A DNA stretch of 57,371 nt, filler included, from Platydemus manokwari (Eukaryota), in NCBI GenBank assembly GCA_037951405.1. It is 5 parts of 5 records of this genome, joined end to end, with 100 filler letters (N's around TTAATTAATTAA, not from the genome) between each part and the next. Parts side by side here need not be neighbours in the genome. Positions count along the whole stretch, not along the records: positions 1 to 9,876 come from JBBMOY011180767.1; 4 more parts are not named here. One strand, 5' to 3'. The notes beneath the pieces were generated by a model. That model had not been told where the DNA came from and ran no database searches. It worked only from the letters and a program-made list of their open reading frames with translations. Both the position numbers and the translations under genes were made by a program. Positions 1 through 57,371 of this stretch are shown one piece after another (the first letter of the stretch is position 1; each line of letters starts with the position of its first letter).

Positions 1-495
1 ATATAGGCTTTAATGCATAAATAAATCAGAGATTCTCTCTTTCAATATTCCTAATATTTTTACATACTGATTCAGACGGAATAAGTTTGTAAAATCTGTC
101 TGGCTCAAAACTTCTTAATCACATATTTGAGAATTTAAAATCCTTGTTTCTTCTAATATCATTGATAGTTCTTCTTTTCAAATTTACCAGAGAAAACATC
201 TGTTCCTCTGTTATCTGAATACACGTGATAAGATTCGATGCTGTTCAAAATTTCCATTTGTTAAACAACAGTTAACTTTACACACTTTTAATTAGTCATA
301 AATAAGGTCCAATGAAAATTTTTTCATCAACGATCAATATTCGAACAACTTTATCATGTCAAAAATAAAAATAAATCATAAAAATATTATTTAAAACATG
401 CGGCTATTAACGGCACTGGCAGCTAGAAGTTTCCTATTATAATTTTTAAACTTAAAAATTTGGCGGTTAGGAGTGCCAATTCGGGAGTGGAATAC

Positions 496-517
496 TATAT
501 ATATATATATATATATA
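496..517. repeat. (TA)n microsatellite
   Basis: Direct TA dinucleotide run; it explains the IYIYIY stretches in the ORF track. Confidence 0.9.
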
Positions 518-599
518 GCATATAATATATTTAAAACAAGATTAAAATGTTTTTTTATCATTAAATTCTTGAATGAATCACAAGTAAATCTCTTTTTAG

Positions 600-3500
600 G
601 ACAAATCACAATGGAATGCTGGCAGGTGTTCACACATGGGCTCAAACGATATTCACAGAGCTTTTATAATATCATGGATACATTCTCTTTAGGACTCTAT
701 CTGGCATCGTATGCTCTGCGGTGTATTGTCGATTATAAAATTAATGAAGCCAGCGATAAGCATCGAAGTGAACTGGGATTGGCAAAGAGTTATCTCACTA
801 ATTCGAGTCAAATTAACCAATATTTCGATTATCGAAACAATCTCCTAAAATCAGATGATAGCTATTGGTTGAGAGGATGTAGGTGTTGTTTTGTATTTGA
901 TTTATATATTTTTATAAAAATATCGAATAAAAAGCTGACGCATTGGTATAAAGATTTCGTTCATAACCACTAAAATATATCTTATGATTCCAAGTATTTG
1001 CAGTCTGGTTACATTTTCATAATAATAAGGCCTTTTAAATGAATTTAATAACATATCTGTGAATTATATTTTATATTTGGTAGATCCTAAAACGGTTGGA
1101 GCATCTATATTGGGTTAATAATAATAAAATGATAATAAAATTATCTAGACAACAGTGAAATGTCATACGTCCATATCCCGTACGAACTGTATAATTTTAA
1201 AATAAATTTTATAAAAATAAATTCATTTTCTACTTAATTTGCCGATGATATACCAAAAAATATAGTGTCATGATATTTGGATTAATTAAAACTCAATTAA
1301 TATCATGCTGATCGATAATCCATTCACTATAGATTACTAATACTTTATTTCATTGGATATCAGTGAAAACTTTGAATTATTATCTTCTTGAATTTTGTAA
1401 TGCCTATAAATGATGTCGCTACATTTGATTGGCTGAAATAATTGTTGAAATATATAAATATAAATATCTGATATCAATTCACGCTTAATGACACATTGAG
1501 AGATGATCGAATGATATCTATGTGAATGCTGATAATTTATATTCGGGTGTACTTTACTTATTAAAACTTGTGACAAAAATAGTTTATATTTATATATAGA
1601 TGATTTTATATTACACTTTTGATTATACTTAGCTTTCACGGTTTTTTTTAATCTAATTATTTAATTAAATATCGATTAAAAATCACTGCTTATTAATAAT
1701 CGTAAAACAAAGTGATATTTTGCTGTTGAACAATAGATTTCTGGTATCATTTACTTGGTGATATCCATATCACTTCACTGTATCATTAGTTCGATTAGCT
1801 GATGACAACCCAAACCATTTTGAATGGTGTCAAAGATTTCTTCGTCTTTAGATTTGTCATCAGAATTTAGGCATTAAGTCTACCATGTTCTATAAAACAA
1901 ATAAAGTGGCATTAACCAAATTCGGCCCCACTCACTGTTTTATATGTACGTATATAACAGTGCGTATAAGTAGCCAATTTTCTCCAAATACTCTCTTCCT
2001 GATTTGTTGATAAGTTGATAGGAATCTACAATATTTACCAAGCTCTATTGTGAGTACAAGAAAAGCTGAGCTGAGCAATGTTTACCGTTTTATTATTGAA
2101 TTAATATAGTCAAATAGTTTGCAAAACAACTTTTGATGATGCCGCCGCTATCATTGTCGATTGTAGCCACATTATTTAAATAAAAAGTAAAAATAATGAA
2201 TTGGTATCACCAATCATCGTCATTTGAATCAGTTAATAGTAATCTAATGATATTAACATTTATAATTATTTCGAGAGTGATTAGTAGGAATATAAACAAA
2301 AACTGTCCCAAAACAAATATCAGCCATTAACGATATATCGGACAATAATACATGTTTAGTGGGTTTTGAGTTCCTCCACTCAACAATGGCCCGGTTCTGA
2401 AACTGATGACAATTTAAGGAAGAAAGTGTTTGAAAAATGATAAAATCTCATTCAATCGTGTTGCTGAAAAATCTCAAATTTTCGTCCGATAAAATTCAAA
2501 TGAAATCATATTATTTCCCCCAAACGAAAATCACAGCTCTCAATGAAAGCCCATTATTCCCGTATAATCAGTTCGAAATCATTTTTATAATTATTTATTT
2601 CATAGCCAAATATAATTAAAATTCCCTGTATTCTATACGACATATCGATTTAATCTTTTACCGCTCTTTTGAAAAAAAATTCATTAATTGCTTTCAGCTG
2701 AAAAAAATCAATGGCTGAATCAGCTGCTATTCTTATAATTTGTATTGTTCCATTTTTAATTCGTATTATTATTATTCACTTTGTTCATTTACTCCAGTTG
2801 AGAAAAACAGTTGAGTGAAAAATAAATACAATTATTTTTCCAGGAATCATGAATATGAAATTTTATTTTCTTGTTTATATTTTGTCGTTGTGATCATACA
2901 GGTGAATTGTTTTACTGCACCCAATAGAAAGAAATAATATAGTTGGGTCGAGTTTTGATAATTATTAAGGGGTCAAAATATAAAAAAAAATAATAAATAA
3001 ATAAAATTTACCTTTTAGTAAATATTAGTCCTATTTCGGCCTTCCATGGGCATCATCAGTGTTTCGGAAAAGAGACAGATAGGACAAAAAGAAATTTAGA
3101 AAGCAGCTATCAATTTGTATAATTATTTAGAATCCAATTCTTCAAGTAATCCAGAACCCAAGATTACTGTATTATGGCTAAAAATTCACGCACACTTCGA
3201 CTGGATTTTAAAGCGCTGACAGGCAATAAATTTTGACGGCATTATTGACGTCAGGACAAACTCCGTCAGAATACGAAATCTGAAAGAAATAAAATTCATA
3301 ATGAGTTACAGATTGAGCTGCAATTATGATAGATGGTCACGGCTAAATGAGCTAATTAATTAAAAATAATTATTATATTATAATAAATTATAATAAATTA
3401 TAAATATTATATAAAATACATATTATCATTTATTATAAATAGTTGAAGAATATTAGATAAAATTGCATAAAAGTTTTGGTTAAATTCACTATGGAGTAGG

Positions 3501-6500
3501 TATGTTGGAAAGGTTTTATTTCACATTATGTTTTCAAATTTTAGGGTGCCAAATTCCGTACTCACCAGGCTATCCCTTTTGAAAAGATTCCGTGTTTTAA
3601 ATTTATTGTTTTATTCAAATAAACATCCTTATTTCATTTTGTTTTAAGTATGTACCCATTTAGTTATATTTAGCACATATATAACATAATCGTTTACTTT
3701 ATCTAGAATGATGTTAGCTCGATAGTGTTGGTGATTTATATAATTAGCATGTATGAAACAAAGGTTTTAAAAAGGCATGAAAAATTATAAAATGTTGACA
3801 GAAAAAGTAATATGAAAATCTATTTATTGGACCAATATTACTCGGTTCATATTGAGATTCTTAATATATCTGACTCCGTCACTAATTCAGAGCTACGTTT
3901 ATTTATACCAATCCATACCGGTAGAACATTTGATTTGTTGAGTGATACTAAATCTTGTAAAAGAAAATCGGATTTGCAACTCGGAAACCCTCGTCTAAGC
4001 ACTTAAAAAATTGCATCCCTACACAACCATACAGAGATGTAAATCAAACAATCACAGCGGAGTTGAGTGGAAAATGATAATTGAAAAAATGAACATAGCC
4101 TCAAAACAACACATACTTAAGGATTGACCAATCCCACACATATAAAAACCCACAAACCCAATAGAAACATGGAAAAGCAAATATCACATCAAAATGTGAT
4201 ACAAACATAAAGAAGGCCAACTGTCAGTTAGAAGGCACGTTTTCGTAACGTGTTGAGACAATGTATTAAATTTATGATTCGTACTGAGTGGTACGCGTGT
4301 GTTTGGAAGTGAATTTTTAATCGTTAATTTGTGATAGTTAGAAAGAAAGTTACAACTTTTGATTTTTGGAGTCAGCAATAATTTGGTTGTTGAGAATCAA
4401 GGTAACAACAAATTCAATGTATTTTGATGTGACAAAATAGTAATTAATTAATTTTATTTATTAATTCCATTGTTATCACCGCAATAAATAGATTAAACTT
4501 AAATGTTGCTATGATAATAACAATAATAGCAATCATAATGATAATAATGAAAATAATAATAACAATAATAATAATATTAATATAAACAACTTCAAATAAA
4601 ATCCGAGTTATTATCCATAAGAAATCGCGCGGCGGAATAATTGTAAAATCCACTGAAAATTTCATTTTCGAATAGATAACAGCGGAGTGGAAGGAAAAAT
4701 CGAATTAAAGCTAGATTTATTTTTGATGAAATTTTATTTTTCACATCTATTAGATATTGATATTCTTTTTGTTCATTTGAATATTTCATGGAAAATAATA
4801 TTTTTTTCATTTTAAAAATAAATTTAGCAGCCACAATAAGCGTCAGTAATTATCTCTGTTTTTAGATTTTTATTTTAGAGATCACTGAAAAGTAATTTGG
4901 CACTTATTATTATTAATAATATTAAATTCATAAGAACTCTTAGACATAATGAGAACTTTCAGAAAATTGAACCATCGATTGAATTATATACTTAAATATC
5001 AAGAATTTTCAATATTATTCAACGAAAATGATTAATTTCAATAAAACTTTCCCACAATACGTATTCCATCAAACAGAAGACCTGCCTTGTCAGTTAGATA
5101 TCTAGACTTCACTCACGAATTTAGTCGATTGATAAATATATCTCATTTAATGTTTCTGTTTTCTGTCGATCCTAATTCCCATTACCATTTGGCTGATTGA
5201 AAATATTTATTACTTTCAAGAATTAAGATTTTATTTCATTGCACATCTATTGAGAGAGTGTATTTGAAATTCATTATAAACAATAGTAGATGACAGAACC
5301 AATTTGGAAATAAAATAGCCATTCTTCATTTGTGCTATAGGATTGCAACGAAAGTTTTGCCCGATAGAAAATAATATTTATTTAACCAATAAAGACAATA
5401 TGTAAAATGGAAATATAAACAAAACATCGATCGTCTGTAAATCTAAAAAATTCAATGTTGTATGAAAAAATGTTTTGTTTAAAAGCATTATTATATCCTT
5501 TTTTAAATGTTTAATTTCTATCATATAATTAAATAATTGTTTTAGAGTGCTATCATTTAAAAACATTATTTTATGGCATATGATGGAGTTTGAGCGAAGC
5601 GACTTGAAAGAGATGACGCATTTTTTGAGGAAAGATAGAATGAATTCAACAGCAATTGAGAAGAAGATTAAATCCGTGCTTGGCACCGTTACTATTTGCG
5701 AGAACATAAACACAGAAATTTACTGCACTCAACTGCACAAACTCGTAGATGCGATTTCAGAAAAGAAGCGCGAGTTGTGTGGAAACAGTTTTAAAAAATT
5801 CCATTTCCTTTAGGACAACGCTAGACCACATACGGCACGTTTAACTCAAAATAAGCTTGCTGAGATTGTTTTTACAGTAATACCGCATCCACCATACTCC
5901 CGAGACCTTGCCCCTTCATACTATTACCTGTTTTCTCCTATGGAAAACACACTTCGTGGGAAAACGTATCACTCTGCTAAAGAGATTAACGATGATTTGG
6001 AAAAGTGGTTCGTTTCAAAAACTGCAAAATTCTATGAAAAGGGAACAAAACAACTTCCAGAACGCTGACAAAACTATTTTCAAAATTTCCAATTTACAGG
6101 CGAATGATGTTTTGTTTATATTTCTCAATTTACATATCTTTCTTTATTAGTTTAATAAATATTATTTTCTATAGGACAAAAATATCGTTCCAATCCTATA
6201 TTATAATCGTTAACATTGGAGATAGATGTCTGATTATCAGTTGAAATGTGCAAAATCAGTAATACGATAAACAATTAATCCTCATTTTCCGCGACTAGGC
6301 GTTGGTCCAACATCGTAAGGATAAAGATATTCGGTGAATTTTTTGATTGGGTGGAAGAAAGCTCATAAAAACAAATGTAAATAAAAATATTCAACCAAGT
6401 TACAAAAATATCAAAATTTATTCCTTTAAAAGTATATTTTAATGAAAATTTCTTGCTCGAAACAAATCTAAGCTAAAGGCAAATTGACATTGAAAATTAC

Positions 6501-8835
6501 TTGCTTGACAACTCCATGATTTTAGCTGTTTTTCACGCGAAAACTTTTGTCCATCGTTTTTCATAGCCGTTGGCGTGAGTTTTGTATTTGTAATGATTTC
6601 TTTTCTATTATTTCCCCGAATGATATCTTGTCCGAAATTATTGCTCAGTCATTATTCAAATTTGGATGAAAAACATAGATCGGAATTTAATTATAAACTG
6701 AAATCAATATTTGAAATTTTATCGATCGAACTCTATAAATGCAGAGAATTTCTAAAATCTGTGCTTGTTAGTTGGGAACTTTTACAATTTGAACGCAATG
6801 TATTATTTCACAGATTTAGAAATACAAATACAAACGAAAAATAACTGATCGGGAAAATCAACGAAAATGTTGAACACTATTTTCCATTATTTGAGCTCAG
6901 TCGACTATTGAAAATGTTTAATTTTCATTTGCATGCGATAATCGTACAGCGCAAATTTCCCCAATCATGCGAAATTTTATTATCGACAACTCGAGCATCA
7001 AATCGATATCTGATTTTAGAAAATCACGATTAAAACAATGAGCGAAAGTAGGAAAATTCAAATAATAATTTTGATTTATAATCATCATCAGCATTATTTA
7101 TGTTTTATTGAAAACGTTCCAGCATTGTGATCATTGTGATGAATCTTGACTGATTATCTAATTGGCATCGTAATGTAATTACTAATCAATAAGGTGGGTA
7201 TTGTTAATGCATGACAATTACAGAGGATCTCAACAGTATCGACTCAATATATTCTGTCTCTCGATCGAATCGACGCCACTCGCACTATTCATAAAGATCT
7301 TAATCATTAACTGCTTTGTATAGAGTATTTGTGTGGCTATTTATTAGAGTATTCCGTAAGTAAACTCGCATCAATTTATTTTTTTAATTGTATGCATATA
7401 TTAAAAATTCGTGATTTCGTTATTAATTATCTTATCGATGATATTACTTGCTGACAATTACTTACTCTGTGTGCGCATACGCGGAAAATCGGCGCGCAAG
7501 GTTGCAAAATGTCTACTCACTCATAAGGGAAAAGTCAGTGGATAAAATTTTTTTACTGAGAACAAAGTACTGGCTCAATGTCAAAAATTTTGTTTGAATT
7601 TTTGTTTTGAGAATGGAATTTTAATTTCTTTAATAACGAGCAGTAAAATAATTTAAAATTACATGCCCAAAGAAACTTGAACTGAAAATCTGTGAAGATT
7701 TTTGTAGCAACTTGTGCAACTTGCTTTTAAAAGCCTTAGAATATTCTGATTTGGCATGGTTGTTGTACATTGCTGGGACATTTATGACATTATTTGAAGA
7801 CTGTGAAAATGGATTTAGTTTAATGAATTCCATTAAAACCAAGCAAAGAAATAGAATGGGTGATGTTCATCTGGATATGATTGGAAGAATTAAGAGCTAT
7901 ATCCAAAGTAATAGTGTGGTTGATTTAGATTGTGTGTACAAAGCATGGGTACAGACAAAAGAAAGAAGAGAGAAGAATTAAAATGTCTGTACACAATTGA
8001 CACAAACAAAAAGTAGAATGTACAATTTATTTGCTTTAAGCAATTGTTTTATTGTAGCTTATAGTATTATCGTGCATAGTATAACAGTTTATTGTATTCC
8101 TACTAATAGTCTTGTCAAGAAATAAAGACTCTTTAAAATGAATATATTGTTTTCATGTCTTATGTTCTTTCATGTGCGCGTAATGCACACAATTAATTCC
8201 AGTTTGTCATATTTTGCAAAGCACCAAATATTGCGCACAGAGACTTGCAAAAATTAAAGGGAACATTGCTTACTGATATCGAAAACTAAGCATTAGATTA
8301 ATGAAGATAAAAACAATGTATCAAATGAAATTCCTTGTATTAATAAATGTATTGTATTGACATTATATCTAAGTAATGCTTATTTATCGAACAAATAACA
8401 ATTCTTCAATTCAAATAATCAGAAAAAGTTCTTTTACTTTACAATCCTTAATGAACTCGAGCATGGGTGTCCAATCTGTAAATCACATCTCTACAGAATC
8501 CATCATTAGCTATTAATAATATCAATGGATGAAAATAATGTGTTGAAACAAAATAATAATGGAAAAATCACCATAATCGAGATAGGGTTAATCTCGATAT
8601 ATTTCTGAATGAATTATGCTATCATTTGATCAATTCTTTAATCACTACAGGTCGCCTTTGGTGGTCTCCGTATGATCCAGAATTTGTGTCAGATTGTCTA
8701 TTCGCTGTCGCTAATGTGATGTCCTTCTCTAGAGTCACATATCTCATGCCTGCATGGGAAGTGTTAGGACCTCTTCAAATATCACTAGCTAGAATGGTAT
8801 CTGATATTATTCGGTTTATGGCGTTATTCAGTCTG
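600..8835 (+). CDS. TRPC3/6/7-like transient receptor potential channel, partial (exons 600-878 and 8651-8835; S2 to start of S5)
   Basis: Exon 1 runs tttag|GA CAA...AGA GGA T|gtaggt and exon 2 runs tacag|GT CGC...AGT CTG|gtaaaa, so the phases match (T+GT=Cys). The spliced protein ...YWLRGCRLWWSPYDPEFVSDCLFAVANVMSFSRVTYLMPAWEVLGPLQISLARMVSDIIRFM matches the TRPC S4 and S4-S5 linker motif (DP..ISE.L.A.A.V.SFSR..Y.LP....GPLQISLGR...DI.KF). The intron is 879-8650. Confidence 0.88.
3028..3085 (-). ncRNA. Type III hammerhead ribozyme motif (slightly degenerate)
   Basis: Minus strand reads GTCCTA-TC-TGTCTC-TTTTCC-GAAACA-CTGATGA-TGCC-CATGGAA-GGCC-GAAA-TAGGAC. It has an intact CUGAUGA/GAAA core, an AUC cleavage triplet, a perfect 7-bp open stem III, stem I at 5/6 bp, and stem II GCC/GGC with U in place of the usual G10.1. 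Confidence 0.7.
3960..4350 (+). repeat. Dispersed non-coding repeat, copy 1 (probable non-autonomous TE)
   Basis: Colinear with the reverse complement of 12230-12645 through shared blocks (AACCATACAG, GGATTGACCAA, ATAGAAACATG, TCAAAATGTGATA, AACTGYCAGTT, GTACTGA). Boundaries are approximate. Confidence 0.65.
5338..6198 (+). mobile_element. Internally deleted mariner-family element with ~105-bp TIRs and TA target duplication
   Basis: TA|TAGGATTGCAACG...CGTTCCAATCCTA|TA, with TIRs at 5338-5442 and 6092-6198. The transposase remnant contains FHFL*DNARPH and HPPYSRDLAPSYYYLF, and the N-terminus is fused directly to the catalytic C-half. Confidence 0.92.
7455..8268 (+). mobile_element. hAT transposon deletion derivative
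   Basis: Near-perfect 8-bp TSD (CTTGCTGA 7447-7454 and CTTACTGA 8269-8276), CAAT...ATTG termini with right end AAAGGGAACATTG, and subterminal inverted CTCTGTG(TG)CGCA. ORF 7712-7981 carries the hAT dimerization motif DCENGFSLMNSIKTKQRNRM. Confidence 0.85.
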
Positions 8836-9876
8836 GTAAAATTGCTTTTCCTTTTTTAAATAAATTACAAATATATTCGTATCAATGTATTATTGATTTA
8901 AAAATAATCTTTCGAAATACTATTATTCCCTTTAATATTTGCCTGGAATTGAGATGAAAACGTTGCCAATGATTCGATTTGAAATACTGTCAGCGATTTC
9001 TACCAAATATAACGTGGAATCTATGTGCAGTATTTAGTTTGTTCAGAATTGTTGTGCTATAATATATGTAAAACTACAAGTAATACCGATTATTCCGACA
9101 TCCCAAGCAAAAGAACAAAATTTTATTTGATAAAAATCTTTTACCGAAAAATAAAAACAAAATTAAAATAAAATAAAATAAAAATAAAGGAAAGACAAAC
9201 TAAGTTAAGGTTAATTATTTTATTTGTGATTGTATTATCGAGTTCCTCTATTTCAGTAACCTGTACTGTTTTGGGTCACAAATCCCGGTGATCAACACTG
9301 CCTGTATCATTGAATCGTGTTAAGCTTTTATATCAAATATAGCAAACATAATCTAATAACGATTGTTTTCAAAAATTTTAATGTAATGGACAAAATGTCG
9401 TTTATCGAACCGACTACTGTTTCTTTAATAATGTTTTGGTCATTTCTCCATTCGTTTTTAACATATTAAATTAAAAAAAAATGCTTAAATATTAACCATA
9501 AAACAGGCGACATTAATTCGAGGCAAAACATTAGCTGAAAAATGATCTTGGTTGTTTAATTTCTGTTTGCTCTTCCGTTGGAATCTTTGGATTCGTGTCT
9601 TCAGCTTTTTTCTGTACAATTGGCTTACTGAAAATGTTAGAGTTGTATGTTAAGTTATTTTCAATGTTGCGATCTGAAGTGAACGCATTTTACGATTCGC
9701 GGTTTTAAATATCCATTGAACAGCCCTATATACACATTTTATCAATGACAGCTTACGTGGATGTGTTTTTATTTTATCTAACAAATATTTTTAACGTTTT
9801 TTAATGTTCCAAACTACTGTATTGTGATTTTAGTTTTATATTGCCGTCATTTTGGTTTATTTATTTGTTTATTTCT

Positions 9877-9976
9877 NNNNNNNNNNNNNNNNNNNNNNNN
9901 NNNNNNNNNNNNNNNNNNNNTTAATTAATTAANNNNNNNNNNNNNNNNNNNNNNNNNNNNNNNNNNNNNNNNNNNN
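9877..9976. other. Artificial scaffold gap linker
   Basis: 44 N + TTAATTAATTAA + 44 N; stop codons in all six frames. Confidence 0.97.
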
Positions 9977-10989
9977 TATAGTCGAAATAAATAAGATTTT
10001 ATTAAATGTAATTAATAATTATACTTCTTGAGTTATGAAAATAATGAAAATAAAGTTATTCTCTTGGTAATTTTCTTTATATTTATATTTTCATTTCGTC
10101 CTTAAGTCGTGTAAGAAGTATCGATTTAGCTTTTGTTTCTTGAATCTTATTATGTTTAATGCATATGGTTTAATTTATCTCTTTTTTGCTTTATTTACTC
10201 ATGTTTTGTGAGATTAACTGTAACAAATTGATTTGATTTATCGTAGAATGTGGTTTGTTGGTTGTAAAGTCTTTATATTAGTATGGGAATTGATTATTGC
10301 AGTTCTATTTTGCCTGGGGTGAATGTATTTTTGAGGTATTTTGTGATTACAATTTTCCTACAAATCCTTATATAGATAATTTGGTTCTCGATTGATTTTA
10401 ATCACGGAAATTCTGTCCGTTGCTTTATCTTTATTGTTTTTCATTTTACATGTGTTCTTTTTAGTTGGAATATCCTTGATTGCAATTGGTAGTTATCTAA
10501 GTTAAGGATAATTTTATTTGATCACTTTTCTTTCCACCATTTTTAAATAAATCTTTAAAAGAATCTTTCTTTTGTTTATTTTAGTTTGTCTCTTCTTTTA
10601 TGTAGGTTTTGTCACACGTAAATAATTTTCATTGAATGTAAGTCAGTTGAAAATTTATTAATAATATTCCTTCAAATTTGTATGCACCTTTGGCTACCTT
10701 TCCAAGATAGATTTGGTGTCCATTTGCCAATGCCCAAATCACAGCATTTCACTATTTATTTACCTTTTCTAATAAAACATAGCTAGTTTAGCTTCGAAAA
10801 CATTTTATAGTAATGTAACATTAAAACAATAAATAATTTCCAATGATAGTAACAGATACTTGGGGTTCACTTGAATTATGAAGATATTCTGAAGAATTGG
10901 GTCATAAAATATTATTAAATAAAATTTAATCTATTATTTTCCTTTATGTCTTTGATGTACATATGATTAAATATAACCAGTAATTTTGT

Positions 10990-11600
10990 AATAAAATGAA
11001 AAATCATTATTTGTTCTACCAATAAATTTTATCGGCATAAAACACTTTTGCTGGCGTTTTCATCCAAAAACTGAAAACAGTCATTAAAGCTCATTTCCGA
11101 AATGACTTCCAATATACTTTATTTGGCTTTTATCTCCTAAATCGAGTCAAAACTATATCATCGATGGGAATTTTTGAGTTTATTGAATATGTAGAAGTTA
11201 CCAGACACTATATTAGGAGAATTTTGGAACGATATGAATTGAATTTTGTACGAATATAGTGTTCGACAGTCTTAGATGCAAATCATCTTTCCTAATGATC
11301 TGAATTTATTCACATGAAATATTTACAAAATCACTACGATCTCAAATTGTCAACAGATGATTTTGAAGTACCTCAATGTCGATTTTCTTGATGTGCAGTA
11401 CAGCAATTGATGTTTGTCGTCGTCTGAGATATGTTTGTTTTTAAACATATCCTTGATATACTTTCAACGTTTTATGCCACTCAAGAGTTCTCGTTTATCA
11501 TATAGCTTGAACACCGAACGCCTTCTTCTTTAGTGCCTACATTTTCAGTGTTTCAATGGTAAAAATGTGAACCGCATTCAATTAACTTGTTTCTCAACAA
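10990..11600 (-). mobile_element. Highly degenerate, internally deleted mariner transposase relic
   Basis: Minus-strand translation gives ETLKM...KAFG...TRTLEWHK...RQTS...LTI...IQII (HTH region) joined to SPNIVSGNFYIFNKLK...FDSI*EIK...FNDCF...KRQQKC (the SPDLAP.DF.LF.KLK C-terminus). Many stops; boundaries approximate. Confidence 0.7.
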
Positions 11601-12229
11601 AATTTCATTTTATAAAAATCTTAAAAAATTTCGTTTTGATAATAATAATTTAGCCAATAAAGATATTGAGATAAAGTTTGACACTGAAGTCATAGACAGT
11701 ACAATCAACCTAAAAAGCTATTTATAGGAATCCCAAAGTTTTTAAGAACCCAAAAAGTTTGAAATGAAAATTCTTCTTTGATTACAGTATATATAAAATA
11801 GAAATCTGATTGGAAAAAGTAAATTATAAAAATAAATATTCAAGAAATTTTAAAAAATAATTATGTCAGAATTTATGTAGTCCGAGTAATTATTGAAATT
11901 CGTAGGAATGTGATTTTTGATTTATTAAATAATAGCGTATCTAACAAAACTGAGCCGCAAATTTCTGATTACTGTTAATCTCGGACATGTAGCACTTAAA
12001 TTTCTTGATTGTTTTTTACTTTTACTTTTGAATTATATGTTATAACTTATATTTCTCACCGAAAATGTTGATTAACAATGATCAACATGGATTAAATTTG
12101 ATAAAAACGAAATAAATTAAAAACCATTTGAAAAGAAAATATTAATCATGAATGAAAAAAATGAGAAGATTATCAAATATTATTCTAATTGATGATTAAT
12201 CTATGATAAAAATAAATGAATTCTGGTTG

Positions 12230-12645
12230 ACGAAATAATTTCTGACACCAGAATGGAGGGTTACAAATTTCATTTCTATCAAACGTACTAATCAGTACAA
12301 CTCTAAAACTCAGCACAATATCTCAAAAACACAACCAAATCTTGTTTTGCAACTGGCAGTTCGTCATCTTTTCATTGGTATTTATATCCGAGACATGTGT
12401 GCGTTTTTTGTATTACGTTTATATCACATTTTGATTTGATTTTTAATTTCTCATGTTTCTATAGGAATTTTTGATTTTTGTATATGCAGGGTTGGTCAAT
12501 CCCTATGTGTGTATTGCCGTGTGGGTATGTCCCTTTTTGAAATTATTGTTTTCCATCCAAGTCAGTGGTGATTGGTTAATTACAATGCCTGTATGGTTAA
12601 AGTGCTAAAACAAGGATTCCAATGTGCAAAACCTTTTTTCTTTGG
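12230..12645 (-). repeat. Dispersed non-coding repeat, copy 2
   Basis: Diverged inverted copy of 3960-4350. Confidence 0.65.
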
Positions 12646-15600
12646 AATTTTTACTGCACAAAAATACGTTTAAGAAAGTGATGTTATTCCAAGAAATAAA
12701 TAAGAAAATATAAAATGGTAATAATAAATAATAATAACTTCATGCGAAAGGTGGAAATCGCAAGTCACTTATAAAATATGTACACAGTACATCCATAATG
12801 GTGAAATCAGAGAAATAACATTTAAATACTGACCAAACAGTGTCGTTTGACATTTGAAGACGAAACAACAAAAAATAAGGATGGATATTAAATTAACCAG
12901 TAAAAAGCGTCATGTGCTAGGGTAACCTTAATAATAATGTAGATATTAATAATGTAAGTGTTTTATAACGTAATCACAATTATTTTACAAGCGGTTTACG
13001 TACGGAGTATATTAACAAGAGTCAAAAGAAACACAACATCGTATTAGAACAGAGTTCTTATTAGACTTTAATTAATAATTTAAATCTTAACTTTTGTTTA
13101 TATTTTGATATATAAAAGAAACTTACTTAATGTTTTAAATTAGTGGACAACATAAATTTTATGCTCAGTTAGATTATAATATAAAGTCGTATTAAAATCT
13201 GGAATAACAAATTAGACAAAATCTGCAATGATCGAATAAAACTGTAAGAATTGAATTATCATCGTTGTCACCATACACTCTAAGACTCAACCAACATTCA
13301 AAGCTATAATTGTTATAAACGATGCTCAAAAATTGCATATCGAAATTACTCATAAATATAAAAGTTCCAAATGTCAAATGACGAAACACAATGAGCTTAG
13401 CACCCGAAAGATATAAATAATGACAGAAATTATCTAGCATAATAGACTAGCGGTTACCCTTGGGATTCAACTCCTTGTATTGATTTGTCATGTTTGTTGA
13501 CCTGTTATCTTACAACCATATGAAGTCCAGCTTGTTTTCATATTTTATTCTATCTCCCCTGTCATTAATTCATTGCATGTTTGTTGGTGTGCATCAACTG
13601 ATCAAAGTCCAAAATGGAATTGACAGTTTGAAGGCATATTATTTTCCACCGATGCATATTTTTAAGAGCCCTTTTTAGGCTGTTCCAATGAGTTCGATAA
13701 TCATTTTTAAACAATTTTACTATACACTCAATATTATTATCACTATCATCTTATTATTTTTCATAAAACATCGGTATAGTCAAAATTAATATTATGATTA
13801 TCTGTATTAGTATTATTATAATCGTATTTATTATTATGATAACTATTATTATTAAAAATTATTATTGTTATCTCACAAAAGAAAAATAATAATTATTAAT
13901 AATAATAAATCGATATCATTAAGAAAATTTTCAAACAAATGAATCTATTGGATAAATTGATGAATATATAAGAAAGTAGAAAATTGCCCTTCTTCGAATA
14001 TAATCTTGTATTTTCAAATGAAATTTTTTGAAAAAAAATTTGATACCAAAAAATAAATGACGAGCCATTATTGCTTGAAAATTCTTCACTATCCCGTTAA
14101 ATGTTATCTTTTCTGTTATCAGCAGGGATAAATTTAATTTCGTCCAAGCTAATAGTTAAGAGCCAAAAAAATTTGAAAATAAAATGGTTTTCTTTGTAGT
14201 TTTTCGTATTTATTAGAAGATTTGCTCACATTTACTCAGATAATTTATCGTATAAGGCAAAATTGAATTTCCAGATCATTTATTTTCACTGAAAGGACGT
14301 TTTCACGAACTGTTTTCATTATCAATATTCAATGGTGCAGGAAACATTTAGTTTTGAAATTTTATTGTGAAGAAAATCAGTAAATGTATCCGGAATAAAA
14401 ATGGAGAATATATATAATTTATTAGGAAACCTGTCTTTGAATTACTTTCATTTTATACTCTTTTTTTAATGAATTTATAAATAATTTTTACTCCTCATGA
14501 ACAGTCAATCTCAGTTCACAATTTCAAGAAAAATAATAATAAGAGAGTTTACTGAAAATTAATAAAAACAAAAAATTTGGTTGAAACTAAATACAAGGAA
14601 TTCGAAATGTAATAATTCATCTAAAATTAGAAGGCTGCGAACTTTTATAGAATATCGAAACTACAACAAATCTCTTTAAATTTATATTAAAGTTGTCTAG
14701 TCTTCCTTATCCTCGGAAAATAATGAATAAAATGACATCAAGACGTTAACTTTATTTTTATTATAATTAAATTTAAATTTTAAATTAATTTGATTAGTTT
14801 TTAAATTTTTCATTTTCTCCTTTGACTTCTTATTTTTTTTATCAAAATCTCAAAACAAATTTATGCCTTGAAATGCTAATTGTTTTAATTACTGATTGTC
14901 ACAACAGCTTTCTGCCTACCTTGATAAATTTAGATCAGGCAAGCACTTTGGAATTATCTTATACATTTTTTATAGTTAGGATTACATCTGCGTGTTGTAA
15001 TTATATTATCTGTTTCCAGGGAACCACCGTTCCTAGCATATATATTTTGACTGATGATGTCGAGTAGTTATGATTGATTTTATTCGGCTGACTTATTAAT
15101 CCCAAGTAGACCTGGAAACAGAGAATATTTTTGGTAGATTAATTATTACATCTTCATTTTTTGTCTTTCTAAATGCAAAATTCTTTTCTTGAATTCTAAA
15201 ATATTTCATTCAATGTTGATATAGTCTTACTGTACTAAATTTGTTAGTTCCAAATGAAGCTTCTTCCAAATTATATCACCATACTTTTTTGTCAATTTAT
15301 TCTGTATATTGTTTGTTTGAAAATCGTTTTTGAATGGATCCTCTTATACTCGTAGTATTTTTACTATATTAATCAATTGATCCTGTTCGTCTCTATCAAG
15401 TTAATTCACGAATAATTTCATAAAATCAAATTTTGCTTAAGAAAAAATATTGTAATCTTGTTACAATTATTAATTTTCTCCTCTTATTCTTCCATTTCAT
15501 CATTATCTTGATGTGACCCAAAAATCTTCCAACACAAGGAGAGGACAGCTCACTTAGTGTGACTGTACTTTCCTTTAATCGATAATTGACTATTTTCGAA

Positions 15601-18600
15601 AAATATTTTCGCTTATTTCTAAATGCCAAAGTTAATATAATTTCCATTTCTATAACATTGACAATCACTGAATTCTATTCTCTCTCATTATCAGCTATAC
15701 TTCAAATTTTATGGCTTCATTCTTTTTTTATTTCATATTTTAATGAAATATAGGATAAGAGTTAACTCTTGTATTTTGTGTGCTTCACACAACATTAAAT
15801 TTGTATTTATTCATATTTAATCGGGAATGCAAATAGAAACCTTAAAAAAGAATTTCACTATTATAATATATAATGCCTATGTAAATAAATATTAAAATTG
15901 TTGAAATATTATCAAAACATTGATAAAACAAAGTCAAGATGATGAGTGAAATTATAAACTAAACGTCAAAAGTTATAGAAAAAGTTAAGAAGTTATTGAA
16001 ATCAACATTGAGTTTTACTTACCTTGAAGATGTTATCAATGGGGAACTATATAAGATAAAATTACAACAAAAAATAATAAAAAATTAAATTTTTGTACAC
16101 AAATAAAGATTAAAATTTTATTGAAATAAAATAAATGACTGTGCCAAGAAAATAAAAAGATTTTTTACGCAAAAAAGCTTTATAAAATTTTTTCAAAATT
16201 AAAAATGAATAAATTTTTAAATATATCACATTAGAAATCGTTTTACCGATCTCAAAGTCACGAAAAACTAACCATAATCTAATTTTAGTAAGTACGCCAT
16301 GGATAAAAATAGTCTGCTCAATTTAGTAAAGTTTTTCGACTAAAATTGTGGATTGATACTATATTTAGTGCTAAATGTAAATTTTGCTAAAAATAGGGAC
16401 AAATGTTGCAATGCACATAAAATGGTATAACAGAGTACACAAAACAATATAAAAGCTAGTAAAATCAGGTATTCTTCGTAAAAATGGTTCAGAAAAATTT
16501 CGTTACAATTTTTTTTATCATAACTCAAGAAGCTTATTTGTAGAAAAATTGTTATTATTATTATTATTTCCAATCACTTTCACCCCGTTTGAAGTTTTGA
16601 TATTTATTATTTCGGTTATTCCGAAGACATATCAAATAATTCTGGGTGTATTTTTATTGTAGTTATATTTAATTACAGATCCACGATTATTTCTAGCTTT
16701 GTGTTCTTTTAAAATCCAATGATAAGTTCAGGATTAGTTCCCCACTTTCATTTTTATAGAGTACATAGGTTGCACGCTATTTAATGATCCTTGAGGTTAC
16801 TTTACGTTTACAATATAGTTTTATTAATTATATGCTTGTTGTTTAAATTAGTATTTAAATTAATCAAATACATTTTATTGTTTTGTCTCAAATGCTATTA
16901 TTTTTATAAACTATAGTGAATCTTAAACATATCCACTGATTTCTAAACTGATTACTAAAAATGGTAAAGACACTTGAAATCTGTGAATGACGCATAAGAA
17001 TAAAATAATTTGCGCATTTCCAAAAAATGACTAACTTAATGATAATTTTAATTTCTAACTCTTAATTAAATCATTACAATTAATGGAAATAAGAGTATAC
17101 CAGTGCAGAACTCTTGGCCCATACTATTAACCTTGAAACTTAAGTGAATACTCAGGAATATTGTTCGTGTACGCAATACGATATAATTTACTCTACAATA
17201 AGTTATGTTATTTTATACCTTTATGGTTACATTACAGTGGAAATTATATTTATAATAACAAATCATTTATGTCTTTACTTATTTTCTGTTCAGACATTCT
17301 TTATACATTTTTAGTAACTAATCCTTTTATTTGGATTTTCGGTTTTCCAAATATTCCCATAAGTTGCTGTTGCTAATGCACTACTGGTAAAATTAAAATA
17401 TTAAAAATTAATTTACATGCTTATTTTTATTTTTAATATTTTTAAATTTATTCTTGGATTATTGAAATTAATTAGACTTGTCTACATTTTTTTAAAATAA
17501 TTGATTTGTTTATTTAGTTTTTTAATAATTATATTCATACTTAATTCCAGGTAAAATTTATCTAATTTACTTACTGTTAAAACATATATAATTATTTTTA
17601 TTTATTACATTAATATCTACTTCTTTTTAATTTCCCACAATAAAACATTGCATAAATCATTATTTTTTAAATTAATTTCTGGATAATTTTAAAAAAAAGT
17701 ATCAATAAAACTTCCATAATAATTTCAGACTGTCAAGTCAGTTCATATAGCTTATTGAAGACAACTAAATAAAAATATTCCATATGGATTTTATCTTTAC
17801 ATTTTAATCTAGAATAAATACAACTATCAAACTTATTAAAAGATCTAAATGTTTGAGATTTTCATTGAATTATTTTCGAAAATCTAAATCATAACAGAAA
17901 ATAGTTATTTAAAAATTAAATTGATAGAAATAATAAAAATATTTAAATTTAATTTATTAGAAAACAGTAATTTAGCACGAGTTTTAGCTAGGAGATAATT
18001 TATTACGATTATGTTCAATTTTTCTGAATATTAATTTTCCTCAATATTTATTAGATTTGTGAAATATTTTTATTAAAAGAAGATTTTAAAATGTATTCTA
18101 CAATACTGTGGAAGCAGTTAAGCCTCAGACTGAGATAAAACAATTTAGTATCTGAGACATCTGAATACAATGTATGATTTTCAGATTTGCTGCAAGTTTG
18201 AATCTTTGATTCCACGCGGTAATTCATCATTAAAAATAAGGAAGAATTTTTTTTTTCATCATGTACCTGATAATAAACTTAAGTTCAACTTGATGTAATG
18301 ATCAATTTTTATCTTAATATTTAATTTTTACCATAATAAATATATGAGAACAATTTCTCTCGATATCAACCAACCTCAGTGAATAATAACTATTGGTTTC
18401 CAGAAATTTAATGAAGTTATTGACAATAAGAATGGTTGGCTGCAAAATCAACTGATGAGATTAGAATAGATGGATGAAAAGATTAAAAAAATTTCTCCCA
18501 CACTTCATGTTTTATAACTCAAACTGAATAAGAATCATATTTTATTTTTTATTCAATGCTGATGTCAAATTCATTGTTAAACAGTTAATAATTGAAAAAA

Positions 18601-19060
18601 AGTTGACACGGATTTAACATAAGTCAAGAAATTTTCAATAGATAGTAATGTTTAAAAGATATTGTAAATGTCGTTGATTTAAGGTAGTAATGATTGATTA
18701 TGGCTACGTGCAGCAGTTAGTAGATATTATGGTTAAATTCTTTTAGACAATGCATAAAAAATTCAGAATGAAAACATATCACTTCCATAGTCAAACTTAT
18801 GGTACTTTGTAAAACCACTAAAAATAGCTTAAATAATGCATTTATTCAATCAAATCAAAAGCTTTTTTGTCAAGAATATTTGATATCATTCAGTTCATTT
18901 TGGATTATATTTCATACGAATCCCTTTTAAAGTTAATTCGGTAAAATGAAAATCAATAGTTGTATCAAAAATGTCTTATAAGGTGTATTTAGAATCTAGC
19001 TCAACTTATTCGTTTTAAATTTATTTTATAGTAATATAGGAAGCTGGCCCAATTAACGTC

Positions 19061-19583
19061 TGTGAGAATTTTTGTTTGAATTAAATTTTTAAAGATTTAA
19101 TTCAGATTTTATTTAAAATTATATTAATTTCTTTATAATATATAATTTGATGTGGTGACTTTTCAGTTTGTTTTCAGGCCGTGTTTTATGAAATAATGGT
19201 GGCTTACACAGTAATCACACGTCTAGATTCGATTCTGAGAAGATCAATGACTAAAAATTATGGAAAAGGGAGAGAGAGATATTGAGAATATATTGAGAAT
19301 GTGTAAAGAAAATATAAAAAGATAGAAGAATAAGAGATTTTTATGTAGATAAATATGTAGAGTATTCGATACAATATCAATTAATAATACAATGAAAATC
19401 AAAGATTTTTAAGAAAGAGGGGTGCGAGAATTTTTAATCCAATAAAATATTTAAAGATCTAATTCAGATTTTAGGTAAAATGACATTAATTTGTTAACAT
19501 AATTGTATTTAAATATATCATTCAAAGTCGTGACGTTTCAGTTAGTTTCCAATGTTTGTTTTATAAAATAATAGCTGCTTACA
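19061..19583 (+). mobile_element. Miniature LTR retroelement (TRIM-like), copy 1
   Basis: Direct repeats at 19061-19208 (TGTGAGAATT...GCTTACA) and 19423-19583 (TGCGAGAATT...GCTTACA). Polypurine tract AAGAAAGAGGGG lies immediately before the 3' LTR, and the ~215-bp non-coding interior contains GATTCGATTCTGAG. Confidence 0.78.
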
Positions 19584-21327
19584 GTGTCAATATAAATTTC
19601 TGGAACAAATGAGGTGATATTAACTGTATTTATCCAGTGTATGTACGATCGAACAATTTAATATATAATTAACATATTAATAAAACGAATATCCATTTAT
19701 TATTTATTAAACATGATTAGTAATCGGCTTCGTTTAATATTAGTGATAAATGCTAAAATTTATTCGTCGGAATTGTTAAATTGGTTAAATTGAGGGGAAA
19801 CCAGTATCTTATTCTAGAAAAACCTTATCAAATATTAGAAGAAACATTTAATGATATATTATTATTGTTTGTTAAAATATGACTAGTGACAGAAGGCTAA
19901 CAATAAGTTTATATAAAGCAATATATAACAATACAATAAACAACCATATTATTGATATTGATTACTAGTAGATTTAAAATTTTAAAAAAGATTTTATTAT
20001 TTTTTTCAAATCCTAATATTGTTAGTTTTCATATTATATTGAAGACTTTTCTTAGGAATGATTTACTAGTTTCCTTGCATCTGTTTGCAGTAAACAAATT
20101 CATGACCAGTATCTATATTATTGAAGAGACTAAAATTGAAAACCTACTTTTTATCTCAGACATCTTTTGACAGATCTGCTAATGATGATTCCCCTTTCAT
20201 TTGTTCAAATGATATTAACTTACTTGTCAGTCATATGTATTTCATTTTTCCATTAACAATGTGGATTTCTTTATTGCGTTGAAAAATATTTATTGAATTA
20301 TTTTAATATTATTCGTGTTAAACACATCTGTCCACTGGTTCTAAAATCCACAACAACAGTATGACATGATTAATACCACCTCATCAATTCCAGGAAATAT
20401 ACTTAAATTTACGGAAGTTACTAAATTACTGATAAAATGAATCGAAAACCAATTATAAGCTAAAAACTAACTATTCAAGTACAGCTAAAGTTGATATTTA
20501 TTATCACTACTTTATCAAACAGAACTATCGATGTATTATTATTATTTGTATTTTCAAATGATAAGATATTTCTAAATAATGTTATATCATTTTTCTTCTG
20601 TCAACTGGGCAAACAAAAGATGACCTTAAAAATTTTGAAAAATTGAATTTTGAAATGTTTTTATGATAGATAGACAAATAAGTATTACTGATTAAAAAAA
20701 TGTAAAATGAAATAAATTACGAATAATCAATATTATATGGTGAATGGAGTTTTGATTCGTATGATAGGAAATGAAGTGACATAAACCAAGGTCAACTATA
20801 ACATGTGCTTATGGCGTTTTTAGAAATTTTATTTTTTCTAAATTCCATTGGTCGTGAATATCTTTCTTGATAATTACATAAAACTTATAATTGATGGACA
20901 TTTCTCATTGTGTGAAATGCAAATGGTTACCTTAACCTTATATTTTTAATCTAATTAACCATAACAAAATTCAATCAATGGAATTCTCGGGGTATTTGAT
21001 ACAGATTTTTCGATTAAAATAAAAGATGTCCCGAATACCAATGATTTCATGAACAGCCATTATATTCGCTAGATAAGATGATGATTTAAAATAAATTCTA
21101 AATAACAGAATGTTGTGCTAGATTCTCTTCTGATTTTATGATTTGTTTTGATATGCAGGTGTTACAATGAGTACATAATTTAGTATTATTACATATTCTG
21201 TTTACTATATTTTGATGACTTTGTTTGTTACTATTTTTAGAATGACGTAGTTACTATTTTTAAAGTGGTTAGTTAGTTTTTTCTCTAATTGTTATATTTA
21301 TCCTTCATTTAAATCAATATTATTTAA

Positions 21328-21373
21328 ACACGCACACACACACACATATATATAGGGAGAGAGAGAGAGAGAG
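21328..21373. repeat. Compound (CA)n(TA)n(GA)n microsatellite
   Basis: acacgcacacacacacacatatatatagggagagagagagagag. Confidence 0.85.
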
Positions 21374-23611
21374 TTACAATAAAATATACAATAACAAGCA
21401 ACAATCTAATTATGACTTTATGGAAAATTAAAACAAAAAAGAAAAACTAGCATTAGAGTTTGATCATAAACGCAATATATTATTGAAAGGATTAATTGAA
21501 TAATTTTAGCGATTTGTATTTCGAAAACAATATTTGAATAAAGCTTAATTCCAAATAGGATTTACTTTTCGAGAAAATCAATTTCATACGTGAAGATAAA
21601 ATGAAACCATATAGATAATGAAAATGAATGAAAAACGAATTTTTCCTCTGGAATGATGATGTACAAATTCATTAAATGTGGATAAAACCAAATAATTTGA
21701 ATTATTAGCATTTTTCTTACTGCTCAAATAATTATCGTTCGCGTATAATTTTACTAGTTCTTACAATCGAGGAAGATTCAACGAACACTCAGTTAAAACT
21801 CAATTAAACTCTATAATCGAATTTGACTTTTATATTGATATGGAGTTGTGGTATTGATTTCTGGTGTGCTACAATACTTTAATCCCATGATGCATTTCGA
21901 TTTTATTAGCCGTTTGGTAGAATTAGATGTGTGTATACAAGACAATTAAATGTCAGTCTATTTGGTCCATATATTCATTTATTAATAGCCGATCAAATAA
22001 TTTTTAGTTTTGCAATGAATTGAAACTAGTTACTAGATATATAATGAAATTAAATTTATGAATTTATTTTTTTGCTTATGAATTGAAAGATTCACATTTT
22101 AATAATTTATAATTTTCTGAAAATTTAAAAATTGTGTGCACGTGACAAAATATTTTTATGAATTATTATTATTAATTTTATTACTATTATTATTAATATT
22201 ATTATTTCAATATTATTATTATTATCATTTTTTATTATTATTGATTGCATTTCGCCAGATTTTCCAAGGACTAACTTAAACGTCCTGCTGTATAGTTCGC
22301 GATATAATCTATAATGATATTAATTATTGACATCATTAATTATAATATTATTAACACTACAATTACCAAAGTTTCTAAATATATATTATGGAGTCATATC
22401 AATCAATTATTAGCCGATGCCATTTCATGTTTATCATCTTTTCGCCAATGTTTACCTGGTCGATGATTCAATCCTTGTATAACGTTTTGGGAAGCATTTT
22501 TGTACAAAATCTTGATTCTCATGCGAGATACGTTTTGCATTAATATTAATAATCATTATCATACTAATATTATGCCATGCTCATTCATTTTAATATCTAC
22601 ATGTACCAAAATCGAACTCTTAGATTCTAATTAACAGAGTAAAATATAATATTAAATGATTCTATAACCAATTGTGCTTTTATTAATATCTATCTCGGTA
22701 AATAAATTAAGATGTATTTAGTTCTGTCTTTCTATGTTGAATTTTTCCATTATTTTTGTTTATTTTTCAATTGCTTTTATCCGATAAGCTTATATGAATT
22801 GCTTTTATCATTTATATCTACATATGCCCTGCGATTATTCTTATAATTAATTCAATATCGGAAATAACAAATCTGAAATGGAATGAAATCTAAGTTATTG
22901 GAGAAAAAACACTTGTTTTAATCGATAAAATACAGTTATATGGCTAAATAATAATATTAAAATATTATATGGGGTGATGATTCTAACATCCATAACGCTG
23001 TATCTGTTTTGATAATCATATGTTTATGATAATTCTCATATATTTCCTTCTTTGAGGTGCTCTAATTATCAATATATTGATAAAAGCTTCTAAATTTTAT
23101 TGGCATTTTCTAACAAAGAAATGAAATATTATTATCGATATCATATGATGCACTTCGAATCTCAAACAATTCAATTTTATTATTATCTACACTTTACAAT
23201 ATTATTAATATAACACAAAACTAAATAAAAGATGCCAATAAAATTAGTGAATCATTATTACTTCTATTATATACAAGGTGGTCAAGTCAAACTGCTATCT
23301 ATTTTTACAAAGAATAACAAAGTTTTTTAAAAGCATATGTAGTGACCACCGAATATAATTGATGGAAACATTGAAAATTTCACTGTCATTGAAACTATGA
23401 AATCTATAAAATCTAATTCGTTATAGATATGAATTAACTAATTTCAGGATAATAAAATAAATCTATAATGGAATATGGAACATTTGATAGAAATTTATCT
23501 CACTGTCACTGAAATAAATCTCATAATAAACTCAATTTTTGCCTAATTGAAATTATTTTCGTCGTTTTTATAAGTCGATAATTATTAGCATGTGTTCTAA
23601 AATGCGTTAAT

Positions 23612-23711
23612 NNNNNNNNNNNNNNNNNNNNNNNNNNNNNNNNNNNNNNNNNNNNTTAATTAATTAANNNNNNNNNNNNNNNNNNNNNNNNNNNNNNNNN
23701 NNNNNNNNNNN
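23612..23711. other. Artificial scaffold gap linker
   Basis: 44 N + TTAATTAATTAA + 44 N. Confidence 0.97.
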
Positions 23712-23782
23712 AAGATCTTCAATTTAATATTTAAAAATGAAAAGCCAATTTAAAAAAGGCCATTATTTTTGCACCAACCTAA
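23712..23782. mobile_element. Terminal fragment of a mariner (Hsmar1/cecropia-type TIR) cut by the gap
   Basis: GGCCATTATTTTTGCACCAACCTAA|TA is the reverse complement of TTAGGTTGGTGCAAAAATAATGGCC, a typical mariner TIR, followed by TA. Confidence 0.65.
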
Positions 23783-23863
23783 TAAATAAACAAAAAAGTA
23801 AGAAAGAATTAACATTTTGTCTTGAAATCGAACTGAATTGATTTAAACCATAAATTTTTTCAG

Positions 23864-26281
23864 AGTCAGAAGCAAAGTATTTTCAAAATGAATCCAATTT
23901 CCATTGCAAAATATAATGTTTGTCATGAGGTATTCAATTTCTATGAATTGTGTGAAATATTTGATTTATTATATCAAACAAGGAGTGTGTCCATCAAATG
24001 ATTATTCGTTCTCCATTAAGTGGTAGCAATTTCAAACTGATATTAAGTCGTTGCCCGTTGCACAATCGCCATTGGGGTCATTTGATTGTTGACCAATGGG
24101 AAGGCAGCAGCACTAAACCAATCAGATTCGAATTACCAGGTGGTTATGGTCAAGGCCGACGATTACTCAATCAATTATCGGAAATGCTTGGAGCTAGAAT
24201 ATCTATGAATATTGAATCAAATACAGGTTCTGAATCGAATAGTATTGATCAAAACATATCACCGAAACAATCGGAAAATCAATCCAATTCAAAAGGTCTC
24301 CCAAATGATACAATTTGGGAATCCATAGAAGTATATGTTTTATATATTGCTGATATTTAATTCGAGATTCCTTTTCTTTCACGATTAGTAAATAATGATT
24401 TCTTAAGATATTTTCAAACATATGACGGGAAATATTTTGATTATATATAAAATATGAAACAATATTGATTTTTATATATTTATATTATGCACTGTGCCTT
24501 GTGATCTACTTGGAATAATTGATAAAAAGAAATATTAGCAATGTTATGTTTAATCTGCATAACGAGTGAGGGACAATTTGTCATCTCAACGAGAAACTTT
24601 TTATTCATTTTTGAGATATCCAGATAACGATATATTGATTATATATCTGTTGTTATTAATATCGATCTTGTTTCATATTCTATAAAATGCATTTACAAAA
24701 AATTGGTATTTATCATAAAAAGCCTCTATACTATATAATTTGTAACGAAAAATTGAAAGAATTTTAACATTTTCAACCAATTATTAAATGAAAACACAGA
24801 TATATTTATATTGGACTGAAAAACAATGATATTCATAAGTTATGGGGCAATGTTTATTGTCACCTGATATATATTGTTGAATATACAATTGTCAATTACA
24901 ATCAATCATTATTTCGAAAGGATTTCTCAATCATTTATAGCTATTTTCGAGTAAATAATTAATAAATTTATTGTAAATTGTTGGCATTTTACAGTTATAA
25001 ACCACTTCTATTTTATAAAGGCACGCATTGAAAGCGCTATGTAAATTCACGACACACAATTATGTTTGACAAAATTATTTAAACAGATTTATATTTTTAG
25101 TATAAAATCTGAGTTAAATCTTTAAAATTATAAAATAATACACTATCCTTTCTTTAAAATATTTGATTTTCTATGTATTCTTAATTATCTCTATCGAATT
25201 ATCGAGAGATATGAATCTATATTGAAATTTCTATTTCTTTTATTTTTTTCATATCTTCTCTTCAATGCCTTCATGTCATAGATCTTCTCAGAATCGAATC
25301 CAAATGCGTGGTAGCCATACAACTCTTGATTGTATGAAACTCTTTCATATACCACCAAAAATAATAACTTATTAAAAGCACCTAGCATGAATGGAGGTCC
25401 ACACTAAAAACAATCATTATATTAATTGAAAGATATCGAATGAGATTATTTTTTTAAATGTAATTTCTATTATAAAGATGAAAAATATTCCTATACGTTT
25501 TATAAAAATAACGTAGGATTATTCAATATAATGAAAACATTTATTTTAAAATTGTATTGGAAACGAAACAGTAGTCTCACATGCGACAAATCTTCTAAAT
25601 GTTTTAATAACATTAAGGAGATTCAATCATTATTTACCTTAATTTTTTACTTATTTTTAAATAAATCTATTTGGTAAATAATTTTTTTGATGTGCAATAT
25701 TAAAATGTCCTAAAACGGTGAAGAGGTTTTGAATTGATAGATTTAAAGATGAGTTAGATATTATTAAATGTCAATAGTTTTGAATGTCAACACGACGATT
25801 TTCTTGGTGTTATGAACTTATGGAGATAATTACAATGGTTAAAATGCTGTCAGTAATTTTTTATTATTGAGATATTGCATTTTGAACAGTTAATGAATGT
25901 TTAGATATCGTATAAATATTTGACTTTATTTATGGATTTTATATTCAGTTGGCACATGTATTCATATTTTAATTTTGTTTTCTCTCGTTTCAGAGCATCA
26001 TGACTAAAAATATTCAGTCCGGGAAACCTCTTTACGATAATAGAGACAATACAAACCCAACCATCGCCACAAATGTAAATGATGCATTTAATTCTTTCAA
26101 AAAGAAAAAATCAGTTAATAACATAAATAGAAACAAGTTGTCATCAAATAATCAAGAAACTCTCTTTCAGATGCCATCAAAAAATAATGCATTATTAAAA
26201 GCAGCTAGTATGAATGGAGAACCACAGCAAAAACAATCGTTGTATTCATTGAAAGATCTCAATTTAGATGATCTTTTTTAA
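23864..26281 (+). CDS. Uncharacterised spliced gene (exons 23864-23929, 23983-24330, 25994-26281; 225 aa from ATG 23888, possibly 5'-partial)
   Basis: Three phase-0 exons with good junctions (ttttcag|AGT; GAG|gtattc..53 nt..aag|GAG; GAA|gtatat; tttcag|AGC) join ORFs 23998-24360 and 26000-26281 into one frame ending DLNLDDLF*. Confidence 0.72.
24996..25320 (-). mobile_element. Miniature LTR retroelement (TRIM-like), truncated copy 2
   Basis: One LTR (~24996-25142), the PPT complement CCTTTCTTTAAAA and the interior with CTCAGAATCGAATCCAAA are colinear with 31013-31400. The second LTR is missing. Confidence 0.7.
25336..25476 (+). pseudogene. Decayed duplicate of the 3' half of the orphan gene's last exon
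   Basis: Aligns to 26156-26299 (TTATTAAAAGCAcCTAGcATGAATGGAG; AAAAACAATC; TTGAAAGAT; identical AATGTAATTTCTATTATAAA) but has in-frame stops. Confidence 0.85.
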
Positions 26282-26331
26282 TGTAATTTCTATTATAAAA
26301 ATATATATATATATGCGTGAAAAAGATTTTC

Positions 26332-29300
26332 TTATGGTCGATCTCCCACTCCTCCAACTTGATCATAAACTAATCGAGCTACTTCAATAGCAATATTATC
26401 AGCTATATCTTTTATTTCAGATTCGGCATAGACCCGGACAACATCTTCAGTGCCGGATGGTCTTACAAAAACCCTTGATATGTATCCTTTCGTTAATTGA
26501 GATAATGTTTCATTAATACTTGTCTGTAAGCTCATTGGTTTAACAACAGTCCTTTCGCAATTTTCCGTGGCAATAAGCCGTCGATCCAGAATTTTAACTT
26601 TCAATAAGCACGAAGGAAGGTCTTGATATATATCAAACCATGAATCGAGAGAAATATTTCCATGGTTCAAGATATGTTCAATTAATAATAGTATAGAAAA
26701 AGAATCACCAACAGCTTCGTTAATTATTCCATTAAGTAAAATGAATCTCAACGGATGATCGAGACCTAGGTTATGTTCCAAAAATTGTCTTGCTTTTTCT
26801 GATAATAATATCGATCCGTGCCCGTTACTCTGAAAACTAATACACAATAGAATCAAAATAATGGTTATTACTTCAAAGTAAATTCGAATATCCAATTCTT
26901 TTCCTGTGTGGTGTAAATATTTGACACCGGTTGGTACACAGACAACTTGAACACCAATATTTTCAGTTAACGTTTTCGTACAGTTTAAATTTGCGTAGGC
27001 TGTTTGAACAACTCCTAATTTGATACCACTGAGCTTCCAATTCTCAATACTTTCTAGTTGATCTTTCAAATATTTAGATATTAATACTGATTGTTTGTCA
27101 CCATCAAGCAAATAAAGACTCTTAAATTAAAAAAAATAGTAAAACAATGTTTCAAATATTTTTAAAATAATTGAGAAATTTATAAAAACTTTGAATGAAT
27201 CAAAATCACTGTTAATTTAATATTTTTTCAAAATCTATTTATTTTTTAAGAAAGTAAATAATCGATATATTAAAAAATGAGTATTCTAAAACCTAAACAA
27301 TCAGTACTTAATCGTTGAATCGAATATAGGACATTACTTCGAGACATAATTAAAACTTATTAATTAAATTCTTATTTTAGTCTTGGACATCTTATAACTG
27401 TAATCGATCATGTAAACATATTTACAAAATAAGAAAGGACTCATCATTGGAAAATATTTAATTTAGATGATTAAAATAAATTTTAAGTAATACTTCACGT
27501 AAAAATAGATTCCTCGAAATTATGCTTTGAGATTATATTAATCAGATTGTAAGGGTGTTTAAATAAAAGATCATAGCAGTAGTTATTTAAGAATTATAGA
27601 AATCATATTATATGTACTAATAAAAGTGATTAAAGAATCTTTCGAATGTGTGTTGGATCGCATCAATTTCATTATAATAGCAGCACTACTGGTGAGCTAT
27701 TTATCATTTACAAATTTCAAAGAAAGCAAAAGAATTTTAGAAAAACGAAAGTGTATTTCAAATTGAGTCTTCGATTCAAAAATTGTGCTTTAAACTAATT
27801 AAAGAAAATCTTAGATCCAACGGAAGACTGGGTAATATGATGTGAATATCACAGCTGACATTTATTACCGGAAAGAGAATTTGAACAACAGTTATTCCAG
27901 TTAAACTCTTTAATCTGTTGTCAAAATAATTATCAAATATTTAACTAAAAGTTCATGGAATTATAACAATGATAACATTTTATCAGAAAATATTGATACA
28001 TTCGATAAATTTGATCAAAATTATTTTGAACCACTATATAAAACAATAGCGCAATGGCATTGCTTGATATTTAATTACAAGAGTTACTGCAATTACTGGT
28101 CCAAAAACCCAAGGAATAATGCTATTAATAATTAAAATATAATTTATTTTAATTTTGAAAATAAAATCATTTTAATAAAATTGATTATATATTTTAAATT
28201 TTAATTAAATATTCGACAATGAATAAATAATTAAAAACTTCCAAAAATAATGAGTATATGCCAGATTTTACCAAAGCAAGCGATTCTAATCGAGGAATGA
28301 ATAGTGGTGTCAGATAGTTAGAGCTCAATAGAATGCATTACAGTCCATAATGACTGGAAGATGTGCGTTAGGTTTGAGAAATGAAGGAGGAAATCATCAA
28401 ATTGTAAGTAGTATAGAAAGAAAAATATTAGAAATCTGATGAAATTTTTCTATTGGAATGAAGAGATGATATCAGTTGTAAGATAATAGAGCAATTACCA
28501 ATTTTATGGACCAAACACACACTATAGCATTATTAGAGCTTTCTCATGCAAAAAGCTTTATCATAATTATTTCGTTAAGGATTATCGAAAGTCACTGCAT
28601 TTAGAATAAATCTTGATTTACTCGTATTTGAATACTTTTTATTAGGATTTAATAAATCGATTGGAACAATTATTAAAATTGTAAACCCTATACATAAAAG
28701 TCGATATCACAAACAATGCTTCGTGCGAATAATTGTGAATATTTATGCTATTACATATGAGCAGTGTTTTATTTCAATTCAAATTTTGTTTAGAATTTGT
28801 TATGTTGATGTATTCTCAATTTTGAACCAGATATTAATTATTTAATGCAACACCAATAATTCAGTGTATCAACTATTCGTCTGCGAAATGCATACACAAG
28901 GTATCCTGGTGCTCTAGAACTTGGAAAACAATTGATTCAAGACTTTGAATAATAAAAACTAGCAAAAACAATTAAAGATGATAATTTGTGTGCTTAAGAT
29001 CATTTCAGACGAGATATTTTGACAGAAATTTTTAAATTCAAAAAATATCTTGGGCTAAAGCAAAAATGGAATAAATAAATGAAATAATAATTAAGAGAAA
29101 TTCAGTGCTGATATTAGAAACAAATTTACATGCTAACAGTCGCAATTATCTGATCAACATTTCAATGAAATTTAGCCACCAATTTGCTGCTAGCAAATTC
29201 CAGTATGGGAATTTTTCGTACAATTCATATGTCCAATTTACCATGTTTCAAATATAATGATGAAAATGAAAATTATTAATTCTACTTTTATATGGAGCAT

Positions 29301-32300
29301 GGGCAGGATTAGAATAATCGATAATCTATCAGTTATGACATATCAGTTATCAGAAAATTAAATATAAATATTTATATATAATTGATTATCGAGTAACTTA
29401 TCAATGAATTAATGACAGAAATAAAAAGTGAAAAATATCGATATTATCATATTTGACGACCACAAGACACTTATTTTCAAATGGCAGTAAAAAAAACGAA
29501 AACTAGAAAGAAATCCATAATAAAAATACCAGGAATTAGATGGAGAGGGATTATTTTTGAAAAAATAAACGTTTTGATATTACAAATCCATTATTTCAAG
29601 AAAATTTTCCGCACATAAATATATTAACATGTAAAAATATACATATAAATCCAGCTTACGTTATTTTTCTTATAAAAATAAATAAGTCGATCAGCATCTC
29701 CGTCAATACTGGCCCATCTGTCGTTTTCACGAATTTCTAATATTTCACCATTGTGAATGATCGGGAATTGAAGTTTGGCCTATAATTTACAAGTTAAATT
29801 ATAGAGAAGAATCAACGAATCGATTTCTATGATACATTATTACAAAATTCATACAATAATATTAAAGATATTCATATCATTAATTATATAATAATGAAAG
29901 TGTAGAATATATAAGTTAAAATTCATTGAAAATATTTCATTACGAAAGAATTCGTTCGAGTTATTAAATATTAAACCAATTCTTTCGAAGTCTTTTATTT
30001 TGAAAATTATTAATAATATTATAATTTTTGTTCAAACATGTGTATTTTTTTATTTCCTACCAATAATACACACACAAAATATTTCAAAGATTAATAAAAT
30101 CGTCACGTGCAGAACTTCAAGAATTTCAAATCAATCAATCTCATAATGAAATATCAAGCGTCATAAATTTTCAACACATTCTTCAGTGATATAAGCGATT
30201 TACTTGGCTGGGTTTCAACTTTAATTCAATTGATTTTCATAGTGATTTTTCATGTACTTTATAATCCGAGATGAATCATGTTTCAACAAACTTAATTTTT
30301 CAGACATCATATTACTCATTCAGTTATTTCATCCAATGATTGAAAATACAGACTCAATATAATTAATTAAATTCATAATTTGAAGTAACTACATGAAGAC
30401 ATCAACAAATTTTGTAAAATATAATCCATATATTCAAAATTGTCTTTAAAAATCAAAATAATATTTATATCCTCTGAATATTTGACATCTTATACACGAA
30501 TAAACAACACGACATTTATTCGAGGATAAACATAACATGTTTATTTAACATGTTTATTCCCATTAGATCAATTTGATAAAATTTTTCGAAAATACGAATT
30601 ACGCGCAAGTAGTAAGGGTCGAAGTAGTGGTGATTTTGTAAATATTTGACTCTTATAAAGTGTGGGTTTTTGTAGACACTTTAAAAGTCACAAAATAAAG
30701 GTCAGTATTACTGTTACGTTATTCATAAAATATAATATCACACAATCTCATTTGAGATTTTTCAGAGTACCACGTTTAAAGAGCCGACTAATAAATACAA
30801 ATATAAATTTATGAGAATTTGTCTAATAAAAGCAATATTTGTTCTTAGATTACATTTTAAAGATTTTTTTTCACATTACTTTCCTTCAACAGAGTATCAA
30901 AATATTTTATATTTGATTTTCACATCAAACATTGTATTTTTTAAAATTAAATATAACCTTTTCAATGGCCATATATGCTGGTCTATTGATTATTTCTTAA
31001 CAATTTATTCATTGTAAAACGCCACTTTTTTTTATAAAGCTCGCATTGAAAACTAACTGAAAAGCCACGACACCAAATTATCTATTTATGAATAATTATT
31101 TAAACAAATTAATATCGTTAAATTTTAATTTGTAAAACTTGAAATTTAAATTTTTATATCCTCACATTCCCTTTCTTTAAAAATGCTTGATCTTCTATGC
31201 ATTCCTAATTACTTCTGTATTGAATTCTCCCAATATTTACCAAAATGAAAATTTCTATTTCTTCTCTCTTTTTTGAATATTCTTCGAATCTCCTTTATTA
31301 TCAATAGATGTTCTCTATATATTCTCCTATTATTTTCGATATTTTCCTCCTCTACTATTCTTCCATGCCAAACACCTCAGAATCGAATCCAAACGCTTGG
31401 TCACAATGTAAAACGCTACTGTTTTATAAAATTTGCATTAAAAACTAACTGAAAATGCAAGGCACCAAATTAAAGATATTTAAAGCTGATTATTTAATCA
31501 AATTAATGTTTCAATATTAATTTATAAAACTTTTTAAAATTTAATATTGTATATCCTTACATTCCCAAAATGATTTATATTCTAAAACATTGCTCTATAA
31601 ACAGTAATTCTCGTATCTAACATCACCGCGTTTCTCATGAAATTCCATTAAATATCGCTATATTTAAAATAAATAAATCTTTAATCAAAATCCATAAATT
31701 TTCATCGATTTCATTACATTATATATAGAATTGTGAATGTTAGCAGTAGCTGCTTCATTTCAAATTGAATATAATTGGAAGAATTCATTATTACGATTGT
31801 CGCAAATTATTTATTAATACAAACAAATCAAATATTTTTAAAATAAATTAAATCTTTACCAGAGAGCTTTTATTGCTAATCTTAATGGGGCATATAAATA
31901 TATTTAAAATTATTTAATATTACATTTTTTAATAATTTAATAAAATTAAAAAATATCTTTTTAATTTTTAAATTTCTTTGTTTACATTTTTAATTAAATT
32001 ATTATTGAATTTGTTCCTTTAAACTTTCCTCACAATGACTACGTCAAATTCTAATCAATCAAAGTCATTAATATTAATTCTCAAAATCTATCCAACAATA
32101 TATAAACATAAAAACTGACAAATTATAATGACAACAATAAATCAAATTATGATAAAACTCAGTCAGCACAACAAAGTAACACAATTTTGACAGGTCATGA
32201 GTTAATTCACAGTTGTACTTGTGCGCACTATATTAATTTTAACTACCAAAAATACCAGTACCAGAATATTGTACTTTTAAATTGATTTACGAAATAATGA

Positions 32301-34736
32301 TTGGTGACATGTGATAAGCGCCGGCCAACAATTTGTTAATAATTGGTAATAATATTGTAAAAATTAAAATAATCGATAATAATAAAAATAAATTAAACTC
32401 AACCTTGATGTGATCAGCACCACATTGTAGATTTATAATTTTTCCTGAAACATCTGAGTTACAAATACTGATATAATTTAAATGGGGTTTCAGATATTTC
32501 CTGATTGCTAACAAATGATTCGATCCAACACCATTGGCACAATCCACAAAAAGAGGCGAATTGATAATTGGAGATTCGACAGAAATCAAATGTCTGAAAC
32601 TGTCGCAAATTTGATGAAAATATGACGACAAATCTGACAATGGACTCGAAGATGTTTGCAAACAATTCTGATATTGAGAGATTATTATGTTATAATGGCT
32701 ACGAGAAATTATCTAATACTTGTTTATAAACAAGGAAATGAAGCTGCGGGGTAGTGGTTTTGCCGAAATATGTGCATTTACCGGATAAAATCCCTATGCC
32801 TTGAGCTACTATCTGAGAAATAGAGCTGGAACTCATTCTGTTATCTTCTCCCAGAAAAACAGAACCTAATAAAGAAATAAATGAAGGGGCTATCATCATA
32901 CATGGCGAAACCAAAGGAATGTGAAAAGAATATAATCATGGTTTTTCTGATTTAACTATTTGAGATCAATTTTATCATTTTTTCTAACAAATGAAAAAGA
33001 GCACAAATTCAAAATTATATCACAATACTAAAATTTCTGAAAATTTTTTAGATGTTCATCATTTTCCACACCATATGTAAATATTATTTTTATATTTCAA
33101 TAAACACTCCAGAATACGATTTTTCATTTATCAATTTCATTTACAGCAATTTTTCAATTTCTCTTGGTATTATTACTTCAAAACCGAATAATTATTTCGT
33201 GACAAGAACACTTCACAATGCGAGTGCGATTGTGATAAATAAAAGTAGGATACCAATTGATTTCTAAAATTATCACTGAAAACCAATATATAATAATTTA
33301 GAAAAGGAAGATTCATATTTTTTCAGAGCAAAGACGAAAATTGATTTCATTTATTAGAAACCAGTATTTCATCCAAAATTTAGCTTCGAATAAGTTTTAT
33401 TTTATTGGCTTCTTTCATCATTTTTATTCAGATTAACAACAAGAAGACCAAATTAACTTTAATTTGAATTTCTTTTCGAAATTTCCATGCAAGATGATAA
33501 TAACATATGATTTCGGTTTATACTTTTCAGATAATTTCCATTGATTGAGACCCATCACATTAGAAGTTTTGTAAATAGATGATTCTGTTTATTTTGTGGT
33601 TTTCCTTAGCAGAATAAAGGAAAATCTATATTTTAAACTTCAGTTTTATAAAGTAAACTGAGAGAAATTGAAATTCTTACGAAGTAATCCATGGTTTGAA
33701 AAAGATAAAATTCAATTGAAAAACTCTCCAATCAAAGTTTACCAATGATTTTATGGTTTCATCTACTCAATCGCCTTCATAGAACTGAAGTGCACGAATT
33801 AATTATTTCGACTGATATCACCTCACATGTTAAACCCAAATAAATAGCGATTTAAAACAACCGTTTATCAATAAAACTATAATAAAAATGATCTAAAAAT
33901 GAGTTAAAAACTAAACACAATCAAATCAGCTATAACAATGGATTTTGTCACTACTCTAGCAAGAACTGTATATTTATCTTTAGCTGTCTTTGGTTGATTC
34001 TGAAGAGATGTTTCTAAAATCCTAAGAAAACTTGTCTCAAAGGTAAAAGGTAGCGCAATCACAGCGATAATTCGAATAATACATTCAATATCTTAATTCT
34101 AGAGCACAGAAATTTGATAATAACTTGAGATCTGGATCAAGAAATTAGATTATCCTTGAATAAGAGTCCGCATTGAAAGATATCACCGTTACGGATAAGT
34201 TTGCAGATATAGTTTACCAAACTTTTACATTTCAAAAATAGAAAATTTCCTATCTAAGGATTGGGTTACATGAATTTAACTTAATTCCCATATATACAAA
34301 ATTAATAAATTCAATTACCTTGAACAGATCGATCAATATGTCGATCTATACATATTGAATTAATAAATTCTGGCACTTCGTCGATTGGAGTTGCTATTAA
34401 TTTGACAGCCACCTGTTCCCAAGATTCATCCAGCATTTCCCCACCTTTATCAATCACTTTTAAACCATTATCCGCTGCTTTATTATGAGAAGCTGTCACC
34501 ATAACACCTATAGCTGCACCTCCCTTATTGAATATCATTAATCTTTATTGGAGATGAAAATCCTATACTTCTTGCATCGATCTTAACACAGTCATTATTC
34601 CTATGCGATATGCGATTCCAAACAATCTAACGGCTGATGTACGAAATCCGGCTGTCCCGTAAACAAAGTTTTTGTCGCCTTCATTTATGGTGTATTTATT
34701 CAATTGTGCCAACAAGTCGTCTTTATTAAACAACAT
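26332..34736 (-). CDS. PGM3: Phosphoacetylglucosamine mutase, divergent paralog A (7 exons: 34736-34569, 34523-34319, 32865-32720, 32667-32404, 29779-29660, 27120-26872, 26829-26332; 549 aa)
   Basis: All junctions are GT-AG and in phase (1650 nt in total). Motifs present: YGTAGFR, catalytic TASHN, TTPQLH, DCANGVG, CGADH, metal loop DGDADR (exon 29660-29779, absent from the ORF track), QTAYAN, TGVKYLH, YFESNGHG and [16 protein letters not shown]. Confidence 0.93.
31013..31561 (-). mobile_element. Miniature LTR retroelement (TRIM-like), copy 3, in a PGM3-A intron
   Basis: Direct repeats at 31013-31166 and 31407-31561, both TG...CA. On the minus strand the PPT AAAGAAAGGGAA precedes the 3' LTR, and TGACCAAGCGTTTGGATTCGATTCTGAG follows the 5' LTR. 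Confidence 0.8.
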
Positions 34737-34738
34737 TC

Positions 34739-34927
34739 CTAAATAATTAAAAATCGATATAATCAATCAACGATAAGCTTATGATGCTCATTAATTTTCA
34801 AACAAGATAAAAACAAGAAAAATAAAAGATTAACAAGACAAAGAAAAATCAAATAAAATATATTTTTGAAAAATATTTCTCCCCATCGATTTATCCAAAA
34901 CCAAGGATTTCTAAAATTTTTATAAAA
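34739..34927 (-). promoter_or_regulatory. Short U-rich intergenic spacer ending in a 3' splice acceptor 2 nt before the PGM3-A ATG (candidate trans-splice site)
   Basis: Minus strand shows a U-rich tract (tttgatttttctttgtcttgttaatcttttatttttcttgtttttatcttgttt) followed by ttttaattatttAG|GA ATG. Confidence 0.45.
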
Positions 34928-37801
34928 TTAATTCAAAATCTTTTGAACTGCCAAGGCAATTGTATGAGCAAGCTGATCCGCTGCCAACTGATTGGATGAC
35001 TCGGCATAAATTCGAACAATGTTCTCCGTACCGGACGGTCGAACAAATGCTCGTGAATGACTTATACCGGAACATAGTTGATCATTGACTGCATCATCGA
35101 TTGCAATCTGGATCAAATTAAAAATAATAAATTCAAACGCAAAACGTTTATATATATGTAAAGAAAAATACATAAAAAACAAAAAAGTAGCGAAAGTTTT
35201 GTCCGATAGAAAATAATATTGATTTAACCAATAAAGAAAATATATAAATTGAGAAATATAAACAAAACATCATTCGTCTGTAAATGTGAAATGTTGAAAA
35301 TAGTCACCTTTAAGGCCCACACACTTTTGCCTGCGTTCTGGAAATTGTTTTATGCCGTTTTCATAGAATTCCGCAATTCCAAATTATCGTTAACCTCTTC
35401 AACAGAGTTATACGTTTTCCTACGAATTGAGTTTTTCATAGGCGAAAACAAGTAATAGTCTGAAGGCGCAAGGTCTGCGGAGTATGGTGGATGCGGTATT
35501 ACAGTAAAATCGATCTCAGCAAGCTTATTTTGAGTTAACCGTGCCGTATGCGATCGAGCGTTATAGTGAAAAAAATGGAACTTTTAAAACTGTTTCCACA
35601 CAACCGGGTCCTCTTTTCTCGAATAGCATCTACGAGTTTGTCCACCTGAGTGCAGTAAATTTCTGAGTTTATGTTCTCACAAACACAGTAACGCTACCAA
35701 GCACGGAGTTTATATTCTTCTCAATGGCTGGCACATTCATTCCATCTTTCAACACAAAATGCGTCAGCTTTTTCAAGTCGTTTCGCTTAAACTCCATAAT
35801 ATACCACCAAATAATATTTTTTTCAATGAAAGCTATATGAAACAATTATTTAATTATAAGATAGAAATTAAGCATTTAAAAAAGGATTTAATAATGCATT
35901 TAAACTAAACATTTCTTCATAAAATATTGAGATTTTTAGATTTACAGACGAATGATGTTTTGTTTATATCTCTCAATTTACATATTGTCTTTATTGGTTA
36001 AATAAATATATTGTTTTCTATCGGACAAGACTTTCGTTCCAATCCTATAATTTCTTTTAAAGGATCATTTATGATTTGACGAATACACTCGATATTATTA
36101 TTAAGGGAAAAATTTCATATTTCATGAATACCAGAAATGACCACAATTGTTCCATATGGAAATACCATTGTCCGATTTATTTTCATTTGAATATTGATAA
36201 TAATATTTATTTTTATATCAAATCAATATGAGATAAAACATTCATAATCCACATAAACACATTAAACTTATTTCAAATTAATCGATAATTTTTTTTCGAT
36301 ACTTATTGGTTAGTCTCTTATAGAAACCTTTATTTGATTCTACAACATATAATTATCCATTATTAAACATACTTTTTATTATTCTAATTCGAATAAATAA
36401 TATAAATATTTGTGTACAATTGTAGGCAAAAATTTTTCCTAAAAAATCGATAATTTTCCAAAATTGTATGAATTATTTAAAAACCCAGTTTCTTTCATAG
36501 GTTTAGATATTTATAACAATAGAAATGACCACAAAACAATTTACAATTCCCTTATGTGACTTGATTGAAATGAAAATTTCTTTGATATTTTATCGATCAA
36601 TTGAAGTAGACATTTAGCGGGCAAATATATATTTTGGTTTTGTATGGTTCTGATATGATGCTGTATTTATGAAAATTGTAAATTATAAACGCTTTAGCTT
36701 AATTTCTATCTAATTTATTTAATGATCTACTGATTCATCTCTAAACATGCGATATTATTCCGTGCAATATAAATAATTAGAATATCTCATAATTCAGTGT
36801 AGAAGTAGGTAGCTCTCGTGAAGATATTGAAGTCGCTATTGTTATTATTTTTTCAATCCAAAATTAACAAGTTTGAGCACCAATGTAACGATTTCTTAAG
36901 GTGTGCTAATTGAAGTGTTAACAAAAGCTAATTCTAAAGGAATTTTAAATGATGCTCGATGACTGAACTACTAAATTAGCTTAAACTCAGAAATAGTCAC
37001 AGAGGGGGTTTTTAAATTCATTTTATGATAGAAAAAATTAATTGATTTATAAGGACAATTTTTAGTGTTTGTGGGGTTGTCTGCCGGTGGGCTCCTACAA
37101 AAACACAGGAAAATATATAAAAATTTAATAAATTTATGCTCAAATTTTCTATGCTTATCTCATCATCTCGTGGTGCGTTCCTAACATACGAATTTCTAAT
37201 ATCGTTAGCTACCTTAGATTTAGCCTTATCCGCCTCTAAATATAACCAGTTTATTCTGAATTTTAAATAAATATTTTGGATTTTTTTCTCGATTTACAAT
37301 CAAAGTTGATCTAATGGTAATAACTCAGAAGGGAAAAAATTGTCATCAATTACCGAACCCACATGAATGTTTTGAAATATAGAACATTTATATTGATCTT
37401 TAGGTTCTTTAATTAACAATTGACAATTCTTGAAGAAAAATCTGAATCAGAATTTCAAAAATACAATTCTACAAAATGTTCCAGGAAATCAATAAGTAGC
37501 ATACTTGAAGACTAATTGGAGTTTCTATTTTTCTCTCAGCATCAGTTGTAATTATAACATTTCTGTCTACCACTGCTACCTTCAATTGACGATTTGGGTA
37601 GTCAGTGTAAAGCTGAGACCATTTTTCCAGAGTCCAGTTGCGTACAAAGAGTATGTGCTCAATAATCAATATATCTGAAATTGCATCACCATCGGCTTCA
37701 TTAATAATGTCAAAAAGTCGATTCAATTCACGATTTTGATTAGTTGTGGAAGCATATTTTCTCAATTTTTCCGAAAACAAAACTGTACCGTGACCATTTG
37801 C
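34928..37801 (-). CDS. PGM3: Phosphoacetylglucosamine mutase, canonical paralog B, 3' partial (exons 37801-37505 and 35107-34928)
   Basis: tatag|ANGHGTVLFS...GDAISDIL...YTDYPNRQLKV.V.DR...AER...SLQ|gtatgc, then ccag|IAID...[18 protein letters not shown]...KILN*. Both exons are phase 0. Upstream exons were not found. Confidence 0.9.
35191..36047 (-). mobile_element. Second copy of the long-TIR deleted mariner, in the last intron of PGM3-B
   Basis: Reverse-complement copy of 5338-6198 with the same TIR (CGTTCCAATCCTA|TA), HPPYSADLAPSDYYLF and the same deletion junction. The other end lacks about 10 terminal bases. Confidence 0.9.
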
Positions 37802-38611
37802 CTATATTATATAATTAGATTATCAGATTTGATTAGAGATTATTATAATCAGAAGTGAGTTTATGAAATAATTTAATGATAACTAATTAGATTAAATCTT
37901 ATATATTCATTACATTCAAACCAATTAAATAAATGTTTATTTTATAAAATCTAGCTATTAACTATATTGTATCATTTGAGCTGCCATCTTATAAAGAACC
38001 AAATTTTTAATATAATTCTGTCGTTTAATTCATTTTTCTTTATCGTGAGCTATGTCAAATATTCTACATATAAATGAGAATAATAATCTGTAGAAAATAA
38101 TGGCCAATAGTAGACAATCTCAACAATGGAATGAGAATCGACATGTAAACAATGATATACATATATTTCTCAACAAACAGATCACCATAATGTTTATTTA
38201 TCAATATGGACATCTCCATTGTTCTACCAATACCTATTTTTACGTTGAGCTCTAATAAAAACATTGGGATAATGTCATACTTAATAAAATATATGATGAA
38301 CAAATAAAAATGTCAAAACCAGGAACTGTGTTTTATTGATTAATGTGATATTATTGTCGAGTAAAGAATTAGAAGGAAAAACTTTTGAAAATATTATTTA
38401 CGTTCCTGAAACACCAGATGATAGGAAATTCTCTTACAAAGTTTAATTATGTTTAGAAAGTTTTAGAAAGAACACGAAATAAAAATAAGTTCGACTTTTT
38501 CAAATCAATTCATATTGATGTACACGAAACATGATGATAGGAAACGAAAATAATTACAATTTATTTTTACGATTAAGCACTGTTAAAAAAATTAAACTCA
38601 AACATGTAACT

Positions 38612-39061
38612 CATGGATTTCCAAAGAGGGCGCTGCAAGGATTCAGAGGGTCGGTGGTGAATACAAGATCATTTTGGGGCGATAATACTATAAGAATGTA
38701 AGAAAATGATTATTAAAAATTTTTATGTATCTCGTTGGCTCAAAACACTTAATTTGTTTTTAAACAAAGTACTGTACGTTCTCACTAATTTTTATTTGAG
38801 TATCTGTAATCGCGCACTCAATGCTACTGTCTGTGCGCTTTGTGTCTTGCAACGCCAAAGTCTGGTAGTAGAGCTGTAGTTTTTCTGGGATTACCCGTAA
38901 TGATTAACTGAAATAAAACTAAAAGAAAGGTTAGTTTGTTGTGATATTACGAGAAGTTAAAATTAAGTTTCAAAAGATAGTAGCATTAAGATTTTTTTAT
39001 AAATTTCTACTAAAAGTTTAAAAAAATTGGTGTGGGTTAGTTTGGGGGCGCTAAGTAATAT
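38612..39061. mobile_element. Possible hAT/Charlie-like non-autonomous element cut by the gap
   Basis: Begins CATGGATTTCCAAAGAGGGCG with repeated subterminal GGGGCG motifs; no second TIR or TSD is visible. Confidence 0.35.
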
Positions 39062-39161
39062 NNNNNNNNNNNNNNNNNNNNNNNNNNNNNNNNNNNNNNN
39101 NNNNNTTAATTAATTAANNNNNNNNNNNNNNNNNNNNNNNNNNNNNNNNNNNNNNNNNNNN
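39062..39161. other. Artificial scaffold gap linker
   Basis: 44 N + TTAATTAATTAA + 44 N. Confidence 0.97.
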
Positions 39162-40249
39162 TCTAGTTTTATTTTTAGATTAATTTTTTGACTAATTTAT
39201 ATAATCTTTTATTTTTAGAAAAATGATTAATCCTTGATGTTTTCTAATTAGGTTGTTGTGTTAATTTTAATTAATTATTGTTATTTCTATTCTCCCTTAT
39301 TATCATGTATTAATTTTTCTATTATCATGTTATTGTTATTCTATTATATTATTATTGTCATTTTATCTTTATTATTGTCATGTTATATTTATTATTGTCA
39401 TGTTATATCCCAACAGTAGTAAACAAATTTAAAAATTTTATGAATATTTTATTGAAGATAAATTGGTTTTGTTTTATTTTATTTTTAAAAAAATGGTTTT
39501 ATTATTTAAATTATTTAATTGTTTATTTGACTCAGAATGTCTCAAATGGTTTCTCGCAACAGTAGCTCAGTAAGAGAGTGCACAGAATATCATCATGTCA
39601 GAGGATAGTGTTAAATTAATGTCTTAAAGTATTCTCACATATAATTTTATCACCAAGTTGTACTGGATCGCCCCTTTTTATACTCAATGAGTATCATTAT
39701 TATTATCGTTGTAGCTTTCTTATCGATATCTAATGCCGGTTTCTACTTGGTTTCTTCATAAAAGTTTGGTGCCATTATTGGTGGGTGAAAATGGTCTTTC
39801 CATTGATTTTCAGATAAATGTGCTTTATTTCTTCCGCTGTGTTAGTTGTTCTTGGTTCGTCTTAAATTTCTCCTAATTTATAACCCACAAGGATATATTA
39901 ATCTACTATTTTATTGACTTGTTTGATGCAGAATATTTCATTCTATTAGTTTTGAAAATCTGTCTTCTTTAGCTTTTTGTTAATGTTTAACTCCTTTAAA
40001 AGATCAAATTAATTTTAAAGAAATCTCATTTTGTCATCTTGTGTCCCACCTTAAATATGTGATATTGCTTATTTTCATCATATATGTTTTTCATCTTCTT
40101 TTGTTGATATTCTAATGAAAGTTTTACCAGTTGCCATGCTTCACAGAGTCGCTTCATTAGTACTGTTATGCAGTCCTCTTTCTCTGTTTACTGTGAGATC
40201 TTGGTTTTATTTCCAAGTCTTATGACGTATGGATATCCCTCAATTACAT

Positions 40250-40700
40250 GAAGTAAACATGAGTGTACCCTATACTGGCTTGAACAATATTTCGATATGC
40301 AAATATACATGACGCAATGTGGACATTGCAATCGCTTCGTGTATCTTTGTCAATCCACATTAAACCTTTCGACCAACTCATTGGCTTATAGGTTACGGCA
40401 ATGTATTGGCTTGGGTTACCTTAAACATCTGGTTGATAGAATTCAAAGTATTTTTGAGAAATTCTATCCCTCCATTGGTAAGTAACTTTTTCCGTTTCCC
40501 ATACCGAAAAAACAATTTCTTCCACAAAAATTTTGGCAACCATCCTAGCTTGCCTGTCCGAGATGGCATAGGCCTCGATCTACAGGATCAGATAATCATA
40601 AAAAATTTATATTTAACGGTTGCCTCATTTCGTTAGTAATAAGGGATCAATACATCCATTGCTAGCATCTGCATGAGAGCAGTGGGAATCCATGTAGATG
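40250..40700 (-). mobile_element. Degenerate Ty3/Gypsy integrase fragment
   Basis: Minus strand reads MLAMDVL...IEAYAISDRQARMVAKIFVEEIVF/RYG..KKLLTNGGIEF...ANELVERFN, a retroviral-type DDE integrase core with frameshifts. Confidence 0.78.
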
Positions 40701-42468
40701 GTCGCATTTATTGCCAGTGTTCATCTATATGTTCAATTTGAAAATCTGTATTTTAAAACATCATCAGAATAGCATAAGTACTTGCGAATTTCCGAAAGTT
40801 AACATTGTCTGACCTTTTTAGTAAATTGTAATTTTTACTGAATTAAAACATGTGTGGACACTAAAAGTTGCAAATTTTGTGCTTATAAATAAAGCTTTAT
40901 AATCAAATTGTGGTTTTTAATTTTAAAGGGAAAATAAACAATTGGAAGTATATTCTACAGAACTCACGCTGTTGAATAATAACAATAATCAACACAAACT
41001 AAACAGGTTAAAAAGCACATTATAATTATTAAAATAATATTTTAATTAATGAATATTAATTATATTAAGTAATTACAGTTGAAACTAGGAAGTTTGACTT
41101 TGTAAATAATAATATTCATGTCGAATATGAACACTTGAACAAGAAGCACATCGAGGGGATGTACATTGAAAGTTAAAATCTAAAGAGCGAAGTTAGCTTA
41201 TTAAAACTGCCATTCAACTAGACACAATAATTAAGCTAAGCGTTGTGATTTTATTTAGAATTAATCTTTTTGCACCAAGTGTAGCTCCCAGTAACTTAGA
41301 ATTATTTTTCGTTTAGGTTAATAAAAAACTAACTAGTATTCTGTTTAGATTGTGGCTGTTATAGGAATAAATGGTGCTAGTACCCTGAAGTAGCCTCTAA
41401 TCAGTCATTTTTAAAGAAGTTTGGAATTGTGACCTAATTTATAAAGCTTACATACATTTATTTAAATCAGAGCTGTAACTTGAAGACGTTTCGATAAATA
41501 AAGCTTAATAAACAGAATAATTTGTGAATTAATTTATTGAATAAGTTTTTGGGTCTGTATTTTAACTGGCTCTTAATGGCCTTCAATAACGGGTATGAAG
41601 ACCTCTCTATTAAAGATTAGTATTGTCTAAAAGTTTAAATCAGTTGTGCCGTGCCGGCCTCCGCCTTCTATTTTTGGTGAAATTGTTGCCGTTGACTATT
41701 ATTTACATTTTGTCGACATTCCATGAATATTTGTCTGATTACAATTATATTATATAATGCACTTTTTTATTTTATTATTTATTTTTTATGAATTATTTAT
41801 TTATTATTACTTATTTGCATAAATTTTTATTCTTTATTTCTTTGTAAATATTATATTCGTTATTTATTCCTATTATTTCTATTTTATTCTTATTTATAAT
41901 TTGCCAAACTCTCCTCCCCACTTTCTTTCCCCCGATTCGTTACATTACACGAATTAATCACTATTTATAAAAGTCAACATCATAAAAGTTTCGGCTTTCA
42001 ACAACGTCACACAAAAGTTTTTTTAAAAATCATTAATTTACTAATATAACAAGAGTAATTATCAATTGTCAGAAATCAAGAGTACAAAAGTTTTGTATTA
42101 TTTTATGCGTGCTACTTATGTATATTTTTTATGTACATTATATATATATAGTTGATGGTTAGCATTACGTGGAGATCCCAAAATTTCAAACTGTGCTTAA
42201 AAAGGAGAAATTTAAATTCTTTTCAATCGAATTACAGGAACGTATTTCATCTAAATATTTTTATTAATATCATTTAATTTAAGAATTAAATCGATAAAAA
42301 AAATGATGAAATATTTCTCATTTGAAATCTTTGTAAGATAAAAAAATGAAATAAAAAAAATTTAAATTATTTAACTTATGATTGTGCAGAAATATCAGAT
42401 ATCAATTTTTTTGAAATAGTGAATCTTTAACAGTTCATGAAATCTGAAAATGAAATTCGAAATTTCAG

Positions 42469-43313
42469 ATTTCCAAGGAGTTAATGAAGAAGATTATAAA
42501 ATGGAAAGGTTGGTTTTAATAGAAATAATTTTAATTGAGTCATCTCATTTTTTTATTTATTTAGTATCAAAGATTTGTATGATATACATAATGAAGAAGA
42601 ATTTTTGGATTTTAAAGAAGACGAGAAAAACTCTGAAACAATCGGTGGATTTACACTTCCATTTTTTCATTGAATAATAATAATTCACGAATTCCAACTG
42701 GAGGTTTAAAAATATTTATAGTGTAAAAATTCATTTAAGTAAATATGAATCAATATTGGTGGTTAATATATTAATTTACCTTTTGAGAAACAAAATTTTT
42801 TATATTAAGAACAATGATAATAAATGATTTGGGTGATAAACTTGCACTCAGTTGATAGACTTAATTATCAAAATAGTGGCATGAATTGAATTTAACTGTT
42901 TTGAGAATTTCCAATTACTTTAGTTGGAATTAGAAATTTTACTAATCAAAATAATTTTGAATTTGCTTAACAAAACATATTATCATAATTTTCTGGTCAT
43001 TTTATTTTATTTGTTGTAATTTTTTACTTTATAAAAATTATCAATGATTACGACGGATATACGCGCATTTGAATAAGAAAATAAAAATTCGCAACTTATA
43101 TATTTAAGATGCTTGAAAAACACTAATGGGAAAATATTTATAATAATTATATTGCAAAATTAAGAAATAATGACTCTGTTAAAGCGTATTAAAAATGAAG
43201 AAGATTTGACATGTAAATAATTATATCAAGAAATTAAAATATCATTTGTTATCCAAGCTGATTTTGTTAGTGAAAATGATTATGTCAATCGAAATGTGAT
43301 TTATAACAAATGA
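42469..43313 (+). CDS. Candidate small acidic spliced gene fragment convergent with EIPR1
   Basis: Putative exons join in phase: (D)FQGVNEEDYKMES|IKDLYDIHNEEEFLDFKEDEKNSETI|EIMTLLKRIKNEEDLT|SDFVSENDYVNRNVIYNK*. Splice sites are weak and no start exon was resolved. Confidence 0.3.
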
Positions 43314-43506
43314 AAATGCTGAACTCAAACACGTAGCAGGAGGAATTAATATCAAAAGTAGCAATGAGATTATTCGCATCATATAATATGAAGAATGGTA
43401 TGGTGAATATTTAGTGATTAATTAATTTAATTATGTATCATTAATGTATCGACAAGGCAAAAATTGCAATAACCAATCAATTACTATATATTGAAAATAA
43501 TTTTTA

Positions 43507-45471
43507 TTATAATAGAATGTTATATTTAATTCGTCTTGGTACTTGATTAATAACTAATCTACCATCATAACTAAGTGAAGAAAATATCCAAGGATCGACA
43601 GGTGACCAATCAACAGAATAAACTGAATCTTCATGTTCTTCATATGTTTGAATCAGACCATCAAATAATTTTTCTTTCGATATTCTAAATTTATTATTAA
43701 CAATTTTAATTATTATTAATTATTAAATAATAAATGTAATCTAACATGTCATCTTCATCGTCCGATACGGATTTAGTATGAGATTCAGAAGATACAGCTT
43801 GTGCTAAATGTAACGCCACCATACTATCTGACCCACCCGAAAGAATGAGTTGATCATGAAATGGATTGTATCGAGACTTCCATACCTAAACAGTGTAGGT
43901 AAACTTTAACTGACATGTGTTTTTTAAATCGTTAATAGTTTATAAAAATAACTAATTTCTTCAGGAGAATATTATAGATGCAACGTCTGGATACAGCCAA
44001 TGATTGACATTAATTATAGTAGTAATGCTAGCTTGATGTAAAAAGTTCCTGGAGTTTGTGCTTTCCAGTTTCTCGACCAAAAAATCCTACGACTATATGA
44101 GATGGAGACTATAGTGTATATTACAGACTCTCAAAATGAGTAATCACTGCATTATAACTGATAACGGAAGCAAATATCGACTTTACTCAATGTGATGCTC
44201 AAATATTACTCTTGGAACATTAGGCTAAAATCTCATATAGTGATCAATCTAAGGTCAAAGTAATGAAATGGATTAGACATAGAAAATAATATATTATGTT
44301 ATATTTATCATGGATCTCTTTATTATTTTCCAATTCGAATGATTCGTCTGGACCTACTGAATTTAGATCATTTATTATATCAAAATTTTATTTAAAAGTA
44401 TACTAGAATATATAATAACAGATATATAATATTATTAGAAACTTTTCATTCATTATAATGATATTTTGAAAATAAATAAATCATATAGCACCCAATGAGT
44501 ATGTTCGTCGATTTCTTTAACAGGTCCTGATTTCGTATTCCTCAAATCCCAAAATTTTATCATGCAATCATCACCACTGGATATGATATAATATTGGCGA
44601 TTAGGATTATGATCTATATCTCGAACCATTTGTGAATGAGCATTGTCGATACTGTTATAAATTCTGAATACTGCCATAATTTGAAAGATGATTGAAAACT
44701 AAATTAACTTCATAGAATTAATATCCCAGCAATATATATTCGTTTCTGATGATGCTACAACTTGCTTTGTTCCATGATGAGGACTCCAACTACCTGCATT
44801 GAACTTTGGATGACCACGATGGTCTAATCGACCTTTTGAAATAACATGGAATTCGGCTTCTTTAGATCCTAACAAGACTAAATGACTGTCAATCAAAGCA
44901 ATGAGATCCTTGTTTCCTTCGTTCGGACAGCTTATTATTCTATTAAATCAATGATTATTACATTTATATATAGAAACTAAATTACTGTTTTACATCACCG
45001 ATATCAGAAGTTGGTAATTGAGTTAATAATTCCAGATTGTCGGGATGTAAATTATCTTCATAATTAGGTAATTTCCAAACATTAGCCAATATCTTCGCTT
45101 CAGTATAGTCAGGTGCCACTTTAGATAATTTAAATTATAAACAGGAAATTAAGATTTAAACTTGATAAAAATGTTGAAACAAGAATATCAGGATCAGATG
45201 GAAAAGCAGTTAAACCCCATATTTCACCCAAATCGTGATTAAATATATTATTCTTAACTATATGACTTTCATCATCATATGTAAGTACATGAAGCTGATT
45301 TTTAGATCTGATTGATTGAGTCCCTGCAGCGAATCGAACTTTATCGTTGTCGCTATATAAGCCTATTAGACTTCTTGACTATTAATAGCATGATAATTTG
45401 AAACGTTTCAAATAAAATACTTGGAATTCTAATCCATAAATAATAGGTACAGTTTCACTTTCATTTATCAT
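43507..45471 (-). CDS. EIPR1: EARP/GARP-interacting protein 1 (TSSC1), WD40 protein (7 exons: 45471-45421, 45378-45162, 45118-44986, 44939-44709, 44663-44492, 43885-43746, 43684-43507; 373 aa)
   Basis: Recognisable N-terminus [11 protein letters not shown]...RF..GTQS..NQ.H, internal [24 protein letters not shown]...GDDC..KFWD and [16 protein letters not shown], and C-terminus [44 protein letters not shown]. All junctions are in phase. Confidence 0.95.
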
Positions 45472-48270
45472 TTAAAAATATAAAAAATTTGGTGTTGTAA
45501 ACTCTTTAAAAATTCGCTAAAACCTAGAATTAGTTGTTTAAATATTTATAAAAATATAATTTATGTAATAAATTCTCAAATAAATTTGTCTAAAATAACT
45601 TTTGAAAATTTAATCCAACTGTGTTTGATTATGAGCTTTTTATTTAATTCTAAATTGTGTATTTCTAATAATACCAAAATCATAGTTTTACAAATCACAT
45701 ATCTTAAATTCAAAGTATTCTCTAAGTTATATAGGAAAAAACGATTTCTAAGATTAATTTAAACTTAAAATTTTGAGTCTTAATTTAATGTAGTAAAGCA
45801 ACTTTTACTTCAAATAATATTTAAAATAAGTAAAAACATTAAGAAAAATGAAAAGCAATCTTAAAATTTTAAGTGTATTTTAAATGAAAATGATTATTTA
45901 ATCAATTTTTTAATTTTAATTTATAATGCATTAAACTTCAATAGCTGGAAGTTTTGGAATCTTAGTAGGACATAGTACATACTTATCATTAAAAGTCTCG
46001 ACTCTTTTAAATTTAATTTTAAGGTAATAATAGATATTTTTAGTAATGCAATTTTGATGAATTTAATAAGATCAAATCTCCCAGGAAATCCCATTGGTTC
46101 AAAACTAGTAAAAGTAGTATATATTAAATTGCAGTAAAAGAATATTTTTAATTTATATACTTATTATGATCTATTTTATATAAAATATGTGTTGGAAGGT
46201 CTAATCAGATTAAGGTAAAATAGGGGATATCTAATTTTGATTAGCTGGGTTTGAAAACTTTTGTTTAAAATATTGTTAGGAATTAGCACATAATAAGTTG
46301 CTTTAAAATGTTAGCTTAAAATATTCTTTGTTGAATCCCTATATATTATGGTACACTCATTAACCATAGTACATATTCAATAAAAGCATGTCATTGATTG
46401 AATATTGCCAAAAAATTTATGCTCCTCGTTCTCTCAAATAGGATCCGGTAACATCATTCAACATTAATAGAGATAATCTTTTTATATACAAAAATTTCAC
46501 TAATAAAATTAAGCATATTTAGGAAGTCTGAGCTTTCACTCTCTTAAACCGTGAAGATTTTTTATTTGTGTCGAATAAATAAATATTTTCTTACACATAG
46601 TTTTGTTAACGCAATTTGGTATAGCATTTTATTTTATCTTTATCGATGATTTCTGACACTAGAAAAGAGTGAATCTTAATGTATAAGTTCACTCTTTATC
46701 TAATAACTCATTAGTTGGTATGATGATTTTTTATATTATAATGCATTGTAAGTTATTATATAGGTTTTAGTGAAGTTTTAATGCTAAGCTGGTAAAAATT
46801 AATTTGTCTGAAGAACTCACTAGTTTGTTCTAAAATACTTTCTGTTTACTCTGAAGACTAAGTTGGGTAAAAATAAAGATGCATCATCGAAAAACGTAAT
46901 AGATTATTTGGTAGTTTAATATATGAATATTTATTAAATAAGACAATGTGAGCGATATATGTTGAGAAACCTTTTGATTCAAAAGTAGATTACCTAGCTC
47001 ATACAAAAAAGTCATTGATGATAAATTTCTGGAAGACGTTTGCAACCATATTAATGAAGCACTGAGTTTAGCCGACTACCCCGACTAGGTCGAACTAACT
47101 AAATAAGCGATGATAGGTGAAATGAATTGTACTGCAATGTACAGATAACTCACAATTTTTTCAATAGAAACCGAAAACCTCAAAATGAAAAAATTGAGAA
47201 ATCACTTTCAGTCTCGTCTGATTACTACGTGTTAACAAACATGCATATTCCAACCTCCTATTCTTTAGTTGTCAACACTTAGTTAATTATGAATTTATTA
47301 CTGTAATACTCTAGAGTTACTATCAAAACACTTTACTTTACTTAAATTTAACTAATTTACACCATCATAATTTAAGTTAATTAACACATTTGTCATAAAT
47401 TCCAACTTTTCCCAGATAATGGTTACCATTTATCAATAAAAATTTACCATATTAAAAGTTCGCACAAAACTATGCGATTAGAAAATCCAAATTAATTGAT
47501 TAAAGTCATTCTCCATTCACGGGCCAAAATCCATAACTTATTCTTGATGCAAATAATTGCATTTCACTACATCACAACAAGCCCCTTATATTTTTAATTT
47601 AACAAATTGAACCAAATTTCTATGCATAATTTATAATTATAGGAACTTCCACTGCTCATAATAATTCCATTAATGATATAAATAGCTTTATTTTCGCAAT
47701 TTATATTAATAGTAATTATTATTTATTTATAAGTTTGACCATACAGTTCATATTTACATTAATTAATTTTTGTATTGGTTAATTATCGCAGAACTTAACA
47801 TTGGGTTTAGTATTCCGATTTTAAAATCTTTTTTCATTTCCCATGAAATCAATTTTTATACATTTATTACAGTAATCGTTATTCTTTCATCAATTTCAAA
47901 TCAATCTTCAAATTCAAAAATAACATTGTCCTAATTCAATGTACTCAACTATGGGTTTAAACATCACGAAAAAATCATTGATCATATAAGTATTTAATAC
48001 AGTATTTCTAAGATTTATCTTTAAAACAAAATTTTAGTTTAATTTGTTAATATTAAACATTATAGTAATGAGTATTGAATTTAGTTAACCAAAAATTAAT
48101 TTCTGTGTAGTAAAAGTCCAATTCAAGAAGTTTGCATAAGGTTTAAATAATTATTTTAAAATTAATTTAAAATAATTATTCTAAAAGTAATTTTTAAATA
48201 ATATAACTTTTAAGAATGATTGTTTAAATAATTTTAAAATTTGAACTGTTTCATGAATTCTACTAAATCT

Positions 48271-48370
48271 NNNNNNNNNNNNNNNNNNNNNNNNNNNNNN
48301 NNNNNNNNNNNNNNTTAATTAATTAANNNNNNNNNNNNNNNNNNNNNNNNNNNNNNNNNNNNNNNNNNNN
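48271..48370. other. Artificial scaffold gap linker
   Basis: 44 N + TTAATTAATTAA + 44 N. Confidence 0.97.
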
Positions 48371-48399
48371 AACAAATTAAGAAAATTAATAGAAAATAA

Positions 48400-49140
48400 A
48401 GAAGACTATAAGATACAAAAATATGGTGGAATTTTACCATTAGTAGCATCATTACTGGCAATTATAGCGGAAGTTGAGAAAATATAAGAAGAATTAGTAC
48501 AGATAAAGTTAAAAGGTGAATTGAAACAAGAAGACCATGATAGAAAAGGAGTTGATCTTCTTTTGAATTCTTATGAAGGAAGAGCTTTGCATGATTTTTT
48601 AAAAAATACCAGATATGAAATTTTACCATCTATAAAACAGATTAAAGTTAAAGTGATTTATTTATTACCATACAGCAAAGAGCCACAAAAGTGTTAATAA
48701 GTTAGTTAACTAATATTATATCTAAAAAATATAGCACAGTAATAATATCTATTACTAAGAAATCACAATGGAAATTTAGTTTTCCAATGGCTTTAAAGTT
48801 AAATCGAGGATTTAATAATGAAATTGTTTTAATGTCGACAAGTGTTTATAATTCTGTTTATAATATCAATGATAATAATTCTTTTGAGTATGAGAATAAA
48901 TTATATAAAATTCATGAAATTCATGATATAAATGAAAGTATACGAAAAAGTGTTGGTAAGTATAAAATTTATGGGATTACACAAGTTGATCGTTATATAA
49001 ACCCAATATATAATGTAAAAATTGAACTTGGTAAAGCCACTTTAAAATGGAAACTAATCACAAAGGGAAATATAAAATTTATTACATTGGGTTCCGTTTT
49101 AGATTTGATAAAAATAAAATATATCCATCTGAAACTTATT
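48400..49140 (+). mobile_element. Maverick/Polinton (adintovirus-like) remnant: core-protein-like ORF and minor capsid (penton) N-terminal half
   Basis: KYGGILPLVASLLAIIA resembles the GG-containing Polinton core proteins. FSFPMALKL...EIVL...VYNSVYNINDNNSFEY...HEIHDINESI...KATLKWKL matches the recalled Polinton penton pattern F..PI.L...E.AL....YNS..NI..NN.F.Y...YEI.DIN..I. Confidence 0.6.
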
Positions 49141-49199
49141 TATCAAAAAATAAAATCAATATTTCTGAGCTTAAGTTTATTAATGTTGAATGTTCAATA

Positions 49200-50998
49200 T
49201 GAATCTGGAGAAAACACAAACCTTCTCCTGAAACCAGGAAAACAATCAACATTCTACATGATTACATCCTGGCATCCTATTGCTCTCACGTACTCGTCTT
49301 ACCGGATCTTCACTACAATACTAAACCTAAGGCTTCTGAAATGGATAGATACTGGAAACATTCTGTCATCAAACCAAAAAGCAACGTTTGCATCAGTCGG
49401 ATGAGTAGAGCGCAATGCTTATCTATTCTCACTGCAAGAATACGTGCCCCAGCACAACAAGGAGTTGCATATCTACTAGATCGACCTCCTTCACAAAAAT
49501 TCCAGGCTTACAATATTTTTTTGCACTCGAGATTGCCTTTTTACCTCAGAATCCAACAAGTAGAAACTACCAAACTTGATTCATGTAAACTGATCTCAAA
49601 CCAAAATAATGAATCACTACAATAGCTTGACTAAAATATACACCGAATGTCTCTCAAAATACTAAAAATGAACTGATCAAAGTCAAGCAACAACAACTTC
49701 TTCTATGTACCTACCAAACTTGGCGGGATCGGACTCACTACATCTTTCATGGAATATTGCTTACAGGGCATTGTCGGTGCCTTCCGATATCTCACAAGTC
49801 TGAACCAAGAATTTAGAACATTCATGTCAAACCACATAATCAGTATTGTGAAGCATCGAATGACTGAATCAAATGATCTCGCGACAACATTTCTCTGGAT
49901 CTCTGACAAACTACCGACCGAAAAATCATCCTCAGCAGCAACATGGTGGACAAAAACTCACTTTGTAGTCAGAAAACTTAGGAGGAGCTTAATCGATGTG
50001 GAATTCTACAACAACACTAAAATTCTCCGGAAACTCACGGTGAACAACAACAAGACCTACTATTTCAACTTCGACAATCGTGGTAAATTCTCAGACATTC
50101 TACAAGAATCGGTATCAATGCATTCCTATAACGAGTGCGGTGCCATGAAAAAACAAGAAAGACTGGTTCACTGTTTCTTGGCCAGTCATCTCTTGCAAAA
50201 GAGTCTGAAAAACCTCCACTTGTCACCATAAGTTTGGATTTTCATATATCAAGCCAGAAACAACCTACTATTACTGAATTTCACACCGTATTTCATGAAG
50301 AAAGGGAAATCAACCTTATGCGGACGATGCCAAACAAGACAAGAAACTGATGCCCACATATTCATCCACTGTCCAGCGGCCTCTGGTCTGGCATCAAAAA
50401 GACACTCAATCATTTTGGACCACCTAGGCCGTTTACTCGGACTGGATGCTAGTATTGATACAAGCTCACCGGAACTAAATACAAGATTGCCACCGTATCT
50501 GATCATCAGGAACAAAGCTAAGAGACATGCCTACGTTATCGACCTGAAGATTCCGTTTGATATCTCTGACAACTTGAGAAACATCAGTAACTTTTAAAAA
50601 TATCGGACAATAGTGGCTGAAATCAAAACAAAAACCAGATATGAAACTTGGATATTGGGACCCGAAAAACAACAAAGTACTTGCCAACATAGGTCAAGAC
50701 AAGCCACAGATCACCTTCATCGCCGGGTTCCTCATCAGCCCTCTACTAAAAGGTGCTTTTGTAACATACAAAGCCCACACAGACTAACGGAAAATGAAAT
50801 TCCTATTTTAATCAAGAGCATACAACCAGATTTCTGCAACGACCAAAATCGGATAGTTTAACTATTGATATTTAGAAAACCTAGCAATTCTAATATAAAG
50901 AATCTCGGCAAGAATACTCATAGGAATAAGCGTAAATGTACATACTGTAAATTGATGTGTCACCGCATCTTGAAAAATTTTATGCTTATACTGAATAA
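49200..50998 (+). mobile_element. Degenerate non-LTR retrotransposon with restriction-like endonuclease (R2/R4/NeSL group)
   Basis: RT N-terminal motifs LLLKPGK...SWHPIAL..SSYRIF..IL..RL.KW....LS.NQK, then LYVPTKLGGIGL, the zinc knuckle CGRC...ETDAHIFIHC, RHS and PYLII...VIDLKIPF (PD-D-K type). The RT core was not seen. AATAAA occurs near 50994. Confidence 0.85.
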
Positions 50999-51129
50999 AT
51001 TTTAGTTTTTTTGCATCGATAAAATCGAATATTATTTATATTTTTCCAGCTAACAGTGTTCACCGGGTTATTTATATATTAAAGAAGTAAATCAAGTTAT
51101 CTATTTTCCAATATTTACTAAATGTGTTA

Positions 51130-52370
51130 GTGAAATTGCCTTTAAAATAACATGTCAAAATGGGGATTTAATAGACTTTAATGAAGAAGAAAAGAAAGTA
51201 TAAATTTTATTTTTTTAAAAAACGGATTTAATAAATTTTCTAGCTGAAAATGAAATTAATAAAACTACTAATATAGATTTAAAAGATATTGCAGATGATT
51301 TAAACTTAGACGTTGAAATTATTATAAGAGATGATCTTTCAAAAATAATGAATTTATAAACTACAAAAGAAAATGGTCCTCATCGGGTTTCAATAAGTAA
51401 ACCACATAAAATTTATTTTGATCATTATGTAATTTTTCCAACTAAAGAAGTTTATTATTTCTTTGAAAGAGAAGATTTGGAAGGCCAGACAAGATCTAAT
51501 TTGTTTATAATAATATTTAAATACAAACAGAAGAAGAATCGTGTATGTTTCATATTGTTTAGACAATAGATTAAAATTTTATTATATTATTGATCGTATG
51601 AAGGAAACTTCCCTTGAACAAGATGCGGAATGAAATCAACAGCTTTAAATTGAGAATTTAAAAATGTATATAGTTCATAAATTTGATAATGGTTCAATAA
51701 ATAACATGACAGATGTTCAATAAATTATTAATGCAGAAGAACCAATTTATGATAGAAAATATATTAAAAAGAAGGTGATGGTATGAGGGTTGATTTGGGG
51801 TTAAACAATTACAGAATAACAAATATAGGAAGTCCAGAAAATATTTTAATGCTGTAAATAATAAATATCCTGAAAAATTCATTGATGAAATTAAAAAGCA
51901 TTTTGAAAAAGAAATTAGTGAAACTAATAAAAACTTGAGGATTTCTACTTATTTATCAACTGCAAAATCTGAATTAATAAAAAGTAATAAATAGAGTATT
52001 AATAAACTTGATTCTATGTGTAAGTCAATAATTTCCATGATAAAGGATAATAAAAAAAATAAATGAAACAGAAATATAATTAATCTCTAAAAACCCAATA
52101 AATTGAAGTTCATATAAAGAAAAACGGAAGCGAAATTGATAGGGATGGTGAAGAAAAAGTTAGCCCTTCAATCTGAAGAGGAATGAAAAGAAAAAATTGA
52201 ATGATATCAAAACATTGGCAGAAGCTATCCCTAATTTAAGAAAACCAACTAATCTTCATGTTGATGAAAGGTGGGAAACACAAAAATATGTTTGTTTAAA
52301 GGAGGGACAGAATATTAATTATTATGGAAATAGAGATGTGTTTTTAATGATAATCTACCTAAAAAATTGA
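51130..52370 (+). pseudogene. Decayed intronless coding remnants, probably a continuation of the Maverick/Polinton
   Basis: Long K/N/E/I-rich frames broken by scattered stops. HVDERWETQKYVCLKEGQNINYYGN (~52256-52330) loosely resembles a Polinton major capsid N-terminus. Confidence 0.3.
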
Positions 52371-52399
52371 AAAATATCTTCAGATAGGTGAAACGAAAA

Positions 52400-53976
52400 T
52401 TTTTGAAACCTAACGGAACAATTATGCACTGCTCCGATTTTCGTCTTTCCGAATCCAAACAGAGATTATTTTAGATTCTGACTCTAGTTTCGGAGTGATT
52501 AACACCGTTTTAAGCCAGTTAGATCGAACTGGAAAAGAGAAAGAAGTAACCTATGCTTCTAGAATCTTAAAAGTCATGAAAAAGGTTATTACGTCACTAG
52601 AAAAGAGCTTTTGCTAATCCACGCGTTCACGGTGAATTTTAACCATTATTTGTTGTGAAAGAAATTTGTGACTAGCACTGATCATAAGGCCTTGACATAC
52701 ATGAAGAAAACTCAGTTTCAAACATGGTTTGCAAGTTTATTCGGATTTAATTTCAAATTTTAATATCGGAAGGAATCAAATCATGAAAATGCAGATGGAC
52801 TTTCAAAGATAGGCGAAGCATCAATGGACTTAAGTAAGCAATGTTCTCCAGCATTCCGTTGTGAATAATGACGAACTAAGAATAATTCAACAAGAAGATA
52901 CTGTCGTTAGTTCCATTCGTAAATGGTTACAGAAAACGGAAAGGTAAAAAAATGCAAATATTTCCAAGGGAACAATTTGGTCCATTGAAACAGATCGTTG
53001 TTGATGTTGAGCACTTTGGATAATTTATGAGTAAAATAAGCATCTGTTGGTTATTGTGGATAGATTCAGCCAGTTAAAAAACTTAGTGTCACTTATTCGA
53101 CCAGACGAGGCTTGTATTTCCAAGTCTATCATCTATAATTGGATCTATAATTATGATACGCCAAAACCAATGCTCACTGATCAGAGTAAAGTCTTCGAGG
53201 GAAGGGAAATGAAATAATTAATGATATGTTTTGAAATACAGCAAAAATTTATTTCCCTATACCAACACCGGGCAAATGGCTTTGCCGAAGTACGAGACAT
53301 GATGATAACAACGTTTATATCAGAGAAGCAGGCTTGGGAGAAATTAATATCTTGGATATTAAAGCTCATATTAAAGCTCATATTAAAGCTCATATTAAAG
53401 CTCAATTCAACATTCTTCTTTTAAAATTTTGTCTGGACAACGAACTAATATGGATGGGTTACGATTAAATGAACTTAGCCATCAGGACCAGGTCATCATA
53501 GAAACAGAGAAGCAGCTAAAATCAGTAGTCACAAACTTAAGGAAATTTTGTTGCTAAAAGAGAGATTGTAGAGTTTTCGCGGTTGGTGAAGAAGTTATAG
53601 TGAAGAAAGAACTACGGAAGATGAAGAACGGAGATCGTTATGAAAGTCCTCACGGAATTTTAAGTCCAAGTCAGATAATTCTAGATTTTCAAGGACAAAC
53701 AAAACCTCAAAGATTAGAGTGGCTGAAAAAGATCTCAAAAACGACGAGAGAAGGATATTAGATAAATATTAGATATTCGATTTGTTTAAATATTCAGATT
53801 AACTTGGTTTTGTAAAATTAAATAAAATTGATGTATAATTGAATGGCGTTTTTACTGTCTAAAAATAAAACAAAAAAATTTATTCATTGGTCAGGGCCGT
53901 TATATTGCGAATAAATCTACGGTTGATGAGGAAGGCCAAAGAAGAGTTATGAATTTTTTATACAATTATATTGACA
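52400..53976 (+). mobile_element. Degenerate Ty3/Gypsy 3' fragment (RNase H, integrase, PPT, probable 3' LTR)
   Basis: RNase H motifs ILDSDSSF...VLSQ...YASRIL...YYVTRKELL...TDHKAL...NADGLSK and integrase motifs IVVDV...LLVIVDRFS...LTDQSKVF...ANGFAE. A purine tract at ~53738-53755 is followed by an LTR-like segment ending TGACA. Confidence 0.85.
53356..53403. repeat. Perfect 12-bp tandem repeat (ATATTAAAGCTC)x4
   Basis: Directly visible; it gives the ILKL and MSFN repeats in the ORF track. Confidence 0.95.
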
Positions 53977-54919
53977 ATTAGTGATCTAATTAATAGTGTC
54001 GTTTCGATACAAAGAATTAAAATATCTTTATTAATTATTAATAATTATTCACTACTACTGGTAATAATTATGGCAACAAAATGTTCTCCAATAAATAGTG
54101 ATAATTTCTCCTATGACTTCTAGTGACATTTCTAATCGCGATTATTGTCTATCGGCTGCTTTCACAAAATTGAAGATTTAAAACATGTCTTAAGTGTTTC
54201 TTTGATGCTTGAATTTTAGTGTGTCCCCACAATGTCAAACGCTAATATTATATGCCATTGCTTGAGTTAATTTTTTACTATTTTCCCTTTCTATTTTGGA
54301 TACTGATTTTTTATTATATGTCCTGACATTTCAAAGATTTATTATATTCTATTCGTATGTATGCGATTTTTTATTATTTTATGGACCATTATTAATCATC
54401 TTTGTACTTATTTCTCTTGTACTCTTTACAATTTTGATATTATTCAATGAAACTGGACTACAGGATTCAAGATTCTGATTTGTAACAGAATAAGACTGAG
54501 CTCTGGCTTGAGATGTAAATTTTTATTGGAAGCGGCATTTTTATCGGTCACCGATATTTCTCCATCAATGCTCGAATTATGAAATTCTAGTCCATGCATC
54601 CTTCAATCATTTCGAGACTCTTTTGCATAAAAGATACAACGTTTTCATGCATTATCTGTTTCATAATTTATTGATAATTCATTGATTTATGGATTTGCAG
54701 TATTGAGCCTCACATTTGCACAAGCTTCTTATTCTCGTCGATGATCTCCATTTTATTATCTGAAACTATCATTTTGAGTTTTTGGTTGTCTATAAGTTAG
54801 TGTTGTTCAGCAAAGTTTTGCACATTTGATGTAAAATGAAGAAATTTCTATTTTTAGTGTCTATCATGCAAAACATCATTATTAAGAAGTATAAGTATTC
54901 AACAATTTTCTCGAATCGA

Positions 54920-56345
54920 TGTGTAGAATTTGGAAATAACTAGTTAACATATTTGGAACCCATCTTTACTGTTCCCATTCTTAAAATATCTTGTTGTTAT
55001 CATTCACAACTTCAATATTCTGTGGGAAGAAATGAATTTTTGGATTTACGGATTTTTCAAAAATTATTCACTAAGTCCATATCATTTTCTGCTTTCTTGT
55101 TTTACAGGAAGTTCTTACAAATACCTTTGAATCTTTCACATAGAGTTTATCAATGTAACTTGATTTTGAAAATAAATTTTACTCCTTAATAAATTCAAAA
55201 TTTCAGCTTCCACAAAAATTATTTATTTAACTTTAGCTTTAATAAAATTATGATACTTTTTTCCTGATATTGAAAACCAGATCCATTTCGGTCTATTCCT
55301 TTAACCGTGTTTTTCATTAGTCCTAATAGGTAAATGTGGTATGGATTAATTACATTTTACACTAATAAGTTGTTTTTGGTTAGATTTTTACAACGTGGTA
55401 ACTTTTTTATTTCCATTATCCCACTTAAAAATGAAACAACATAATTTTTTAAAACCAAGTCGCAGATTAATTAAAAGATCGATGAATTTCAAATCACCAT
55501 AAATGTTTCATTTATAATCTCTTCTATTTGTTATAAGTTTTTACATGTTTGTAGCATGACCAAAAGAACTGATGGAATCACATCAACAATGAGTAAAAAA
55601 ACATCTTTTAAATTGAACTTGAAAGAATCCATAAATAAAAGTCAGTCTTTAGCCTGATATCATGATTAAGAGATTTCATAACAAACTCCAAGTAATTATA
55701 GAAAACAGTAACATATTCAAGTGGACATTATACCTTAAAATCATTATGTTTATTTATGAAAGTTAAACACTTTATATCTTTTAGTGATAGATTCCCTGAT
55801 TTTAAATTCCAATCCAGCAACTTTGGTTGTTGTTTGAAAAGTTTTGAATCCTGTAGAAGTTCATTGAGATTATCCTGTGAAAATAAATGTAATTCTAAAC
55901 CTGAAAGTGATTACAACAGCCTCATTGGAATATTTCAATTCTTTATCGTTGTAATTGTTATTAGTCAGTACATTGCTTAAATGGAAAGATGGAATTGATA
56001 GCTCATTACTTGGCAGTTCTGACCTCAAAACTGAGTTTACTGCAAAATGTTTTTCAAACAAAAATAATGAAACTTTAAAACTGTAAAACTAATGTGTCAC
56101 GTAAAATTTGATCATTCAATGCCGTCGATCATTCAAGATGTTTTTAACATGTTGCATTTCAAACATTAGGATAAAATTCAAAGTTAAAGTTATCTGGAAT
56201 CATCAAATAGTATTACTTATATATAAAGAGCTCGTTCAAATTACTGATTTTATAACTGCTTTCGAATAATGCTGCATGATAGAAAAAATCTAAAAAAAGT
56301 CTGAACTGAGAGCTTAAAGTACATTAGAGTCACCCATTTTCATTA
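54920..56345 (-). mobile_element. Degenerate DNA transposase relic, Chapaev3-like (CMC superfamily)
   Basis: Ordered minus-strand motifs: SQDNLNELLQD; LFMDSFKFNLKDV; IYGDLKFIDLLINLRLGFKKLCCFIFKWD; LGLMKNTVKGIDRNGSGFQY; FKGICKNFL; KIHFFPQNI; QQDI..M; WVPNML. These match the recalled consensus ICGDLK...GYTKYCCFLCEWD / LHIKLGLMKNFVKA / HQDI..ME.RYQG.W..NM. The 5' boundary is approximate. Confidence 0.72.
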
Positions 56346-57371
56346 AAGTGGTAAAACCTTTTTGAAATTTTATTTATCAGAGTTATTATCAATAAATTTT
56401 ATATTTAAAAATATTTAATATTTATTTTTGATCAAAATTTAAATTTTAAAACTGGTTTTGGAAAATTGGTTTAATTATTGTGATAAATTATATTTTGAAA
56501 AGGAAATTAAACTAAAAAATTGATTATGTCAGCAGCCTGATAGTAATAATTTGGTTAATTTAACACCAAAGGAACACTATTATGTTTTTATTAAGTATGT
56601 TATCCATTGGCGGCATTACAAATTGATCAGGCGGCACAAAAGATTTCAAAACAATTTTAGTTATATAAAATTCCTACATTTGTTTTAATTTCTAAATATT
56701 TAAAATTCATTTGCCAATTTTTCTAATAATTATTAAATCTGTAATTATTATAAATCTTTCCAATTTTTAACAAAATCAATTCCAAATTTTCACATTTAAA
56801 TTCAGTTTATTATCTATAAACATAGCCTAACATATTTGATTGATGTGAATTATTAATATATATTTATGGCATCGGTTATGAAGTATTTATATTTGGATTA
56901 ATATTTGTTATTTATTATTAACATCATTTGTTTGTTTGAAATGAATCACATATTAATATTTAATTTGATATAAACATATATTATTAAAAATAAGTTTAAT
57001 GTTTATACTAACAAATAATGTTTTCGAATAATTTTAATCTTTGATATACACTAAATTTTAAATATTTTTTATGTTTAAATAATAATAAATAATTATTATT
57101 TAGTCAATTATTTAAATTATTATTCAAAGGATGTTTCTAAATAATTGAATTATTAAATAACAAATAAATAATTTAAGTTTACATTAATAATTAATTTTAA
57201 TAATAAATAATAATTTCAATGTAAAATCATATATTTTTAATTTATTTAATTTAAAATATTATTAATAATATTTATAATTTATAATTATTAAAAATATTAA
57301 TAATTTAAATGAAATAATTTCAAACAAATAAGAAATGATTAAGCTATATAAATGAATCAGAAATAGCAATT

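What the first reader, a model, noticed from the sequence alone, without database searches (positions are those of the whole stretch)
3028..3085. Solitary type III hammerhead ribozyme antisense within a TRPC intron
Seen: a complete catalytic core (CUGAUGA, GAAA, AUC with predicted cleavage between 3078 and 3077), a perfect 7-bp stem III formed by the two ends, and closed stems I and II, which is type III topology. Established: animal genomic hammerheads (Penelope-like elements, non-LTR retrozymes, schistosome SMalpha) are mostly type I, whereas type III is typical of plant LTR retrozymes and viroid-like RNAs. Inference: this may be an aged member of an undescribed ribozyme-bearing mobile RNA family; the U10.1 and a C-A mismatch in stem I look like post-insertion decay.
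Basis: partly seen in the sequence, partly recalled or inferred. Interest (0 to 1): 0.8.

Follow-up and report, generated by a model that had tools for sequence, protein, structure and literature searches.

The report
Decayed hammerhead ribozyme in LTR-like repeat
The 58-base motif is a worn-out copy of a real type III hammerhead ribozyme; an old 0.7-0.8 kb repeat family of roughly a thousand copies carries this ribozyme, usually as a tandem pair, and its TG...CA ends and 4-bp target duplications resemble the LTR 'retrozymes' so far described only in plants, here in an animal genome.

Summary
Taken alone it is no better than chance: Rfam Hammerhead_3 gives 13 bits against a cut-off of 48.5, and the predicted fold is not a hammerhead.

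It is not an orphan. Window 3686-2963 (minus strand) is one copy of an interspersed family of roughly 10^3 copies in this 911-Mb genome.

Most copies carry two diverged hammerheads, A and B, whose cleavage sites lie about 125 nt apart. Their 9 differences all spare the core and the pairing (chance about 1e-4 to 8e-4).

The carrier has 5'-TGTTA...TAACA-3' ends and exact 4-bp target-site duplications (15 of 32 perfect; permutation mean 1). It has no terminal inverted repeats beyond 5 nt. No internal region, PBS or PPT turned up in about 95 loci. It therefore looks like a solo LTR of a retrozyme-like element, not a SINE.

The family is old (about 14% from its majority sequence) and the window copy is probably catalytically dead. 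No RNA data were available.

The parts
3687..3690 (-). Upstream copy of the 4-bp target-site duplication (reads ATTA on the minus strand)
   Evidence: identical to the 4 nt after the 3' terminus. Across the family 15 of 32 copies are perfect at this register.
2963..3686 (-). One 724-nt copy (single-hammerhead 'S' form) of the interspersed LTR-like unit; starts TGTTA (3686-3682) and ends TAATA (2967-2963, decayed from the family's TAACA)
3028..3085 (-). Decayed type III hammerhead (family type A); predicted cleavage between 3078 and 3077
   Evidence: It differs from the family majority at five positions (3070, 3069, 3063, 3062, 3052).
3053..3059 (-). Core CUGAUGA (C3-A9), intact
3052..3052 (-). 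U10.1 (family majority G); gives a U.C mismatch with C11.1 at 3038
3063..3063 (-). A2.4 (family majority G); gives the C-A mismatch with C1.4 at 3074
3034..3037 (-). G12 A13 A14 A15.1, intact
2963..3027 (-). Tail of the unit after the hammerhead, with a TTTA-rich stretch and the 3' terminal box. In two-hammerhead copies this tail follows hammerhead B.
2959..2962 (-). Downstream copy of the 4-bp target-site duplication (ATTA)
524..745 (+). Context: upstream TRPC-like exon (approximate limits)
   Evidence: TRPC6 residues 398-468, E 0.007.
8626..8856 (+). Context: downstream TRPC-like exon (open-frame limits)
   Evidence: TRPC6 residues 498-565, E 1e-17.

Best explanation
The motif is a dead copy of a once-functional type III hammerhead. 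It sits in a solo, LTR-like unit (window 3686-2963, minus strand) that was inserted, with a 4-bp target duplication, into a TRPC intron in antisense orientation.

Shown: the family's founder copies carried one cassette of two hammerheads (A, then B about 125 nt downstream) near the 3' end of a unit of about 826 nt. That unit has the Gypsy-LTR terminal pattern TGTNR...YNACA.

Inferred: a retroviral-type (DDE) integrase inserted the units, either as LTRs of a small non-coding LTR element later reduced to solo LTRs, or directly as LTR-only cDNAs, as the plant retrozyme model allows. In transcripts of founder copies each hammerhead would cut after C17 or A17, leaving 5'-OH and 2',3'-cyclic phosphate ends. 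Cutting at both would free a 125-nt RNA. In a two-LTR element, cutting in both LTRs would free a unit-length RNA that a host ligase could circularise, as in retrozymes.

The family amplified in an old burst and has decayed neutrally since. Single-hammerhead copies such as this one arose repeatedly by deletion between the two ribozyme repeats. In the window copy, U10.1.C11.1 and C1.4.A2.4 most likely abolish or strongly reduce cleavage. Because the motif is antisense, it is not part of the TRPC pre-mRNA.
For: Family: 40 of 40 scored matches at 76-83% identity, 508 first-look candidates. The 5' part gives 295 candidates. The ribozyme 3' half matches 28 times exactly and 397 times with up to 3 mismatches, against 0 for the control. 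Scaling by an independently chosen sample gives about 960 units.

Canonical majority state.

Pairing: 86.9% of cells paired against 33-45% when the partner is slid. The G-C/A-U switch at 1.2-2.2 occurs in 14 sequences.

A versus B: 9 differences, all compatible with the core and all helices; probability under random substitution 1.2e-4 to 7.8e-4. Hammerhead B differs between the two body clades only by U.G/U-A switches.

Folding: natural copies L023 (A) and L026 (B) fold as the three-way junction in the minimum-free-energy structure.

Anatomy: helix I of 6 bp with a 6-nt loop and helix II of 4 bp match the usual type III anatomy described in PMC7936874.

Carrier: 4-bp duplications at the exact register in 15 of 32 copies, 3 of 4 matching in 7 more; permutation mean 1.0, maximum 6 in 10,000; 0 of 32 at 5 bp. 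There is no inverted repeat beyond 5 nt (p 0.70). TGTNR termini are the Gypsy-LTR pattern (PMC2836005). Plant retrozymes have type III hammerheads in LTRs, 4-bp duplications and many solo LTRs (PMC4918200).

Decay: mean identity to the majority is 0.86, and the ribozymes are no better kept than the body. Only 3 of 43 copies are fully canonical. The tree is star-like with median tip length 0.11, and S forms are scattered, with at least 5 changes forced.
Against: No copy with two units flanking an internal region, and no PBS or PPT, was found in about 95 loci. 'LTR' therefore rests on the termini and the duplications alone.

No RNA run exists for this organism in the index, so transcription, cleavage and circles are untested.

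Rfam Hammerhead_3 stays below its cut-off even for the best family copy (18 bits).

Loop 2 has 7 nt (or 5) instead of the usual 4.

The 125-nt inter-site RNA is not unusually structured (mean z +0.27), unlike published retrozyme RNAs.

Two hammerheads 125 nt apart inside one LTR have no described precedent, and their purpose is not explained.
Confidence: 0.6

Rival explanations
1. The carrier is a non-autonomous cut-and-paste DNA transposon moved by a Gypsy-integrase-like transposase (Ginger2-like), with the hammerhead pair as cargo.
For: 4-bp duplications, TGTNR termini and AT-rich targets also fit Ginger2 (PMC2836005). No internal region or second LTR was found. Both 5'- and 3'-truncated copies exist.
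Against: Ginger elements have 40-270 bp terminal inverted repeats. Here nothing beyond 5 nt is inverted (p 0.70). The duplicated 4-mers are varied rather than the RTATAY centre.
Confidence: 0.12
2. The hammerhead-like segments never worked as ribozymes. They are a chance or relic feature of a repeat, multiplied by transposition.
For: Rfam scores are below the cut-off. Copies keep the motif no better than the rest of the unit. There is no expression or cleavage evidence.
Against: Every core nucleotide and all 17 pairs are canonical in the majority state of A, and of B in both clades. The 9 A/B differences all spare function (1e-4 to 8e-4 by chance), including a compensatory G-C to A-U. The duplicated segment is exactly the 58-nt ribozyme.
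Confidence: 0.08
3. It is a SINE or a non-LTR retrozyme spread by target-primed reverse transcription, as in Schistosoma SM-alpha or the animal type I retrozymes.
For: My first impression was of variable 5' ends and a TTTA-rich tail. The host is an animal and the element is AT-rich.
Against: The duplications are fixed at 4 bp and the ends are defined TG...CA. The unit does not end in the simple repeat. Copies lacking the 3' part also exist. There are never more than two hammerheads in tandem. The ribozyme is type III, not type I. No tRNA-like or other Rfam head was found.
Confidence: 0.03
4. It is a DNA copy of a viroid-like or deltavirus-like circular RNA.
For: Type III hammerheads occur in such agents and as isolated motifs in termite and fly genomes (PMC7936874).
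Against: The unit has fixed termini and is not permuted. The hammerhead is on one polarity only. Helix I is short and ordinary, not the extended pseudoknotted form. The pattern does not occur in the viral or metagenome collections.
Confidence: 0.03

Closest known systems
Plant LTR retrozymes (Cervera, Urbina and de la Pena 2016, PMC4918200)
   Same: Type III hammerhead with a 6-bp helix I and 6-nt loop, inside a non-coding TG...CA unit flanked by 4-bp target duplications. Many solo units. Hundreds of copies.
   Different: The host is an animal. About 29% G+C against more than 55% in plants. The unit is 700-830 bp against 300-400 bp. There are two ribozymes 125 nt apart inside one unit. No LTR-PBS-internal-PPT-LTR copy was found. 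No circular RNA evidence. Loop 2 is longer.
Metazoan non-LTR retrozymes and Penelope-like pLTR hammerheads (PMC7229834; bioRxiv 10.64898/2026.07.22.740005)
   Same: Animal host, low G+C. Closely spaced ribozyme pairs could release a small RNA.
   Different: Those carry type I ribozymes, often with a weak helix III, in tandem multimers of 150-450 bp, with long or absent duplications. Here the ribozyme is type III with a strong 7-bp helix III, in a fixed A-B pair, with 4-bp duplications. Classical type I hammerheads also exist elsewhere in this genome.
Isolated type III hammerheads in termite and dipteran genomes and HDV-like RNAs (PMC7936874)
   Same: Type III topology in invertebrate DNA.
   Different: Those are single motifs with an extended helix I and a loop-loop pseudoknot. 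This one has ordinary type III anatomy and belongs to a dispersed repeat.
Ginger2 DNA transposons (PMC2836005)
   Same: TGTNR ends and 4-bp duplications in AT-rich DNA.
   Different: Ginger2 has 50-180 bp terminal inverted repeats. None are present here.
Schistosoma SM-alpha SINE-like hammerhead repeats (from my own knowledge and PMC4918200)
   Same: A dispersed, non-coding animal repeat carrying a hammerhead.
   Different: SM-alpha has a type I ribozyme, a tRNA-related part and SINE-like spread.

Membership tests
Hammerhead ribozyme, type III | Conserved core C3 U4 G5 A6 N7 G8 A9, G12 A13 A14, A15.1-U16.1, H17 | tested here: met
   Met in the window copy and in the family majority of A and B.
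Hammerhead ribozyme, type III | Three helices with helix III open and helices I and II closed by loops; no mispair next to the core | tested here: inconclusive
   The family majority and 3 of 43 copies meet it. The window copy has U10.1.C11.1 next to the core and C1.4.A2.4. Perreault et al. used such mispairs to reject candidates (PMC3088659).
Hammerhead ribozyme, type III | Rfam RF00008 gathering score (48.5 bits) | tested here: not met
   13 bits for the window and 18.1 bits for a canonical family copy. The best family member in the genome-wide scan scores 26 bits. The model appears poorly matched to this lineage.
Hammerhead ribozyme, type III | Self-cleavage after position 17 | not testable with these tools
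   No RNA runs; needs a bench assay.
LTR retrozyme | TG...CA termini and 4-bp target-site duplication | tested here: met
   15 of 32 perfect, permutation p below 1e-4. Window copy: ATTA/ATTA.
LTR retrozyme | Two LTRs around a non-coding internal region with PBS and PPT | tested here: not met
   None in about 95 loci. Flanks are unique, and the five hits with TGG after the 3' end share nothing downstream.
LTR retrozyme | Type III hammerhead inside the repeat unit | tested here: met
   Here there are usually two per unit.
LTR retrozyme | Circular RNA intermediates | not testable with these tools
   only one coded DNA run.
Non-LTR (animal) retrozyme | Type I hammerhead in tandem multimers; long or no duplications | tested here: not met
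   Type III; never more than two in a row; 4-bp duplications.
SINE / target-primed retroposon | Variable-length duplications; 3' end in a poly-A or simple repeat; pol III head | tested here: not met
   no tRNA, 5S or 7SL match.
Ginger DNA transposon | Terminal inverted repeats of 40-270 bp | tested here: not met
   score beyond the first 5 nt is no better than shuffles (p 0.70).

The most novel reading that the evidence does not exclude
This is the fossil of an LTR-type retrozyme lineage in Metazoa. It would be a Gypsy-integrase-inserted, non-coding element whose LTR carries a built-in double type III hammerhead cassette able to release a 125-nt RNA. That would show that LTR retrozymes are not confined to plants and that type III ribozymes can drive or accompany repeat spread in animals.
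Probability: 0.3. Interest if true: 0.8.

Novelty: new variant of a known kind. Interest (0 to 1): 0.6.

Why it matters
Surveys state that repeat-borne hammerheads in eukaryotes are overwhelmingly type I (PMC3088659). They also state that type III ribozymes in LTR-like carriers are a plant feature, while animal retrozymes lack LTRs (PMC7229834, PMC7761336). A family of about a thousand copies in an animal that combines ordinary type III anatomy with LTR-type ends and 4-bp duplications cuts across that division. It offers a test of whether the ribozyme-plus-integrase arrangement is ancient, convergent or horizontally transferred. It also shows why Rfam-based scans miss such families: canonical copies score 18 bits against a cut-off of 48.5. 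The window locus itself is an inert fossil, probably with no effect on the TRPC gene.

Tried and rejected
- Rfam scans of the piece, the motif, nine family loci and a canonical copy gave nothing near the threshold. A genome-wide RF00008 scan found two other near-threshold type III motifs instead.
- I first read the element as SINE-like with 5' truncations. I dropped this after the terminal and duplication analysis and after finding copies that lack the 3' part.
- The search for an internal region, PBS or PPT used masked all-against-all comparison of flanks, a 3'-end-plus-TGG pattern, and 20 further 5' flanks. Nothing was shared.
- RNA-level excision as the origin of single-hammerhead copies is rejected. 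They keep A-type stem I, so the deletion joins the 3' halves of A and B.
- Folding the 125-nt inter-site RNA as a circle shows no excess stability.
- Exact-pattern scans of the viral and metagenome collections gave 0 hits.
- Full-text search for the ribozyme sequence found only engineered ribozymes.
- Sequencing runs: one coded DNA run and no RNA.
- The ESM Atlas gave no usable taxon for the TRPC exon, so the organism stays unidentified beyond 'animal with TRPC'.

Full report
OBSERVATION. There is a 7-bp helix III closed by A15.1-U16.1, then C17 at 3078, then helix I (UGUCUC with GAAACA, loop UUUUCC). CUGAUGA follows, then helix II (UGCC with GGCC, loop CAUGGAA), then GAAA. Two defects are present: C1.4.A2.4, and U10.1.C11.1 next to the core. 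As a lone sequence it is unconvincing. Rfam Hammerhead_3 gives 13 bits (cut-off 48.5; E 3.1 on 131 nt) and nothing at E<=10 over the 9.9 kb. The predicted fold is not a hammerhead (z -0.63). The gene context holds: 8626-8856 (+) matches TRPC6/3 at E 1e-17, and about 524-745 (+) matches the preceding TRPC6 segment (E 0.007, collinear). The motif is therefore antisense in an intron of a TRPC-like gene, which also marks the host as an animal.

A FAMILY, NOT AN ORPHAN. A search of the window's own genome (911 Mb in about 2 million contigs) with 2930-3300 returned 40 of 40 scored matches at 76-83% identity, from 508 candidates. Homology spans window 2960-3690. Other copies show a textbook ribozyme at the same place: helix I UGUCUC/GAGGCA, G10.1-C11.1 opening a GGCC/GGCC helix II, and the same helix III. 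The window copy differs from the majority at five positions (3070, 3069, 3063, 3062, 3052), all of them G in the majority.

A covariance model built from 43 copies (A1/R1; it includes the window copy, so that copy's 82 bits are by construction) scored 150 of 150 tested genomic candidates at 67-96 bits. The 25 specified bases of the ribozyme's 3' half occur 28 times exactly and 397 times with up to 3 mismatches, against 0 for the reversed control. In 29 loci chosen through the unit's 5' part, and so chosen independently of the ribozyme, that pattern occurs 0.41 times per locus. This implies roughly 10^3 units.

TWO RIBOZYMES PER UNIT. Most copies have two hammerheads. 'A' is followed by a spacer of about 67 nt and then 'B', so the predicted cleavage sites lie 122-132 nt apart. 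The duplicated segment is exactly the 58-nt ribozyme; the flanks of A and B are unrelated. A and B differ at 9 positions: H17 (C or A), two loop-1 bases, two loop-2 bases, a compensatory G-C to A-U at 1.2-2.2, and two U.G/U-A switches. None touches the core or breaks a pair. Nine random substitutions achieve that in only 1.2e-4 to 7.8e-4 of trials. Across 43 sequences 86.9% of pair cells are standard pairs, against 33-45% with slid partners. This covariation is mostly the single A/B event inherited by many copies. The majority state of A, and of B in both body clades, is fully canonical, and B differs between clades only by wobble switches. Natural copies L023 (A) and L026 (B) fold as the three-way junction in the minimum-free-energy structure.

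Helix I (6 bp, 6-nt loop) and helix II (4 bp) fit the usual type III anatomy given in PMC7936874; loop 2 is longer. I take this as good evidence that founder copies were under selection for a working hammerhead. Cleavage itself is untested.

THE CARRIER. My first reading was a SINE-like element with a 3' simple-repeat tail and 5' truncations. It did not survive closer inspection.

- Aligned full-length copies begin TGTTATATAAGC and end ...GACCACTTAACA, past the TTTA-rich stretch.
- The 4 nt before TGTTA and the 4 nt after TAACA are identical in 15 of 32 copies and match at 3 of 4 in 7 more. Permuted pairings give a mean of 1.0 and at most 6 in 10,000. The signal sits on one register only, and no copy has a 5-bp duplication. 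The window copy has ATTA on both sides (3690-3687 and 2962-2959).
- Beyond the five terminal bases the ends are not inverted repeats (p 0.70).
- Copies lacking the 3' part exist as well as copies lacking the 5' part.

TGTNR termini with 4-bp duplications are the signature of Gypsy-type integrases. They are shared by Gypsy LTRs and Ginger transposons, but Ginger has 40-270 bp inverted repeats (PMC2836005). The unit therefore looks like an LTR.

Against that, I found no second unit, no shared internal sequence, and no PBS or PPT next to any of about 95 copies. Either old recombination has left only solo LTRs, or LTR-only cDNAs were inserted directly, which the plant retrozyme model explicitly allows (PMC4918200).

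AGE AND DECAY. Copies average 0.86 identity to the majority residue. The two ribozymes (0.85-0.90) are kept no better than the body (0.80-0.93). Only 3 of 43 ribozyme copies remain fully canonical. The body tree is star-like with median tip length 0.11. Single-hammerhead copies such as the window's are scattered over it (at least 5 changes forced by well-supported branches; no clustering against shuffles). They keep A-type helix I and join directly to the tail that normally follows B. They therefore arose repeatedly by deletion between the near-identical 3' halves of A and B, not by ribozyme-mediated excision.

HOW IT MOST LIKELY WORKS. Shown: the sequence anatomy, the family, the termini and duplications, the structure-preserving divergence of A and B, and neutral decay after insertion. 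Inferred: integrase-mediated insertion of a cDNA; self-cleavage of founder transcripts after position 17 of A and B, releasing a 125-nt RNA, or a unit-length RNA if two LTRs were present; and retrozyme-like circularisation. The 125-nt RNA shows no unusual stability, and I have no good account of why two ribozymes sit 125 nt apart in one LTR. The window copy is most likely inactive. Because it is antisense, it is not part of the TRPC pre-mRNA.

COMPARISON AND NOVELTY. The literature states that repeat-associated eukaryotic hammerheads are overwhelmingly type I (PMC3088659). It also states that type III motifs belong to plant retrozymes and plant subviral RNAs, while animal retrozymes are type I and lack LTRs (PMC7229834, PMC7761336). 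Known type III motifs in invertebrate genomes are isolated and structurally atypical (PMC7936874). This family matches plant LTR retrozymes in ribozyme type, termini, duplication length and abundance of solo units. It differs in host, base composition, unit size, the double cassette, and the lack of any two-LTR copy. I rate it a new variant of a known kind. I could not check Repbase or Dfam, or identify the species, and no RNA data exist here.

A NOTE ON METHOD. One search printed majority residues of the non-coding unit as a by-product of the conservation table. I do not reproduce them here and propose no rebuilt element. The assays I suggest use natural copies only.

Noticed in passing
G000:C1153215:4691-4747 (minus); locus L035:988-1052: A second, unrelated canonical type III hammerhead in AT-rich DNA: helix I UGCAGU/ACUGCA, helix II GUCC/GGAC. 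RF00008 scores 44.6 bits, just under the cut-off. It is single-copy in the genome, so it is truly solitary.
   Followed up: partly
G000:C1699800:796-850 (minus); locus L036: A type III hammerhead-like motif (RF00008 43.6 bits) with a CUGACGA core in a much more G+C-rich 1.6-kb contig. It may come from a contaminant or an associated microbe or virus.
   Followed up: no
G000:C380834, C127192, C756161, C1100308, C51764 (loci L031-L034): Classical type I hammerheads above the Rfam cut-off (34.6-47.2 bits) on short contigs. L031 and L033 are 89% identical, and L031 repeats itself about 568 nt apart. The genome therefore also holds ordinary animal-type hammerhead repeats.
   Followed up: partly
window 5547-5810 (+): Weak mariner-type transposase remnant (PF01359, E 0.0018, below the cut-off) in the same intron.
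   Followed up: no
window 3959-4193: Another repeat, about 270 nt beyond the unit's 5' end (higher window coordinates), shared with L008 and L071 at 72-77% identity. It is unrelated to the hammerhead unit.
   Followed up: no
L087:2840-2885 (G000:C1295595): An inverted 33-nt fragment of the unit's 3' terminus abuts the 5' start of another unit, head to head. This may be a rearrangement or a nested insertion.
   Followed up: no
L025:78-146, L020:1308-1409, L060:1-109, and others: A separate repeat of about 100 nt recurs near units and is inserted inside the unit in L025. A 490-nt insertion interrupts the unit in L027 and is shared with L068 and L040.
   Followed up: no
window 3070, 3069, 3063, 3062, 3052: All five differences between the window ribozyme and the family majority are losses of G (three to U, two to A).
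   Followed up: no
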